A stretch of DNA of 64,000 nucleotides from an uncultured Gammaproteobacteria bacterium (GCA_964444415.1 CAYUHE010000004.1:7321-71320); one strand, 5' to 3'; numbered from the stretch's first letter, positions 1 through 64,000 are shown. Notes: a model not told the origin generated them from the letters alone. Numbers and translations: made by a program.

Positions 1-1141
1 GAATAACTCTTGTTACAATATTCGTAACTTTATTTTGGAAAGCTACTGGCATTGTTTTAGTCCAGCTATTTAAATCAACGCCTGTGACTTTTAATATTTC
101 TTCTTCTTTTGTTTTTTTTCTTCCCAAGTTCCATTGTTTTTCAACAAACTGTATTTTTTGTCCGAGCCAAATTTTTAGAGGTTCTAGCTCATCTCTTTCC
201 CAAGTAAGACCATCTCTGTTTGTTGTAACAAAATCTTTTTCAAGTTCATCAATGTAATCGACATAAAAAATCCCAGTCATATAGTTATAAGCAAGAGAAG
301 AAGTAGCTTTAATTCCATAAAATTCATTTGGATTGACTAATTTCCCTCTGGCATATAAGAAAATCCCTCTTTGTTCTTCTTTTAAAGGCTTTTTAGTTGT
401 AATAATCTTTCCTGAAATATTATGTTCTTTTGTAAAACTATCATTTTCAACAGAGAAGTCCCAGCTTAACTGGCAATCAACATAGTCCCATTTTGTATCA
501 TTTTTTATGAATAGAGGATGTTCGGGGGGATTTGTAAGTATAATTGAAAAATCATCATCGGAAAATGCAAACCTTTTGGATAGGCTTTCTCTGATTTCGT
601 CTATATCAAAAGATTTAGTCCTTTTAATTTTACTTAAAGTTAGTTGAGTCCCTGAGTCTTCTTGAGTGGGTTCATTTTTGCAAATTACTTCAGGTTGATA
701 AGCTCCTGAGCTAGAAGTAAGAATTTTTTCAATGTTCATTATGAAAATATTTTTCAAGCCTGCTTTTATTGTTTGGATTTTTATTTCAGCAGCAATACCA
801 AATATAGCAAGTTTTCCTAAGCCTTTTCTCCCTGTAACTTTTCTTCCCTTGGGGCTTAAGTTACCATCTTTTTCATTTTTTCGTCTGTTTTTGCCTATAA
901 CTAAAAAACTATCCTTGATTTCTTCAAAGGACATCCCGTTTCCATTATCTGTAACTATGATTTGTTTTTCATTTTGATTATCAGAAAATCTAATATCTAC
1001 CCAGCTCGCATCAGCATCATAAGCATTTGATACCAGCTCTGCTAAAACTGGAGGAAGAGTCTTATACATTTGAATGCCAAGATGTTCAATTGTATTAAGG
1101 TCAAATTTTAATTCTAATTTTGAATTTTCAATTTCTTGCAT
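1..1141 (-). CDS. GHKL-superfamily ATPase (HATPase_c_3 / MORC-Hsp90-like ATP-binding protein); C-terminus runs off the window
   Basis: Own translation of the minus strand from ATG at 1141-1139: MQEIENSKLELKFDLNTIEHLGIQMYKTLPPVLAELVSNAYDADASWVDIRF..IIVTDNGNGMSFEEI..GRKGLGKLAIFG. This gives Bergerat-fold N box (ExxxNAxDA), G1 (DNGxGM) and G2 (GxxGxG). I translated 1141 down to about 600 with no stop; the remainder to base 1 is assumed open, which also explains its absence from the closed-ORF track. Confidence 0.75.
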   Translation of the reverse strand, partial: MQEIENSKLELKFDLNTIEHLGIQMYKTLPPVLAELVSNAYDADASWVDIRFSDNQNEKQIIVTDNGNGMSFEEIKDSFLVIGKNRRKNEKDGNLSPKGRKVTGRKGLGKLAIFGIAAEIKIQTIKAGLKNIFIMNIEKILTSSSGAYQPEVICKNEPTQEDSGTQLTLSKIKRTKSFDIDEIRESLSKRFAFSDDDFSIILTNPPEHPLFIKNDTKWDYVDCQLSWDFSVENDSFTKEHNISGKIITTKKPLKEEQRGIFLYARGKLVNPNEFYGIKATSSLAYNYMTGIFYVDYIDELEKDFVTTNRDGLTWERDELEPLKIWLGQKIQFVEKQWNLGRKKTKEEEILKVTGVDLNSWTKTMPVAFQNKVTNIVTRVI

Positions 1142-1214
1142 TTATTCCACATTTTATTTCAATGACTTTACAAGTGGATTATAACAAAATAATTTCTATA
1201 TTGATAGCTTTATA

Positions 1215-1223
1215 TGCTATAAT
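1215..1223 (+). promoter_or_regulatory. Candidate extended -10 promoter (TGcTATAAT) for the MmeI-SIR2-HerA block
   Basis: TGCTATAAT lies 33 nt upstream of the ATG at 1256. No good -35 element. Confidence 0.3.
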
Positions 1224-1255
1224 TCTTCATGAAATACGGTGTTTGCGAGTAAAAT

Positions 1256-3988
1256 ATGGCGTTAAGTTGGAATGAGATTAAGGATAGAGCTTTAAAGTTC
1301 TCGAAAGAGTTTGCGGATGCAACCAGAGAAAATGCGGAGACTCAAACCTTTTATAATGAGTTTTTTAATATCTTTGGGATTTCAAGAAGACGTGTAGCTT
1401 CTTTTGAAGAGCCTGTCAAAATGCTTGGAACTAGGAGAGGCAGAATAGACCTTTTTTGGAAGGGTGAACTGCTTGTAGAACAAAAATCCGAAGGAAGAGA
1501 CCTGAAAAAAGCTAAAGAACAAGCTTTGGACTACTTCCCCAATCTCAAAGAAGAAGAGCTTCCCAAATATATCCTAGTATCAGATTTTCAACATTTTGAA
1601 ATGTATGACCTCGATACAGGTGAAGTAAACAAATTCCTTTTGAAAGACTTACACAAAAACGTCAAATTATTCGCATTTATCGCAGGGTATAAAACCAAAA
1701 GCTACAAAGACGTAGAACCTGCAAGCATCAAAGCGGCTGAATTGATGGGTGAGCTATATGACCAACTAAGACTCTCTGGCTACCCTGAACATGATTTAGA
1801 GTTGTTTTTGACAAGAATTTTGTTTTGCCTTTTTGCAGATGATTCAGGTATTTGGGAAAAAGATATTTTGACCCAATATATTGAAGAAAGAACTGCTCCA
1901 GACGGCTCTGATTTGGGTTCTAAATTGACACATCTATTCCAAGTCCTGAATACTTCCAGAGAAAAACGCTCTGGCAATCTTGATGAGCATTTAGCTCGTT
2001 TCGAATATATTAACGGTTCATTGTTTAATAAGTCTGTTTTCATACCTGACTTTAACAGCGATATGCGAAAATCATTATTGAAGTGCTGTTACTACAATTG
2101 GTCAGATGTTTCGCCTGCAATTTTTGGTTCTTTGTTCCAATCTGTTTCTGACCCTGAAAAACGCAGAAACTTGGGTGAGCACTATACAAGCGAAAAAAAT
2201 ATTATGAAGCTCATAGAACCTTTGTTCCTTGATGAACTCAAAGAAGAATATGATAAGAGTAAACATAATGAGAAAAAGTTAAAAGAATTCCACCAAAAAC
2301 TTTCAACACTCAAATTTTTTGACCCTGCTTGTGGTTGTGGGAACTTTCTCGTAATAAGCTATAGAGAACTTCGAAAACTTGAAACTCTAGTCATTTTGGC
2401 TTTGGAAAAATTCAAAAAAGACTCAGGACAAATGAGAGTTGATGCAATGTCTTTATCTAAGGTTGATGTTGATAATTTTTATGGAATTGAAATTGAAGAA
2501 TTCCCTGCCAAAATTGCTGAAGTTGCAATGTGGATGACAGACCACTTGATGAACTTGGAGCTATCAGAGTCTTTGGGTCAGTTCTATTCTCGTATCCCTC
2601 TAAACAAATCAGCCAAAATAGTCAATGCAAACGCTTTAAGGATTGATTGGAAAGAAGCAGTTTCTCCTAATGAATTGACTTATATATTAGGTAATCCACC
2701 TTTTATAGGCAAATATATGCAAGGCGAAGAACAAACTGCTGACTTGATGAATGTTTTTTTGAATGTGAAAGGTGCAGGAGTTCTGGATTATGTAACTGCT
2801 TGGTATCTCAAAGCTGCCAAATACATCCAAAATACAAAAATAAAAGTTGCCTTTGTTTCTACAAACAGTATTTCGCAAGGTGAGCAAGTCGGAATATTAT
2901 GGAATGAGCTTTTTAGAATTTACGATATAAAAATCCACTTTGCACATAGAACCTTCAATTGGAGCAATGAGGCAAAAGGTAATGCTCATGTCCATTGTGT
3001 AATTATAGGATTTGCTAATTTTGATACTGACAAAAAATTACTTTTTGATTATGAAGATATAAAAGGCGATGCCCACGAAATTCAAGTCAAAAATATAAAC
3101 CCATATTTGGTTGATTATAATGACTTTGTAATAATGGCGAAATCTAATCCAATATGCAACGTAAATCCAATCATTGCTGGGGGAAAGCTTGTTGATGGCG
3201 GTCACTTAATTTTACATACTGAAGAAGAAAAGACCGATTTCATAAGCAGAGAGCCTGATTCTGAAAAATATATACATGAACTGGTTGGTGCTGAAGAATA
3301 TATAAACGGAGTAAAACGTTGGTGCTTATGGCTAAAAGGTGCTAACCCTCAAGATATTGCTAAAATGCCTTTGGTTATTGAAAGAATAAATAAAGTCAAA
3401 GAAATGAGGAAGAATAGCAAGAAAATAGCAACTCAAAAATTGGCAAATACCCCTTCCCTGTTTGCTGAAATAAAAAATATTGGAGAGAATTATTTATTAA
3501 TACCATTAACCTCTTCTGAAAACAGAAAATATATTCCTTTGGGATTTTTAGATAATAGTTATATTCCAACGAATAGTTGCTCCTTTATTCCTAATGCAAC
3601 TGCTTATGATTTTGGCGTTCTTACATCGGAAATGCATATGGTTTGGGTTAAATATACTTGTGGAAGATTAAAATCGGATTACAGATATTCAAATAGTATA
3701 GTTTATAATAATTACCCATTCCCAAAAGAAGTCTCTGACAGCAAAAAGAAAAAAGTGGAAGAAAAAGCACAAACAGTTTTGGATATCAGAGCCAAATACC
3801 CTGATTGTTCTTTGGCAGTCTTGTATAACCCTGAAACAATGCCACCAGATTTGATGAAAGCACATACAGAACTAGACAGAGCAGTCGATGTTTGCTATGG
3901 CAAAACATCTTTCAAGAACGAACGTGAACGCATAGAGTTCCTTTTTGCCCTGTATGAACAATACACAAAACCATTACTGAACCAGTAA
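1256..3988 (+). CDS. MmeI-family type IIL (IIG) restriction-modification enzyme: N-terminal PD-(D/E)xK nuclease fused to an N6-adenine methyltransferase and target-recognition domain
   Basis: 910 aa. The N-terminus MALSWNEIKDRALKFSKEF..RIDLFWKGELLVEQKSEGRDL matches the MmeI nuclease motif (D..ExK). SAM motif I is FFDPACGCGNFLV and motif IV is LGNPPFIGK. It looks colinear with MmeI along its whole length, judged from memory of that sequence. Confidence 0.9.
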   Translation: MALSWNEIKDRALKFSKEFADATRENAETQTFYNEFFNIFGISRRRVASFEEPVKMLGTRRGRIDLFWKGELLVEQKSEGRDLKKAKEQALDYFPNLKEEELPKYILVSDFQHFEMYDLDTGEVNKFLLKDLHKNVKLFAFIAGYKTKSYKDVEPASIKAAELMGELYDQLRLSGYPEHDLELFLTRILFCLFADDSGIWEKDILTQYIEERTAPDGSDLGSKLTHLFQVLNTSREKRSGNLDEHLARFEYINGSLFNKSVFIPDFNSDMRKSLLKCCYYNWSDVSPAIFGSLFQSVSDPEKRRNLGEHYTSEKNIMKLIEPLFLDELKEEYDKSKHNEKKLKEFHQKLSTLKFFDPACGCGNFLVISYRELRKLETLVILALEKFKKDSGQMRVDAMSLSKVDVDNFYGIEIEEFPAKIAEVAMWMTDHLMNLELSESLGQFYSRIPLNKSAKIVNANALRIDWKEAVSPNELTYILGNPPFIGKYMQGEEQTADLMNVFLNVKGAGVLDYVTAWYLKAAKYIQNTKIKVAFVSTNSISQGEQVGILWNELFRIYDIKIHFAHRTFNWSNEAKGNAHVHCVIIGFANFDTDKKLLFDYEDIKGDAHEIQVKNINPYLVDYNDFVIMAKSNPICNVNPIIAGGKLVDGGHLILHTEEEKTDFISREPDSEKYIHELVGAEEYINGVKRWCLWLKGANPQDIAKMPLVIERINKVKEMRKNSKKIATQKLANTPSLFAEIKNIGENYLLIPLTSSENRKYIPLGFLDNSYIPTNSCSFIPNATAYDFGVLTSEMHMVWVKYTCGRLKSDYRYSNSIVYNNYPFPKEVSDSKKKKVEEKAQTVLDIRAKYPDCSLAVLYNPETMPPDLMKAHTELDRAVDVCYGKTSFKNERERIEFLFALYEQYTKPLLNQ

Positions 3989-3997
3989 GGAAAAATA

Positions 3998-5095
3998 ATG
4001 CCACCTAAAGTAGAACAAAATTTTATAAATCTCACCCCTGAGCATATTATTCCAACGATTAAAACAGGTTTGAGTAATGTCGGGTTTTTGTTTGGAGCAG
4101 GCACTTCCCATGAAGCAGGCTTTCCTTTAACTTTAGGGCTTACAAAATCGGTTATAGAAAATCTTGATAATGCCAATGCTACTCATTTGCAATCAATTCT
4201 TGACGCAGAAAATAGAATCAACGGCACTAAAGATTCTCTAATTGAGGGAAAGTTTCCTGATATTGAAAGAATATTAAATCTTGTATTAGGACATAAATAT
4301 TCTACTACTGGGGATGAGCTTGAAAAATCTACAAAATTAGAAAAAGACATCAAAGATTCGATTGTTAAAGAATTAACGTCTATAAATAATCCTGACTTCA
4401 AAAATCATATAGAATTTCTATCAATAATTAAAAGAAAATATAATAATCAGCCAAAACCATTTTGGATTTTCACCACTAATTACGATATGCTTTTTGAAAC
4501 AGCAGCAATGTATCCAGAAATCTCTATAAGAAATGGTTTTGAAGGAATTGGGACAAGATATTTTAACCTTAATAAAATAGATGCGTCTCAAGGATTTCTT
4601 ACAGGACAACAATTTACTCCTTGCAAAGAATCATATTGTAATTTAATAAAATTACATGGTTCAGTTTCTTGGTACGAGCAAAAAGGGAAGGTATTTGAAA
4701 TCTTGGACAATAACAACCTTGATGAAGAATTTAACAGAGTTATGATACATCCGCAACAAACAAAAGTATCCGAGACTTATGCGATACCCTATCAAAATTT
4801 GTTTGATTATGCGAATAAGACATTAGGTAAAAATTGTAAATTTCTTGCGACCTGCGGATATAGTTTCAGAGATGAACATATTAATAATAGATTGCTTATT
4901 CCAAAACTAGAAAATGGCAGCCTTAGGATTGTAGCTATATTACAAACGTTACCAGATAATATAGCAGATTTTACAAAATATAACTGTTTCAACTATATTA
5001 CAGCAACAGAAGCACTTATAGATGGCACAAAATATCCGTTGGACAACTGTGATTTATGGAAATTTTCTAAATTTGTAGAATTCTTAAAAAGATAG
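3998..5095 (+). CDS. SIR2-like (SIR2_2 family) NADase component of a SIR2-HerA defence pair
   Basis: 365 aa with GFLFGAGTSHEAGFP (Rossmann Gly-rich loop), FTTNYDMLFE (catalytic Asn region) and IKLHGSVSW (catalytic His). Starts 9 bp after the MmeI-like stop. The RBS is AAGGAAAAATAATG. Confidence 0.85.
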   Translation: MPPKVEQNFINLTPEHIIPTIKTGLSNVGFLFGAGTSHEAGFPLTLGLTKSVIENLDNANATHLQSILDAENRINGTKDSLIEGKFPDIERILNLVLGHKYSTTGDELEKSTKLEKDIKDSIVKELTSINNPDFKNHIEFLSIIKRKYNNQPKPFWIFTTNYDMLFETAAMYPEISIRNGFEGIGTRYFNLNKIDASQGFLTGQQFTPCKESYCNLIKLHGSVSWYEQKGKVFEILDNNNLDEEFNRVMIHPQQTKVSETYAIPYQNLFDYANKTLGKNCKFLATCGYSFRDEHINNRLLIPKLENGSLRIVAILQTLPDNIADFTKYNCFNYITATEALIDGTKYPLDNCDLWKFSKFVEFLKR

Positions 5096-5107
5096 GAGAT
5101 ATTTACT

Positions 5108-6805
5108 ATGAGTACATATAAGATAGGTAAAGTTATTGGCGTTTGTGGCGAAAAACTAGAAATATCTCTTTTGCCTGAAGACCAAGATAAATCATTTGGC
5201 GTTCCTGAATGCATGAGTATTAATATTGATACTAAATTTGGTCCAAAACCATTATTGATTGGTCAACCTGGTACCTTTGTTAAGGTTGCAATTCCTAATG
5301 GAAATCTTCTATGTATGATAAGTGATATAAAAATGCAGGAAACAAACCCTTCTGCATTAGAGATTAAACAAGCCGCTGCTGATGATTCTTATATTTTAGA
5401 AACACCAAAAAGAATATTGATTGCATTACCATTTGGAACTATTTCAACAGATGAAAACTTTGAAAAAGGTACAGATATTTTCCCTACGGTAAATAGTGAT
5501 GTATTTGCCGTTTTACCAGAAACAATCGATAGAATCTATAGCAGTTATGCTGAAGGAATATTCAATCTTGGTAAGTTATCATTAGTCCCCGAGCAAGATG
5601 CCAAAATAAATCTAGATGCGTTTTTATCCAGACATGGTGCCATTTTAGGGCAAACTGGTAGCGGGAAGTCTTGGACTGTAGCTTCTTTTCTTCAAAAGAT
5701 TGCGGAACTAGAACAATCTACAATGGTATTATTTGACCTTCATGGTGAATATAAAAATGCTTTTGGTGATTATGCAGACTATATTGATGCTTCAGAAATT
5801 GAATTACCTTATTGGCTTATGAATAGTGAAGAATTATTGGATTTGATGGTGGATAGAGCAGAGTCAAGTGCTCCGAATCAAATAGCTGTTTTTCGAGACC
5901 TATTACAAAATGCCAAAAAAACACATCCTGAGAACATTGCATTAGATATTCCTGAAATCAATGTAGATACTCCTGTATATTTTGATTTTATGTCTATAAT
6001 AAATAAATTTGAATATTTAAATACAGAAATGGTTCAAGGTAAAACAAGCTTAAAGCAGGGCGATTTATATGGCAAATTTTCAAGATTGTTAATCAGGATA
6101 AAATCTAGGCTCGATGATGTTAGATATAATTTAATATTTAAACCTCAAACATATAATACATCTGCTTCAATGACAGATTTGTTTAGAAAAATTCTTGGTG
6201 AAGAAACCGTCCCTAAAAAATTAGTCATAATTGATATGAGTCCTATTCCATTTGATGTAAGAACATCCGTTATTTCATTGATAATGCGATGCCTTTTTGA
6301 TTTTTGCTATTGGCATAAAAAGTTATATGACAAATCTTATCCTATAGCGTTGTTTTGTGACGAAGCTCATATTTATTTGAAAGATAATGACCCTTCTTGT
6401 ACTTCAGCAAGAACTTCAGCTGAAAGAATTGCAAAAGAAGGTCGTAAATATGGTATCAGCCTTACTGTAATTAGTCAAAGACCAAGAGAGGTTTCAGCGA
6501 CAATACTATCTCAATGTAATACCTTTCTCTGTTTGCGAATTACAAACCCAGATGACCAATCATATGTAAAAAGGTTATTGCCTGATTCTGTTGCAGGTAT
6601 AGTAAATATGTTCTCTTCACTTAGAAGAGGTGAATGCATATTATTAGGCGATTCTGTAATAATGCCAACTCGAATTAAAATAGATAAACCAAATCCTCAG
6701 CCATCTAGTGAAGATACATCTTTTTATGAAGAATGGCAAAAATCTCATAGCGATATTGACGTGGGTAAAGTTCTGGATGCTTGGAGAAAACAATCTGTAC
6801 AATAA
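5108..6805 (+). CDS. herA: HerA-family (DUF87) hexameric ATPase, partner of the upstream SIR2
   Basis: 565 aa. Walker A LGQTGSGKSWTV, Walker B ALFCDEAHIYL, and the ISQRPREVSATILSQCNTFLCLRITNPDD motif typical of HerA/FtsK-like ATPases. There is a 12-bp gap after SIR2, and the RBS is TAGGAG. Confidence 0.88.
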   Translation: MSTYKIGKVIGVCGEKLEISLLPEDQDKSFGVPECMSINIDTKFGPKPLLIGQPGTFVKVAIPNGNLLCMISDIKMQETNPSALEIKQAAADDSYILETPKRILIALPFGTISTDENFEKGTDIFPTVNSDVFAVLPETIDRIYSSYAEGIFNLGKLSLVPEQDAKINLDAFLSRHGAILGQTGSGKSWTVASFLQKIAELEQSTMVLFDLHGEYKNAFGDYADYIDASEIELPYWLMNSEELLDLMVDRAESSAPNQIAVFRDLLQNAKKTHPENIALDIPEINVDTPVYFDFMSIINKFEYLNTEMVQGKTSLKQGDLYGKFSRLLIRIKSRLDDVRYNLIFKPQTYNTSASMTDLFRKILGEETVPKKLVIIDMSPIPFDVRTSVISLIMRCLFDFCYWHKKLYDKSYPIALFCDEAHIYLKDNDPSCTSARTSAERIAKEGRKYGISLTVISQRPREVSATILSQCNTFLCLRITNPDDQSYVKRLLPDSVAGIVNMFSSLRRGECILLGDSVIMPTRIKIDKPNPQPSSEDTSFYEEWQKSHSDIDVGKVLDAWRKQSVQ

Positions 6806-6930
6806 ATTTACAGGTTGAATTATTTTGGCAGTGTTTTCGCATAAGTATACCTTTACGCATAATGAAAAACGACACAAATTGATAGTCGTTAAAGTACTTA
6901 AAGATATTATGCGAATATTCGTAAATAATA

Positions 6931-6959
6931 TTGACTTTTGCGAATGCTTTTGATAATAT
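6931..6959 (+). promoter_or_regulatory. Sigma70-type promoter TTGACT-17-TAATAT for the recombinase gene
   Basis: TTGACT (6931-6936), a 17-nt spacer, then TAATAT (6954-6959). It lies inside the ORF-track extension 6938-6988, which argues for the downstream start. Confidence 0.45.
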
Positions 6960-6988
6960 TCATTAAGTTACCAATGAAAGAACTTATT

Positions 6989-7585
6989 ATGAATACTAAA
7001 ACTTTTGGCTATTGCAGAGTTTCAACTTCTGAACAAAATGAAGATAGGCAAATAGAAGCGTTGAAAGAACTTGGAATCAATGAAAGAGATATTTTTATTG
7101 ATAAATGCAGTGGCAAAGATTTTGTAAGACCTCAGTATCAAGCTTTAAAAACACAATTGAGGGCAGGAGATGTTTTAATTATCAAATCGATTGACCGCTT
7201 GGGTAGAAATTATAAACAAATATGTGAAGAATGGCGTGAAATAACAACTGAAATCAAAGCAAATATTAGAGTGCTAGATATGCCTATGCTGGATACTACG
7301 AAAACAGAAGGTTTAATAGGTCAAGTTATCTCAGATATAGTTTTGCAGTTATTAGGCTATGTTGCGGAGCAAGAAAGAGCTTTTATTAGGCAAAGACAAG
7401 CGGAAGGTATAAAGATAGCCAAAGAAAAGGGCAAAAGACTTGGTAAGCCCCCTATTCAATATCCTGATAATTGGAATGAAGTTTATAAGATTTGGGCAAA
7501 AGAAGAAATTACAGCTAGAGAAGCTATGAAGAGGCTGAATCTAAAACCAACATCTTTTTATAAATTGGCGAAGAACTACAAATAA
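6989..7585 (+). CDS. Small serine recombinase (resolvase/invertase family) with C-terminal HTH
   Basis: MNTKTFGYCRVSTSEQNEDRQ (catalytic Ser motif), IIKSIDRLGRN, QRQAEGI, and a C-terminal HTH (ITAREAMKRLNLKPTSFYKL). The start is moved from 6938 to 6989 because of the promoter position and the usual family N-terminus. Confidence 0.88.
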   Translation: MNTKTFGYCRVSTSEQNEDRQIEALKELGINERDIFIDKCSGKDFVRPQYQALKTQLRAGDVLIIKSIDRLGRNYKQICEEWREITTEIKANIRVLDMPMLDTTKTEGLIGQVISDIVLQLLGYVAEQERAFIRQRQAEGIKIAKEKGKRLGKPPIQYPDNWNEVYKIWAKEEITAREAMKRLNLKPTSFYKLAKNYK

Positions 7586-7610
7586 TTATCCTGCTTATTT
7601 AACTATGGCT

Positions 7611-7656
7611 TCTTGTAAATTCTTTTTAATGTAGTAGCAACTTTTTACCTGTTTGG
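7611..7656 (+). repeat. 46-bp direct repeat, copy 1 (TCTTGTAAATTCTTTTTAATGTAGTAGCAACTTTTTACCTGTTTGG)
   Basis: 44/46 identical to 8494-8539. Begins 26 bp after the recombinase stop. Confidence 0.85.
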
Positions 7657-7698
7657 TAAACTCATCTTACTCAGCTTGCCACAAGGCGAGTTATTTTG

Positions 7699-8349
7699 TT
7701 AGCTCTTCTTTTCTTCTTTACGTTTTTTTTCTGCTTCTAGGTAAATATCAAGTTGTTCAGGAAGTTGGACGATTTTTTTATGTAAGTCTTCAGTAAATTT
7801 TTGTTCTTTATCATATTTTTCGAGTAATTCTACAAATGTTTGAACAGAATTAGAAGAGCAATATTTTTGTAAATCTTCTTCACTAATAAGCGAGATAATG
7901 GAGTCAAAATCTTTTGAGGTCAATAGATTTGGAAGTTTAGAGGGGTCTTCTTGGTAAAAACTTCCATCTTCCTTATAAACTTTGAATGAGCTTATATTAC
8001 CGCTATCATCATTTGTTATGACACAGCCATAGGGGTATTTTGCACCCAAGTAATCACCTAGCATGGTATTATAATCTGATTTCATTTGCATTTCAGCTGT
8101 TTCTTGTAATCTTTCTAGTGGCGTCTGAGTTTCAATTCCACCAATAAGACCAAAAACAGAAGGGCTTTGCATCATAATATTTTCTTGTGAAGATTTTTGA
8201 ATAGAATCCGCGATATTAATTGATTCTGTTTGATATTTTTCCAACTTACATTTAAGTGTTTTTTCAAAATCAGATTGTAAAGTGCTAAAATCTTTTGTTT
8301 CTGTATTTGGCAAAATATTATTTTGAATTTGTGTAATTTCCGCAACCAT
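7699..8349 (-). CDS. Hypothetical acidic cytoplasmic protein (orphan)
   Basis: 216-aa ORF with protein-like composition and no recognisable motif. It is enclosed by the two 46-bp direct repeats. Confidence 0.6.
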   Translation of the reverse strand: MVAEITQIQNNILPNTETKDFSTLQSDFEKTLKCKLEKYQTESINIADSIQKSSQENIMMQSPSVFGLIGGIETQTPLERLQETAEMQMKSDYNTMLGDYLGAKYPYGCVITNDDSGNISSFKVYKEDGSFYQEDPSKLPNLLTSKDFDSIISLISEEDLQKYCSSNSVQTFVELLEKYDKEQKFTEDLHKKIVQLPEQLDIYLEAEKKRKEEKKS

Positions 8350-8493
8350 ATTTTATTCCCCCACCTATATTCCAAAGTTACTGATATGATACCAATATAA
8401 TTTTCACTTTTCACCCTCTATTTAATGGACTGCTTAACTAGCGTATTTAACTCTGGATGGTTATTGATGCTACAGATTAGGTTGTATTTGTCA

Positions 8494-8539
8494 TCTTGTA
8501 AATTCTTTTTAACGTAGTAGCAACTTTTTACTTGTTTGG
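8494..8539 (+). repeat. 46-bp direct repeat, copy 2
   Basis: TCTTGTAAATTCTTTTTAACGTAGTAGCAACTTTTTACTTGTTTGG. It lies 40 bp upstream of the ATG at 8579. Confidence 0.85.
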
Positions 8540-8578
8540 GTTTAAAATAGTCATAAGTCATCAGATAAGGACAAAATT

Positions 8579-8824
8579 ATGCTAGTAAGTTTTAATTCAA
8601 TGATTTCAAATAATACGCAACAAAAAACAAATTTTGGTAATATCCGTACAGCTGGCGATACCAAAGATGCACTTATGTTCGCACTAGCGGCAAAAGACCC
8701 TGCTAAAAAATTGACAACAGAACAAGCTATAAAAAAAATTAATGAAGCAATAGAAAAAGAAGATTCTATTGGTAAAAAAATATTAGAAAATTTTAAGAAT
8801 GCTTTGCTAGGCAAGAATAAATAA
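8579..8824 (+). CDS. Hypothetical small protein (81 aa)
   Basis: AAGGA lies 8 nt upstream of the ATG and the composition is balanced and hydrophilic. Preferred over the overlapping antisense ORF 8551-8883. Confidence 0.4.
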   Translation: MLVSFNSMISNNTQQKTNFGNIRTAGDTKDALMFALAAKDPAKKLTTEQAIKKINEAIEKEDSIGKKILENFKNALLGKNK

Positions 8825-8839
8825 TACCTTGAAATATAT

Positions 8840-9739
8840 CTATGTAAGAATACTTTGAATTTTAGTTGATGTAAAACTTCCAAAAATTGCTCCTAAGCCC
8901 ATACCAACTATTGAACCTGTTGGTCCAAACTTTTTAGCTCCTATGGCTCCACCATAAGCAATACCTGCGGTAATAGAAGCTACATTAACGCCTGATTTGA
9001 TAGTTTGTTTTGCCGTGTTGCCTGTTTGTTCTGAAATATTGTCACCTTGTCCCATTGCTTTAAATATTTTAGGTAATTCTAAAACTGCCAAAATACCCGT
9101 ACCAATTAATGTTGTACGTGTCATTGCTCTTGCCGTTAGTTCTCCAAAAGCTTTAAAATTTCCTTTGCCCTCAAATTTAAATGCCTCAACATAAATAGGT
9201 TTTTCCTTTGTATGAAGAATATCTTCAGTAGAAGTATTAACTATATCAATAGCTTCTACATTTAGTAGTTTCAATAATTTTTCGCCAAATTTTGTAGTTA
9301 ATAAGGTTTTATCAGATTTTAGTAATTTTTTCGCCAATTCTGGATTATTCGCTTTGTTAGGATTAACAAAATCTTTTAACAAAGTCCCCCTGTAGAAAGA
9401 AAATTTATGCTGATAATTTTTATAGTCATAACTCAGGTTAGGTTCTTTGCCAGTCAATATAGAATGCAGTTGTTTTCCAGAAGCTTTTATATCTCTACAA
9501 TCTTCTGGAAGATTGATTAAAGCAAGACTTGCAAGCCCAATAGCTGGTGCATAGTCTCCATTTTGGATTTTATCAGGTAATGAGGATAGTCTTCGCACTG
9601 GGGGCAACGATTCAAGAGCATAGAACAAGCCTTTATCAGTATCATCTACTTTATCGACGTGCTTTTTTACATCCTTGTAATCCCGTCGGATTTGGGGATA
9701 TTGCTGAGCCTGATTGTAATAAAGAATATTACTTACCAC
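8840..9739 (-). CDS. Hypothetical protein with C-terminal glycine-zipper membrane segment
   Basis: 299 aa. The C-terminus GVNVASITAGIAYGGAIGAKKFGPTGSIVGMGLGAIFGSF contains repeated GxxxG/small-xxx-small spacing. Confidence 0.65.
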   Translation of the reverse strand: MVSNILYYNQAQQYPQIRRDYKDVKKHVDKVDDTDKGLFYALESLPPVRRLSSLPDKIQNGDYAPAIGLASLALINLPEDCRDIKASGKQLHSILTGKEPNLSYDYKNYQHKFSFYRGTLLKDFVNPNKANNPELAKKLLKSDKTLLTTKFGEKLLKLLNVEAIDIVNTSTEDILHTKEKPIYVEAFKFEGKGNFKAFGELTARAMTRTTLIGTGILAVLELPKIFKAMGQGDNISEQTGNTAKQTIKSGVNVASITAGIAYGGAIGAKKFGPTGSIVGMGLGAIFGSFTSTKIQSILT

Positions 9740-9874
9740 TTTGACATAACCTTAATTTTGCATGCGAAACTAACCTACTTATATAAAAACAAATTACACC
9801 AAAAAATTGCTCTTTTTAGATTTATTTAAGAAACATAATGATAGAATTTTAAAGGTTACAGATTTACCATAAAA

Positions 9875-11008
9875 TCACTTTTCTACTGCTTTTCTTGCAA
9901 TTATATTTGCGAAATCTGAAAAACCATTCCTCTTGAGCTTTTTTTCTACCGCTAATATCCAGCGAGCCAGTATTTGGCTCCTTAACTTATTTTTAAATGG
10001 TTTGAAATTTTCAGTATGGAAATACTTCGGATTTAAACATTGATATAATATGTGCATCAAAGTTCCGCTATAATAATTAATGGAGATAACATCAAAATGA
10101 TGCTTGCTCAGGGGTAAAATTTCAACAGAACGAACGGCTTCTGATGGGTCGGCTTTAATAATATGTTCTATTTTTTGTTTTTCATATTTTTCTTTAGCCT
10201 TATATTTTAAAGGCAATAATTTCAATACATCATTGACTTTTTTAATTTGATAATCGTTCCATTGAAATCGATTTGGTCCTACATATTCATTTTGAACAAA
10301 TACCCCATTTTCTTTCAAAGCATTATTTATGTTTGTATATGCAAATTCTAAATTCTGTATATGGTGCATACATTCTTGAGCGATTATTAAATCATATTTA
10401 TTTAGCTGAAGTTTATCAGTATTTAAATTTGAGCAATAATAATTGATTATTTTATCTTTGTCTATTTCTTTAACTTTTTCTATGGCTTCTTTGATTGACT
10501 CTTCAGAGATGTCAATGGCATCAATTTGCGTGCAAATATTTCTATTTAATAAATCTCTCTCCAATTGCCCAGTACCACATCCTAGACTTAAGATACAAAG
10601 GTCATTTTTATTTGGGAAATATTGTTCAATATCAAAACTTCCTTTTTGCTCTTTAATTAATCTTTGTAGAAAGACTTCATTGGAACAATAATGATTTTCA
10701 TCAATACCTTTGTACGTTTTTTTATTATTCCAAAATTTTGATGCCATATAATCGATTATTTGATGAAGTTCAATAATCTGGTATTTTGTTTTAAATAATT
10801 TTTGTCGATTTTCCTCGCAAATTGGTCCAAAGATAATCACAAAAGTATTGCTGCTATGTACTATTTGCTCTGATATTATATAGTTTGATTCTACGAAAGA
10901 CAAATCAATATCAAATATTTTTTTATTTTGTTCATAAAAATAATAATCACCTGTTCCATAGATAAATTTTTGCGTCTGATTTTCTAAAAAATTCTTTAAA
11001 AAAGGCAC
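9875..11008 (-). CDS. Class I SAM-dependent methyltransferase
   Basis: Motif I ILSLGCGTGQLERDL, with downstream DLIIAQECMHHI. Confidence 0.75.
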   Translation of the reverse strand: MPFLKNFLENQTQKFIYGTGDYYFYEQNKKIFDIDLSFVESNYIISEQIVHSSNTFVIIFGPICEENRQKLFKTKYQIIELHQIIDYMASKFWNNKKTYKGIDENHYCSNEVFLQRLIKEQKGSFDIEQYFPNKNDLCILSLGCGTGQLERDLLNRNICTQIDAIDISEESIKEAIEKVKEIDKDKIINYYCSNLNTDKLQLNKYDLIIAQECMHHIQNLEFAYTNINNALKENGVFVQNEYVGPNRFQWNDYQIKKVNDVLKLLPLKYKAKEKYEKQKIEHIIKADPSEAVRSVEILPLSKHHFDVISINYYSGTLMHILYQCLNPKYFHTENFKPFKNKLRSQILARWILAVEKKLKRNGFSDFANIIARKAVEK

Positions 11009-11010
11009 TT

Positions 11011-11334
11011 TTAAACCTCATACTTATCGTCATTCGCCCCTGGGAGTTTCACTACAACATTCATTGTGTTATCTTCTAAGCATTCAAAATCAGTAGCTTC
11101 ATTTGGTTCCATTGTGATGATATCGCCTGCTTTGTACTCAACGCCGTTCATTTTTACACGACCTGAGATAATAACTGTAATTTCAGTTGCAATTTTGTGA
11201 TAGTGTTTACCTTCATAATCCCCTTTTTTATAAGCTTTAACAGCGACTTCCACATCATTTGTTTTGTATAGAGTCGGATTGAAGTTGCCTACAAACCAAC
11301 CTTTGAGCATTTCATCAAGTTTAGCTATTTTCAT
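11011..11334 (-). CDS. Cupin-domain protein
   Basis: 107 aa with GKHYHKIATEITVIISGRVKMNG..KAGDII, a cupin-like beta-barrel His motif. Overlaps the upstream gene by 4 bp. Confidence 0.6.
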   Translation of the reverse strand: MKIAKLDEMLKGWFVGNFNPTLYKTNDVEVAVKAYKKGDYEGKHYHKIATEITVIISGRVKMNGVEYKAGDIITMEPNEATDFECLEDNTMNVVVKLPGANDDKYEV

Positions 11335-12068
11335 ACAATTGCAAGCCCTTTCTTAAAGTTAATGTAAAGGTTTAAGTCTTCAGGTGTTCCTGTTCCATGC
11401 ATTTGTTCTTTTTCAATATTGTATATGCCAAATTTCCCACCTTTTTCGATAGAATAATTATAGACAGGGGCGACATAAAACTCGTTATTAACTCTCTCAT
11501 TTCTTACAATCATATCAATAGCATTCTCAACAAAATCGCTACCTTTTGTAAAATAATAAATGCCGACTGTGGCAAAGTTTGAAATAACTTCTTTTTCACG
11601 AATCATAGTAATCAAATTATTTTCATCCAACTTTGCATAACTCCATTTGATATGGTCATCTTCAAAAGTCAAAATAGAACCATCAAGGTTGCGAGATTTG
11701 CAATCATTGACATAATCACTAATATTCATATCAACAATCTGGTCAGAATTTGCAATCAACAGAGGTATATTATTATTAATCAACCTATGCGAATGTAAAA
11801 CTGTACAAGCCGCACCTTCTGTCAATTTATCGATAAGAACAAACTCTACATTATAGTTATTTTCAATGAAATCAACTATCTCTTTCTCAGCTTCCATATG
11901 TTCTTTTCTGGCAAGCAGAATAAACTTTGCTTCTTCCATCTTAAGATTTTCTAAAACATGACAAATCATTGGTATTCCAAGAACATCTATAAAAGGTTTT
12001 GGTCTATCGTATCCTGCCTGTGAAAATCTTGAACCTGCTCCTGCCATAGGAATAACTATATTAATCAT
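11331..12068 (-). CDS. Sugar/alcohol-phosphate nucleotidyltransferase-like protein
   Basis: The N-terminal IVIPMAGAGSRFSQAGYDRPKPFIDVLGIPMI matches the NTP_transferase G-rich loop. Confidence 0.7.
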   Translation of the reverse strand: MINIVIPMAGAGSRFSQAGYDRPKPFIDVLGIPMICHVLENLKMEEAKFILLARKEHMEAEKEIVDFIENNYNVEFVLIDKLTEGAACTVLHSHRLINNNIPLLIANSDQIVDMNISDYVNDCKSRNLDGSILTFEDDHIKWSYAKLDENNLITMIREKEVISNFATVGIYYFTKGSDFVENAIDMIVRNERVNNEFYVAPVYNYSIEKGGKFGIYNIEKEQMHGTGTPEDLNLYINFKKGLAIV

Positions 12069-12799
12069 CTTTTTTCTCCCACTTGTTTTTGTAAGAATTG
12101 TTCGTATTGTTTTAAGCCTTCAACATTAGCTATTGAATGATATTGCTCCCTTGATATCTTATAAGTTGAAATCTTTTTTTGTTCCAAAATCATTTCGTTA
12201 AAGGCAGGGCAAACATAATAAAATCCATTAACATTGGCATCTTTTTTAATCATATTTGTCACAGAACTCACAAAATCACTGCCTTTTTTGTAATAATACG
12301 TTCCTGCTGTAGCATTTTTACTGATAGGACGCTTTTCACTAGCCTCAACTACGTCTCCGTTTTCATCGAGTTTTACATAGCTCCAACGAGGATGTACGGA
12401 TTCAAAAATTGCAGCACCTGCATCTTTACCTGCAAAGCTTTTCAGGAAATCTTTGTAATCCATATCTAAAATCTGGTCACCGTTCGTAATCAATAAAGGC
12501 TCATCATTGTTGATTTCATCAATGGCGAATAAAGCAGTACAAGCCGCACCTTTAGTCTCTTTTTCTACTTTGAAAATTTTGGCATTTGGAATTAAAAGTC
12601 TAATAACATTTTCTAAATACCATTTTTGAGCCTCTTCTTTTTTTACGATAAAAATAAAATCCGACTCAAATCCTGAAAGACTATTTATGAAATGCTCCAA
12701 TAAAGGTTTACCATTTATCTCCAGTAAATATTTAGGAAATTTGTAGCCTTCTTTTTCAAAATCTTCTGAACCACCTGCCATTAAAATAATTGTTTTCAT
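12065..12799 (-). CDS. Second nucleotidyltransferase-like protein (paralogue of 11331-12068)
   Basis: IILMAGGSEDFEKEGYKFPKYLLEINGKPLLEH, colinear with its neighbour (..GAACT.L...., NGDQI.DM). 4-bp overlap. Confidence 0.65.
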   Translation of the reverse strand: MKTIILMAGGSEDFEKEGYKFPKYLLEINGKPLLEHFINSLSGFESDFIFIVKKEEAQKWYLENVIRLLIPNAKIFKVEKETKGAACTALFAIDEINNDEPLLITNGDQILDMDYKDFLKSFAGKDAGAAIFESVHPRWSYVKLDENGDVVEASEKRPISKNATAGTYYYKKGSDFVSSVTNMIKKDANVNGFYYVCPAFNEMILEQKKISTYKISREQYHSIANVEGLKQYEQFLQKQVGEKR

Positions 12800-13428
12800 T
12801 AACCCACCTCAATTTCATTAATTCTGTTTTGAATGTTTTCAAAGTTTACATCTTCAACTGCTTCTATTTTCAAAAGATGTGCACCGCTTGCAATAGCTGC
12901 TTTTATACCATTTTGATTATCTTCCAGAATTAAACATTCATCAGGGTTCAGCCCCATTTGCTTAATAGCTTTTAAGTATATTTCAGGGTCTGGTTTTGAT
13001 TTTTTCACATCTTGATTACTCAAAATAAAATCTAAATATTGGTGTAAATCACTTTTTTCCATCATTAAATCTATAGTTTGACGTACAGAATTCGAACAGA
13101 CAGCAGTTTTGTATCCTAAATCTTTTAATTTTGACAAAGCTCTTTGGTGGCAGAATAAAGGTTTGCACATAGAATAAGTCATCTCAAGTGTATAGATTTG
13201 CTTCATATCATTTACGAAGTCGTGCAAGCCATTTGACAAGCCACGTTCTACAGACAACATTTCAAGTTTTTTCTTTGTCGGAAGACCATCATAAGTTATA
13301 AGATGGTCATACCTACTAATTTCAAAGCCGAAAAGGTGTAAAGCCTTGTTAAGTGCTTCATAATGCCAATCTTTAGCTTCAATAAGCACACCATCCATAT
13401 CAAAAATTACTGCTTTAATTTTATTCAT
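12799..13428 (-). CDS. HAD-superfamily phosphatase (beta-phosphoglucomutase-like subfamily)
   Basis: VIFDMDGVLIE (motif I, DxD), CSNS (motif II), and K..PDPEIY / LEDNQNGIKAA (motifs III and IV). Confidence 0.85.
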   Translation of the reverse strand: MNKIKAVIFDMDGVLIEAKDWHYEALNKALHLFGFEISRYDHLITYDGLPTKKKLEMLSVERGLSNGLHDFVNDMKQIYTLEMTYSMCKPLFCHQRALSKLKDLGYKTAVCSNSVRQTIDLMMEKSDLHQYLDFILSNQDVKKSKPDPEIYLKAIKQMGLNPDECLILEDNQNGIKAAIASGAHLLKIEAVEDVNFENIQNRINEIEVG

Positions 13429-13432
13429 CTTT

Positions 13433-14068
13433 TTATGTCCTATTATTAAAATAATCTCTTGCTTCTTCTGGGAAGTCTGTACAAAGTAAAATGTTATTAC
13501 TCTCTATGCACTTAAAGGTTTTATATTTTTGCCAAGTAGTCAAATATTCTCTTCTGTGTAAGTCTGGTGAGACAATACAAAGTTTTTTATTATTATCAAG
13601 GTGGTCTTCAATTGTTTTTTCATCTATCCAGTCGGTTTCAAAGCAATCTATCCATACCCCCATTGATTTTTCGTACAAGGAAGGGCTTTGTTCATATTCA
13701 CTTTGTCTAGTGTAGCAATTCAACCCACTAGCCAGAGCAATGATTAAATCTGGTACAGACATATCAAATAAGAAATAATTTACTACACTATATTCTTCAA
13801 GTAATGTTTTGATTTGATTCTGAAGTCCATCTGATTTTATATTCAAAGCTAGAGGCAAAGAGTTTTTATTTTCAGAATAAAGCTTTAAGAAATCTTCAAA
13901 TAATATCGAATCTTTATCCGCTATATTATGAGAAATAACCAATTTTCCCAAATAGTCTCTAATATCAGTTTCCAGCCCAAACCCATGGTCAAGAGACCTT
14001 TGAAAGGCTGTTCTTGTGTTTTTTTCATTAACTTTTTTCCAATAGCCTCTATGACTAATTATTTCCAT
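13433..14068 (-). CDS. Glycerophosphodiester phosphodiesterase (GDPD)-like protein
   Basis: IISHRGYW..EKNTRTAFQRSLDHGFGLETDIRD matches the GDPD HRG / ENT / E.D signature. Confidence 0.6.
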   Translation of the reverse strand: MEIISHRGYWKKVNEKNTRTAFQRSLDHGFGLETDIRDYLGKLVISHNIADKDSILFEDFLKLYSENKNSLPLALNIKSDGLQNQIKTLLEEYSVVNYFLFDMSVPDLIIALASGLNCYTRQSEYEQSPSLYEKSMGVWIDCFETDWIDEKTIEDHLDNNKKLCIVSPDLHRREYLTTWQKYKTFKCIESNNILLCTDFPEEARDYFNNRT

Positions 14069-14071
14069 TTT

Positions 14072-15058
14072 TTATCCTTTTACAAACTTCTTAACCATAA
14101 AGTAAGGTAGTATTTTGGATACCTCTTTGAGCGTTTTATTTATATTGTGCTTTACTTCATAAGGTATTGAGACATTTTTAAATTTGAAATCTTGGTCACA
14201 ATATTTCTGATATAGTTCTAGCCAAGCAAGATGTGAATATGTAGAAAGCTTGTTATCAAAATAAAATTTATGAATTTTTAATCCAGCTTTTTTCCAGTCA
14301 ACAATTATTAGATTATTGACAATAGACTTTTCTGATTCTTCCAAAGTGCTGGATTTTATATCTAAATAATTTTCAAATTTAATTTCAGAATGTTTTTTTA
14401 AAAAAGAAATCCAAATATATTGTTCTGGAACATATTTGTAAATACCATATTTAAAGCGTCTTAAATCAGTGTTTGTTATTTCTTTTGTGAATTCACATAA
14501 TTCTGCAGCTGAAACAAGAGGTATATTCCAAATGTTTTCGATATCTCCTTTCAATCCAAACATGAACATATCACTGGGATGGAAATAAAGTTTTATCTTT
14601 TTCTTTGGGTCTCTAGCAAAATAATTTGTTATGATTACTCTTTTTTCTAAAATATTAAAATCTTCACAATGATGAGAAAATTTATCGAAATAATTTAAGA
14701 AATCAGAATGTTTAAATTCAATATCGGTTCGGGTTTTAATGACATACTTTCTAGTTGCCTTTTTTAAACCTTCTTTGACTCCAAGTATTTGTCTATTCAC
14801 ATTAGGATTACCAAAAGGAATCTGCCCAGGGTCTTTATTCTCTAACAAAATATCGTATTCAAGATTTTCGGTGCTCGAATTTTCCCAAGTAGAAAGAATG
14901 ATTTCTGACTGGGTAAAGATTTTCCTAATGCTTTGCAAACATTTTCTAGTATATTGCTTAGATAGCCTATCAGAGGTTTTACCTACAATAGGGCCTTGGA
15001 CAATTATACTTATGTCTTTTGAATCAATTTTAGGAGCTTTATTTTTCATTTCATTCAT
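14072..15058 (-). CDS. Hypothetical polysaccharide-cluster protein (possibly WavE-like)
   Basis: 328-aa ORF in the operon. DISIIVQGPI near the N-terminus is reminiscent of WavE-type LPS proteins, but this rests on memory only. Confidence 0.45.
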   Translation of the reverse strand: MNEMKNKAPKIDSKDISIIVQGPIVGKTSDRLSKQYTRKCLQSIRKIFTQSEIILSTWENSSTENLEYDILLENKDPGQIPFGNPNVNRQILGVKEGLKKATRKYVIKTRTDIEFKHSDFLNYFDKFSHHCEDFNILEKRVIITNYFARDPKKKIKLYFHPSDMFMFGLKGDIENIWNIPLVSAAELCEFTKEITNTDLRRFKYGIYKYVPEQYIWISFLKKHSEIKFENYLDIKSSTLEESEKSIVNNLIIVDWKKAGLKIHKFYFDNKLSTYSHLAWLELYQKYCDQDFKFKNVSIPYEVKHNINKTLKEVSKILPYFMVKKFVKG

Positions 15059-15956
15059 CCTCTATTGGCTTTCCTATGCAAAAATCAAAAATATGAAAAA
15101 GTAAGTGCGACTTTATATGAATTAAAGGAATACTAAGGTTCGTTAAAAAATGGAGTTTTAATCTATCTGGTTTAACTTTTATTCTAAGCAGTCCTGTTTT
15201 CTTCTTTATATGGCGTTTTATTTTAAAATTGATGCCGTGAAGATAATTTATTTGATTTGTTTGGATTCCTCCATAACGTGCAGAAGTCAAAAATAAAGTT
15301 TCAGGATTTAGAAAATGTTTACAGATAAAGTCTTCAGTTAAATTTTGATTTACCTGAATGAATTTGTTTACTGTTTCGGGCTTTCCAAGCATAATTAAAT
15401 CCGTTGCAAGGTTTTCAATAAACATTAAATCATCTTGAGAACCACAAGGATTACAGGCTGTATAGAGGCTAGTTTCCTCATCCAAGCCTATTATTTTAGA
15501 CTGACTTAAAATCTTATCCATATTCAAGGGTGAAAAGAATTCAATATCAGGTCTGGTACAAAGCACTAGGTCATATTCTGTATCAGTTTCTGCTTGATAT
15601 AACTCTCTTAGCTTATTAGATTCGTTTAATGAATGCATCATAAAATGAATACCCACTGTGGAAATTTTCACTTTACTATTTGAAAGTAAGGCAAATTCTT
15701 TATCCTGTAAGAATTCTTGTTTTTCTACTTTTAATTTTTTAGGTCTGTATAAGCTGTTGATTTTTTCTAGAGTTTTATCGTCGACCTTTTGATTCGGATT
15801 TTTAGACTTATAATATGTTTTAGTTCTAGATTCGGTTTCATCCCAAGTATGAATAAAAATATCCACATCATGTCCTTTGGTTACAAATTCCAATAAGGAT
15901 GATGCACATTCTTCAAAAGTTCTTAAATGTCCGTACAATAATATTGCTAACTTCAT
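15051..15956 (-). CDS. Hypothetical polysaccharide-cluster protein
   Basis: 301-aa ORF that overlaps its neighbours by 8 bp and 2 bp spacing. No motif recognised. Confidence 0.55.
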   Translation of the reverse strand: MKLAILLYGHLRTFEECASSLLEFVTKGHDVDIFIHTWDETESRTKTYYKSKNPNQKVDDKTLEKINSLYRPKKLKVEKQEFLQDKEFALLSNSKVKISTVGIHFMMHSLNESNKLRELYQAETDTEYDLVLCTRPDIEFFSPLNMDKILSQSKIIGLDEETSLYTACNPCGSQDDLMFIENLATDLIMLGKPETVNKFIQVNQNLTEDFICKHFLNPETLFLTSARYGGIQTNQINYLHGINFKIKRHIKKKTGLLRIKVKPDRLKLHFLTNLSIPLIHIKSHLLFHIFDFCIGKPIEDE

Positions 15957-15957
15957 T

Positions 15958-16773
15958 TTACTGGCACCTTTCCAGAAAAATATTTAGTTTATGTTTTGTC
16001 CCTATTTTTGTTCTCAAATTAAACGTACATTTATTTTTGGGGATAAATTTGGCTATAGAAGAACTTAAGGCAAGAATAATTTGTTCCAAATGCTCAATAT
16101 AAATTTTAGGGTGTAATAGCATTATCTTTTTTATTGAAATTAGTCTATTTTCTGTAGCTTGCTTACTCATAGTGTTTTCTGTTTGTCGATAATAAAATAA
16201 GACTTCAGGTATCTTGTAAACATTGGCTCCTTGTTCAATTAGAGAAATCCAAAATTCCCAATCTTCTAGACCTTTATCCATTTCTTTTTTGTAACCGCCG
16301 ACTTTTTCCCAATCAGTTTTACGAAACATCGCAGAGCAAAATATGCAATTCCCTGCTAAAATGTTAGGAAACTTGTATTCTTTTAACTTCCATTTCTCTT
16401 TTTTAGAGCCGAATAATTCGGCATCACAATACACAATACCTATTTCAGGATTCTGCTCTAGGATTTCTAAGGCTTGTTCAATATATGTTGTGCCAATTTT
16501 GTCATCTGCATCAAGTGGCAATATATAATCGCCCACCGCTTCTTTAATACCATTATTTCTGGCTTGCGAAACACCTTGATTCTTTGTGTGGATTATTTTG
16601 GTTTTCACTTCCTGATAATTTTTTAAAATTTCTATAGTTTTGGCATCATTTGAACCGTCATTTATTACAATTATCTCAAAATCTTGAAATGTTTGTTTTA
16701 AAACACTCTCAATAGATTCTTCAAGATACTGTCCTTGGTTATAGCAAGGTATTATCACGGATACTTTCGGCAT
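15958..16773 (-). CDS. Family 2 glycosyltransferase
   Basis: VSVIIPCYNQGQYLEESIESVLKQTFQDFEIIVINDGSND and the LPLDADD (DxD) motif. Confidence 0.88.
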   Translation of the reverse strand: MPKVSVIIPCYNQGQYLEESIESVLKQTFQDFEIIVINDGSNDAKTIEILKNYQEVKTKIIHTKNQGVSQARNNGIKEAVGDYILPLDADDKIGTTYIEQALEILEQNPEIGIVYCDAELFGSKKEKWKLKEYKFPNILAGNCIFCSAMFRKTDWEKVGGYKKEMDKGLEDWEFWISLIEQGANVYKIPEVLFYYRQTENTMSKQATENRLISIKKIMLLHPKIYIEHLEQIILALSSSIAKFIPKNKCTFNLRTKIGTKHKLNIFLERCQ

Positions 16774-16789
16774 ATTCTCTCTTTTGGCT

Positions 16790-16891
16790 ATATTACCACA
16801 TCTAAAACCTGATTTAGGGTCGCTTTAAGTTGTTTAATTATTCGATACATACCATATTACCACATCAAAATATAAATCAAGTGATGTGATA
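16790..16891. promoter_or_regulatory. Candidate operator: three copies of TA(C/T)CACATCA in the divergent GT2 / XRE intergenic region
   Basis: ATATTACCACATC occurs at 16790-16802 and 16854-16866 (direct). The arm TACCACATCA (16858-16867) faces TGATGTGATA (16882-16891), matching 9/10 as an inverted repeat with a 14-nt spacer. Confidence 0.4.
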
Positions 16892-16945
16892 CCAAATTTA
16901 TAAAGAATCTATAAAAGAGTATTTTATAAAAAGAGGAGAAACACA

Positions 16946-17266
16946 TTGAACACACTCAGAGAATTATTAGGGTTAAGAATTAAAGAACTTAGACTTTCCA
17001 AAAACTTAAAGCAAGCACAACTAGCCGAAATAATAGGTATTGAACCTAGAAGTGTGAGTAAAATAGAATCAGGATTCCATTTCCCTAAAGATGAGCATCT
17101 TTTAAAAATAGCAACTGCTCTTGAGGTGGAAGTTAAAGATTTGTTTATGACTTCGCATATAAAAAATAATGATGAATTAATTTTAGAAATAAATACTCTT
17201 CTTAAAACTGCCGATAAAGAAAACTTGGTTAGAATTTATAGAGTAATTGAAACTTTGTTAAAATGA
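16946..17266 (+). CDS. XRE-family helix-turn-helix transcriptional regulator
   Basis: LGLRIKELRLSKNLKQAQLAEIIGIEPRSVSKIESG. TTG start preceded by AGAGGAG. Confidence 0.8.
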   Translation: MNTLRELLGLRIKELRLSKNLKQAQLAEIIGIEPRSVSKIESGFHFPKDEHLLKIATALEVEVKDLFMTSHIKNNDELILEINTLLKTADKENLVRIYRVIETLLK

Positions 17267-17412
17267 TTTTGTCCTTTGGATAATCTCTATTTTTCGACAA
17301 CTATTTGCCATCAATTGCTAAAAGTTTATTTTAGCCATATAATCAGTCTTGTGAATTTCTAAATATTAACTAAATAATATTGTCATTAAACTAGTTTTGA
17401 AAAGGAGAATGT

Positions 17413-18153
17413 ATGAAAAAGAGAATTATTAACACTTTGTGTGTGACTGCTTTACTATCAGGAATGAGTGCAAACGCTTTAGAAATGAAAGTACCTAATA
17501 TGAGTATGCCAAAGATACAAAAGCCATCTTTATCTTCATTGGCCGCACCAAGTGAAGGCAATAAAGATGCTATGAAAGCACAAATAACAAAAGTGATTTC
17601 TTCTTCAGATTCAATCACAACATCATTTGATAATGCTGTATTAAATTTAGTCTCTATTTTATCTACTAAAGAAGATGTTTTGAAATTGAAACAAACAAAA
17701 GCAGAGTTATTGAAAACTGCTTCTACTAAAGAAAAAGATGCGGTAGAGGCAAAATTTATCGAAGATGCTCAAGCTCAACTTCTTGTAACTCTTCAGCAAC
17801 AGAATATTTCTCAAGAAATAAAAGGACTCTCTGCTCAAAAAAGACAACTTCTAGCTGATTCTACATATAATGTGTTTTTGGCAAGTCTAGGTTATTTAGA
17901 TTTAGCTAATGAAGCTATGAATTTAGTAAATCAGCTTACAGCAGACCCAATGACAGCAGCTACAATGGGTGGTGATTTAAAAAGTCTTAAAAAAGTAGCA
18001 ACAAATCTTCCATCTCAAGGTAAATCTGCGGCACAAGTTGGGGCAGGAATTATTAAAGTTGCAATACCAGCGGGAATAACTATCCCAAAACCAACTTCAT
18101 CTTCCGCTAAAGCTAAACCATTAGCTCAAAATGAATTCTTGGTAATGAATTAA
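17413..18153 (+). CDS. Secreted helical hypothetical protein
   Basis: Signal peptide MKKRIINTLCVTALLSGMSANA, RBS AAGGAG, and a low-complexity helical body. Confidence 0.65.
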   Translation: MKKRIINTLCVTALLSGMSANALEMKVPNMSMPKIQKPSLSSLAAPSEGNKDAMKAQITKVISSSDSITTSFDNAVLNLVSILSTKEDVLKLKQTKAELLKTASTKEKDAVEAKFIEDAQAQLLVTLQQQNISQEIKGLSAQKRQLLADSTYNVFLASLGYLDLANEAMNLVNQLTADPMTAATMGGDLKSLKKVATNLPSQGKSAAQVGAGIIKVAIPAGITIPKPTSSSAKAKPLAQNEFLVMN

Positions 18154-18233
18154 TAAATTTCGATATTCAGGTAGAGCTTTTCTACCTGAATATTTTTATA
18201 AAGTTTATAAATAGCTGTTAGGAGAAATTTAAA

Positions 18234-19829
18234 ATGAAAAAACATACGTTAGCTTTAATAATATTGTTACTGTTTACAGGTTTATTTGCTTGTGTTTCAG
18301 CAGTAGAAATAAAAGTCGAAGGCAAAGGAAAATCTCTCCTTAGTGGCTATGATATTAAGGATGTCCGAAATAAGCAAGATGAAAAGATGTATGATAAGTC
18401 ACAAAACGCTGACAATGGATTAATTCAAAAACAACAAATAAATGGTGCTGCCAAGCAGGCTGAATTAAGAAAAAATCAAGATGAAAAAATGAGTAATGCA
18501 GTCAGAAGAGCAGTTGTAACAGAAGCTCAAGACAACGCTTTAAAAGCGGCTTTAAGTATTTTAATAGATAGAACTTTAGGGGCTGGAGCTTCTAAAAACC
18601 CTCAAGTACAAGAAAAATTTGAGGAATTATTATCACAATCAAGCACATATATTCTCGACCAAAATTATACGGGCGAAATTGAAGACAATTATTATGTTGC
18701 CAAAGCATTTTTAAATGTTGATGAAACAGCTTTTAGAGGTTTGGTTTCAGATATGGGCATTGCTTTAAACACTCAAAAGGTAAGACAAAGTGCTGTTTTG
18801 CTTATTGTAGATGAATTTTTTGCAGCACCTTCTGATTTGAAATCAAGTGCACCTACAAAAGACGTTACAACCTATTCTTATAATAAAAACGAACAACTAA
18901 AAGATAAAGAATCTTATAAAGCTAGTTCATCAGCAAAAGATGGAGCTTCCTACGTAAGTTATTATGGAGGAGCAAGAGAATCTTCCAGTGCCAAATCAGC
19001 AGAAAATTATGGACACTATACAGATTATTCGAATAAAGAAAATGAGTTTTTTCAACACGTAGTTGAATATCAACCTAAAACTCCTAAAGTACAAAATCTG
19101 AATTATACTCAACCTGCTTTGCAAAAAGCTTTTACTGAATATGATGTTCGTTCTATTGATAATGATATGTTTAAAAGTAAATATTTTAAAGGTAATTCAT
19201 TGACTGCTGATAAATTATCAAATTCAGCTGAATTGGCGAATTATGTTAACTTTGCTAGAAAAGATGCGAAAGCAGACTTTTTTGCGGTAGGTGTTTCATA
19301 CATTACTGACAACGGAAAAAATCCTAATACAGGTATGAATACTTGCGATGGGAATGTTTTTGTAAAAATATATTCTACTCAAGATGGTGAAGTTATTGCT
19401 TCAGGTTCTTTTACAGAATCAGCAGCAGGTAATTCTCCTGACCAAGCAAGAGTTCAAGTTGCTAATAAAATCGGTAATGAATTAGGTGAAGAGTTATCTA
19501 AAAAAATTCAAGATTATTGGAAAAGACGAACGATGTACGGTTCAGAGTATGTTGTTTTAGTCAAAGGCAATTTTTTACCGATGGAAAGAATTACTATAAA
19601 TAAAGCCATTCAATCTACAGAAGGTATCCAAAATGTAAGCTTAAGAACATCTAGTAATACTCAATGTGAATTCCTTGTAAATTACAAAGGTATGGATGCA
19701 GTAGGAGATGCTATTTTTATGAGCGTTTATGGAACTCCTCTTTCTTCAAAATTTAATAATTATGATTATTCTACAAATGGAAACCAAATCATATTTTCAC
19801 CTGTTCCAAAGAGTATTCCTAATTTATGA
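18234..19829 (+). CDS. Secreted/lipoprotein-like hypothetical protein
   Basis: MKKHTLALIILLLFTGLFAC (possible lipobox LFAC) and RBS AGGAGA. 531 aa. Confidence 0.7.
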   Translation: MKKHTLALIILLLFTGLFACVSAVEIKVEGKGKSLLSGYDIKDVRNKQDEKMYDKSQNADNGLIQKQQINGAAKQAELRKNQDEKMSNAVRRAVVTEAQDNALKAALSILIDRTLGAGASKNPQVQEKFEELLSQSSTYILDQNYTGEIEDNYYVAKAFLNVDETAFRGLVSDMGIALNTQKVRQSAVLLIVDEFFAAPSDLKSSAPTKDVTTYSYNKNEQLKDKESYKASSSAKDGASYVSYYGGARESSSAKSAENYGHYTDYSNKENEFFQHVVEYQPKTPKVQNLNYTQPALQKAFTEYDVRSIDNDMFKSKYFKGNSLTADKLSNSAELANYVNFARKDAKADFFAVGVSYITDNGKNPNTGMNTCDGNVFVKIYSTQDGEVIASGSFTESAAGNSPDQARVQVANKIGNELGEELSKKIQDYWKRRTMYGSEYVVLVKGNFLPMERITINKAIQSTEGIQNVSLRTSSNTQCEFLVNYKGMDAVGDAIFMSVYGTPLSSKFNNYDYSTNGNQIIFSPVPKSIPNL

Positions 19830-21790
19830 AGAAAGCTTTTAATTTCATAATTGCTCTGAGTATTATTTTAACTGGATTTAATTTGGCAAAAGCACAGGAT
19901 GAAGCGTTAAATGTTTATCCTGTGCCTGCCATTTTCATGTCCCAAAATATTAGCCCTAAGTTCAACCAACTTTACTTAGATAAACGGAATAATTTTATAA
20001 AACAATTCTTAGACACCTTTAATAGCACTTATCCTGAATGTGTCAAAGAGATTTCGGACAAGAACAAATACAAAACATTTGCAGCTTATATCAATCTCCC
20101 TAGAGTATCAGAGTATGAATACAAAAGAGGAGCTATTTCTGATATTTATTTGCCGATGACAATGAGCATTAACTTTGTAAATATGGTTACTTCTGAGACC
20201 TTGTACTCCTACCCTTTAACCCAGTATGCGAAATATTCAACAACTGCTCAAAAGATGGAAGATAAAGTTTCTGCTACAACAGTTATCAATGATTTGTATT
20301 TAGAAACATACAATGATTTACTTAAAGCAGTAACAACTAAATCTAAAGAAGATTTTAAACCTTTTGCAATTGAGGCAAAAATTAAAGATTCTTACAGAAG
20401 TTTATATATTTTGGATAAAGGTACAACTTTGGGCATTGCTAAGGGGGACTTGCTGTCTGATAAGGACTGTAATCAGATTGCAGTTATATATTCAACCCTT
20501 GATTATGCGGTGGCTAAGCCTTTGATTGGAAAGCCTTCTATTGATTCAGTTTTTATGAAATACAGCAATTCAAGTTTATCTCAAATCGAAAAACCTAAAG
20601 TTTTATTTTTGAACAACTTAGGAGATGACAAAATATATAATTTGTTCTCAACTGCCTTGGGAGCTAATGCTGATTTTTCTTTAATTACAATCAACAAAAC
20701 TTTTTATGAGATGCAACAGGCTTTAACTTCTCTGAATATGGGGTTTAATATGAAAAACACCCAAAACAGAGAAGTCCCTGATTATTTCTTAATGCTTCAT
20801 TTTTCAAAACCTCTATACACTAAATATCCTTCAAATAGAGATTTTACAAGCCTTGATAAGTATTCTGTATTACTTTGCGGAACTGTTTTTGATAAGTCAG
20901 GCAGGGTAATTTTCTCAAAATGTATTGATGAAGAAATTACAGATACAGTTGTTTCAGAAATTAAGTTTGATGATTCGGCAAGATATGAAATTCTATTCAA
21001 AAATGCCCTTAATAAATTGGCTTTAAGCTTTGCTAATGAAGTCAAATTTAAAAATTTCCAAGTGGATATTTGTGCAACTGAAGGTGAATATATTTATCTT
21101 AATGATGCTAATGGTTTCTTGAAAGAAAATAACACTCTCACTATTTTTAAAAAAGTAAGCACAGAAAAAGGCGGTCAGGAGATTACAATTCCAACATGGG
21201 AGTATAAAGTTCTTCGAGTTGAAAATGGAAAAGTTGAATGTAAGCCAATGTTCCCTATAGTTGATGGGCTAAACTTTCCGTCTAAAAAGGATAAAGCTTT
21301 AATAACAACAGCCACCAAATCTTGTAATAAAGCTGAGATGTTCAATTTCCACCCTGATAAAATGGCTTTAGATGGTAATCAAGTAGAGTTAAAAGATTTC
21401 CAAAATATAGCTTTTTCGGCTATATCATCAGGAATGAAATCTCCTGTGGTTTTTGATAAAGTAACTTTCTCGGAGCAAATCAAAGACTTGAACGCAGGGT
21501 ATGGCTTTAGGCAAAAATTAGAAGCTCCTGATAATACCCAAAAATTAAAAATCAGACCTGTCTACAAGGTAGAACTTTTGGAAGAAAAAAAGGATGGCAG
21601 TCTGCTTAAGCAAAAATACCAAATAACAGTTGGCATGGTGAGTTATAGCGATAGTACAGTGTTGTTAAAAGACGGTCTTAAGCAAGAAGTTTCAATTACT
21701 GTAACTCCTTCAGACAATTCTGATATTGTACAATACGAGCTTCTAAAATTTATTTATCCTTTGCTGCAGCAGATAGCAGTTAAGTTTTAA
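19826..21790 (+). CDS. Secreted hypothetical protein
   Basis: Signal peptide MKKAFNFIIALSIILTGFNLAKA. An ATGA overlap with the upstream stop suggests translational coupling. Confidence 0.7.
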   Translation: MKKAFNFIIALSIILTGFNLAKAQDEALNVYPVPAIFMSQNISPKFNQLYLDKRNNFIKQFLDTFNSTYPECVKEISDKNKYKTFAAYINLPRVSEYEYKRGAISDIYLPMTMSINFVNMVTSETLYSYPLTQYAKYSTTAQKMEDKVSATTVINDLYLETYNDLLKAVTTKSKEDFKPFAIEAKIKDSYRSLYILDKGTTLGIAKGDLLSDKDCNQIAVIYSTLDYAVAKPLIGKPSIDSVFMKYSNSSLSQIEKPKVLFLNNLGDDKIYNLFSTALGANADFSLITINKTFYEMQQALTSLNMGFNMKNTQNREVPDYFLMLHFSKPLYTKYPSNRDFTSLDKYSVLLCGTVFDKSGRVIFSKCIDEEITDTVVSEIKFDDSARYEILFKNALNKLALSFANEVKFKNFQVDICATEGEYIYLNDANGFLKENNTLTIFKKVSTEKGGQEITIPTWEYKVLRVENGKVECKPMFPIVDGLNFPSKKDKALITTATKSCNKAEMFNFHPDKMALDGNQVELKDFQNIAFSAISSGMKSPVVFDKVTFSEQIKDLNAGYGFRQKLEAPDNTQKLKIRPVYKVELLEEKKDGSLLKQKYQITVGMVSYSDSTVLLKDGLKQEVSITVTPSDNSDIVQYELLKFIYPLLQQIAVKF

Positions 21791-22003
21791 CATAGTTAAT
21801 CATATTTAATGAGAGTAATTATCTATGGAGTTATATTAAATTACTAATGAACTTTTTTATCAATTAACCACCGCCAACTTCACAGCCACTTGAGCCACCT
21901 CATAGACAAATAAGAGCTTTTCAATATGCTGTTAAATAATTAAATCTCCCTTTCTTATGTTTTTTAAATTATAAGAGTAAAGACAATCCAAAAGGGGACA
22001 AAA

Positions 22004-22753
22004 ATGAAAAAGATATCAGCGTCAGAAATTATTATTGCAAAACTAAATCCTTTAAAATCTGCTGAAGATTATGCCTTATATGGGCTTATAGATTTTATTT
22101 ATGAAGAGTTTGAAAATTCCATCCATCATTACAGTTTAGCAATAGAACTTTCTCCCAATGAGGGGAAATTCTATGAGCAAAGATATAATTCTTTCTTCCA
22201 GTTAGGGCTTTTCGAAGAGGCTTTATCAGATGCAAATAAAGCTCTAACTATTAACCCAACAGCAGAGAATTACGTAAGGCGTGGAAGATGCCTTGATGGT
22301 CTTGAAAATTACAAGGAAGCGATTCTTGATTTCAATCAAGCCCTTATATTAGATAGTTCTTGTACCGATGCGTTTAAATTCCGTGGGATTTCTAAAGCAT
22401 TAATAAACGATACCAAAGCTGCTATCAAAGATTTAGACATAGCAATTAAAAATAGTAATCCTGATACCGATGAGCTATTTGTAGCCTATTACTACAGAGC
22501 CCTATGTTATCTTTGGTCAAGAAAATTCGAAGCCGCTTTGGAAGACTTCAATATATCGATAGAACTGAATACTGAACATGCTTTATCTTATGAATACCGT
22601 GGATATTGTAACTCAGCTTTTAACCAACTCCAAGAAGTAACTCTTGATTTATTACGAGCTGGCAAGCTTTATTTGGAAGAGAAGAATAATGAATCTTTAA
22701 GCAGGGTTATTTCCAGATTGGGAAACGTAGAGAAATACGCACTGCAAGAATAA
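22004..22753 (+). CDS. Tetratricopeptide-repeat protein
   Basis: Repeated 34-aa A..Y..A..L.P units (for example AIELSPNEGKFYEQRYNSFFQLGLFEEALSDANKALTINP). Confidence 0.8.
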   Translation: MKKISASEIIIAKLNPLKSAEDYALYGLIDFIYEEFENSIHHYSLAIELSPNEGKFYEQRYNSFFQLGLFEEALSDANKALTINPTAENYVRRGRCLDGLENYKEAILDFNQALILDSSCTDAFKFRGISKALINDTKAAIKDLDIAIKNSNPDTDELFVAYYYRALCYLWSRKFEAALEDFNISIELNTEHALSYEYRGYCNSAFNQLQEVTLDLLRAGKLYLEEKNNESLSRVISRLGNVEKYALQE

Positions 22754-22778
22754 GCAATTATAGCTGATATCTTTTCTT

Positions 22779-22806
22779 GGGGGCTATAAAAGCCCCTCTT
22801 TTTTTG
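22779..22806 (+). terminator. Rho-independent terminator
   Basis: GGGGCT-ATAAA-AGCCCC followed by TCTTTTTTTG. Confidence 0.7.
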
Positions 22807-22878
22807 TTACTTATTTTAAGTCATAACCTTGTATTCTGATGTCTTTATGGTAAGGTTGCTGCCAAAAAGGGAGACACA

Positions 22879-23922
22879 ATGACCAAACACTTGCTTGATA
22901 ATTTTAAAGGATGCTTAATAGGAGCTGCAATTGGAGATGCGTTAGGGTATCCCGTTGAATTTCTATATTCAGAAGAAATAAAAGATATTTACGGCTCATC
23001 AGGAGTAACGGACCTCTTCGTGAACGGGCGTGGGGCTGCTGAGGTGTCAGATGATACCCAAATGACAATTTTTACCGCAGAGGGCTTGCTAAAATCGATA
23101 ATTTGGCATTTTGATGCAATACAACCTCTAGATATTAAATATGTATATGATTCATATCAAGATTGGCTGACAACACAGTCAATACCATTTGAGTTAGCCC
23201 CAAATAAAGGCTGGGTGAGTCAGATTAAAGATTTGTACGTAACAAGGGCTCCAGGAATGACTTGCCTTGAATCACTTGAAAATGGAATAATGGGCACGAT
23301 TGAAAACCCTATTAATTCAAGCAAGGGCTGTGGGGGAGTGATGAGAGTTGCTCCAGCTGGCTTGATTTACTACACAACACCAGAACTGGCATTTAGGGCT
23401 GGAGCAGAGTGTGCGGCTTTAACGCATGGAAATCCTAGCGGATATTTACCTGCTGGGGTTCACGCTTGCCTTATAGCTTACATCATAAAAGGTCTATCTC
23501 TTGAAGACGCTGTTGATAAATCTATATTGATACTACAGAAATATGCTGGCTACGAAAATACTTTGGCACTTCTGCATAAAGCTAAAGATTTATCTAAATC
23601 TGATATTCATCCTGAAGAAGCAATAAAGCTTCTGGGCGGAGGCTGGTGCGGTGATAAGGCTTTAGCCATCGGCATTTACTGTGCATTGAAGTCGCCAAAT
23701 AACTTTAAAAAAGCTCTCCTGATGTCAGTTAATCATGACGGAGATTCTGATTCCACAGGCAGTATTACAGGGGGTATTTTAGGTGCATATTTGGGGATTC
23801 CAAAAATTTCCGCCCAGTGGAAAAAATATGTTGAGCTAAAAAAGGAGCTAAGCTTATTAGCGAAAGATTTGTTTAGCCCTGAAAATATTAAAAATGCTAA
23901 ACAGAGATATCTTTGTCGGTGA
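22879..23922 (+). CDS. ADP-ribosylglycohydrolase family protein (DraG/ARH-like)
   Basis: GAAIGDALGYPVEF, SDDTQMT and NHDGDSDSTGSITGGILGAYLG are the characteristic metal-binding motifs. Confidence 0.88.
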   Translation: MTKHLLDNFKGCLIGAAIGDALGYPVEFLYSEEIKDIYGSSGVTDLFVNGRGAAEVSDDTQMTIFTAEGLLKSIIWHFDAIQPLDIKYVYDSYQDWLTTQSIPFELAPNKGWVSQIKDLYVTRAPGMTCLESLENGIMGTIENPINSSKGCGGVMRVAPAGLIYYTTPELAFRAGAECAALTHGNPSGYLPAGVHACLIAYIIKGLSLEDAVDKSILILQKYAGYENTLALLHKAKDLSKSDIHPEEAIKLLGGGWCGDKALAIGIYCALKSPNNFKKALLMSVNHDGDSDSTGSITGGILGAYLGIPKISAQWKKYVELKKELSLLAKDLFSPENIKNAKQRYLCR

Positions 23923-23992
23923 TTATAGCCCCCCGAGTTCAAGTTTTAAGTAGAATGCTCTGATAAAATAGAAAGAAAAAGGAGTCAGAGCA

Positions 23993-24124
23993 AATGGAAA
24001 AAAGTCTAAACATATAAGCCCAATGGAAAGAGATGAGATTTCTAATCTTTATGCCAAAGGTCAAGGTCATTCATCAATAGCCAGAATCTTAAAGCGTTCA
24101 AAGCCTACTATCTCATTTATTTGA
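23993..24124 (+). pseudogene. IS30-family transposase N-terminal HTH remnant
   Basis: Own translation: ..KSKHISPMERDEISNLYAKGQGHSSIARILKRSKPTISFI*. This matches the IS30 N-terminal pattern (KHLT.EER..I..L...G.S...IA..L.RS.STI). There is no upstream start and no catalytic domain follows. Confidence 0.5.
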
Positions 24125-24957
24125 AAGACTAAACTATGGTTAATTTTTCAAGCAAAACTGGTAGCACGACAATTTAAAAGTCTTTAAAGTCAGTCAGTCA
24201 AAGAAATGGCTTTAATGATGAAAAAACAGCTTTTTTGCGTGTTTAAAGGTGTGGTAGTTGTGATTAATGTGGAAGAGATTGTGTTTAATGATGTTGTTTT
24301 TGGGTTTAAGGATGAAATACCAAACTCTATAAACCAGTTGAAACGCACATTTTAGCCATTTAATAATTTCCATTGTAAATATATAATAAATTAATAAAAG
24401 AAATTTAAATTAAGTATATATTAAGCCCCAAGGGGCTCAAAAAATAAATATTCAAAAATTAACTTATTTATTTAAGTCCATAAGATTTTCTTGTTTACTT
24501 ATTCTGTTCTTCAGTCTATTGCTAATAGCGCTGTCAATAGGTCTATTCTAGCACAGTTTATTTGTCAGAGAATAAAATGATGTAACATTTTGTAAATATA
24601 GTCCAAACAGGTGGTTGACAAATCAAAAGATTTCCTTGCTTTTTTAAAGAATGTGTGTTAGAATTAAAGACAGATTAATGCCAACTGGCACATACTACCT
24701 TTAGAAGGTCTATTATTTGGAGTTGGTTAGACAGATGAGAAAGATTTTGGCTTCTTCAAGAGTAAAGGCATGGATTGTTTGCAATTTCTATTATTAAATA
24801 TTCGCGGGAAAGCCAAAATCCAAGATTGTAGAATTTAATATTAGGTATAATGCTATGCCTTTTATGATTCTATATTTAACAAAGCAAAGCTATAGTTTTG
24901 TTGATAGTTTACTATGGCTGATTTTACTAGAAAACTATCTTGATAGGAGGAACATTT

Positions 24958-25068
24958 ATGTTCAATGACGAAGAATTAGAGAAATATTTTAATGGTGAGT
25001 TAGAGGTGAACCCTTACCCTCTCGGAACAGACCTCTGGTGGGAATGGGTTGCTGGCGTTATTGACTAG
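24958..25068 (+). CDS. Possible 36-aa small protein
   Basis: ATG preceded by TAGGAGGAACATTT. Sequence MFNDEELEKYFNGELEVNPYPLGTDLWWEWVAGVID. No homology evidence. Confidence 0.3.
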   Translation: MFNDEELEKYFNGELEVNPYPLGTDLWWEWVAGVID

Positions 25069-25118
25069 AACGTATATGAGAAGTGAAACGCGGATAAAAA
25101 ATTATCGTTTTCTCCGCA

Positions 25119-25147
25119 TTGACACTAGTCAGATGAAGTTGTAGTAA
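25119..25147 (+). promoter_or_regulatory. Candidate promoter TTGACA-17-TAGTAA for orf470
   Basis: A consensus -35 and a fair -10. The -10 ends only 9 nt before the ATG at 25157, so the mRNA would be near-leaderless or the true start lies elsewhere. Confidence 0.35.
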
Positions 25148-25156
25148 TAATCAAGC

Positions 25157-26569
25157 ATGGGGGGTAATGTGGAGCGATTTAACAGGAATAAATTAGCAAG
25201 TGATTTGAGTTTATTTAAAAAACTAGGTTTTGACGTGGTTTACTATGATACACAAAGCAAAGATAATTTTTACAAAAATGATTTCGATAATATCTTAAAT
25301 AAAGAAGAACAAACTTTTGGTTCAAACAAGGGCTTTCCTGCCGCTATGTATGAGAGTTCTAACGTGGCGAGCATAACAATTAATGCATTTCAGGATAATT
25401 ATCTGACTTTCAAACATCTAACCAAAATTGCTTATAGAAATAAATCTTCAGGTGTTGTTAGTTATTATTATTTCTTTAAACTTCCTGATAATTGGGATGA
25501 AGAAGAACAAGAATCACTCTTAAAGAATTTGCAATTTAATGCTTATGGGATTGGTATCTTACATCAAAAATATGATTATGAGGTAGTAAATGATATTCCA
25601 CTCAAAAAAACTGCAATTATCGAGGGTGAGTTGTGGGAAAGCCTAAAAAGATTTGATAGACAGGTCGCAGAACACAACAAGAATAATTATAATACTGAAT
25701 TTGATATTTTTGAGATGAACGAGTTACCTGATGTATCTTCTTGCTCATATCATATTTCCTATCACCTTTTGCACAATTTGATTCCAGAGAAAATTGTGCC
25801 GAATGATACCAAATATATGGGTGCTAAAGAACAAACTATTATTAAAAATAATGGGATTAATATCAAAGGATTTAACCTTAATTTATCTGAGAAACGCTTG
25901 ATAGAAGCTTTATTAATAATGATTTCTAATTCATCATATATTCACGATAAGGCTAAATTGTCAGAAGCTAGGTTTAAAATTTCAAGAAAAAACCTATCTA
26001 AATTGATATGCAATAGTAACTTTAGAATAGATAAAGCATTGGAAACAGCCCGAGCTCTCTCTTCACGGTTATTTCTTTACAAAAACAAAGTCGAAGGTAG
26101 TAGTTATCTCTTTCCTGTATTGGGCAGACTTTTTGAATTAAAAGAAAATGATGATGACCTTACATTTATTTTCTCAAAGTATTTCCTCAAGGGGTTACGC
26201 CCAATAAAAGAAGAAGGCTACTTTGTCAAAAGGGATGTAGGTTTTTATGAAAAATTATCTTTAGGGCGTGGCTTTGGAAAAGATGTTAACATATACACAT
26301 TTTTGGAATATCTCTTTTTAATAAAATCTCAGAATTTTTCAGGAAAACAAACACCTTGTATTAAGAGTAACTTGTCAAATCTTCTTAAGAAGATAGACTT
26401 GAAAAACCAAATTACCTCTAAAGGTATCAATTATGTCTTTGATAAATTCAATAATTACCTTGAAATAGCTCACAAGGCAGGTTTTATCGAATTATTTCAA
26501 TTTAACACGCTACATGACTTTAGAGCACAATTGAAAAAGACTGAAAGCTTGGGTATTTTGTTGCTATAA
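25157..26569 (+). CDS. Hypothetical protein of the integrative module (possible replication/initiator function; unsupported)
   Basis: 470-aa ORF co-directional with xis and int. No motif recognised. Confidence 0.6.
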   Translation: MGGNVERFNRNKLASDLSLFKKLGFDVVYYDTQSKDNFYKNDFDNILNKEEQTFGSNKGFPAAMYESSNVASITINAFQDNYLTFKHLTKIAYRNKSSGVVSYYYFFKLPDNWDEEEQESLLKNLQFNAYGIGILHQKYDYEVVNDIPLKKTAIIEGELWESLKRFDRQVAEHNKNNYNTEFDIFEMNELPDVSSCSYHISYHLLHNLIPEKIVPNDTKYMGAKEQTIIKNNGINIKGFNLNLSEKRLIEALLIMISNSSYIHDKAKLSEARFKISRKNLSKLICNSNFRIDKALETARALSSRLFLYKNKVEGSSYLFPVLGRLFELKENDDDLTFIFSKYFLKGLRPIKEEGYFVKRDVGFYEKLSLGRGFGKDVNIYTFLEYLFLIKSQNFSGKQTPCIKSNLSNLLKKIDLKNQITSKGINYVFDKFNNYLEIAHKAGFIELFQFNTLHDFRAQLKKTESLGILLL

Positions 26570-26683
26570 GCTAGCAGGAAAGAGTTTTACTAGTGGCATG
26601 GTAGCTTGATATATAGCTAAAAAACTCACAGATAATTTTAAAATATAAAAATATGGCAAATTAATTTATAGGAGAAAATACAG

Positions 26684-26854
26684 ATGGAACTAATGACAAT
26701 TGGCGAAGTAGCAAATTATTTTAATGTAAAGCCACACACAATAAGGAACTGGATAAGACGGGAACAAATACCCCCAAAAGCGATTTTTAAAATAGGGGCG
26801 ACTGTAAGGATTAAAAAACATCAATTAGTAGATTTTATTTTCAAAACTGCTTAA
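26684..26854 (+). CDS. xis: Excisionase-type helix-turn-helix DNA-binding protein (56 aa)
   Basis: Own translation: MELMTIGEVANYFNVKPHTIRNWIRREQIPPKAIFKIGATVRIKKHQLVDFIFKTA. It fits the MerR/excisionase HTH_17-like pattern. RBS is TAGGAGAAAATACAG. Below the ORF-track size cutoff. Confidence 0.65.
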   Translation: MELMTIGEVANYFNVKPHTIRNWIRREQIPPKAIFKIGATVRIKKHQLVDFIFKTA

Positions 26855-26917
26855 TGCTGCTTGACAAATCCTCTTCTGAGGCTAGAATCCTGGTTAGAAT
26901 AAAAAGGTATAGGAATT

Positions 26918-27982
26918 ATGACTATTAAAAAAGAAGGAAATAATAAGTGGTATTGTGAGTTCATGATTGATGGAATCCGATTCCATAAGGCTTGTAAAGG
27001 TGCTACCTCAGCTAAAGAAGCTCAACAATTTGAAAACTTATTACGTGCAGATATCATGCGTGGTGACATGAGGATGGTTGGCAAAAGAAAAAAGCACACT
27101 TTCAAGCAGGCAGTTGATTTGTACTTGCATTACTCAAAATTACACAAAAAAAGTTATCCAAATGATATCAACTCTACTAATCTTTTTGTTAATTTCTGGG
27201 GAGCCAATCATAGATTAGACCATATAACTCCTGCTAGTATCGAAGCATTTATAGAATCAATAAAAGAAAAGCAAATAGAGAAAAAAGTGCTATGTCCTAT
27301 AACAGAAGAAACTAAAATGGTAACCGAAACAAAAATATTGAAAAACGGCACTATTAATAGACATTTACAGGCTTTGAGTAAACTTTTCAACATAGCTATT
27401 TCAAATAAATTATTGAGTGAAAATCCGATGAAAGGGGTGCCAAAATTAAAAGAAAATAACTACAAAACAAGGTATTTAACAAAAGAAGAACAGGTTAGAT
27501 TATTTGAACAGCTTGGTGATGGCTATTTATCTTTAGTGGTTTTATGTGCCTTGCACACGGGTATGAGGCGTTCTGAGATTTTAAAGCTCAAATGGTCTTG
27601 TATAGATTTTTCAAAAAATTATATTGAATTGCTAGAAACCAAAAGTTACAAATCAAGAAAGATACCTTTGTCTAGCATTTTAAAGGAAAAACTGCAAAAT
27701 ATGAAAGTCCTATCAGATTATGTGTTTACAAATCCTAAGACTATGAAGCCCTATAATGATTTCGGGAATGCTTTTGAAAGTGCTTTAGAACGTGCAGGTA
27801 TAGATGATTTTGTATTTCATGACCTTCGTCACTCCGCAGCTACTCGCATGGTTGAAAAGGGTATAGATTTGGTCGTGGTAAAAGAACTTCTCGGACATTC
27901 AAGTATTGTTACAACTGTTCGTTACGCTCATGCAGTTAGTGAAATTAAGTCAAAAGCAATAGAACTTTTGTCAGAGTATTAA
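26918..27982 (+). CDS. int: Tyrosine recombinase / phage-type integrase
   Basis: Catalytic R (GMRRSEIL), HDLRHSAATRM, LLGHSSIVTTVRYAH (H..R..H..Y). Confidence 0.9.
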   Translation: MTIKKEGNNKWYCEFMIDGIRFHKACKGATSAKEAQQFENLLRADIMRGDMRMVGKRKKHTFKQAVDLYLHYSKLHKKSYPNDINSTNLFVNFWGANHRLDHITPASIEAFIESIKEKQIEKKVLCPITEETKMVTETKILKNGTINRHLQALSKLFNIAISNKLLSENPMKGVPKLKENNYKTRYLTKEEQVRLFEQLGDGYLSLVVLCALHTGMRRSEILKLKWSCIDFSKNYIELLETKSYKSRKIPLSSILKEKLQNMKVLSDYVFTNPKTMKPYNDFGNAFESALERAGIDDFVFHDLRHSAATRMVEKGIDLVVVKELLGHSSIVTTVRYAHAVSEIKSKAIELLSEY

Positions 27983-28058
27983 TATTTTAATCATACTGTA
28001 ATTATTTTTGTATTACACAAATATTACACAAGAAAGATTTACAAAAGCTTAAGAGAAA

Positions 28059-28132
28059 TACCCTGGACAGGATTCGAACCTGTGACCTACCGCTTAGAAG
28101 GCGGTCGCTCTATCCAACTGAGCTACCAAGGC
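28059..28132 (-). tRNA. tRNA-Arg (anticodon TCT)
   Basis: Hand-folded: GCCTTGG TA GCTC AGTTGGATA GAGC G ACCGC CTTCTAA GCGGT AGGTC ACAGG TTCGAAT CCTGT CCAGGGT A. The anticodon loop is C-T-TCT-A-A. CCA is not encoded. G1-U72 and U4-G69 are wobble pairs. Confidence 0.88.
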
Positions 28133-28216
28133 ATTTGTTGAAGTTGTTTTATTTTCACTCAGTTTTATAGAGCGTTTTCTCTATACCTTTTGCAAGCTGT
28201 TTGCTTACAAAGCCTC

Positions 28217-28233
28217 CTGAGCTACCAAAGCAT
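28217..28233 (-). repeat. Orphan copy of the tRNA-Arg 5' end (CTGAGCTACCAAAGCAT vs CTGAGCTACCAAGGCAT at 28118-28134)
   Basis: 16/17 identity, 82 bp beyond the tRNA 5' end. No tRNA body follows. Confidence 0.6.
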
Positions 28234-28284
28234 GATACTTTTATTTTACAAGAAACAAATTTAAAATAAAGATTTTTTTTGATT

Positions 28285-30027
28285 TTAATTAGCTTGCTTA
28301 ATCAAAAAATCTTCAACGCCATGTTTTATGGCTTTAGCAAATTCTTTTTGATAATTCGAATCAATCAGCATTTCATATTCATTTGGATTAATCATATAAG
28401 CGCATTCGACCAAAACAGAAATAGGAATAGTCGATCTTGTCAAAACAAAACTGGCTTTGTTCACCCCGTCATCTCTGAGTTTGAGATTTGCAAGCATTGA
28501 CGCTTGTATAGCTTCAGCGAGAGGCTTTGCCTGTTCTTGATAATAATAAGTTCCGCTTCCGTTTTTGGCATAAGGGTCTTGCCCATCAGGCAGGGCGTTA
28601 TTGTGTATGCTCAAAAGTATAAGAGCTTTATTTTGTTTTGCAATTTCAGGGCGAGAATATATCTCGGTTGTAAGATCACAATTTCTGGTCAAAATAACTT
28701 TTGCCCCTGCGGTTTCGAGTTCTTCTTTGAGATATTTTATTATTTGTAAGTTAACATCTTTTTCGCAAATTCCTGTCGGTCCAACAGACCCTTTTTCAGT
28801 CCCACCATGCCCTGCATCAAGAGCAATTACAATATCCTGAAGGGGTGCAATTCGCTTTATAGAGGGTTCTTTGACTATTTTGAGTATGAATTCATCATTT
28901 TGATGATAATAATCATAACCCCAAATTTGTTTATCATTCATTTCAAGCAGTAGGCTTAATTTTTGACTTTGCGGCTCAATGATTTTGAGGCTTTTGATTT
29001 CTTCATCTTTGTATTCTTCCATCAAAAAATTATTGTGCGAGCCATAAATATCTAAACGAAGTTTGTTAGGAGCCGGATGTTCAACTATAACAGGCAGTTT
29101 GTACTCCATAGGCAAAGACAAATAAAAATTGTCTTTATCCGCATATATGCTCAAATCACTAAGATCTGTTTGCGGCTGCACATAATTCATTTTTGAGATG
29201 ATGGCCACATCTTTTTTATTTATCCAAATGTTTTTATCTGGGGTCAGAGCTGCACGATAAAAATCACCATCGGATGCGTTTATGGTCAAGACAGTATCTT
29301 TTGGCAATGGCGGAAGCCTGTCTCCATTAGGGGTTTCTCTGATTACAGTTTTTTCATTTAGGCAGCGAACTAATGCAAAATTGTCTTTTGGCACGACAGA
29401 AAGGCTCCCCGGTGCTATTTTTGAAATTTTAGTTTTGCCGTCATCAAGAAAAACAGTTATTTTGGCATCTCGAAAATTATCATTGGGCAGAATTTTGTAA
29501 AAACCTTTGTAAATGCCGATTACGCCGGTCTCCATTTTTGAAAGTTCTCTCATTGGAATAGTTTTGTTACCAATTTTGAAATAAGCATAATGGCATGTAG
29601 AACCTTGAAACTCAACAGGAATGATGTCGCCTTCATCGTAAAAAAGAGCTGATTTTGGCGAGATAGAATTTTTTAAAATTTGCATAGGATACTTGGGGAT
29701 GGCTTTTGAGCTTCCACTTCGAAATAATCTATATTTTATAGTTTTTTGGTCTTTGCCAATTTTGGTGGTGATTGAAAAATCGTTTACCCCGTATTTTAGA
29801 GGCACGACTTTTACAAAAGAGCCTGACGGGTAAACCGTAATTTCTTCATTATTTATGTACAGTTTGCATCTTGAGTCGGTGCAGCCGACCAAAAATGTTG
29901 ATGCCGCTTTTATTTTGGCATTATTGCAAGGGTATACTATTTTGATATCCTTGGATTCAGCCGAAAAACAAATGCGGTTAAAAATCAAAAATAAAATAAA
30001 AATAAGCGCTAAAACATTTTTTTTCAT
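28285..30027 (-). CDS. Secreted N-acetylmuramoyl-L-alanine amidase (Amidase_3 C-terminal domain)
   Basis: Signal peptide MKKNVLALIFILFLIF. The C-terminal domain has IVIALDAGHGGTEKGSVGPTG..EKDVNL..LLSIHNNA. Confidence 0.85.
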   Translation of the reverse strand: MKKNVLALIFILFLIFNRICFSAESKDIKIVYPCNNAKIKAASTFLVGCTDSRCKLYINNEEITVYPSGSFVKVVPLKYGVNDFSITTKIGKDQKTIKYRLFRSGSSKAIPKYPMQILKNSISPKSALFYDEGDIIPVEFQGSTCHYAYFKIGNKTIPMRELSKMETGVIGIYKGFYKILPNDNFRDAKITVFLDDGKTKISKIAPGSLSVVPKDNFALVRCLNEKTVIRETPNGDRLPPLPKDTVLTINASDGDFYRAALTPDKNIWINKKDVAIISKMNYVQPQTDLSDLSIYADKDNFYLSLPMEYKLPVIVEHPAPNKLRLDIYGSHNNFLMEEYKDEEIKSLKIIEPQSQKLSLLLEMNDKQIWGYDYYHQNDEFILKIVKEPSIKRIAPLQDIVIALDAGHGGTEKGSVGPTGICEKDVNLQIIKYLKEELETAGAKVILTRNCDLTTEIYSRPEIAKQNKALILLSIHNNALPDGQDPYAKNGSGTYYYQEQAKPLAEAIQASMLANLKLRDDGVNKASFVLTRSTIPISVLVECAYMINPNEYEMLIDSNYQKEFAKAIKHGVEDFLIKQAN

Positions 30028-30137
30028 GGTGCTTTGTTAATATTCCTTTATATTTATTCTATTAAAAAAGCAATTTTTTGAATATATATTACTTAGTATA
30101 TACATAGGAAATACTAGTTTTGTAAAAAGGAACCTCA

Positions 30138-30323
30138 ATGATAAAAGAATTATTTGAAATAACAGATGTAGAAACATCAAATATCTTTATAAAACTAGCA
30201 TTTTATAAAACTTTTAAAGATACAAATGAAGTAAGCTATACAAAAAGCAAAGACACTCTTGATAAAATCAGAGAAAAAGTTTCAAGAGGCCGCAGCCAAT
30301 ACAAGTCTTATTTGATGAATTAA
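30138..30323 (+). CDS. Hypothetical small protein (61 aa)
   Basis: ORF only. Hydrophilic and lysine-rich. Confidence 0.35.
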   Translation: MIKELFEITDVETSNIFIKLAFYKTFKDTNEVSYTKSKDTLDKIREKVSRGRSQYKSYLMN

Positions 30324-30352
30324 TTCATTTTATTTTGTCAGTATTATGTTTT

Positions 30353-30449
30353 TTGGAATACTGACAGCTTACCTCACTAAGCTTTCGCTTCGACGTGAGC
30401 TTCGCAAGGACGAGTTTCAGGCTTTGCCCCCACTCTAGTCAGATTTCAC
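30353..30449 (+). repeat. Structured TIR repeat, copy A (shortened)
   Basis: TTGGAATACTGACAGC ... CTAGTCAGATTTCAC, with an internal GGC-TTT-GCC hairpin. Member of the A/C/E subfamily. Confidence 0.8.
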
Positions 30450-30452
30450 TTC

Positions 30453-30558
30453 TTGGAATATTTGACAGTTCAAAAGACTTCATTCCATTACGCTTTTAAA
30501 AAAGCTTCATTTCAACGTCTTTTTCACAAGGCGAGTTTCACTCCCGTCAAAATCCGCC
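30453..30558 (+). repeat. Structured TIR repeat, copy B (tandem to A)
   Basis: TTGGAATATTTGACAG ... CCCGTCAAAATCCGCC, with the central palindrome GCTTTTAAAAAAGC. Aligns with copy D. Confidence 0.8.
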
Positions 30559-30592
30559 TTTATATATTCTTTACTTGTCCTGCTGTATATTC

Positions 30593-30601
30593 TGTTATAA
30601 T
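30593..30601 (+). promoter_or_regulatory. Candidate extended -10 promoter (TGtTATAAT) for glmS
   Basis: TGTTATAAT lies 35 nt upstream of the GTG start. Confidence 0.4.
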
Positions 30602-30635
30602 GTACACATAAATAGTAAAAAAGAGGGCATCAATA

Positions 30636-32480
30636 GTGTGTGGCATAGTAGGATATGTAGGTAAAAAACCAGTAGTTTCAATCTTGGTAGATGGTTTGAG
30701 CAAACTTGAATATAGAGGTTATGATTCAGCAGGGGTTGCAGTTTTTCAAGATTCTAACATTAAAATTTTTAAAGCACAGGGCAAATTACAAAACCTTAGA
30801 GATTTGCTCGATGAAACAGGCGCATTTGACCTTTCAGCTTCAATGGGTATAGGGCATATCAGATGGGCTACACATGGCGTTCCAAACACAATAAACGCAC
30901 ATCCCCACAGAAGCAATTGCGAAAAAATAGCTATTGTACACAATGGCATTATCGAAAATTGGAAAGAATTAAAAGAACTTTTAATAGATGAAGGCTGCGT
31001 TTTTGCTTCAGAAACAGACACAGAAGTCATCGCGCATTTAATTAGTTATGAATATGAAAAATCGAATGATTTTTTGGGCGCTGTAAAAACTGCTATGAAA
31101 CAGCTTAAAGGCGCATTCGCTCTTGGTGTAATGTGTGAAGATTATAATAATACATTAATTGCCGCAAGAAGAAATGCACCTTTGATTGTAGGTCTTGGAG
31201 AAGGCGAAAACTTTATTGGTAGCGATATTCCGGCGATTATTGAACACACCAAAAAAGCTGTTTATCTTGATGATAATGAAATTGCAGTTTTGAGGCCTGA
31301 TAGTGTTGAATTTTTTGACGCAAACGGTAATGCAATCGAAAAAATTGTTGAAATTCTTCCTTGGGAGCCTGTGGCTCTTAGCAAAATGGGTTTTAAGCAC
31401 TTTATGCTCAAAGAAATTCATGAACAGCCTGATGTAATCAGACAGGTTCTTTTCGGTAAATTGGCGGATATGAGTTTGCCTATACCTTTGGATGAAGTTA
31501 CTTTGACTCAAGAAGACCTCTCAAAACTAAAGAGAATTCAAATTATAGCTTGTGGAACCTCGCTTAATGCCGCTATGGCAGGAAAGCATGCAATTGAAGA
31601 ACTTTGCGAAATTCCTGTTGATGTTGAAGCAAGCAGCGAGTATATTTATCGCAAAACATTGACGAGCAAACGCACACTTGTTATCGGAGTTTCTCAATCA
31701 GGAGAAACAGCCGATACAATAACGGCGATTCGTCAGGCAAAAGCCAAAGGGGCACATATTCTTATAATTACAAACCGACCTGATTCTACTATGGCAAGGG
31801 AAGCAGACAGCTTGATTTCTATCAATGCAGGTATCGAAGTAAGTGTTGCTGCAACAAAATCGTATACAGCACAGTTGATTGCATTTTATCTTTTGGCTTT
31901 ATATATCGCAGAAATCAAGGCAATTGTTCCAAAAGACAGAATCAGAAAAATAAAAGAAGAAATGATTCAGCTTCCGCAAAAAATCGAAACAATTTTAAGC
32001 GATAAAAAAGAAATCGAAAGATGTGCAAGAGCTTTTGCGAATTTCAAAGATTTTATTTACATCGCAAGAGGAATTAACTTCTCAGTTGCCCTAGAAGGGG
32101 CGTTGAAGCTTAAAGAAATAAGCTATATCAATGCCACAGGCTACCCCGCAGGCGAATTGAAGCATGGCCCTATTGCAATGCTTGATGATACAATGCCTGT
32201 TTTGGCCATTTTGATGGATGGTGTTGTATTTGAAAAAGTTCTTTCAAATGCAGAGGAAGCAAAGGCTAGAAATGCCAGATTGATTGCCTTGACGTCATCT
32301 GAAGATGAAAAACTTGAAGATTTATTCGAATTTATTTTAAAAGTTCCAAAAGTGGATGAGATTTTATCACCTGTTGTAACGACTGTTCCGCTTCAGCTTT
32401 TGGCATATTACATCGCAGAATTCTTAGGAAAAGATGTCGATCAGCCCAGAAATCTTGCAAAATCAGTTACGGTTGAGTAA
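30636..32480 (+). CDS. glmS: Glutamine--fructose-6-phosphate aminotransferase
   Basis: (M)CGIVGYVG N-terminal nucleophile Cys, two SIS domains, and a C-terminal ..PRNLAKSVTVE. GTG start after AAGAGGG. Confidence 0.95.
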   Translation: MCGIVGYVGKKPVVSILVDGLSKLEYRGYDSAGVAVFQDSNIKIFKAQGKLQNLRDLLDETGAFDLSASMGIGHIRWATHGVPNTINAHPHRSNCEKIAIVHNGIIENWKELKELLIDEGCVFASETDTEVIAHLISYEYEKSNDFLGAVKTAMKQLKGAFALGVMCEDYNNTLIAARRNAPLIVGLGEGENFIGSDIPAIIEHTKKAVYLDDNEIAVLRPDSVEFFDANGNAIEKIVEILPWEPVALSKMGFKHFMLKEIHEQPDVIRQVLFGKLADMSLPIPLDEVTLTQEDLSKLKRIQIIACGTSLNAAMAGKHAIEELCEIPVDVEASSEYIYRKTLTSKRTLVIGVSQSGETADTITAIRQAKAKGAHILIITNRPDSTMAREADSLISINAGIEVSVAATKSYTAQLIAFYLLALYIAEIKAIVPKDRIRKIKEEMIQLPQKIETILSDKKEIERCARAFANFKDFIYIARGINFSVALEGALKLKEISYINATGYPAGELKHGPIAMLDDTMPVLAILMDGVVFEKVLSNAEEAKARNARLIALTSSEDEKLEDLFEFILKVPKVDEILSPVVTTVPLQLLAYYIAEFLGKDVDQPRNLAKSVTVE

Positions 32481-32638
32481 TGCAGATAGTCAATAAGCAG
32501 ATAAAAATCTCAAAAACATCTGAAATTTCGCTTGATTATATTCAAAAATATTTCGATGGCTTTGAAGTTATAAGATGGGCTATAGTTGCTGTTACAGAAG
32601 ATTTTTATCTGATTGACAGTGCTGTTATTTTACCTTAA
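32480..32638 (+). CDS. Possible 52-aa protein translationally coupled to glmS (TAATG overlap)
   Basis: Own translation: MQIVNKQIKISKTSEISLDYIQKYFDGFEVIRWAIVAVTEDFYLIDSAVILP. Protein-like but without homology evidence. Its 3' end overlaps the convergent TPR gene by 9 bp. Confidence 0.3.
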   Translation: MQIVNKQIKISKTSEISLDYIQKYFDGFEVIRWAIVAVTEDFYLIDSAVILP

Positions 32639-33550
32639 CTCTTTTAACTTAGCTCTCAGAATTTCTGAAGAAATGCTTAAGGTTTTAAAATTTTGCACGG
32701 CAAGCTCAAGATTTTCGATGACTTTATCTTTATCATTCATTTTTTGGTAAATTTGTGCCAAGCAAAGATAAATATCACCTGTAATTTCATTTTCTGCTGT
32801 GGCTGTGCTGATTATTTCAAGAGATTTTTCGGGATTATTTTCTTTCAAATACATTGTTGCCAAAATCGTTGCTGCTTGGGTGTCTTTCGGGTTTGTTTTT
32901 ATTGTTTTTTCAAAAAACCTTTTTGCCGCATCGGTTTCATTTTGACCAAGAGCAATACAGCCAAGATTGTAGTATGCCCAGCTATAATCAGGACTTATGG
33001 CAATAACTTTTTTATAATTTTCAATAGCCAATTCGGTTTCGCCTTGTTTTTGATATTCATAAGCCAGATAAAAATAAGCGTAAACATCATTAGAATTAAT
33101 TTTCAGCGTTTCTTTTAGGTGTTCGATTGCTTCTAGGTTACTGTTTTTTTTAATCAGCTGCAAAGCCAAATTGAAGTGCGAATTCGAGTCCGAGGGGTCA
33201 AGGTCAATTGTTATAGAATAAAACAGAATTGCCTTATCAATATCACCTTTTTTGTCGTAAATGCAAGCCAAATTGTAGTTATAATCAGGGTCATTAGGCG
33301 AAATTTCAATTGCGCGCAGGTATGATTTTTCTGCTGCATCAAGCATTTTCAGTTCGGCATAAGCAATGCCTATTTTGTAGTGTATAACTGCATCTTCAGG
33401 AAAAATTGCCACTAAATAATTCAGCTGTTTTAATGCATCTTCATAAGCCTCAGAATCTAATAGCAAAAAAGCTAATTGTCTTCTTTTTTCATTGTCTTGA
33501 GGGTTATTTTTTAGAGCATCGATAAGTTTTTTGAGTTTTTCTTTAATCAT
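32630..33550 (-). CDS. Tetratricopeptide-repeat protein
   Basis: Eight or more TPR units (..AEKSYLRAIEISPNDPDYNYNLACIY..). Confidence 0.8.
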   Translation of the reverse strand: MIKEKLKKLIDALKNNPQDNEKRRQLAFLLLDSEAYEDALKQLNYLVAIFPEDAVIHYKIGIAYAELKMLDAAEKSYLRAIEISPNDPDYNYNLACIYDKKGDIDKAILFYSITIDLDPSDSNSHFNLALQLIKKNSNLEAIEHLKETLKINSNDVYAYFYLAYEYQKQGETELAIENYKKVIAISPDYSWAYYNLGCIALGQNETDAAKRFFEKTIKTNPKDTQAATILATMYLKENNPEKSLEIISTATAENEITGDIYLCLAQIYQKMNDKDKVIENLELAVQNFKTLSISSEILRAKLKELR

Positions 33551-33599
33551 AGTGAAATTATAGCAGAATTTCGCGGTATTTTACTGATATAATTAGTGT

Positions 33600-35951
33600 A
33601 TGAATGAAAAAACACTAAAAGTTCTTGAATGGCAAAGCATAATCGATACCCTCAAATCCTATGCTGTATCTGAGCAGGGCAAACTTAGGTGCGAAAAGAT
33701 TTTATTTTATACAAATTTTGACAAAATCAAACTTGAATTAGCCCTAACATCAGAAGCTAAGTGGTTTTTGGATATGGTACTTGTTCCTCCTTTGGAGGAT
33801 ATTTTTGATGTGGAAGAATTTGTTAAATTGGCAAAAATTCATACTATATTAAAACCCGAAGAACTTTTTAATATCGGAAAAACCCTCAGAGCCTCGAGAT
33901 TATTGGCTTCTTTTATCATCAAAAATTCTAAGCAATCGCCAAATCTTTGCGAATTGGCACAAAAATTGTTTTCAGACAGAGAAATTGAGGAGCATATTCT
34001 CTCAAAATTCACTCCTTCAGGTGAAATCAAAGAAGATGCGACACAAAAATTGAAAAATCTTTATCAAAGTTTCAGAGACAAAAATGCATATTTGAAACAA
34101 AAATTGAATGAGCTTATAAACCAATTCGGGAGCTTGCTTCAAGAAACTGTTCCGACTATGCGAGGTGATAGGTATGTTTTGGCGGTCAAAGTTGAAAATA
34201 AAGCTCACGTTAAAGGTATTGTGCATGATGTTTCAGCTAGCGGTGCGACTGTTTTTATTGAGCCTAAGCAAATAACGCCTTTGGCAAACGAAATTCGTGA
34301 AATCGAAATAAAAATTGAAGCAGAAATCAAAGAAATTTTGACGGATTTGACGATGAAAGTGCAAGAATTTTCGAATGAGATTTTGCCAGGCTTGAAGGTT
34401 CTGGCTGAAATTGATTTTATTTTTGCAAAAGCTCATTATAGTGTTGATATAAAAGGGATTGAGCCTGACCTTAATAAGCATAAAATAATTAGGCTAAAAA
34501 GAGCAAAACATCCGATTTTGTTGCAGCTTTTGGACAATGTTATTCCAAATAACATAGAGCTTGGCAAAGATTTTGATACCCTTATTATTACAGGCTCAAA
34601 TACAGGCGGAAAGACTGTTACGCTAAAGACTCTCGGGCTTTTTACCCTGATGTGCAAGGCGGGTATGCATGTTCCTTGCAGCGAAGCCAGTATTTACCCT
34701 TTTGACAAGGTTTTTGCCGATATTGGCGATGAGCAGAGCGTGATGCAAAGTTTGTCGACTTTTTCGGGGCATATAAATAATCTAAAAGAAATTTTGAATA
34801 ATGCAAACGGCAATGCGCTTGTTCTGCTTGATGAAATCGGTGTCGGTACAGATCCTCAAGAAGGCTCGGCTTTGGCGCAAGCGACTTTGGAATATCTGCA
34901 TTCTAAAGGTGTAAAGACAGTTATTACAACACATTATGGGGAGTTGAAGGCTCTTGCTTTTGAGCGTGAAAGATTCGAAAATGCTTCGGTTGAATTTGAT
35001 TCTGCAACTCTAAAACCTACTTACAAGTTGAATATAGGACTCCCTGGAAGCAGTAATGCACTTTCTATTGCACGAAATCTTGGTATTGATGATGAAATAA
35101 TTGAGAATGCAGAGCATATATATTTTAATATCAAAGATAATACGGGTAAGGTCCTTGAAGGGCTTCAAAAAATCCAGAGAGAATTGAGCCAAAATAATGA
35201 AATTGCACAAGAAAAACGTCTCGAAGCTGAAAAAATCAAAGAAGAATATGAAATCAGATTAGCGAATTTAAAGGAGCAAAAAACCAAAACTTTAAGCGTG
35301 TACAAACGCAAATTTCAATCAGATTTAGATATGGCTCGTGATGAAATAAAAAATATTATGAGAGAAATTTTTGCTCAAAAGAGCAAAAAACTAACCCGCC
35401 GTGCAGCGACAAAACTCAATAAGGTCGAAGCAAATCTCAAAAATGAGTTTGTGCATGAGCAAAATCAGCTTACGCCTCAATTCAAAGAATTGGATTGGGC
35501 AGTATTAAAAATCGGCGATACGGTTTTGCTAAAAGATATCAATCAGGCCGCAATTTTGATTGAGATGCCTGACAAAAATGGCAACGTCAAAGTCCAAATC
35601 GGGTTGATGAAAACTCTTATCAAGAAAGACAAAATCGCAAAGGCATCCAAAAATGCCCAAGCTCCGCAAGTAAAGACATCAAAAACCCCAAAACTCAAGC
35701 GTGATAATATTTCGCATGATTTGAGCTTGCGTGGAATACGTGTTGATGAGGCTCTTGATATGCTTGAAAAATACCTTGACGATGCTTCATTGGCTGGGCT
35801 TTCGAGCGTTTGTATTATACACGGGTATGGTACAGGGGTTTTGAAAGAAGCAGTAAGACAGTATCTCAAAACTTCTCCTTATATCAAAAAATATCGCTCA
35901 GGTGAAGATGGCGAAGGCTCAGATGGAGTTACGATTGCGGAGTTAAAGTGA
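33600..35951 (+). CDS. mutS2: Endonuclease MutS2
   Basis: Walker A ITGSNTGGKTVTLKT, LLDEIGVGTDPQEG, and the C-terminal Smr domain LRGIRVDEALDMLEKYLDDA..IHGYGTGVLK. Confidence 0.92.
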   Translation: MNEKTLKVLEWQSIIDTLKSYAVSEQGKLRCEKILFYTNFDKIKLELALTSEAKWFLDMVLVPPLEDIFDVEEFVKLAKIHTILKPEELFNIGKTLRASRLLASFIIKNSKQSPNLCELAQKLFSDREIEEHILSKFTPSGEIKEDATQKLKNLYQSFRDKNAYLKQKLNELINQFGSLLQETVPTMRGDRYVLAVKVENKAHVKGIVHDVSASGATVFIEPKQITPLANEIREIEIKIEAEIKEILTDLTMKVQEFSNEILPGLKVLAEIDFIFAKAHYSVDIKGIEPDLNKHKIIRLKRAKHPILLQLLDNVIPNNIELGKDFDTLIITGSNTGGKTVTLKTLGLFTLMCKAGMHVPCSEASIYPFDKVFADIGDEQSVMQSLSTFSGHINNLKEILNNANGNALVLLDEIGVGTDPQEGSALAQATLEYLHSKGVKTVITTHYGELKALAFERERFENASVEFDSATLKPTYKLNIGLPGSSNALSIARNLGIDDEIIENAEHIYFNIKDNTGKVLEGLQKIQRELSQNNEIAQEKRLEAEKIKEEYEIRLANLKEQKTKTLSVYKRKFQSDLDMARDEIKNIMREIFAQKSKKLTRRAATKLNKVEANLKNEFVHEQNQLTPQFKELDWAVLKIGDTVLLKDINQAAILIEMPDKNGNVKVQIGLMKTLIKKDKIAKASKNAQAPQVKTSKTPKLKRDNISHDLSLRGIRVDEALDMLEKYLDDASLAGLSSVCIIHGYGTGVLKEAVRQYLKTSPYIKKYRSGEDGEGSDGVTIAELK

Positions 35952-36629
35952 TTTCGCTTTAACAAATCTTTCAACAATCTGATGCGGTCTTGTTACGGCA
36001 GAGCCTATCACAACTGCATATGCCCCTAGGTCAAAAGCTTTTTTGACTTCGTCAGGGGACCAGATTCTACCCTCCAAAATCACAGGGCAATCAAGGTTTT
36101 TAACGAGTTTTTCGAGCAATCCAAAATCAGGACCTTCGGTTGCTACAGAATGGCTGGTGTATCCGGAAAGCGTAGTCGAAACTATATCAGCGCCGAGCTC
36201 TCTGGCGTAGACACCTTCTTCAAAAGTTGAAATATCCGCCATTGCGAGGCGTTCGAGTTTTTGGGTGAGTTCGATGATTTCTTTCAAAGAGCACCCATTA
36301 GGCCTAGGTCGTTTTGTACCATCAAAGGCAATGATATCTGCTCCAGCTTTTGCTAAAATACTCACATCTTCCAAGGTAGGAGTGATATAAACTATTTCTT
36401 TGTAATTAAGCGGTATTTTATCAGGTTTGGTTATAGCTATAATCGGCAAGGCGCATAGCTTTTTGGCTAATTTGACATCTCTAACTCCAGCTAATCTAAG
36501 CCCTTGAGTACCACCGTTTATCACAGATTGAAGCATAGCTAGCATCGCTACTTCATTATAAAATGGTTCATCAGGCATAGCCTGAGCGGAGATGATTATA
36601 GAATTTTTTAGTTTATTTAGCATATCCAT
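35943..36629 (-). CDS. nanE: N-acetylmannosamine-6-phosphate 2-epimerase-like protein
   Basis: 228 aa. IIISAQAMPDEPFY..GGTQGLRLAG..ADISTFEEG..LSGYT..ILEGRI matches the NanE TIM-barrel pattern. Confidence 0.75.
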   Translation of the reverse strand: MDMLNKLKNSIIISAQAMPDEPFYNEVAMLAMLQSVINGGTQGLRLAGVRDVKLAKKLCALPIIAITKPDKIPLNYKEIVYITPTLEDVSILAKAGADIIAFDGTKRPRPNGCSLKEIIELTQKLERLAMADISTFEEGVYARELGADIVSTTLSGYTSHSVATEGPDFGLLEKLVKNLDCPVILEGRIWSPDEVKKAFDLGAYAVVIGSAVTRPHQIVERFVKAKSL

Positions 36630-36782
36630 AGAAATATTATAATATGAACATAATGTAACATTATCCTAAAGAACTAGCTCTTTAGGGTTATATAAAAAAC
36701 ATTTTCATGATAACATGCAAATAATCGAAAAATTTTATATATATTTAGTCAAGAAAACCTAGAAAACCCTGGAGGACACACG

Positions 36783-38507
36783 ATGTCAATTGGTTCATTT
36801 GTATTTATGCTTCACAGTCACTTGCCTTATTATAGAAAAGCTGGTATGTGGCCGTTTGGAGAAGAAAACCTATATGAGTGTATGGCAGAAACATACATTC
36901 CGATAGCTAACGCTATTAACGAATTATATGATGAAGGTATCAAAGCAAAATTAACAATAGGTATTACACCTATTTTGGCTGAGCAGTTGAATGATGAGCA
37001 TTTACAAGAAGGCTTTATTCAATATTTAGACACAAGAATTGCAGCTGTAGCCAAAGATTTGGACCGTTATCCTTGTGATACGGTTGCTCATTCTCAACAC
37101 TTAAAATATCTTGCGAAGTATTACTTTGATTGGTTTACATCAATGAAAGAGACTTTTATCAATAAATATAACAAAGATTTAATTGCAGAATTTGCAAGAT
37201 TACAAAACTTAGGTTGTATCGAAATTACAACTTCTGGTGCTACGCACGGATTTTCACCACTTTTGGCTACAGATTCTAACTTGAATGCACAATTCAAAAT
37301 AGGTTCTGATACGACAAAAAGATTATTCGGTAAAAAACCTCGTGGAGCTTGGCTTCCTGAGTGTGCATACAGACAAGGCTACGAATACGTAGGAGCAGAT
37401 GGCGAGAAAAAATGGAGACCTGCAATTGAAGTTACATTGCAGAATAACGACATAGAATATTTCTTCACAGAATCACACGTTATTGAAGGTGGAAACTCTA
37501 TCGGAAACAGACGTGTAATTGGTGTTTATGGAAATATCGAATACATTCCTCTTCCTGAGCGTGAAGCAACAGGTTATGACACTTATTCGGCATACTGGTT
37601 GCCTGATGCACAAGTTGCTGTGTTAGGAAGAAATGACAGAGCAGGATTCCAAGTTTGGTCTGCTGCTGATGGATATCCCGGTGATGGATGTTACCGTGAA
37701 TTCCACAAAAAAGATGACAAATCAGGTATGCATTATTGGAGAATTACAGGAACTGACACTGATTTAGGTGACAAAATGCTGTATGACCCAGTATTGGCTA
37801 TGAATCAAATCAATTCAAATTCAGATCACTACGTAAATCTTTTGTACCATATGTTAAATGACCACAAACTTGCTACAGATAAAAATGGCATGATTATGGT
37901 TTCATTCGATACAGAATTATTTGGACATTGGTGGTTTGAAGGTGTTGAATTTATTAAACAAGTTATCAAAAAAATGGCAAAAGGTACGCCTGAAGTTGAA
38001 AGAATGACAGCTGCCGAGTATTTGGATAAATACCCGCCGACAGAAGCTATTCAAATCCCTGAATCTTCTTGGGGACAAGGCGGACATTTCTGGGTATGGC
38101 AAAACCATCTTACAGAGTGGATGTGGCCTATTATCCATGCTTGCGAAAAAAGAGCCAGTGCAATTGTTGATGATTTTCAAACAATCCCGACTGACAAACT
38201 TATGCATAGAGCTCTTAATCAGATGGCAAGAGAAAATCTATTGCTACAAAGTAGCGACTGGCCATTCTTAATTACAACATGGCAAGCTAAAGATTATGCT
38301 ACAGACAGATTCAGAGAGCACGTTGAGAGATTCGAAAAAATAGCAGCTATGATTGAAAATAATAATATCGATGATGCTTATTTGAGCGAAGTTGAATCAA
38401 TTGATAATTGTTTCCCTGTGATTGATTATCGTGCATATTCTTCAATCGAAGAAGGCATTATTCCTCAACAAGAAGCAAAACTTGCTCATTTATATGTTGA
38501 AAACTAA
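36783..38507 (+). CDS. GH57-family 1,4-alpha-glucan branching enzyme
   Basis: GSFVFMLHSHLPYYRKAGMWPFGEENLYECMAETYIPI.., ..DTELFGHWWFEG.. and a C-terminal DUF1957-like region. Confidence 0.85.
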   Translation: MSIGSFVFMLHSHLPYYRKAGMWPFGEENLYECMAETYIPIANAINELYDEGIKAKLTIGITPILAEQLNDEHLQEGFIQYLDTRIAAVAKDLDRYPCDTVAHSQHLKYLAKYYFDWFTSMKETFINKYNKDLIAEFARLQNLGCIEITTSGATHGFSPLLATDSNLNAQFKIGSDTTKRLFGKKPRGAWLPECAYRQGYEYVGADGEKKWRPAIEVTLQNNDIEYFFTESHVIEGGNSIGNRRVIGVYGNIEYIPLPEREATGYDTYSAYWLPDAQVAVLGRNDRAGFQVWSAADGYPGDGCYREFHKKDDKSGMHYWRITGTDTDLGDKMLYDPVLAMNQINSNSDHYVNLLYHMLNDHKLATDKNGMIMVSFDTELFGHWWFEGVEFIKQVIKKMAKGTPEVERMTAAEYLDKYPPTEAIQIPESSWGQGGHFWVWQNHLTEWMWPIIHACEKRASAIVDDFQTIPTDKLMHRALNQMARENLLLQSSDWPFLITTWQAKDYATDRFREHVERFEKIAAMIENNNIDDAYLSEVESIDNCFPVIDYRAYSSIEEGIIPQQEAKLAHLYVEN

Positions 38508-38525
38508 TTAATAAAATAAAATCTA

Positions 38526-38555
38526 AAAAGCCTCTAGTTTTCTAGGGGTTTTTTA
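38526..38555 (+). terminator. Rho-independent terminator after the GH57 gene
   Basis: AAAAAG CCTCTAG-TTTT-CTAGGGG TTTTTT. Confidence 0.75.
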
Positions 38556-38790
38556 TTGTTCGGTTTTTTAAGCATTACAACTTCTACATTTGTAACAGTT
38601 TGAAAATAATTCATTTCAAAGAGGTATATTTAAATTTTTTTCCATGATATAATTTTGAGACATTATTGTAATGAAAAGTTTAGGCAGAGCAAAAAGTATG
38701 ACTAACAAAAGAATGTATCAGGACCAATTAAACGCTTACATCTAGTAAGCCATTTTGTCGTGCATATATTTTTTTGAAAAACGTATTTGA

Positions 38791-38830
38791 AGCCTCCTAA
38801 ATGTAATTAGGAGGCTAATTTATTTTTGTT
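38791..38830 (+). terminator. Orphan terminator-like hairpin (10-bp perfect stem) with no annotated upstream gene
   Basis: AGCCTCCTAA-ATGTAA-TTAGGAGGCT followed by AATTTATTTTT. Confidence 0.5.
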
Positions 38831-39036
38831 ACAAGAAGTTAATAAAATCCAGAAAACAGGCATGTTTTCACCCGTTTAGTTTTAGTTATATAGAATAACT
38901 TCGCAAAGGAGAAATTCAAAATGAGAAACAATCGACGAAATATCGAATTACAGGCGAATTCCCCATTCGTCAATTATATGAACAGAATTTGGGGCTTGTA
39001 ATTTAGGTAATGCTCGGAGGCAAAAAGCAGCAATAA

Positions 39037-40503
39037 ATGGTAAATCCTATTTCTTTGACAACAAAGATTTTTACTGAATTAAATAAAACGACATCTTCGT
39101 TACTTCCTGTCGCAATTAAAGACTCGGCCGATATTGTAGGCAGAACTACAATGGCTAAGCAAGAAGGCGGAAAGCACGAAGCAAGAGAAAGATTTATAGA
39201 AGAAACATCGACTTCTTTGGTATGGTTAGGTGGTATTCCTCTTTCAAGATGGCTATTTGATAAGGCTATTATCAATCCGTTAGGCTTTGATTCTAAGACT
39301 AATTTAGAATTATTCGATAAAAAGAAAAACAAATTTCAAAATCTTCAAGATAATTTTGAAAAAATTAAAGATGTAAAACTCAAAGACCAGAATTTAGCAG
39401 ATTTATCAAAAAATCTTGGAAATTCAATCAATAAAGAGATAAGTATTTTAGGGAAAAGTATCAACAAATATAAGGCTTTGCAGGTTGTCAAAGCTGTTAT
39501 AACGACTCTGGTTCCTATGGTGCTTTTATCGCATACTTTGGTCAAAATGAATTTTGATTTGACAGACAAAATTAAGAAAAAAGAACTTGAAGAAAAATAC
39601 AATAAACCTGAAATTTCGCAACAAGCACAGAATATTCAGCAACCTCAAAATAAAAAAGATTTGAGTTTCTCAAGCCTCAAAAACTTTATGGTAGATGCTT
39701 TTAGCCCTGTCGCTCTTGCTACTTCTGCCACCAATAATCCTCTCGCTAATATGGGAGCTTTGGATTTGGCTATAAGTGGCGGAAGAATTGCAAATGCCAG
39801 AAATACAAATGAAAAAATCGAATACGGTATCAAAGAAGGCGGAATTATTTTCTTTATTTATATGGGTGGTAAGTTAATCCAAGATAGCCTCGAATGGGTT
39901 ATCAAACAAACTAAGGGCTTAAATGTCAACTTGAGCCCTGTTCTTCTGGATGACAAAAAAGAAGGCGGATTCTTGAAAAAAGTTGAAGAAATGGTAAAAG
40001 ATCCTTCCAAAAAAGCTGAGTGGATGAATTTTGATAAGAAAAAAGAAAAAGAGATTTTAGATACAATCAGCACTCATTTAAAAGGTGATAAAAAAGAGTT
40101 TGCTAATGGCGAATTCGTTAATCCTGTATTGAAGGCAGCTCAAAAAACGGGTCTTATTAAATTGCTTGAAACGGCTGATGGCAAATTTGTTCTTGACCCG
40201 AGAAAATATATTGATACAGACAAAATAGCCGGCTTAAACAAAGACATAGTGGCTTTTACAGAAAACGCTAGCAAAAATAAAGCTTCATCATTAACGGATT
40301 TCTTTGCTCAAGCCAAGAAAATCAAGAGAATTAGCTTAATAGCGAATCTTATGATTTGTAACCTCGCTGTCGGCTATGCAGTTCCCAAGCTACAGTATAT
40401 GGTCAGAGAAAAGAGAACCGGCACCAAAATGGCTCCGGGGCATGAAAAATATGCAAAAATGGAAAAAGAATTACAAACCATAAGTTCATATAAAACAGCT
40501 TAA
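39037..40503 (+). CDS. Hypothetical membrane protein, paralogue of 60927-62645
   Basis: The N-terminal ..GRTTMAKQEGGKHEARERFIEETSTSLVWLGGI.. aligns with ..GRTYQAKKRGGDIEARERLIEESISAVIWLWGI... The C-terminal VPKLQYMVREKRTG aligns with IPKIQYWMTQRTTG. Confidence 0.7.
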   Translation: MVNPISLTTKIFTELNKTTSSLLPVAIKDSADIVGRTTMAKQEGGKHEARERFIEETSTSLVWLGGIPLSRWLFDKAIINPLGFDSKTNLELFDKKKNKFQNLQDNFEKIKDVKLKDQNLADLSKNLGNSINKEISILGKSINKYKALQVVKAVITTLVPMVLLSHTLVKMNFDLTDKIKKKELEEKYNKPEISQQAQNIQQPQNKKDLSFSSLKNFMVDAFSPVALATSATNNPLANMGALDLAISGGRIANARNTNEKIEYGIKEGGIIFFIYMGGKLIQDSLEWVIKQTKGLNVNLSPVLLDDKKEGGFLKKVEEMVKDPSKKAEWMNFDKKKEKEILDTISTHLKGDKKEFANGEFVNPVLKAAQKTGLIKLLETADGKFVLDPRKYIDTDKIAGLNKDIVAFTENASKNKASSLTDFFAQAKKIKRISLIANLMICNLAVGYAVPKLQYMVREKRTGTKMAPGHEKYAKMEKELQTISSYKTA

Positions 40504-40588
40504 AAGCTTCGTTTAAGATTCTAAAAAAGTGCGGCACTATTCAAATGTCGGACTTTTTTAAATCAAAATGTCAATCTTCTCGAAACAC

Positions 40589-41191
40589 TTAGAAAAGACT
40601 TGACTGAGAGTGATTTTCTGTAAAGTCTATGCTAAACGGAGTTATTTTACCGGATTTTTCCCTTTTTGCATAAATAACCAATTTAGGGTCATTCAAATTT
40701 ACTTTTGCCAGTAATTTATTTAATGTCTGATGATAAAATCTCTGTGCTTCTTCAATACTTGGACCGTTTAAAAATGGGTTTTTATTTTTTGCATTTGCGT
40801 ATTTTCTTTGCAAGCTTGCATTATCATGAAGATTTGCCTCATTTCTGGTTAAAATGAAATGATCACCTTTGGTATAATTGTGCAAGATTGTTATATTTTG
40901 ACCATAAATTTTGCCGACTTCTCTAGGAGCTTCAGTATACCCTTGCGGAATAAAATAATCACCTACTTTGGATTTAAAAACTGTTCTGATATTATCGCAC
41001 AAGCCCCTTATGGCAGGATTATCCGTCTCTTGTTTATTTTTTTTCTTGAGAAGAATATTAACAAGCCCATTTAGAGCAGATTTAATCTCTTTTTGCTCTG
41101 TCAATAATTTATTATCCACAAGAACCATTTTTATCGGCACAACCGCTTTAAAATTAGTATGGTTATTTTGTTGATTGATAGATTGAATCAT
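40589..41191 (-). CDS. Hypothetical protein
   Basis: 200-aa ORF with no motif recognised. Confidence 0.55.
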   Translation of the reverse strand: MIQSINQQNNHTNFKAVVPIKMVLVDNKLLTEQKEIKSALNGLVNILLKKKNKQETDNPAIRGLCDNIRTVFKSKVGDYFIPQGYTEAPREVGKIYGQNITILHNYTKGDHFILTRNEANLHDNASLQRKYANAKNKNPFLNGPSIEEAQRFYHQTLNKLLAKVNLNDPKLVIYAKREKSGKITPFSIDFTENHSQSSLF

Positions 41192-41289
41192 AAGAAACCC
41201 TTTTAAGTTGCTTTTATATTTTAATTCATAAGCATTAAAACACTAAAGGTAAAAAAAATTGTCAGTCGAGGAATATAACTTTACAAATA

Positions 41290-43197
41290 TTAAACTTTCT
41301 CAACACCACTTGCATCCAAATCAATTAATTTGATGCCGTTGTCTTCAAATTGGATTTTATAAAGATTTCTCTCTCCGTGTGAAACAATCCTTTTTATGAC
41401 ACCTTTGCCGTATTTTGGGTGAGAAATGATATCTTCTTTATCAAATTTTAGACCTTTATTTTTCTTTTCTTTCACAGGGACTTTGTATTCTTTAAGTTCT
41501 TCTTGTTTATCATAAATAGGCTTTGGCTGTTGTTTTTGGGGCTGTTTAATCTCCAAAATTTCCTGTTCAAATTTGTCGACTTCTTCTTGATGTTCTCTCA
41601 TTCTTTGGATTTCAGAATTTTTCATTTCAGGCTGTGCTTGAGGCGTTGCTCTGTAAAGAGATTCCACATCTTCTAAAAGTTTTTCATCAAAAAGATCTTC
41701 ATCTTTTTCGTCTTCTTGAAATTCAATGACTTCATAGTCTTCTATCAAATCAGAATAATCTTCGTAACTGTTTTCTGACAATTCTTCCAAGTCCTCAAGA
41801 GATTCAATATCATCAAGAGTAATTTCTTCAAATTCAATCATTTCTTCAGGCAATTCAGTTTCTTGTGATTGAATATCTTCAATTTCAGAAATAATATCTT
41901 CAATTTCGGCAACTTGATTTTTTTGGAAAATAAGTTCTTCCTTTGGTTTCTTGATTTCTTCGGCAGACTTTGTTGCAGCTGGTTTTGCGAATGATTTGGG
42001 GGCTTCTTTTTCTACAGGCGGCTGAAGAATAATCGGAATATATTTGGTTTGTTCTCCTTGATAAATATATTCATCAGAAGAAAGCAAGGTCAAATATTCG
42101 ACCAAATTTGGAAAATAATTGATGCGTTTATTTGGGGGGCAAAGAATCAGGCTTTTTGCTTTTTTGACAAATTCGCCGATTAGTTCAGACGAATAATTCA
42201 CTGCACCTATGAATTTGACTCTTTTGTTGTTTTCAAAAACTTCATCAATTTCTTTAGAATTTTTGAATGCTTTATTATCTTCTAAAAGCACAAAAAATTT
42301 GTTGAGATTGCTTATTACAAAGATAATATAGTCTTTTTGCCATTCTTGCGGAACTTTGGAGAGGTCAACTACATACGCTGTATGTTTTTTGAAAATACTT
42401 CGCAGTCTTACAAAATCAGATTTCATATTTGCAAAAAGTTGTTTTTCTTTATATTTTTCAAGAATATTTTTGAGCAAAGACAGCTCAATAGAAGGCTGGG
42501 CATTGTCTACTACCGATTTGAATATATTGAACGGTATAAAAACCTCATCGCTTTGCTTGAAGAAAATTTTGATTTGGGCAATGACATCATCGAAAAGTAG
42601 TTTCATTTCAGGCGAAGCATATTGGAAGTTCTTTTCATACAGGCTTAGCAGCGTTTCTATATTCAAAGGGATTTTAAAATCTTTGATAGCATTGATTCTT
42701 GGGATGGTTTTTGATTTGAATTCGCCATGGAAATCAAAAATTACAAAGGGCAATGCGGCTTTGACAAATTCATTTTTGAGATTTTCAAAAATATCGATTT
42801 TGTTTTGATTATTGTCAAAAAGGACAAAAGTATTGTCGATACTATCGATATTTATTCTGAAATTTCTGTCAAATTGAGGCAAAAATCCTATTGAAAGTGA
42901 ATTTTTGTCGAGCTGAGAGAAAAGTTCAAGAACTTCTTGCCCTGATATTTTTTTGATTGTAGAGCTTTTAGGCGGAATATTGCCGACCCATTTTATCCAA
43001 TTACCGTTTTTGATTGTGAAAAATATTCTTAAATGGGCAATATTTTGCCCTTCATCCATCTCCAGCTTGAAAATCTGCGCTATTACACCGTGATTGCTTG
43101 GAATAATGAACTCAAGCATATCCCCGATGAAAAGGTCATTTTCTTCAGGATTGTAGTGGATTTTGAGAGTATTGTTCAGTACTGATAAAAGTTGCAT
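41290..43197 (-). CDS. Hypothetical protein: degenerate HerA-like N-terminal region, acidic linker, C-terminal PcrA/UvrD-type Tudor-like domain
   Basis: N-terminal barrel-like FIGDMLEFIIPSNHGVIAQIFKLE and HerA-like PFVIFDFHGEFKS are present, but there is no GxxGxGK(S/T). The linker is long and rich in E/D. The C-terminus is ISHPKYGKGVIKRIV..YKIQFEDNGIKLIDL. Confidence 0.6.
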   Translation of the reverse strand: MQLLSVLNNTLKIHYNPEENDLFIGDMLEFIIPSNHGVIAQIFKLEMDEGQNIAHLRIFFTIKNGNWIKWVGNIPPKSSTIKKISGQEVLELFSQLDKNSLSIGFLPQFDRNFRINIDSIDNTFVLFDNNQNKIDIFENLKNEFVKAALPFVIFDFHGEFKSKTIPRINAIKDFKIPLNIETLLSLYEKNFQYASPEMKLLFDDVIAQIKIFFKQSDEVFIPFNIFKSVVDNAQPSIELSLLKNILEKYKEKQLFANMKSDFVRLRSIFKKHTAYVVDLSKVPQEWQKDYIIFVISNLNKFFVLLEDNKAFKNSKEIDEVFENNKRVKFIGAVNYSSELIGEFVKKAKSLILCPPNKRINYFPNLVEYLTLLSSDEYIYQGEQTKYIPIILQPPVEKEAPKSFAKPAATKSAEEIKKPKEELIFQKNQVAEIEDIISEIEDIQSQETELPEEMIEFEEITLDDIESLEDLEELSENSYEDYSDLIEDYEVIEFQEDEKDEDLFDEKLLEDVESLYRATPQAQPEMKNSEIQRMREHQEEVDKFEQEILEIKQPQKQQPKPIYDKQEELKEYKVPVKEKKNKGLKFDKEDIISHPKYGKGVIKRIVSHGERNLYKIQFEDNGIKLIDLDASGVEKV

Positions 43198-43359
43198 AAT
43201 AGTCTTTAAATTCCGTACGATTATAATTCAAATCATAACATCAAAAATAATTGGAAGGAATAGTTTTCCAAAAGAATACTATTTTTGTATAATAAAATCA
43301 TAGATAAGTTGTATTTGTATAGTATAAGACAATTTTTTTCTTGAATAAGAGGATATAGA

Positions 43360-44901
43360 GTGGTTTCACACATAAAAACAGCGACAATAGTCGGTATTGA
43401 CGGGTATCAGATAGATGTTGAGGTTGATATAAGCTCATCTTTGCCGGGGATTACTATTGTCGGATTACCCGATACAGCAGTATCTGAGGCGAAAGAGCGA
43501 GTCAAAGCTGCGATAAAAAATTGTGGGTATTCTTTTCCTGCCAAAAAAGTTGTCATAAATCTTGCCCCTGCCGATATAAAAAAAGAAGGTTCAGGCTTTG
43601 ATTTGCCTATGGCAGTTGGAATTTTGGCATGCGAAGGAATTGTCGATGCTGAAAAAGTCAAAGATTTTGCTTTTTTGGGGGAGCTCTCACTTGATGGAAA
43701 TCTTCGTGCTATTAATGGCGTTTTGGCGATTGCTCTTGAACTTAGCAAACAGGGAGTCAAAAAATTTATCGTACCAAATGATAATGCTCTTGAAGGGGCT
43801 TTGGTTGAAGGAATCGAGATTTATCCGGCAGAACATCTTTGCGATGTGGTCAATATGTTTGTAGTTGAAAGTGCTTCTGTAGTCGAAATTAAGCCTTTTA
43901 AGATTGATATAAAAGATTTTTTGGATAAGACTCTTTCTCGAGAAATTTTATTTGATTTCAAAGATGTCAAAGGTCAGCAAAAAGCGAAACGGGCCCTTGA
44001 ACTTGCGGCAGCTGGGGGGCATAATATTTTGATGTCAGGTTCGCCTGGTTCAGGTAAGACACTTTTGGCTAAATGTTTTGCAGGTATTTTGCCGCCTTTG
44101 GAGCTTTCTGAAGCTTTGGAGTTGACCAAAATTTATAGCATAAGCGGTCTTCTCAATCGTGATGAACCGCTTGTAAGTGACAGACCATTTCGTTCCCCAC
44201 ATCATAGTGCTTCAGCTGTCGGTATAATTGGCGGTGGCGGAAATCCAAAACCGGGAGAAATTACTCTTGCTCACAATGGGGTTTTATTTTTGGATGAAGT
44301 TGTCGAGTTCCCAAGGCAGGTTCTTGAGGTTCTGCGCCAGCCTCTTGAGGATGGCAAAGTCACAATCTCACGCGCACAAATGAGCGTGCAGTATCCGGCA
44401 GATTTTATGCTTTTGGCGGCTATGAATCCCTGCCCTTGTGGATTTTTGGGCGATAGCGAAAAACAGTGTATTTGTTCTGCCAATCAGGCACAGCGTTATT
44501 GGGGAAGACTTTCAGGACCTTTTATGGATAGAATTGATCTTCAAATTGAAGTCGCAAGACTTTCTCAAAATGAACTTTTGAATAAGACAGAATCGGCTGA
44601 AAGTTCAAAAGAGGTAAGGCAAAGGGTGATTGCTGCCAGAAAATTGCAAGCAAAGCGTTTTGAAAATGACAAAATCATGACAAATTCACAAATGACACCT
44701 AAGCTTACCAAAAAATACTGCAAATTGACCGCTGACTGTGAAGATATGCTGAAAATGGCGATTACACGCTTTAGTCTTTCTGGTCGTGCCTTTGATAGAA
44801 TTTTGAAGCTTTCAAGGACTATTGCTGATATCGAAAATTCTTCTGATATCAAAATCAATCACATCGCAGAATCCTTGCAGTATCGGGATATCAAAAGATA
44901 G
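43360..44901 (+). CDS. comM: YifB/ComM-family Mg-chelatase-like AAA+ ATPase
   Basis: Lon-like N-domain, Walker A MSGSPGSGKT, GVLFLDEV, and the Cys cluster NPCPCGFLGDSEKQCIC. Confidence 0.92.
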   Translation: MVSHIKTATIVGIDGYQIDVEVDISSSLPGITIVGLPDTAVSEAKERVKAAIKNCGYSFPAKKVVINLAPADIKKEGSGFDLPMAVGILACEGIVDAEKVKDFAFLGELSLDGNLRAINGVLAIALELSKQGVKKFIVPNDNALEGALVEGIEIYPAEHLCDVVNMFVVESASVVEIKPFKIDIKDFLDKTLSREILFDFKDVKGQQKAKRALELAAAGGHNILMSGSPGSGKTLLAKCFAGILPPLELSEALELTKIYSISGLLNRDEPLVSDRPFRSPHHSASAVGIIGGGGNPKPGEITLAHNGVLFLDEVVEFPRQVLEVLRQPLEDGKVTISRAQMSVQYPADFMLLAAMNPCPCGFLGDSEKQCICSANQAQRYWGRLSGPFMDRIDLQIEVARLSQNELLNKTESAESSKEVRQRVIAARKLQAKRFENDKIMTNSQMTPKLTKKYCKLTADCEDMLKMAITRFSLSGRAFDRILKLSRTIADIENSSDIKINHIAESLQYRDIKR

Positions 44902-45903
44902 TTAAGTTGTAACTTTGTTTAATCCACTTGGTTTGTCGGCGTTAAGCCCTTTTTTCTTGGCAACTTCGCACGCTACAAGCTGATATAAAAATACCATTAA
45001 AAGTGGGGTCAAAAACCTGGATTTTAAAGGGAATAATTCTTCTGTAATAATCTCAATTTTTGGGTTGTAGCTTTTTTTGACGCGTTCTATAAGATTGAGG
45101 TCGGTTTGATGAATTTCATTGAAGGTAAATGATGCGGCCAAAATGGAATCGGTGCTTTCAAGCGTTACCATATGCCCATGGACGTATTCGCCAAGAGGAC
45201 GGCATGTAGTTTTTTCAAGAGCAGCTTCTTTGAGTTTGAGCCCTATTTCATTGAATGCAAAGTAGCAAAGACCACGCCCCAAGAAGATTTTGGCATCAAA
45301 ATCCTTGGCAGTTTTTTCTACCAAATCAGATTTCATGATTTTTTCTGCTGCATCTGGCAGATTTTGCACTTCAGATGTCAGATTTTTGGTATCAATACCT
45401 TTTTTTTGTGCAAAGTAAATTGCCAAAAGGTAGAGTTTCACAACGGTTGCGCTAAAGCTCTTTGTCGCAGGGATGGCGAGTTCTTCGCCTGCTTCCATAT
45501 CAAGCTTGAAGTCAGAGTCAACAGAAACAGGGGAGTCGATTTTATTTGTGATAGCAAGAGTTTGAGCTTTTGTTTTTTTGACTTTTTCAAGCGAAAGCAA
45601 AACATCGGTGCTTTTTCCTGATTGAGAAATAAAAATCACAAGGTCATCAGCATCAAAAATTACGTCTTTTTCTAAAATCTCGCTTGCAAATTCTACTTTT
45701 GACGGGATTTTTGCAATTTGTTCAAAATAATATGCCGCAAAATCCCCTGCATTTTTTGAAGTCCCGCTTGCAATAAGAGTAATTTTTTTGAAATTTTTAA
45801 TATCATCAAATCCTGATATAACATCATTTTTCAGATGTTTTTTGAGAATACTTTTGATGATTTGAGGTTGCTGTTTGATTTCTTTTTCGAAATTTTCAGT
45901 CAT
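44902..45903 (-). CDS. SIS-domain sugar-phosphate isomerase/aminotransferase-like protein (GlmS isomerase-domain homologue)
   Basis: 333 aa. ITLIASGTSKNAG.., ..FISQSGKSTD.., ITN.. and a C-terminal ..KPSGLNKVTT resembling the GlmS tail. Confidence 0.8.
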   Translation of the reverse strand: MTENFEKEIKQQPQIIKSILKKHLKNDVISGFDDIKNFKKITLIASGTSKNAGDFAAYYFEQIAKIPSKVEFASEILEKDVIFDADDLVIFISQSGKSTDVLLSLEKVKKTKAQTLAITNKIDSPVSVDSDFKLDMEAGEELAIPATKSFSATVVKLYLLAIYFAQKKGIDTKNLTSEVQNLPDAAEKIMKSDLVEKTAKDFDAKIFLGRGLCYFAFNEIGLKLKEAALEKTTCRPLGEYVHGHMVTLESTDSILAASFTFNEIHQTDLNLIERVKKSYNPKIEIITEELFPLKSRFLTPLLMVFLYQLVACEVAKKKGLNADKPSGLNKVTT

Positions 45904-46053
45904 AATCTTCTCGCTTCAAGCTATCTACTTACTTATACCCTAATTATTATACATTGTATCTCTTTGTAAATAAATATTCTAAACAAATAGCAATTTTCTG
46001 CCCAAAAAAACGTTTTTAATAATATAGTTAGTTATCAATAAAGGTATTTTTAG

Positions 46054-46251
46054 ATGTTTGCAAAATTTTTCAAGAATTTATTTAATTCGAATTTAGATTA
46101 TTATCCAAGATTTATTGACAAAAATGCCTACAAAAAAACAATTGCAAAATCCTCCAGCGATTTAGACGATTATAAAGAACTTAAAAATAATATTGAAGCA
46201 CCGTCTTATGGGCAGAGTGCTCTTTATGCTTATTCACTAATTCGCAAATAG
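46054..46251 (+). CDS. Hypothetical small protein (65 aa)
   Basis: ORF only. Confidence 0.35.
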   Translation: MFAKFFKNLFNSNLDYYPRFIDKNAYKKTIAKSSSDLDDYKELKNNIEAPSYGQSALYAYSLIRK

Positions 46252-46325
46252 CTTTTAGTCGTCCAGTTTCACATCCGTAAGGTCGACCACTTTGCAGCGG
46301 TCTCCTTCTTTGCTATGATTGATGT

Positions 46326-47396
46326 ATGAGTTTTTTATACATTCACATACCATTTTGCAAAAAAAAATGCAATTATTGCTCTTTCGTTTCGTTTTGTGGC
46401 GATACAAAAGCTTTTGAGCGATATTTTGATGCTTTGTGTTTGGAGTTTAGCGCTAAAGTAGAGGACAAGTTAAAAACCGCTTATATTGGCGGCGGTACGC
46501 CTTCTATAGTACCAATAGAGTTTTATCAAAAGTTCAATTTAGTTTTTTTTGAAGATTACGAATTTACTTTTGAAATCAATCCTAAAACTGTTGATATGCA
46601 GTATTTGCAGGCTTTAAAAGATTTAGGCGTTAACCGGCTCAGTATTGGGGTCCAGAGTTTTGATGATGAGATTTTGGTTCAAATAGGTCGAATTCATTCT
46701 GCCGATGATGCCAAAAAATGTGTAAAAATGGCTCAAGAAGTCGGTTTTGGCAATATTAGTATTGATTTGATTTACGGATTGCCAAATCAAACCATGTGTA
46801 TTTGGCAAAAAACTATTACGGAGGCGGTATCGCTTGGGGTGCAGCACATTTCAACTTACGGGCTCAAAATCGAAAAAGGGACGTATTTTGCCCATAATAT
46901 TCCTGAAAATCTTCCCGATGAGGATATTTGTGCAGATATGTATCTTGAGTGTATCAAAAACCTTTCAGAGAATGGATTTGAGCATTATGAAATCAGTAAT
47001 TTTGCTCTGCCAAATTTTGAATCAAAGCACAATATTAACTATTGGAAAAACAATCCCTATATAGCTCTTGGGGTTTCAGCCCATGGATATCAAAATGGTG
47101 TGCGTTATGAAAATACATCCGACTTCGAGGCATATCTTAAAAATCCTTTAAAGCCCTGTGCTAAAGTAGTTTTGACTCAAGAAGATATTTTACAAGAAGG
47201 GATATTTTTGGGACTCCGTATGGTTAAAGGCATTGATTTGAAAGAGTTTGAAGTCAGGTATGGTTTTGATTTTGAACAAAAATATGCACAAATCCTCGAG
47301 AAATATGAAGATTTTTTAGTGTTTCAAAATAGGCGGATATCCTTGACTCAAGAGGGTTTGATGTTGAGCAATGTTATATTGGCGGAGTTTATTTAG
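46326..47396 (+). CDS. hemW: Radical SAM heme chaperone HemW (HemN-like)
   Basis: LYIHIPFCKKKCNYCSF (CxxxCxxC), GGGTPS, and a HemN_C-like tail. Confidence 0.88.
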   Translation: MSFLYIHIPFCKKKCNYCSFVSFCGDTKAFERYFDALCLEFSAKVEDKLKTAYIGGGTPSIVPIEFYQKFNLVFFEDYEFTFEINPKTVDMQYLQALKDLGVNRLSIGVQSFDDEILVQIGRIHSADDAKKCVKMAQEVGFGNISIDLIYGLPNQTMCIWQKTITEAVSLGVQHISTYGLKIEKGTYFAHNIPENLPDEDICADMYLECIKNLSENGFEHYEISNFALPNFESKHNINYWKNNPYIALGVSAHGYQNGVRYENTSDFEAYLKNPLKPCAKVVLTQEDILQEGIFLGLRMVKGIDLKEFEVRYGFDFEQKYAQILEKYEDFLVFQNRRISLTQEGLMLSNVILAEFI

Positions 47397-47439
47397 GCTT
47401 GTGATATAATTAACTCAAAGACTAAATGGGGTAAAAATC

Positions 47440-48891
47440 ATGGCAACTATGGAAGAATTAAGAGCTAAGTATGAAGTGGTTATTGGGCTTGAAGTTCACG
47501 CTCAATTAAAGACAAAATCAAAGATTTTTTGCCAAGATGGCACAGAATTCGGATTGGACCCAAATACTCAAATTTCGCCCATTTCCCTTGGTATGCCCGG
47601 TGTTTTGCCTATTTTGAATAAAGAAGTTGTCAACATGGGAATTCTATGCGGTCTTGCATTAAATTGTGAAATTCCGGAAATTTGCAAATTTGACAGAAAA
47701 CAATATTTTTATCCTGATCTTCCAAAAGGTTATCAGATTTCTCAGTATGATAAGCCAATTGCCATTAACGGACGCCTAAAAATTAACGGTAAAACAATCG
47801 GTATTACTCGTGCTCACCTTGAAGAAGATGCAGGAAAATTGGTTCATGCAGGAGCAGATGGAATTGCAGGCTCAACTTATAGTTTGGTAGATTTGAACAG
47901 AGCTGGAACACCACTTTTGGAGATAGTTTCAGAGCCTGATATCCGTTCATCCAATGAGGCCAAGGCTTATATGGAAGAGCTTAGAAATATTGTAAAATAT
48001 ATCGGCGTTTGTGACGGAAATCTTGAAGAAGGTTCTATGCGTTGCGATGCAAACATTTCAGTCCGTCCTTGGGGGCAAGAAAAATTCGGCACAAGAGCCG
48101 AAGTAAAAAACGTAAACAGTTTTAGAGCTTTGCAAAGAGCGATTGAGTTTGAAATTGACAGACAAATCGACATTGTCGAAGCAGGTGGCGAAGTTATTCA
48201 GGAGACTCGTCTTTGGAATGATGCTGAAGGTGTTACCAAATCAATGCGTTCCAAGTCTGATGCGCATGATTATCGTTATTTTCCTGAACCTGATTTGATG
48301 CCTTTGCAAATTGATAAAGAGTGGATTGAGAGACTTAAAGCTACAATGCCGGAGCTTCCTGAGGCGAAACGTCAAAGATATATTGGGCTTGGGATTTCAG
48401 AATATGATGCGGGCGTAATCGTTGAGCAGATGGAAACAGCGTTATTTTTTGATAGAGTTCTTGAAGTCGCTTCGAATGTCAAAATTGCCATAAACTACCT
48501 TATGGGTGATATTACAGCGTATTTGAAAGAAAAAAAATTGAATGTCACAGATACCAAACTTACTCCCGAAGGATTGGCTGAGTTGGTTGATTTGATTGAT
48601 AAAGGGACTATTTCAAATAATATCGGCAAACAAATTATTATGACAATTTTGGAAACAGGTGAAAGTGCAAAATCAATTGTCGAAAAGCAAGGTTTGAGCG
48701 TGATTTCAGATGATGGGGCGATTAGAGAAATTGCACAAAAAATCATTGATGCTAATCCTAATCAAACATCAGAGTATCGCAGCGGAAAAGATAAACTTTT
48801 CGGATTCTTCGTCGGGCAAGTGATGAAAGAAACCAAAGGCCGCGCTAATCCGCAGATGATTAATGATATTTTGAAAGAGCTTTTAGGCTAG
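47440..48891 (+). CDS. gatB: Asp/Glu-tRNA amidotransferase subunit B
   Basis: YEVVIGLEVHAQL.., ..RAHLEEDAGK.., and a C-terminal GatB_Yqey domain ..FGFFVGQVMKETKGRANP... Confidence 0.95.
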   Translation: MATMEELRAKYEVVIGLEVHAQLKTKSKIFCQDGTEFGLDPNTQISPISLGMPGVLPILNKEVVNMGILCGLALNCEIPEICKFDRKQYFYPDLPKGYQISQYDKPIAINGRLKINGKTIGITRAHLEEDAGKLVHAGADGIAGSTYSLVDLNRAGTPLLEIVSEPDIRSSNEAKAYMEELRNIVKYIGVCDGNLEEGSMRCDANISVRPWGQEKFGTRAEVKNVNSFRALQRAIEFEIDRQIDIVEAGGEVIQETRLWNDAEGVTKSMRSKSDAHDYRYFPEPDLMPLQIDKEWIERLKATMPELPEAKRQRYIGLGISEYDAGVIVEQMETALFFDRVLEVASNVKIAINYLMGDITAYLKEKKLNVTDTKLTPEGLAELVDLIDKGTISNNIGKQIIMTILETGESAKSIVEKQGLSVISDDGAIREIAQKIIDANPNQTSEYRSGKDKLFGFFVGQVMKETKGRANPQMINDILKELLG

Positions 48892-49451
48892 AAAATAGCT
48901 CTTTGTTCAGGTTCTGCCGACAAAGAAGCTATATGATTTTGCAATTCAGCAAGTTCATTTTTGTATGTGTATTCATAAAATTTATTTGCACAAACATGAA
49001 TTTGGCTATCAGGTTTGCGTCTGAAGGTTAAAACTTCGTCCAATTCTTGGAGATTTGTCACTATGAAAACCTTATCTTTTCTTAGCGACCTTGAAAAATC
49101 AATAAGTTCAAAAGCCACTCTAAGAGAGTCAATCCAAGGTTCATAAATAATAACATAACCTTTGCAGTTTGCCACAAAACAGTCAAAAAGATAGCCAATT
49201 TCTATTCCTGCAATGACATAAAAATTGTCAGGTTCATTGTGAGGCAGCTCCATAAAAATATTTCCGACCTCTGAATTCGGGTCAATAGTGCTATTTGCCG
49301 GAAGCCCGTCAATACACATTATGGCATTCGCTGATTCGGCGCTATCAAGTGCATAATGGTGGTTCAAGAGTTCTAAATTAGCTATTTTGTCTGCCAATTC
49401 TTGATTGTACCTTGGTAAAAATATTAAATTGCGTTCTAAAAAATTATCCAT
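48888..49451 (-). CDS. Hypothetical protein
   Basis: 187-aa ORF. The N-terminus FLERNLIFLPRYNQELADKI vaguely resembles the N-termini of Maf/DUF115 proteins; this is weak. Confidence 0.5.
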   Translation of the reverse strand: MDNFLERNLIFLPRYNQELADKIANLELLNHHYALDSAESANAIMCIDGLPANSTIDPNSEVGNIFMELPHNEPDNFYVIAGIEIGYLFDCFVANCKGYVIIYEPWIDSLRVAFELIDFSRSLRKDKVFIVTNLQELDEVLTFRRKPDSQIHVCANKFYEYTYKNELAELQNHIASLSAEPEQRAIF

Positions 49452-49464
49452 TTTTCTCCGTTTT

Positions 49465-50025
49465 TTATTTTATTAAAGCTTGAATGGCTTTAAAATCCTG
49501 GTGCGAAGCGCCTTTCAGAATTTCAAAAAGTGCAATTTCAAGGCAGGTGATTGTTGCGCCATTTTTTTCCATACGATTGAGTCCTTGAGCGAATTCAAAT
49601 TCTTTGCGTGAAGCAACGCCGTCTTTTAGTATATGCACTTCAAAGCCTTCTTTTATAAGGTCATTAGCTGTTTGGTGAACACAAACATGTGCTTCAATTC
49701 CGCAGATTATTACTTGTTTTTTCCCGACTTTTTTAAGGGCTTCCCCAATGTCTTTAAAAGCACTAAAAGTAGTTTTTTCAAAGTAAGTTGCCGCTGCATT
49801 TTCTTTTATTTCTGCAACTGTTTCGCCAAGTCCTTTGGGGTATTGCTCCGTTATTAGTACAGGGATATCAAGAATTTTAGCCGCTTGAACAAGTTTTGAT
49901 GCCACATGGGAAACGTTTTTGTCATACACGGCGTTGAGTAATTTCTCTTGAATATCTATTATGACTACTATTGCATCGTTTTGGTTTAATAAACTCATTT
50001 GTATTACCTTATCTGGAAGGGGCAT
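49465..50025 (-). CDS. Isochorismatase-family hydrolase
   Basis: AIVVIIDIQEKL (catalytic Asp), ..KTTFSAF.., and ICGIEAHVCVHQT (catalytic Cys). Confidence 0.85.
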   Translation of the reverse strand: MPLPDKVIQMSLLNQNDAIVVIIDIQEKLLNAVYDKNVSHVASKLVQAAKILDIPVLITEQYPKGLGETVAEIKENAAATYFEKTTFSAFKDIGEALKKVGKKQVIICGIEAHVCVHQTANDLIKEGFEVHILKDGVASRKEFEFAQGLNRMEKNGATITCLEIALFEILKGASHQDFKAIQALIK

Positions 50026-50408
50026 TTTGAACAGCGTGCTTTTGGGTGCTTAATCAAATTATCCTCTAAATCATACATTTTTTCTATATGGCAAATCAAT
50101 TTTTTACCACACTCAGGGCAATCTAAATCTTTTTCGCCTTGTAAAATTTCTATTTTTAAAATTTCAATAATTTCTGCAATTGGCAAATTTTCGTCGTATT
50201 CTTTCTCGAAAGGCTTGATATCACGTGTATTTAGCTTCAAACCTTTGGCGAGTTTTTGCCTTATTGTAGTAGCCAAAAATAATTCTTGCCCCGATTCAAT
50301 AGATTCGATAATTTCAAGAGGTAAAGTTGATTTTTGCGCAAGCCCAATCTGGGACAGGCCAATTTTCTCTCTGGTTTGTGACACAAACTGTGCAAGTGAA
50401 GTTTTCAT
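50004..50408 (-). CDS. HTH (XRE-like) protein with C-terminal CxxC..CxxC zinc ribbon
   Basis: FVSQTREKIGLSQIGLAQKSTL.. followed by DCPECGKK..ARCSKCPF. Confidence 0.7.
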   Translation of the reverse strand: MKTSLAQFVSQTREKIGLSQIGLAQKSTLPLEIIESIESGQELFLATTIRQKLAKGLKLNTRDIKPFEKEYDENLPIAEIIEILKIEILQGEKDLDCPECGKKLICHIEKMYDLEDNLIKHPKARCSKCPFQIR

Positions 50409-50479
50409 AATATTTTTTTCAATCTAACTTTTTAATGATAAACTAATTATAAGGTTATTCTACTATGAAGGGAAGTTAA

Positions 50480-51562
50480 TTGAAAGAGGAGTTAACGCTT
50501 AGGGCGACAGCGGTTGGAAGTTTACCGCATAATAATACAAAAGATGCTTTAGATTTGATTTTTGATGAGTTTGAAGATTTTCCGTTTTGGCCGCAATTGG
50601 CTGCTTGTAACAAAAATGACGATATGATTTTGCAATTTTTGGGCAGTATCCCAGGAGTTTCTTTTTGTCCAAAGAAGAAAAAGTGGATTTTTGATGCTCA
50701 TGGAGACAAATTTTATGAAGATTTGGAAAATTTCTTTATAGATTATGAAAGTATTGTTGCAGGTGAGTTTGAGCTTCTTGAAAAATACGCAATTACAGAT
50801 GAATTTTCATCAGCCAAAACACCTTTTTTAGAGAGAATTAAGAAAGAAAAACCGGCTTTTATAAAGGCTCAGGTAACAGGTCCTTTCACTTGGGGAACAA
50901 TGCTTGTGGACAATGATGGCAAATGCGCTTTTTATGATGATACTTTGCGTGAAATTATCGTAAGAGCCTTGACGATGAAGGCTTTGTGGCAAATAAAAAA
51001 ATTCAAAGAATTATCGCCTGACAGTACTCCCGTGATTTTTCTTGATGAGCCTTCAATGTCTCAATACGGCACATCGACTTTCATAACAGTTAAAAGAGAA
51101 GATATCGTAGAGGCTATAAAGCAGATTTCACAAGTTTTGCAAGAAAATGGTGCTCTTGTGGGTGTTCATTGTTGCGGAAAAACTGATTGGTCTATGATTA
51201 TTGATTCAGGGGTAAATATTATAAATTTTGACGGATTTTATTTTGGTGAAAGTCTTGCCCTGTACGCCAAACAGGTCGAAAAATTTCTTAAAAAGGGTGG
51301 TTATATTGCCTGGGGGATTGTTCCTACTCTTGATAAAGACGCCCTCCAAGCAGCAACTTTAGAAAGCCTTTTGGCTGTTTTTGAAGATGCCAAAAAATAT
51401 CTTTTGAAGAAAAAACTTGATGAAAAATTAATTATGCAACATAGTTTTATTACTCCATCTTGCGGTGCAGGGTCATTAGAGTTGCCATTAGCGATTAAGG
51501 CAATGAAATTATGCGCCGAATTGGCTAAAGTTTTAAAAGAAAAATATGCGGAGGCTCTTTAA
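50480..51562 (+). CDS. MetE-like (Meth_synt_2 core) zinc methyltransferase domain protein
   Basis: ATAVGSLPH (T.GS.P motif), IFLDEPSM (DEP), VGVHCCGKTDW (H.C zinc ligands) and ITPSCGAGS (distal Cys). 360 aa, so a single barrel only. Confidence 0.7.
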   Translation: MKEELTLRATAVGSLPHNNTKDALDLIFDEFEDFPFWPQLAACNKNDDMILQFLGSIPGVSFCPKKKKWIFDAHGDKFYEDLENFFIDYESIVAGEFELLEKYAITDEFSSAKTPFLERIKKEKPAFIKAQVTGPFTWGTMLVDNDGKCAFYDDTLREIIVRALTMKALWQIKKFKELSPDSTPVIFLDEPSMSQYGTSTFITVKREDIVEAIKQISQVLQENGALVGVHCCGKTDWSMIIDSGVNIINFDGFYFGESLALYAKQVEKFLKKGGYIAWGIVPTLDKDALQAATLESLLAVFEDAKKYLLKKKLDEKLIMQHSFITPSCGAGSLELPLAIKAMKLCAELAKVLKEKYAEAL

Positions 51563-52323
51563 TGACAATAACCCTTGCAGTTACAGGCAAAAGCGGAAGC
51601 GGTAAAACTACAATAACCAAAGCATTTTTGAGGCTTTTTCAAGAAATGTATCCGAACAAATCTATTTTGCTTTTTGACAATGATTTGTCATCAGAATTGG
51701 CACATAGCTTCGGTAAAGACATCAGAAAGACTATTTACGGGATTAGAAGCGGAAAGCACGAATACAAGACAGGTATTCCGTCCCAAATGACAAAGCAAGA
51801 GTTTGTGGAGTGGGCAATTGAGGATATTATTGAGCCTATCGAAGAAAATGTCGATATGATTGTTTCTTGGCTCATTGGCTCAAAAGACTGCCGCTGCCCT
51901 ATTACAGCGGATATTAGCAATGCTTTGAAAAAACTAATTAAAAGGTATGATTTTGTAATTTTTGACTGCGAGTTTGACCTCAAATATCTTAATCAGCTTG
52001 TAGATTATCCGATTGATACGACTGTAATTGTCGCAAAAGCTACCGAAGAAGGGGTTCATCTGGCACAAAGGATTGAAGAATATTCAAAAAAATATTCTTC
52101 GGGCGGACAAATTGGCGTTATTTTGAACAAAGTCAGAGGCGGAATTACTGAAGAAATCTCCGCCATGTTAAATGAATATCATCTTGAGATTTTGGGCGTA
52201 ATTCCTAGAGACAGAGCTATTACAAACGGCAAATGCGGCGTCAAAAAAGACTCAGAAGTAATCAAAGAAGCATTGAGAGATATTTTATTCAGACTCAATC
52301 TTCCGCAGGCAGGTGAAATATGA
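51562..52323 (+). CDS. CooC/MinD-like P-loop ATPase
   Basis: AVTGKSGSGKTTI deviant Walker A, and ..VIFDCEF.. Walker B-like. TAATG overlap with the upstream gene. Confidence 0.7.
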   Translation: MTITLAVTGKSGSGKTTITKAFLRLFQEMYPNKSILLFDNDLSSELAHSFGKDIRKTIYGIRSGKHEYKTGIPSQMTKQEFVEWAIEDIIEPIEENVDMIVSWLIGSKDCRCPITADISNALKKLIKRYDFVIFDCEFDLKYLNQLVDYPIDTTVIVAKATEEGVHLAQRIEEYSKKYSSGGQIGVILNKVRGGITEEISAMLNEYHLEILGVIPRDRAITNGKCGVKKDSEVIKEALRDILFRLNLPQAGEI

Positions 52324-53162
52324 TTATTGACGGGAAAAAAGTTGCACAGGGTATTTTAGACGATATCAAAAAACAAGTGGCAAAGCTTGAAATCAAGCCT
52401 ACTATCGCTGTTGTGATTGTCGGTGAGAATTCTTCGAGCAAGATTTATGTGAATATAAAAAATAAAAAAGCTACCGAAATCGGTATGAATTCAGTTGTGG
52501 TTGAAATGTCTGAAGATACTAAGCAGCAAGAATTAGAGGCAAAAATTGAGGAATTAAATCAAAATCCTGATATCAATGCCATTTTGGTTCAAATGCCTTT
52601 GCCAAAGCACCTTGATGCTTACAAAATTATCGAAGAAATTCTCCCCGAAAAAGACGTGGACGGGTTTCATCCTGAAAACGTTGGTAGGCTGAGTATCGGA
52701 TTGACTCCGTTTGCCTATTCTTGCACCCCCAAAGGTGTTATAAGACTTTTGGATGAGTATAATATTGATTTAGAGAGTAAACATGTTGTAGTAATAGGGC
52801 GTTCAAACATCGTAGGGAAGCCTCTTTCTGCTATGTTACTTGCCAGAAACGCCACAGTTACAATGGCCCACAGTAAAACCAAAAACCTTCCTCTTCTTTC
52901 AAAAAGTGCCGATATTCTTGTGTCGGCAGTTGGTTCGCCTAAATTGGTAAAAAGAGAATGGCTGAAAGACAATGCAGTTGTGATTGATGTTGGTATTTCA
53001 AGGATGCCTGATGGAAAAATAGTGGGCGATGTTGATTTTGAAAATGTTCAAGATAAAGCATCTTTTATTACCCCTGTCCCAGGTGGGGTTGGGCCTATGA
53101 CAATTGCAATGCTTTTGGAGAATACGCTAAATCTTTATTATTTGCAAAAGGAGAAAAAATGA
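52320..53162 (+). CDS. folD: Bifunctional methylene-THF dehydrogenase / methenyl-THF cyclohydrolase
   Basis: IIDGKKVA.., ILVQMPLPKHL, DVDGFHP.N.G, CTPKG, VVIGRSNIVGKP, PVPGGVGPMTIAML. Confidence 0.93.
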   Translation: MIIDGKKVAQGILDDIKKQVAKLEIKPTIAVVIVGENSSSKIYVNIKNKKATEIGMNSVVVEMSEDTKQQELEAKIEELNQNPDINAILVQMPLPKHLDAYKIIEEILPEKDVDGFHPENVGRLSIGLTPFAYSCTPKGVIRLLDEYNIDLESKHVVVIGRSNIVGKPLSAMLLARNATVTMAHSKTKNLPLLSKSADILVSAVGSPKLVKREWLKDNAVVIDVGISRMPDGKIVGDVDFENVQDKASFITPVPGGVGPMTIAMLLENTLNLYYLQKEKK

Positions 53163-54076
53163 AAATAATCGGTGAAAATATACATATAATCTCAAAAAAA
53201 ACACGTGAAGCCATTGATAATAAAGATGAAAAATACATTATCGAACTTGCACAAAAACAGCTCAAAAATGTCGATTGGATTGACTTGAACATTGGTCCTG
53301 CAAGGTATAAAGAAGGGACAATGAAGTGGCTTTTGGAGATTTTATCACCGATTTGCAATAAACCGTTTTCTTTTGATACGACAAATTTTAATGAGATGAA
53401 ATCAGGTATCGAAAATGTCAAAAATCCTCAAGAATGCATTATTAACAGTACAAATGCAGATGCTGAAAGGCTCGAAAAGCTTACAGATTTGGCAGCGGAA
53501 TACGGTTGTTATTTGATTGGGCTTACTCTTACTGAAGGCGGAATCCCTAAAACCGCAGATGAACGTTATGAATTGGCTTCAAAAATCGTTGAAGTTGCAA
53601 CCGGTAAAGGTATTTCGGAAGAGAAAATTATTATCGATCCGCTTGTTTTACCGATTGGGGTGGAACAATCGCAAGCTCTTGAGGCTTTTGATGCAATTCG
53701 TTTGACCAAAGAAGCCTTTGAGCCACCGGTTTTGAGTGTTGTTGGCTTGTCCAATATTTCAAATGGTTCACCAAAAGAAATCCGCCCTCTCATCAATCGT
53801 GTTTTTGCAACGCTTGCAATGGGAAGCGGTTTAACGTGCGCAATTGCTGATGGATGTGATGAGGATTTGTTTCATATAAACAAAATAATTGCTTCAAATT
53901 CTGCCAAAAAGCCTAGCGATAAGTTGATTTTGGATTTGCATGAAATGATGCAAAATTATGGTGAGTTCGAAGAAATTTCTTATGATAAAAAAGATGCTGA
54001 GTCTATTAGAATTTATAAAACGGCGGAGATTTTGTTGAATAAAAAGATTTACTCACATAGTTATTTGGAAATTTAA
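53159..54076 (+). CDS. Pterin-binding (DHPS/MeTr-like) methyltetrahydrofolate methyltransferase domain protein
   Basis: IIGENIHI.., WIDLNIGP, SFDTTN, INSTN, IIDPLVLP and VVGLSNISNGSPKEIRPLINRVFATLAMGSGLTCAIAD match the MeTr/AcsE/MetH pterin barrel. Confidence 0.8.
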   Translation: MKIIGENIHIISKKTREAIDNKDEKYIIELAQKQLKNVDWIDLNIGPARYKEGTMKWLLEILSPICNKPFSFDTTNFNEMKSGIENVKNPQECIINSTNADAERLEKLTDLAAEYGCYLIGLTLTEGGIPKTADERYELASKIVEVATGKGISEEKIIIDPLVLPIGVEQSQALEAFDAIRLTKEAFEPPVLSVVGLSNISNGSPKEIRPLINRVFATLAMGSGLTCAIADGCDEDLFHINKIIASNSAKKPSDKLILDLHEMMQNYGEFEEISYDKKDAESIRIYKTAEILLNKKIYSHSYLEI

Positions 54077-54078
54077 CT

Positions 54079-54471
54079 ATGAGGTTTCTTGTTGTTGATG
54101 ATGGGTATGACTGGGTAAAGTTTCATTCTCAAAACATTAAAAACGCCATGCCCCATGCCCAAATAGATATCGCTATGAGCGGCTTTGATGCTTTGAATAT
54201 GGCATTTAAGCAAGATGAAAATTATTATGACATAATTCTTTCAGATATGCAGATGGAGGATGTTGAAGACGAATCGTATGCCGGGATTTGGCTTATTAAG
54301 AGGTTATTAGCCTCAGGAAAGTGCAAAAATACAAAAATAATAATCATTTCAGCTGTTTATAATATCAAAGAAGTTGCAAAAAATCTTAATGTTAATTATA
54401 TCTCAAAGTCCCTTCTCATTAGCCACCCTATTGCTTTTGAGCACAAGTTAAAAGAATTGTTAAAATTATAA
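54079..54471 (+). CDS. Stand-alone response-regulator receiver domain protein
   Basis: MRFLVVDDG.., IILSDMQM (phospho-acceptor Asp), IIIISA.. 130 aa, with no output domain. Confidence 0.7.
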   Translation: MRFLVVDDGYDWVKFHSQNIKNAMPHAQIDIAMSGFDALNMAFKQDENYYDIILSDMQMEDVEDESYAGIWLIKRLLASGKCKNTKIIIISAVYNIKEVAKNLNVNYISKSLLISHPIAFEHKLKELLKL

Positions 54472-54608
54472 AACATTTCGCACCAAAACCAAAAATTTTG
54501 TTATAGAATTGATAAACAAGAAAGAAACACATATATTAGAGGCAAAAAGACTAGTAGCCTTTATTCTAGGGAATGTATAGTAGACTATTGAAGGAATGGG
54601 AGGAGTAA

Positions 54609-56060
54609 ATGTCCGAAGTTACTTTGGATAAACCTTTTCACGAACAAAGAGAAGATTTAGAAAATATTTGGAACAAAACATTAAAAAATCTGGGCGATGA
54701 AATGCCTCACTCAAAATTTGAGGCTTGGATTAGGCCTATTGAGCCTGTGTCTATTGAAAAAAAGACACTCACAATCGCTACCAATGATACTTTGAGCAAA
54801 GAATGGATTTCAAAAAACTATAAAGAGCTTATTGGAGAAACGCTAAAAGGTGTTACGGGTCGCAAGCATAACCTCGAAATTATTCTCAAAAAAGATGCAA
54901 ATTTGACAGAGAGAAAACCCTTCAAGGTTGAACGTCAAAAATCAGAAACCGTTTCTATTCCTGTTGTTGAGGCAAAAGAAAATAAAGATGAATTTCAAAT
55001 TAATGCACTTCGCAGTATGTCGTGCAATTTGAATTTGAAATATACTTTTGATACTTTTGTTGTCGGAGAGAATAACAAATTTGCGTTTAATGCAGCCTTG
55101 GCAGTTGCCAAAAATCCTGCTCAAAATCACAATCCGTTATTTATTTATGGCGGTTCAGGACTTGGAAAAACACATTTGATGCAAGCAATAGGGCATTATA
55201 TTTTGGTCAATCACCCAAATCTCAAAGTTCGCTACACAAATACAGAAGCATTTATGAATGAGCTTGTAAACAGTATTCGTGCAGGTGCCAGTTCAACTGC
55301 AAAAATGGCAGAGTTCAGATACAAATATCGCCATGTCGATGTATTTTTGATTGATGATATTCAGTTTTTGGAATCCAAAAAACATACCCAAGACGAGATT
55401 TTTCACACTTTTGAATATCTCTACAATTCAGGCAAGCAAATTATTATAACAAGTGACAGACCTCCAAAAGCTATTCCTACTTTGACAGATAGGCTCAGAA
55501 GTCGTTTTGAATGGGGACTTTTGGCAGATGTTCAGGCTCCTGATTTTGAGACTCGTTCAGAGATTTTGAACCAAAGAGCTCAAAGAGAAGGTATTGAAGT
55601 TTCCAACGATGTTGTGGGCTTTATCGCTAAAGCTTGCCAGAGCAATGTACGTGAGCTTGAGGGCGCATTAAACAGACTTATGGCATATTCGAGCATCAAT
55701 AACATGCCAATCAATCTCGAGTCTGCTCAGAGCGTTTTAGGGGTCGAAACTTTCAGGCCAAGTTTAAACATTGAAAAAATTCTTGAAGCGACAGGCGAAT
55801 TCTTTGGAATTTCGAAAGATGATATCAAAAGTCCTTCAAAAGCCAAAGAGATTTCACACGCAAGACAAGTAGGAGTATACCTTTCAAGGGATTTGATTAA
55901 AGCAAGCTTCCCTTCAATCGGGAATTGTTTTGGCGGCAGAAAGCACACTACTATTATGTATTCTTTTGAAAAAGTCCAAACTCAAATGGAAAAGAACATG
56001 CTTTTAAAAGAGCAGGTTACTGATTTAAGCAGATTGCTTGCTCAAAAGTACTCTAGATAG
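54609..56060 (+). CDS. dnaA: Chromosomal replication initiator DnaA
   Basis: YTFDTFVVGENNKFA, IYGGSGLGKTHLMQAIG, FLIDDIQFL, SDRPP, NVRELEGAL, and the domain IV KDDIKSPSKAKEISHARQVGVYLSRDL. Confidence 0.95.
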   Translation: MSEVTLDKPFHEQREDLENIWNKTLKNLGDEMPHSKFEAWIRPIEPVSIEKKTLTIATNDTLSKEWISKNYKELIGETLKGVTGRKHNLEIILKKDANLTERKPFKVERQKSETVSIPVVEAKENKDEFQINALRSMSCNLNLKYTFDTFVVGENNKFAFNAALAVAKNPAQNHNPLFIYGGSGLGKTHLMQAIGHYILVNHPNLKVRYTNTEAFMNELVNSIRAGASSTAKMAEFRYKYRHVDVFLIDDIQFLESKKHTQDEIFHTFEYLYNSGKQIIITSDRPPKAIPTLTDRLRSRFEWGLLADVQAPDFETRSEILNQRAQREGIEVSNDVVGFIAKACQSNVRELEGALNRLMAYSSINNMPINLESAQSVLGVETFRPSLNIEKILEATGEFFGISKDDIKSPSKAKEISHARQVGVYLSRDLIKASFPSIGNCFGGRKHTTIMYSFEKVQTQMEKNMLLKEQVTDLSRLLAQKYSR

Positions 56061-56679
56061 ATTTTAAAAATTCTAATTCCAAAAATTGTGATAAGTCATT
56101 ACTTTCAATAACAGTTATTATTTGTGAGTAAAGCTCATCGAGTTTTGAGTCGGAGTATTCTGCCAAAAATTCAAATTTTGGCGAGATTTTGATGTCATTT
56201 GTTGATTTTGAGTTCAAAAAATTGTCATTTAATGCTACAAATTCTTTGTATTCTTCAATAATTTTGCCGTAAAAATTCGGCAATGAAATATATTTACTTA
56301 AATAATATTTCATATCTTTTGAATAATTTTGGATATAATTTGTCATCGCCTCGAATTCTTCTTTGTAGGCAAAGCTTTCGATAACTTCTTTTGATAACCC
56401 TATAAAGCCATTACCCGAAATGGGTTTTGGGTTATCTTGGAATTTGTATTTAATGAATCCGCCCCATAAAAGACATCCGACCCAAAAACCAAGCGTGCTC
56501 AAGAAGGCTTTGTGTCCGATTTTGCTTAATATTTTGTAGCGAAGTTTTTTTTGTCCGAAGTTTTTTATGACCACAAGTTCTGCATCGATTGTTTTGATTG
56601 CAGGCAAAAATGGGACTAAATGAGGTGCATATCCCGGATCAAACGGGACTTCTTGTTCAAAATTGTGGGTGATTGGCAT
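56053..56679 (-). CDS. Hypothetical membrane protein
   Basis: 208-aa ORF with one hydrophobic segment (FLSTLGFWVGCLLWGGFI). Convergent 8-bp overlap with dnaA. Confidence 0.55.
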   Translation of the reverse strand: MPITHNFEQEVPFDPGYAPHLVPFLPAIKTIDAELVVIKNFGQKKLRYKILSKIGHKAFLSTLGFWVGCLLWGGFIKYKFQDNPKPISGNGFIGLSKEVIESFAYKEEFEAMTNYIQNYSKDMKYYLSKYISLPNFYGKIIEEYKEFVALNDNFLNSKSTNDIKISPKFEFLAEYSDSKLDELYSQIITVIESNDLSQFLELEFLKSI

Positions 56680-56739
56680 GGTGTTTCCTTTATTGTTGGA
56701 AGATTTTCAATTGTATTTTGCTTCCATAAACTTATTATA

Positions 56740-56897
56740 GCAAAAATCGCTTCGTCATTCCGAACTTGTTTCGGAATCTTATTATCTTTGCTCTCTGCGG
56801 AGCAAATAGGCAATAAAAAACGGGACTTTCGCCCCGCTTTTTGAATATTTGAGATTGCTTCGGCATTTGCCTCGCAATGACGTTTTGGGTTTCGTGT
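56740..56897. repeat. Hairpin-rich repeat block between the groEL-distal repeat C and the upstream gene
   Basis: Hairpins: ATTCCGAA-CTTGT-TTCGGAAT (56757-56777), TTGCTC-TCTGCG-GAGCAA (56788-56805), and AAAAAACGGGACTTTCGCCCCGCTTTTT (56815-56842, terminator-like on both strands), plus TTGCTTCGGCATTTGCCTCGCAATGACG. Confidence 0.6.
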
Positions 56898-56898
56898 C

Positions 56899-57022
56899 TT
56901 GAAATACCAGCAGCTCATCTCCTTTCACTTCGTTACGGTTTTGCTTCCGCAAAATCCTTCACTCCGATGGGAGTTTCGCTAGGACGGCGTTCGGGCTTTG
57001 CCCTCAGCCTTACTGGATTTCA

Positions 57023-57023
<1 letters not shown>
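56899..57023 (+). repeat. Structured TIR repeat, copy C (last base is the first base of CTA, the complement of the groEL TAG stop)
   Basis: TTGAAATACCAGCAGCTCATCTCCTTTCACTTCG..GGTTTTGC-TTCC-GCAAAATCC..ACTCC-GAT-GGGAGT..GGACGGCGTTC GGGC-TTT-GCCC TCAGCCTTACTGGATTTCAC. Confidence 0.85.
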
Positions 57024-58696
<1,673 letters not shown>

Positions 58697-58756
58697 TCAT
58701 TACTAATTTAGCTTATAGACACTTGCCTATAAGGGGTTTCAACCTTTTGAGAATTA

Positions 58757-59047
58757 TTATTCGATAATTCCTAAAAGATCTGCTACAGATAAAATATATT
58801 CTGTATTATTAATTTTTATGCTATTTTTTCCATATTTTTCGAACAAAACAACATCGCCGACTTTAACTTCCATCTCTTGTCTAGAACCTGAATCCAATAA
58901 TTTTCCAGGGCCTATTGCTATGACTTCAGCTTTAATAAAGCTTTCTTGGCTTGAATCAGGAATGAAAATACCGCCTGTTGTTTGTTTAGCTTCTTCGGTA
59001 AGTTTTACAACGATTTTGTCCGCTAATGGTCTAATTTTTGCTGCCAT
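58757..59047 (-). CDS. groS: Co-chaperonin GroES
   Basis: IRPLADKIVVK..TTGGIFIPDS..AIGPG.. 96 aa. Confidence 0.95.
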   Translation of the reverse strand: MAAKIRPLADKIVVKLTEEAKQTTGGIFIPDSSQESFIKAEVIAIGPGKLLDSGSRQEMEVKVGDVVLFEKYGKNSIKINNTEYILSVADLLGIIE

Positions 59048-59211
59048 GGGCTTCCTCCATTTACTCTAACTTTGTCAACTATAACATAAAAGATTTTTAT
59101 CTTTATGACAAAAACTCTTTATATAAGTTATAGTACAATTTTTGAAAATTTAGAGTTAATTTAAGAAAATTTTAATATTTTGATTAATTTATAAAAAGTT
59201 GATTCCGCTTC

Positions 59212-59321
59212 TTGGAATACCTGACAGCTCAACCTGCTTCACTCCATTTCGCTTTTTTATAAAAAAGCTACATTCCATCTTAGGTTTCGCATGGCGAGTT
59301 GCATTCCCGTCAGGATTCCGC
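59212..59321 (+). repeat. Structured TIR repeat, copy D (abuts the TAG stop of orf69)
   Basis: TTGGAATACCTGACAGCTC..GCTTTTTTATAAAAAAGC..GGCGAGTTGCATTCCCGTCAGGATTCCGC. Preceded by a partial tail, GATTCCGC, at 59201-59208. Confidence 0.8.
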
Positions 59322-59530
59322 TAATATTTTTCCTCAATCTTTTTCAAGCTTTTATAAAATTCCCCGTATCTCACAAATAGAGGCGTTTCCCAAACATTTT
59401 TTTCTACAGGTGTGTTTGTTAGTTTTTTGGCTTCTAAATTTAGAGCCTTTAATCCCACAGGTTCATCATTTTGAGTCAAAAATTTTAGAATCCTTTTCAT
59501 GTATTTCTCCGATAGTTTATGTAGTAACAT
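59321..59530 (-). CDS. Hypothetical small protein (69 aa)
   Basis: ORF only. Lysine-rich and plausible in composition. Stop codon is TAG. Confidence 0.4.
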   Translation of the reverse strand: MLLHKLSEKYMKRILKFLTQNDEPVGLKALNLEAKKLTNTPVEKNVWETPLFVRYGEFYKSLKKIEEKY

Positions 59531-59628
59531 TATTGCACAACTATATGTTGTGTATCATTGTCTAAAATACTAATTAAATATTTCTAAAATATTATCCTTG
59601 TGATAACCTGTTTAAAAAGGGATATTTT

Positions 59629-60858
59629 ATGCAGAATATAGAAGAAATAATTCAAAATGCCGAGCGAAATTTGAGCTCAGAATTTGAAAATCTAGAACAA
59701 ATTTGTCTTTATAACCAAAAAAAAGTTCTTGATGCATTTCGTGATAACCGCATTGCAGAAGAACATTTCTCAACAGTTTCGGGCTATGGCCACGATGATA
59801 TGGGCAGAGAAGCAATAGATAAGACGTTTGCGCAGATTTTTAAAGCCGAAAAAGCTATTGTTCGACCACATTTTGTATCAGGCACTCACGCACTTGCATG
59901 TGTTTTGTTCGGCAATCTTCGATATGGTGAAAAACTTGTCAGTATTGCAGGGCGACCATACGATACCATGGAAGAAGTCATCGGCTTAAGAGGTAATCAT
60001 AGAGCTTCTTTAGCAGGGCATGGTGTTAGGTATGAAGAAGTGCCTTTAAAAGATGGTCTTTTTATTGATTTTGAGGCTATTGAAACAACCGTAGATGCAG
60101 ATACTAATATGGTACTAATTCAGCGTTCGAGGGGTTATTCGCTTCGTGAGCCAATCACAATTGAGATGATGGAAAAAATCATATCAATTGTAAAAGCTAA
60201 AAATCCTCATTGTATTTGCTTTGTGGATAATTGTTACGGCGAATTCACCGAAATGTTTGAGCCAACAGAGGTCGGTGCAGATATTATGGCCGGTTCACTT
60301 ATCAAAAACCCAGGTGGTGGAATTGTTGAAGCTGGAGGGTATATTTTGGGCAAAGAAGAGTATGTCAATCAAGCCGCTATGAGGCTTACAGCTCCTGGTA
60401 TTGCAGGGAATGGTGGGGCGATGCTCAATCAGTCCAGATTGATTTTGCAGGGGCTTTTTATGTCTCCAAGTATCGTCAAAGATGCTCTAAAAGGTGCTTT
60501 GCTTTCTGCAAAAGTCTTTGAGGAGTTGGGGTTTAAGACTTCTCCCAAATACAGTGAAATCCGCAGCGATATTATTCAAACGATTGAATTTGGCTCTGCT
60601 GAACCGCTCGAAAAATTCTGTTGGGCTCTTCAGGCAAGTTCGCCTGTTGATTCTTATGTAACGCCTATTCCTGATGATGTTCCTGGGTATGATGACAAGC
60701 TTATTATGGCAGGCGGAAGTTTTATCGAGGGTTCAACTATTGAGCTTTCTGCTGATGGGCCTTTGAGAGAGCCTTTTGTTGCTTATATGCAAGGCGGGCT
60801 GAATTATGCACATGTCAAAATCGCCATTATGAATGTATTGAAAGAAATTTTGGATTAA
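59629..60858 (+). CDS. YnbB/aluminium-resistance-family PLP-dependent (Cys/Met-metabolism lyase-like) protein
   Basis: 409 aa. ..FSTVSGYGHDDMGRE.., VSGTHAL, IQRSRGYS, DNCYGEF, GSLIKNPGGG. Confidence 0.8.
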   Translation: MQNIEEIIQNAERNLSSEFENLEQICLYNQKKVLDAFRDNRIAEEHFSTVSGYGHDDMGREAIDKTFAQIFKAEKAIVRPHFVSGTHALACVLFGNLRYGEKLVSIAGRPYDTMEEVIGLRGNHRASLAGHGVRYEEVPLKDGLFIDFEAIETTVDADTNMVLIQRSRGYSLREPITIEMMEKIISIVKAKNPHCICFVDNCYGEFTEMFEPTEVGADIMAGSLIKNPGGGIVEAGGYILGKEEYVNQAAMRLTAPGIAGNGGAMLNQSRLILQGLFMSPSIVKDALKGALLSAKVFEELGFKTSPKYSEIRSDIIQTIEFGSAEPLEKFCWALQASSPVDSYVTPIPDDVPGYDDKLIMAGGSFIEGSTIELSADGPLREPFVAYMQGGLNYAHVKIAIMNVLKEILD

Positions 60859-60877
60859 GGCACATCCGTAAATATAG

Positions 60878-60902
60878 CAAAAAGCCTGTATTGCTACAGG
60901 CT
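60878..60902 (-). terminator. Rho-independent terminator for the 572-aa gene
   Basis: Minus strand reads AGCCTGT-AGCAAT-ACAGGCT followed by TTTTTGC. Confidence 0.7.
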
Positions 60903-60926
60903 GACGAAATTTGATTTATATTTATA

Positions 60927-62645
60927 CTAGTGTTTTTTGTGTTTTTTATCTTTTTCGTATTGCTGGATTCCGGGGAAGTCGTTGTGCCCTGTGGTTCTTT
61001 GTGTCATCCAGTATTGAATTTTTGGAATTGCAGTAGATAAGAAATATCCTGAAACAGCCATTCCTGCTCCCCAATAGCCGAATCTTGTTATCAAGTTTCT
61101 TGTTTTCATTTTACTTAAGAAGTCTTTAGAAATTTTGTCCAAGTTTTCTTTTTTAGCTTGATCTAAGACACTTTGAGCATAGTCATTAATGAACTTACGT
61201 TGTGCATCGACTTTCTTTTGAGGAATGAATTTAATAGGATTCATGGCTTTCCCGCCAGTTGAATCATCAATCAATTTATTGATAAATTCAGGCTCATTGA
61301 GCATTCCGTCATTGAACAAGTTTGTCAATTGAGACTTGGTCAAAATGTTTCCAGGCTGAAGTTTAGACAATTTTGAAGCTTTGTCTTTTAATGATTTCGC
61401 TGAATTTGCATCAGAAATGTTTTCTTCGATGAATTTATGCATTTTATCAACGGAGACAATATGTTTAGTTTTATCAAAAATATTGCCAGCTTTATTAAAG
61501 ACATCATCATTGACTTGCCTTGTACCGAAAACTTTTTTCTCAAAATCGGATTTAGAGATTTCTTTTTGGTCTTTGCCAAAGAGATTCATCAATTTTGCAT
61601 GCAAATCATCAGCTCTATCGGGCGAAAGTTCTGTATTTTTGCCTTTTAAGCTATCGAGTAAGCATAATCCTTTGTAAATCAAAGGAGTGGCCCCTACATA
61701 AAAGAAAGAAGAAGTTATATCTCGGAATAAGATTTCTCTTTGTTCATATTCATTTCTTGCGTTGACTGCACGACCTGCGAATAAACCTGAATCTATGGTC
61801 AAAAGTTGAGCTATATTATTATTTTCCAGCTGATGAGCTGCTATTTCGAAGAAGTTACCACCTTGGAATTTGGGGTCACCTGCACTGCCTCGTGACATGG
61901 TTAAAAATTCGTTTGTCTCCATTACTTTTGGAGGATTGTTTGATAATTTTTTGGGGTCACCGGCACTGCCACGTGACATGGTCAAAAATTCGTTTGTTTC
62001 CATTACGTTTGGAGGATTATTTGACAATCTTTTTGGGTCACCGGCGCTGCCTCGTGACATGGTCAAAAATTCGTTTATGTCAGTCCGTCTTTGTTGACGG
62101 TGTTCTATTTTGATTGGCTGTATGTGACTTCCGGTTTGTTGTTCTTTTTTATCCAGCATATTTTTTGTGATTTTTTGGTTGATTTTAGGCAATACAAAAC
62201 CCATGAAGCCTACTGAAATAGCGGCGCTTGCAGCTATTTTTGAAAATTTTAAAGCTGCAATGGAATTTTTTTTGGTTTTGCTTAATTTTTCAGTAACATG
62301 CTCAAATGGCTGTCTGACATGGTCATTTCCTGTGTCGAAATTGAAATCTTTAACGCCAGTTTTTTCTTTGATTTTACCGACTTTGTCTATCAAGAAATCA
62401 AAAGCTTTATTTACGGTTTTAATTCCCCAAAGCCAGATTACAGCTGAAATGGACTCTTCTATAAGACGTTCTCTTGCTTCTATATCACCGCCACGTTTTT
62501 TTGCTTGATAAGTTCGTCCTATCATAACTGTTGTTTCAAGCAAAATAATAGGTAAAAGTGCCCCAGGAGTGCACAATTTTGATGCAAAAGTTCTTACATT
62601 TTTGTTATTTGCAAAATTATTAATGTTGTTTGTTATTTTACTCAA
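60927..62645 (-). CDS. Hypothetical membrane protein, paralogue of 39037-40503, carrying an internal 27-aa tandem repeat
   Basis: Conserved N- and C-terminal blocks are shared with the 488-aa paralogue. The insert is NEFLTMSRGSAGDPK(R/K)LSNNPP(N/K)VMET repeated. Confidence 0.7.
   Translation of the reverse strand: MSKITNNINNFANNKNVRTFASKLCTPGALLPIILLETTVMIGRTYQAKKRGGDIEARERLIEESISAVIWLWGIKTVNKAFDFLIDKVGKIKEKTGVKDFNFDTGNDHVRQPFEHVTEKLSKTKKNSIAALKFSKIAASAAISVGFMGFVLPKINQKITKNMLDKKEQQTGSHIQPIKIEHRQQRRTDINEFLTMSRGSAGDPKRLSNNPPNVMETNEFLTMSRGSAGDPKKLSNNPPKVMETNEFLTMSRGSAGDPKFQGGNFFEIAAHQLENNNIAQLLTIDSGLFAGRAVNARNEYEQREILFRDITSSFFYVGATPLIYKGLCLLDSLKGKNTELSPDRADDLHAKLMNLFGKDQKEISKSDFEKKVFGTRQVNDDVFNKAGNIFDKTKHIVSVDKMHKFIEENISDANSAKSLKDKASKLSKLQPGNILTKSQLTNLFNDGMLNEPEFINKLIDDSTGGKAMNPIKFIPQKKVDAQRKFINDYAQSVLDQAKKENLDKISKDFLSKMKTRNLITRFGYWGAGMAVSGYFLSTAIPKIQYWMTQRTTGHNDFPGIQQYEKDKKHKKH
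61871..62076 (-). repeat. 81-bp in-frame tandem repeat, about 2.5 copies
   Basis: GGTCAC register at 61874, 61955 and 62036 (period 81). Encodes NEFLTMSRGSAGDPK three times. Confidence 0.9.
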
Positions 62646-62774
62646 ATCACTTCGCCTGATAAATCACTTTTCGTCTGTTAAAAAATTTCGTCTACCTATT
62701 AAACAACGAAAAAGGCAAAAATTGCTACTGCTAGGGGATTATTTTAACATAATATTTACATTGCTTCATACTGA

Positions 62775-62806
62775 AAAGAGAGAGAACTAATTAGTTCTCT
62801 CTCTTT
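62775..62806 (-). terminator. Perfect 16+16 bp palindrome; terminator for glgP on the minus strand
   Basis: AAAGAGAGAGAACTAA|TTAGTTCTCTCTCTTT. The minus-strand RNA would end ..GUUCUCUCUCUUUUCAG. Confidence 0.7.
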
Positions 62807-62820
62807 AATCTTGATTTGTC

Positions 62821-62944
62821 TTGGAATACTGACAGCTCATCTCCTTTCACTTCGCTTTACTTTGCTTTTGCAAAGAGTCGCTACGTCAGGAATTTCGCTG
62901 GGACGGCGTTCCGCGCTATGCGCTTCAGCCTTGTCAGATTCCGC
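62821..62944 (+). repeat. Structured TIR repeat, copy E (abuts the TAG stop of glgP)
   Basis: TTGGAATACTGACAGCTCATCTCCTTTCACTTCG..CTTTGC-TTTT-GCAAAG..GGACGGCGTTCC GCGC-TAT-GCGC TTCAGCCTTGTCAGATTCCGC. Confidence 0.85.
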
Positions 62945-64000
62945 TACTTTATATTTGAGAAAGTCCAAGCATCCAAGTTTGGATTTTCAGCTACTCTTAC
63001 ATCAGCTGTAGCATCTCCTTCTTCTTTTCCGCCTTTAGCAATCGGGTTGTACAATCTGTTGTAATACTCGATTACCATACGATCAGAGTTGAAGTAAGCT
63101 TCAGATGTTTTGATAGCATTTTTCATCAAAGTAGCCCATTTATTTTTGTCGCTATAATAAGTTGGGATAATGTCATTTTCTATGATGCCCATAATGCATT
63201 CATAATCTTTCCAGTGACGTTCTTCCCAAGCGATATCCTCATCAAGTCCTGGATAATTGACAGTATAGCCGTTCAATCCTGTGAATGTACCTTCTACAGC
63301 CCATCCGTCATAGATTGACAAGTGCAAAGCACCGTTCATATTAGCTGACATTCCAGAAGTTCCTGATGCTTCAAAGGGTCTTAGCGGTGTATTCATCCAA
63401 ACATCAGTACCTCTTTTAAGCAATCCGCTCAATTTAAGTTCGTAATTTGGAAGAACAACAACGTTTCTCAAATCATAAGAATGTTTCAAGATATTATTGA
63501 ACATTTCACGACCCATAGTATCATCCGGATGGAATTTGCCAGAGAATATAAGTTGAACTTTATTTTCATTTAATAGCTTAGTGATTCGATCTTTGTCCAT
63601 AAAGATCATCCAAGCACGTTTGTAATCAGCAAATCTTCTTGCCCAAGTAATTGTCAAAACATCAGGATCAAAACGTTTTCCTGTTGTATCGGCAATATAT
63701 TCGAACAATTCTTTTTTCATTTCACGTTTTGCAGCTAACAATTCCTTGTTGCTTTTTGAAACGTCCATTCTTTTGTCTTGCCAGTAGTGAAGGTTTACAG
63801 CGTTAGTTATTGCTCTAATCGGGCAACGTCCTTCAACCCATTCCCACATTTTGTTGGCAACTAAGCCGTGCAACTGAGATACGGCATTAGCCAAACGGCT
63901 CAATCTCAATGCTGCGACTGTAAGTGAGAAGTTTTCGCCACCAAGACCAACAGCTTGTTGTCTTGTTAATCCTGCGAAGAAACCGCCTTCTAGCAAAGTA
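62944..64000 (-). CDS. glgP: Alpha-glucan phosphorylase family protein (GT35), C-terminal part; N-terminus lies beyond the window
   Basis: ..NAVNLHYWQ.., KFHPDD, and the FEASGTSGMSANMNGALHLSIYDGW block. The frame stays open past the Met at 63996 to base 64000. Confidence 0.88.
   Translation of the reverse strand, partial: TLLEGGFFAGLTRQQAVGLGGENFSLTVAALRLSRLANAVSQLHGLVANKMWEWVEGRCPIRAITNAVNLHYWQDKRMDVSKSNKELLAAKREMKKELFEYIADTTGKRFDPDVLTITWARRFADYKRAWMIFMDKDRITKLLNENKVQLIFSGKFHPDDTMGREMFNNILKHSYDLRNVVVLPNYELKLSGLLKRGTDVWMNTPLRPFEASGTSGMSANMNGALHLSIYDGWAVEGTFTGLNGYTVNYPGLDEDIAWEERHWKDYECIMGIIENDIIPTYYSDKNKWATLMKNAIKTSEAYFNSDRMVIEYYNRLYNPIAKGGKEEGDATADVRVAENPNLDAWTFSNIK

Follow-up and report, generated by a model that had tools for sequence, protein, structure and literature searches.

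A previously undescribed family of small, hairpin-forming and apparently mobile elements in uncultured gut-type Gastranaerophilales

The repeats analyzed here are a previously undescribed family of small hairpin-forming elements, apparently mobile, in uncultured gut-type Gastranaerophilales. We consider them to be probably (roughly 0.55) non-autonomous mobile repeats that are co-transcribed with the upstream gene as structured 3' UTRs, with protection or processing of mRNA 3' ends as the likely effect. Most copies stand immediately behind a stop codon, where they would form a folded tail of the transcript. The family is new and its lineage is little studied; its kind is broadly known, and its insertion habits are odd. 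Gastranaerophilales are uncultured, non-photosynthetic relatives of the cyanobacteria, and to our knowledge almost nothing is known of their non-coding genome.

Copies of the repeat and their host lineage

The window, that is, the whole stretch of 64,000 nucleotides (64 kb) that was analyzed, has a G+C content of 34%. Five copies of the repeat (A to E) had been reported in it by an initial annotation, and all five were recovered with an offset of at most 3 nt (Table 1). A profile HMM built from the five copies and run over the 64 kb gave five matches, all on the plus strand, with E-values from 2.4e-36 to 4.8e-25, while the best match beyond them had E>3. With filters off, a covariance model scored the five copies at 83–125 bits and a sixth match at 15 bits, so the five-copy set lies far beyond chance expectation. 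The heads TTGGAATA..TGACAG with their inverted tails, the long blocks common to C and E and the subfamily formed by B and D were all found in the sequence as described. It also holds that no transposase stands beside the copies; the recombinases of the window are one serine resolvase and one generic tyrosine integrase.

The closest GroEL and GlmS proteins (92–95% identity) are encoded on metagenomic contigs, their named relatives belong to Candidatus Gastranaerophilales, and the sole match to the repeat in the genome collection is a Gastranaerophilales MAG (L001). The window comes from Gastranaerophilales (Melainabacteria) DNA. Related DNA of about 250 kb was obtained from pattern scans and from syntenic loci reached via GroEL and GlmS homologues. 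The initial annotation had staked the family on the existence of further copies, and about 14 more are present in these contigs. Full copies were found in L001, L002, L003, L004, L009, L015 and L016; L007 carries a short form of 70 nt, L010 an array with four model matches, and L016 truncated or degenerate copies as well. The density is about one copy per 15–20 kb over the roughly 310 kb sampled. Most copies are only 57–77% identical in pairwise comparison, and most are therefore old.

In Rfam 15, no match to the elements of the window reached the gathering threshold, and nothing fell on the elements at E-values up to 10. Searches of the plasmid and phage collections and of viral contigs, by blastn and a pattern scan, found nothing similar, and a plasmid, phage or viral origin was rejected. 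One match from the metagenome scan (L005, 58% GC) was discarded as a chance match.

Table 1. Positions of the repeat copies, of adjoining features and of other features in the window and in related contigs (L numbers)
Feature	Position	Strand	Remark
Copy E	62819..62945	-	Full element, 125 bits; three-way junction on minus (mRNA-sense) strand
TAG stop of alpha-glucan phosphorylase ORF (62944..63996)	62944..62946	-	Overlaps 5' end of copy E
Degenerate remnant directly 3' of copy E	62810..62820	-	Resembles the element's own 5' end (RNA sense)
Intrinsic-terminator hairpin after copy E, 14 bp	62775..62806	-	-20.5 kcal/mol, z -4.6
Copy D, short-P2 subfamily	59210..59322	-	Starts on G of TAG stop of 69-aa ORF 59321..59530
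9-nt partial copy GATTCCGCT (59201-59209) and 19-nt extension (59182-59200)	59182..59209	-	Beside copy D
TAATATTTT, 9-bp direct repeat, left copy	59173..59181	.	Flanks whole D composite; right copy 59322-59330
Copy C	56897..57024	-	Starts on G of groEL TAG stop (57023-57025)
Degenerate partial copy behind C	56846..56896	-	Contains conserved hairpin GUCAUUGCGAGGCAAAUGCCGAAGCAAUCUC (56851-56881)
groEL intrinsic terminator hairpin and U tract	56815..56842	-	-16.7 kcal/mol, z -4.3
Copy B, short-P2 subfamily	30451..30558	-	Second unit of head-to-tail pair; antisense to 61-aa ORF and glmS
Copy A, shortened P3	30351..30450	-	First unit of A/B pair on plus strand
Degenerate partial copy GTCAGTATTATGTTTTT	30337..30353	-	Plus-strand 5' side of A
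Serine resolvase	6938-7585		Window
Tyrosine integrase, generic	26918-27982		Window; beside tRNA-Arg
MmeI-type restriction-modification enzyme	1256-3988		Probable island
SIR2-like and HerA-like genes	3998-5095 and 5108-6805		Probable island; resemble defence pair
tRNA-Arg(TCT)	28058-28133		Adjoins tyrosine integrase
Second insert family	L007 ~7800-7905, ~11830-11960; L006 ~1720-1830, ~7730-7940; L015 ~530-630; L009 ~11920-12080		Sequence-unrelated to the repeat

Other parts of the window also deserve mention. The segments 1256-6805 and 26918-28133 probably form a genomic island. Two 51-nt direct repeats, 92% identical (7606-7656 and 8489-8539), follow the serine resolvase/invertase gene and bracket a 216-aa ORF with no Pfam match, and the segment 6938-8539 may be a recombination module. 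Moreover, three tandem 81-nt repeats at 61869-62111 (90% and 74% identity) encode a 27-residue protein repeat within a 572-aa ORF (60927..62645), which has no Pfam match.

Predicted fold and covariation

On the minus strand of the window, all copies are predicted to fold into one three-way junction, which consists of three helical parts in an element of 70–140 nt. First, P1 is the closing helix of 11–12 bp, which pairs both ends of the element and has one conserved bulged U. Second, P2 is a hairpin of the form GAG-UGA-(optional inner stem-loop)-GAAA-CUC, whose inner part is missing in the B/D subfamily. Third, P3 is a long hairpin broken by purine-rich loops of the GYGAAR type; its base is a two-pair helix GY/RC, followed by the 5-bp helix P3a, above which a large purine-rich internal loop encloses a further two-pair helix and leads to the terminal hairpin P3c. 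In all 12 clean copies the mRNA-sense strand, corresponding to the window's minus strand, folds better than its complement, by 1.5–12.8 kcal/mol.

RNAalifold predicted 25 pairs, 16 of them with compensatory changes. Across 26 named pairs, 93.6% of the cells are paired against 76.6% in column shuffles (none of 500 shuffles reached 93.6%), double changes occur at 17 pairs against 10.9 expected, and pairing falls to 28–48% in slid controls, where the partners were moved by 1–3 columns. P3a, which has 11 distinct sequences in 12 copies, is paired in 59 of 60 cases within a copy and in 47% between copies, and the inner stem of P2 is paired in 31 of 31. The long-range helices, with arms 50–110 nt apart, covary too. 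Unpaired junction and loop positions (GCGAAR, GAGUGAAR and UGAGCU) are more conserved than the inner stems, at 0.78 versus 0.62. These counts bear out the earlier statements that the internal hairpins are kept by compensating changes and that the structure is kept while the sequence drifts. In a DNA palindrome, compensating changes can also be produced by hairpin-templated repair, without selection on RNA.

The two ends of the element, which had been described as terminal inverted repeats and which correspond to P1, are indeed inverted repeats, but their inner half varies by compensating changes (CUGAC/GUCAG, CCAGU/GCUGG, UUGGC/GCCAA and CGGGC/GCCCG). Since the arms vary in this way, P1 behaves as a helix and not as the sequence-specific site of a transposase. 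Likewise, the sequence CATCTCCTTTC, which had drawn attention for its likeness to the anti-Shine-Dalgarno tail, is present in C (56916-56926) and E (62838-62848) but in those two copies only, and it is not a feature of the family. The idea built on it was rejected: GAAAGGAGAUG, also confined to C and E, is the 3' strand of P3a, whose sequence differs in nearly every copy, and because CATCTCCTTTC is one strand of this hypervariable, covarying helix, the match is incidental. Two known RNA motifs were dismissed as well. The UGA-stem-GAAAC arrangement resembles half of a hammerhead core, and CUGANGA and the UH catalytic positions are missing; the GA loops do not have the sizes of a K-turn.

Position, gain and loss of the elements

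On the minus strand, the first base of C, D and E is in each case the G of a TAG stop, with CTA at their plus-strand end. The gene before C is groEL (57023..58678), the first base of E completes the stop codon of the alpha-glucan phosphorylase gene, and D lies upstream of the groES promoter region. The same overlap of TAG stop and element start is seen at groEL in L009 and L015 and at one ORF of L002. Intrinsic terminators follow C and E, and as both copies lie between stop codon and terminator they are inside the 3' UTR; from this position they would be transcribed with the upstream gene. The 3'-UTR location proposed earlier is right for C, D and E, at their TAG stops, but does not extend to A and B, which lie antisense between the conserved 61-aa ORF and glmS. 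The L004 and L001 copies lie beyond a terminator or far from a stop codon, so not every copy is a 3' UTR.

Among loci between co-oriented genes, nine have the element in sense with the upstream gene and two in antisense. The nine are C, D and E of the window, those of L001–L004 (with flanking ORFs predicted by an ORF scan), the groEL copy of L015 and L016 952-1035; the two are the A/B site, common to the window and L010, and a degenerate copy in L016. This antisense array and the degenerate copy count against our preferred explanation. The fixed orientation noted at the outset is thus a real bias but one that follows the strand of the upstream gene, with A/B as an exception, and the one-strand pattern of the window is mostly due to the strand of its upstream genes. 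The GC skew of the window follows gene strand, and dnaA (54609-56060) lies between the A/B pair and C–E, all of which share one orientation. Near-matches to the DnaA box number 22 in the window against 19 expected, which is no enrichment, and they form no cluster; nor are promoter-like or terminator-like sites enriched at the elements.

Filled, empty and footprint states were found at five syntenic loci, namely the groEL, phosphorylase, small-ORF, glmS-upstream and 545-aa-gene sites. At the groEL stop, the window and L009 have long-P2 elements, 68% identical to each other, together with a conserved hairpin; L015 has a short-P2 (D-type) element; L007 has only a footprint, TAG-CTCCAAGAC; and L006 and the outgroup L016 have a common, element-free (ancestral) UTR. 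This distribution points to independent strikes on the same stop codon. At the phosphorylase stop, the window has E, L007 the 70-nt form and L006 the footprint CGGATT-CAAGAC; the site is vacant in L009, L015 and L016. At the D site the element is present in the window only, and L006, L009 and L015 are empty, reading GAAAAATATTA|AAATTT. The D composite (complete element, second start of 9 nt and a further 19 nt) is enclosed by the 9-bp direct repeat TAATATTTT, which is single-copy in these three empty sites; the segment beside D may be read as the remnant of an older insertion, with a homologous remnant in L007.

Spread has also been recent. Copy D of the window and the groEL element of L015 stand at non-orthologous sites and are 91% identical, with groEL coding sequences that are 88% identical, which suggests that the element spread once these genomes had diverged, or across that divergence. 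Upstream of glmS in L010, a unit Y lies inside the P2 loop of a unit X, its immediate neighbor being GAGTTTCGC, a sequence similar to the end of the element itself (GATTYCGC). The resulting X[Y]X block of 235 nt has been duplicated, and the two copies differ by a single mismatch.

Three further observations concern the same sites. The hairpin GUCAUUGCGAGGCAAMUGCCGAAGCAAUCUC of the groEL 3' UTR (window 56851-56881, minus strand; L007 11665-11698; L009 11788-11821) is nearly invariant in the three genomes, whose groEL coding sequences differ by 9–14%. It persists where no more than a footprint of the repeat is left, and it resembles P2 of the repeat in its stem, GA/GAA internal loop and inner stem. 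The end of the groEL coding sequence in L006 and L015, GGC GGA ATG ATG TAG, contains GCGGAAT, with which the repeat also begins (its first seven bases). The motif lies 13 nt upstream of where the element went in, and the match may be a coincidence or may be part of the reason why the groEL stop was struck more than once. The spacer between glmS and the 61-aa ORF (30324-30635) is variable, with two units in the window, the four model matches in L010, a 187-aa gene in L012, and a 241-aa gene together with an 855-aa flagellin-like gene in L013.

It is possible, though unlikely, that the host selects these elements as functional RNAs, whose loop-bearing (AGYGAAR) junction would, in 3' UTRs, be a platform to which a protein or processing enzyme binds, or which would serve as 3'-UTR-derived sRNAs; spread would then be only occasional, by duplication or recombination, and mobility secondary. 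Conserved loops beside helices that covary freely form the classic signature of functional RNAs, and the better fold of the sense strand in 12 of 12 copies, the bias towards sense orientation and the element kept at the groEL stop of the window and L009 through many compensating changes, at 68% identity, agree with it. However, the elements are dispensable, sister genomes being without them at every site examined with footprints remaining; the flanking genes (groEL, phosphorylase, small ORFs and glmS) are unrelated, antisense copies and arrays exist, the elements have neither promoter nor terminator of their own, and no Rfam family corresponds to them. The initial annotation had left the choice between a functional RNA/DNA element and an orientation-specific MITE. 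For the former, the fold and its covariation stand, and anatomy and covariation suggest an RNA function; for the latter, presence and absence, independent strikes on one site, nesting and fresh duplication support a mobile unit but not a MITE in the strict sense.

Insertion layout and relation to known repeats

Every full copy is preceded on the plus strand by a partial or degenerate copy of its own 3' end; in RNA sense, a 5' fragment follows it. The 5' fragments of L003 (59 nt) and L001 (38 nt) are identical to the neighboring full copy, those of L002 and behind C of the window are about 40 nt long and diverged, and those of D, E, A and L004 measure 9–17 nt. As these lengths vary, one end of the insert is exact and the other variable. 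Read most simply, each new copy would go in precisely at a resident copy's 5' end (RNA sense), after which the resident would decay; alternatively, a tandem or circular template would be copied over more than one unit length. Target-site duplications, sought over all filled/empty pairs, were inconsistent: there is the 9-bp repeat at the D composite, no clear sign at the groEL insertion of L015, and only 3–4 nt or similarity to the own end at the flank of the nested L010 insertion.

According to our preferred explanation, that of a mobile repeat carried in 3' UTRs, new copies would land in transcribed intergenic DNA in one of two ways. They would insert directly after TA, often the TA of a stop codon, where the first G of the element makes TAG, or directly before a sequence resembling the element's own 5' end, and the latter would generate head-to-tail arrays and older, decaying 5' fragments behind intact copies. 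Sense copies, with C and E between stop and terminator, would be transcribed in the mRNA of the upstream gene and would fold into a stable 3'-UTR structure, and mRNA 3'-end protection or processing, as described for REP, ERIC, Correia and bcr1, would be the likely effect. Both the effect at the RNA level and a trans-acting enzyme are putative.

At least one further family of small structured intergenic inserts, here called the second family, occurs in the same contigs and is unrelated in sequence. It starts with ATTYNCGGATRTG, contains GACGTAARAG and ends with CACAGGAGCAT; a 15-bp direct repeat with the sequence of this start encloses it at L007 ~7800-7905. It has the same full-plus-partial layout as the repeat studied here, and a solo start piece lies in the window at 60861-60875.

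The fold might instead serve the mobility of DNA, as a single-stranded substrate or lox/attC-like site for an HUH/rolling-circle enzyme or a tyrosine recombinase, in which case copying would start at a fixed end and stop imprecisely and the RNA structure would be a by-product. We regard this as rather unlikely. It would account for the one end that is always exact and the other with 9–59 nt of a second partial unit, which in L001 and L003 matches the adjacent copy exactly, for the 19-nt extra segment at D and for the nested copy right beside GAGTTTCGC. The extrahelical base conserved in P1 and the junction of tandem units, a 13-bp/7-bp/13-bp palindrome like a recombinase core site, are also in its favor, as is the second family with its like layout. 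But no such enzyme adjoins any copy, the integrase of the window is generic and tRNA-linked (84 bits, where the integron-integrase model has its cut-off at 265 bits), the R boxes of attC are missing, the varying sequences of the P1 arms argue against sequence-specific arm recognition, and the right-hand flanks are unlike a second recombinase arm except at E.

It is improbable that the copies are decaying, functionless remnants of MITEs, paired by hairpin-templated mutation only and positioned where insertions are tolerated. The age of most copies (57–77% identity) and the common footprints and truncated copies would suit such remnants, and the short spacers between stop and terminator offer few neutral TA sites, which would inflate the apparent preference for stop codons. 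On the other hand, unpaired loops are more conserved than stems, helices 50–110 nt apart covary as well, orientation is biased, and the recent 91%-identical pair indicates that the family is still active. Independent small-RNA genes with promoters and terminators of their own are highly improbable: a size of 100–130 nt and a stable fold are typical of small RNAs, but C, D and E begin inside a stop codon, so that a promoter would not fit, P1 is not followed by a U tract, and promoter-like or terminator-like sites are not enriched at the elements.

By analogy, the family is filed as working like REP, ERIC, Correia and bcr1 while belonging to none of them, as it lacks their defining features. The bcr1 repeat of the Bacillus cereus group (~155 bp) is transcribed, has an RNA structure kept by compensatory changes and shows a genomic distribution that is not conserved between close strains (PMC3184786). 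The present family is likewise dispersed, non-coding and mobile-looking, its RNA structure has compensatory changes, and its transcription would follow from its position. However, bcr1 has a constant 5-bp flanking direct repeat and two independent stem-loops, whereas the present family has a three-way junction closed by its ends and no constant duplication, belongs to another taxon and has no sequence similarity to bcr1.

Correia/NEMIS elements of Neisseria (100–155 bp) resemble the present family: they are small, have inverted ends, are co-transcribed with their neighbors, form RNA hairpins and have no known transposase. Each of their ends shows a TA duplication, and they also carry an IHF site. 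Their ends read TA-TAGTGGATT...ATCAGGACAA (PMC5039591), to which the outermost bases of the present repeat, TA-GCGGAATCTGACAAGG, bear a short apparent resemblance, and they have a sequence-conserved inverted repeat of 26 bp, TATAGYGGATTAAC... (PMC5039591). Membership was rejected, as only about the first 9 bases of the 26-bp repeat are alike and the distal end has no TA; moreover, the helix arms vary in the present family and the interior architecture differs.

REP/BIME are structured extragenic repeats in transcribed regions that can alter mRNA stability (PMC3184786). REPs are GC-rich and 20–40 nt long, carry GTAG or CGTC as a tag and are associated with RAYT genes (PMC3733652). The present units are three-way junctions of 100–130 nt with no GTAG/CGTC tag and were not assigned to this group. 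ERIC/IRU and YPAL of enterobacteria are also structured extragenic repeats of transcribed regions with effects on mRNA stability, and the present family probably acts like ERIC, YPAL and REP. Nevertheless, ERIC is one long imperfect palindrome, and neither ERIC/YPAL nor REP/BIME has the stop-codon abutment or the full-plus-partial layout seen here. Mycobacterial MIRU form head-to-tail arrays between the genes of operons, oriented with the genes, and their ends overlap the stop codon that closes the gene before them; they differ in being tandem units of 46–101 bp that carry small ORFs, with no closing helix or three-way junction.

Integron attC sites are imperfect palindromes of 57–141 bp in which structure is conserved over sequence and bases are extrahelical; they lie right behind ORFs in one orientation and recombine at their own ends. 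They were excluded, as the present elements have no RYYYAAC/GTTRRRY (R''/R') boxes, the window integrase stays below the TIGR02249 cut-off, and the flanking genes are syntenic core genes and not cassettes. A PATE of the IS200/IS605 type was excluded as well: the two ends pair together in P1 and do not form separate subterminal hairpins, the flank of a new copy resembles the element's own end, and naive targets share only TA. A PATE of this type has no inverted ends and inserts 3' of a fixed 4–5 nt target, with no duplication. As for classical MITEs, presence/absence polymorphism between related genomes is evident, a target-site duplication of fixed length is not found at every copy, and the ~310 kb contain neither a transposase, nor a full-length insertion sequence with the same ends, nor a longer parent element, end-motif scans of all loci having given chance matches only.

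Standard transposition explains none of three features: that elements abut exactly on stop codons, that one site was used repeatedly and independently, and that a new copy lands before the end of an old one. These features could point to an undescribed insertion mechanism. One tentative and rather doubtful proposal is that the fold, as RNA or single-stranded DNA, is the substrate of an enzyme, copied from a fixed start and re-inserted at stop codons or before its own 5' end. If this were true, the elements would be a self-targeting, structure-defined mobile class, rolling-circle-like or guide-like and not yet described in bacteria, and the same rule would hold for the second family of these genomes, which is unrelated in sequence.

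Extrapolated from the density, a genome of a few Mb would hold on the order of a hundred copies, and the covariance model can serve for annotating the elements and for avoiding mis-called ORFs across them. Highly expressed genes, groEL among them, have copies in their 3' UTRs. Should the fold stabilize or process mRNAs, the family would add a layer of post-transcriptional tuning across the genome, one that differs by gain and loss among close strains.
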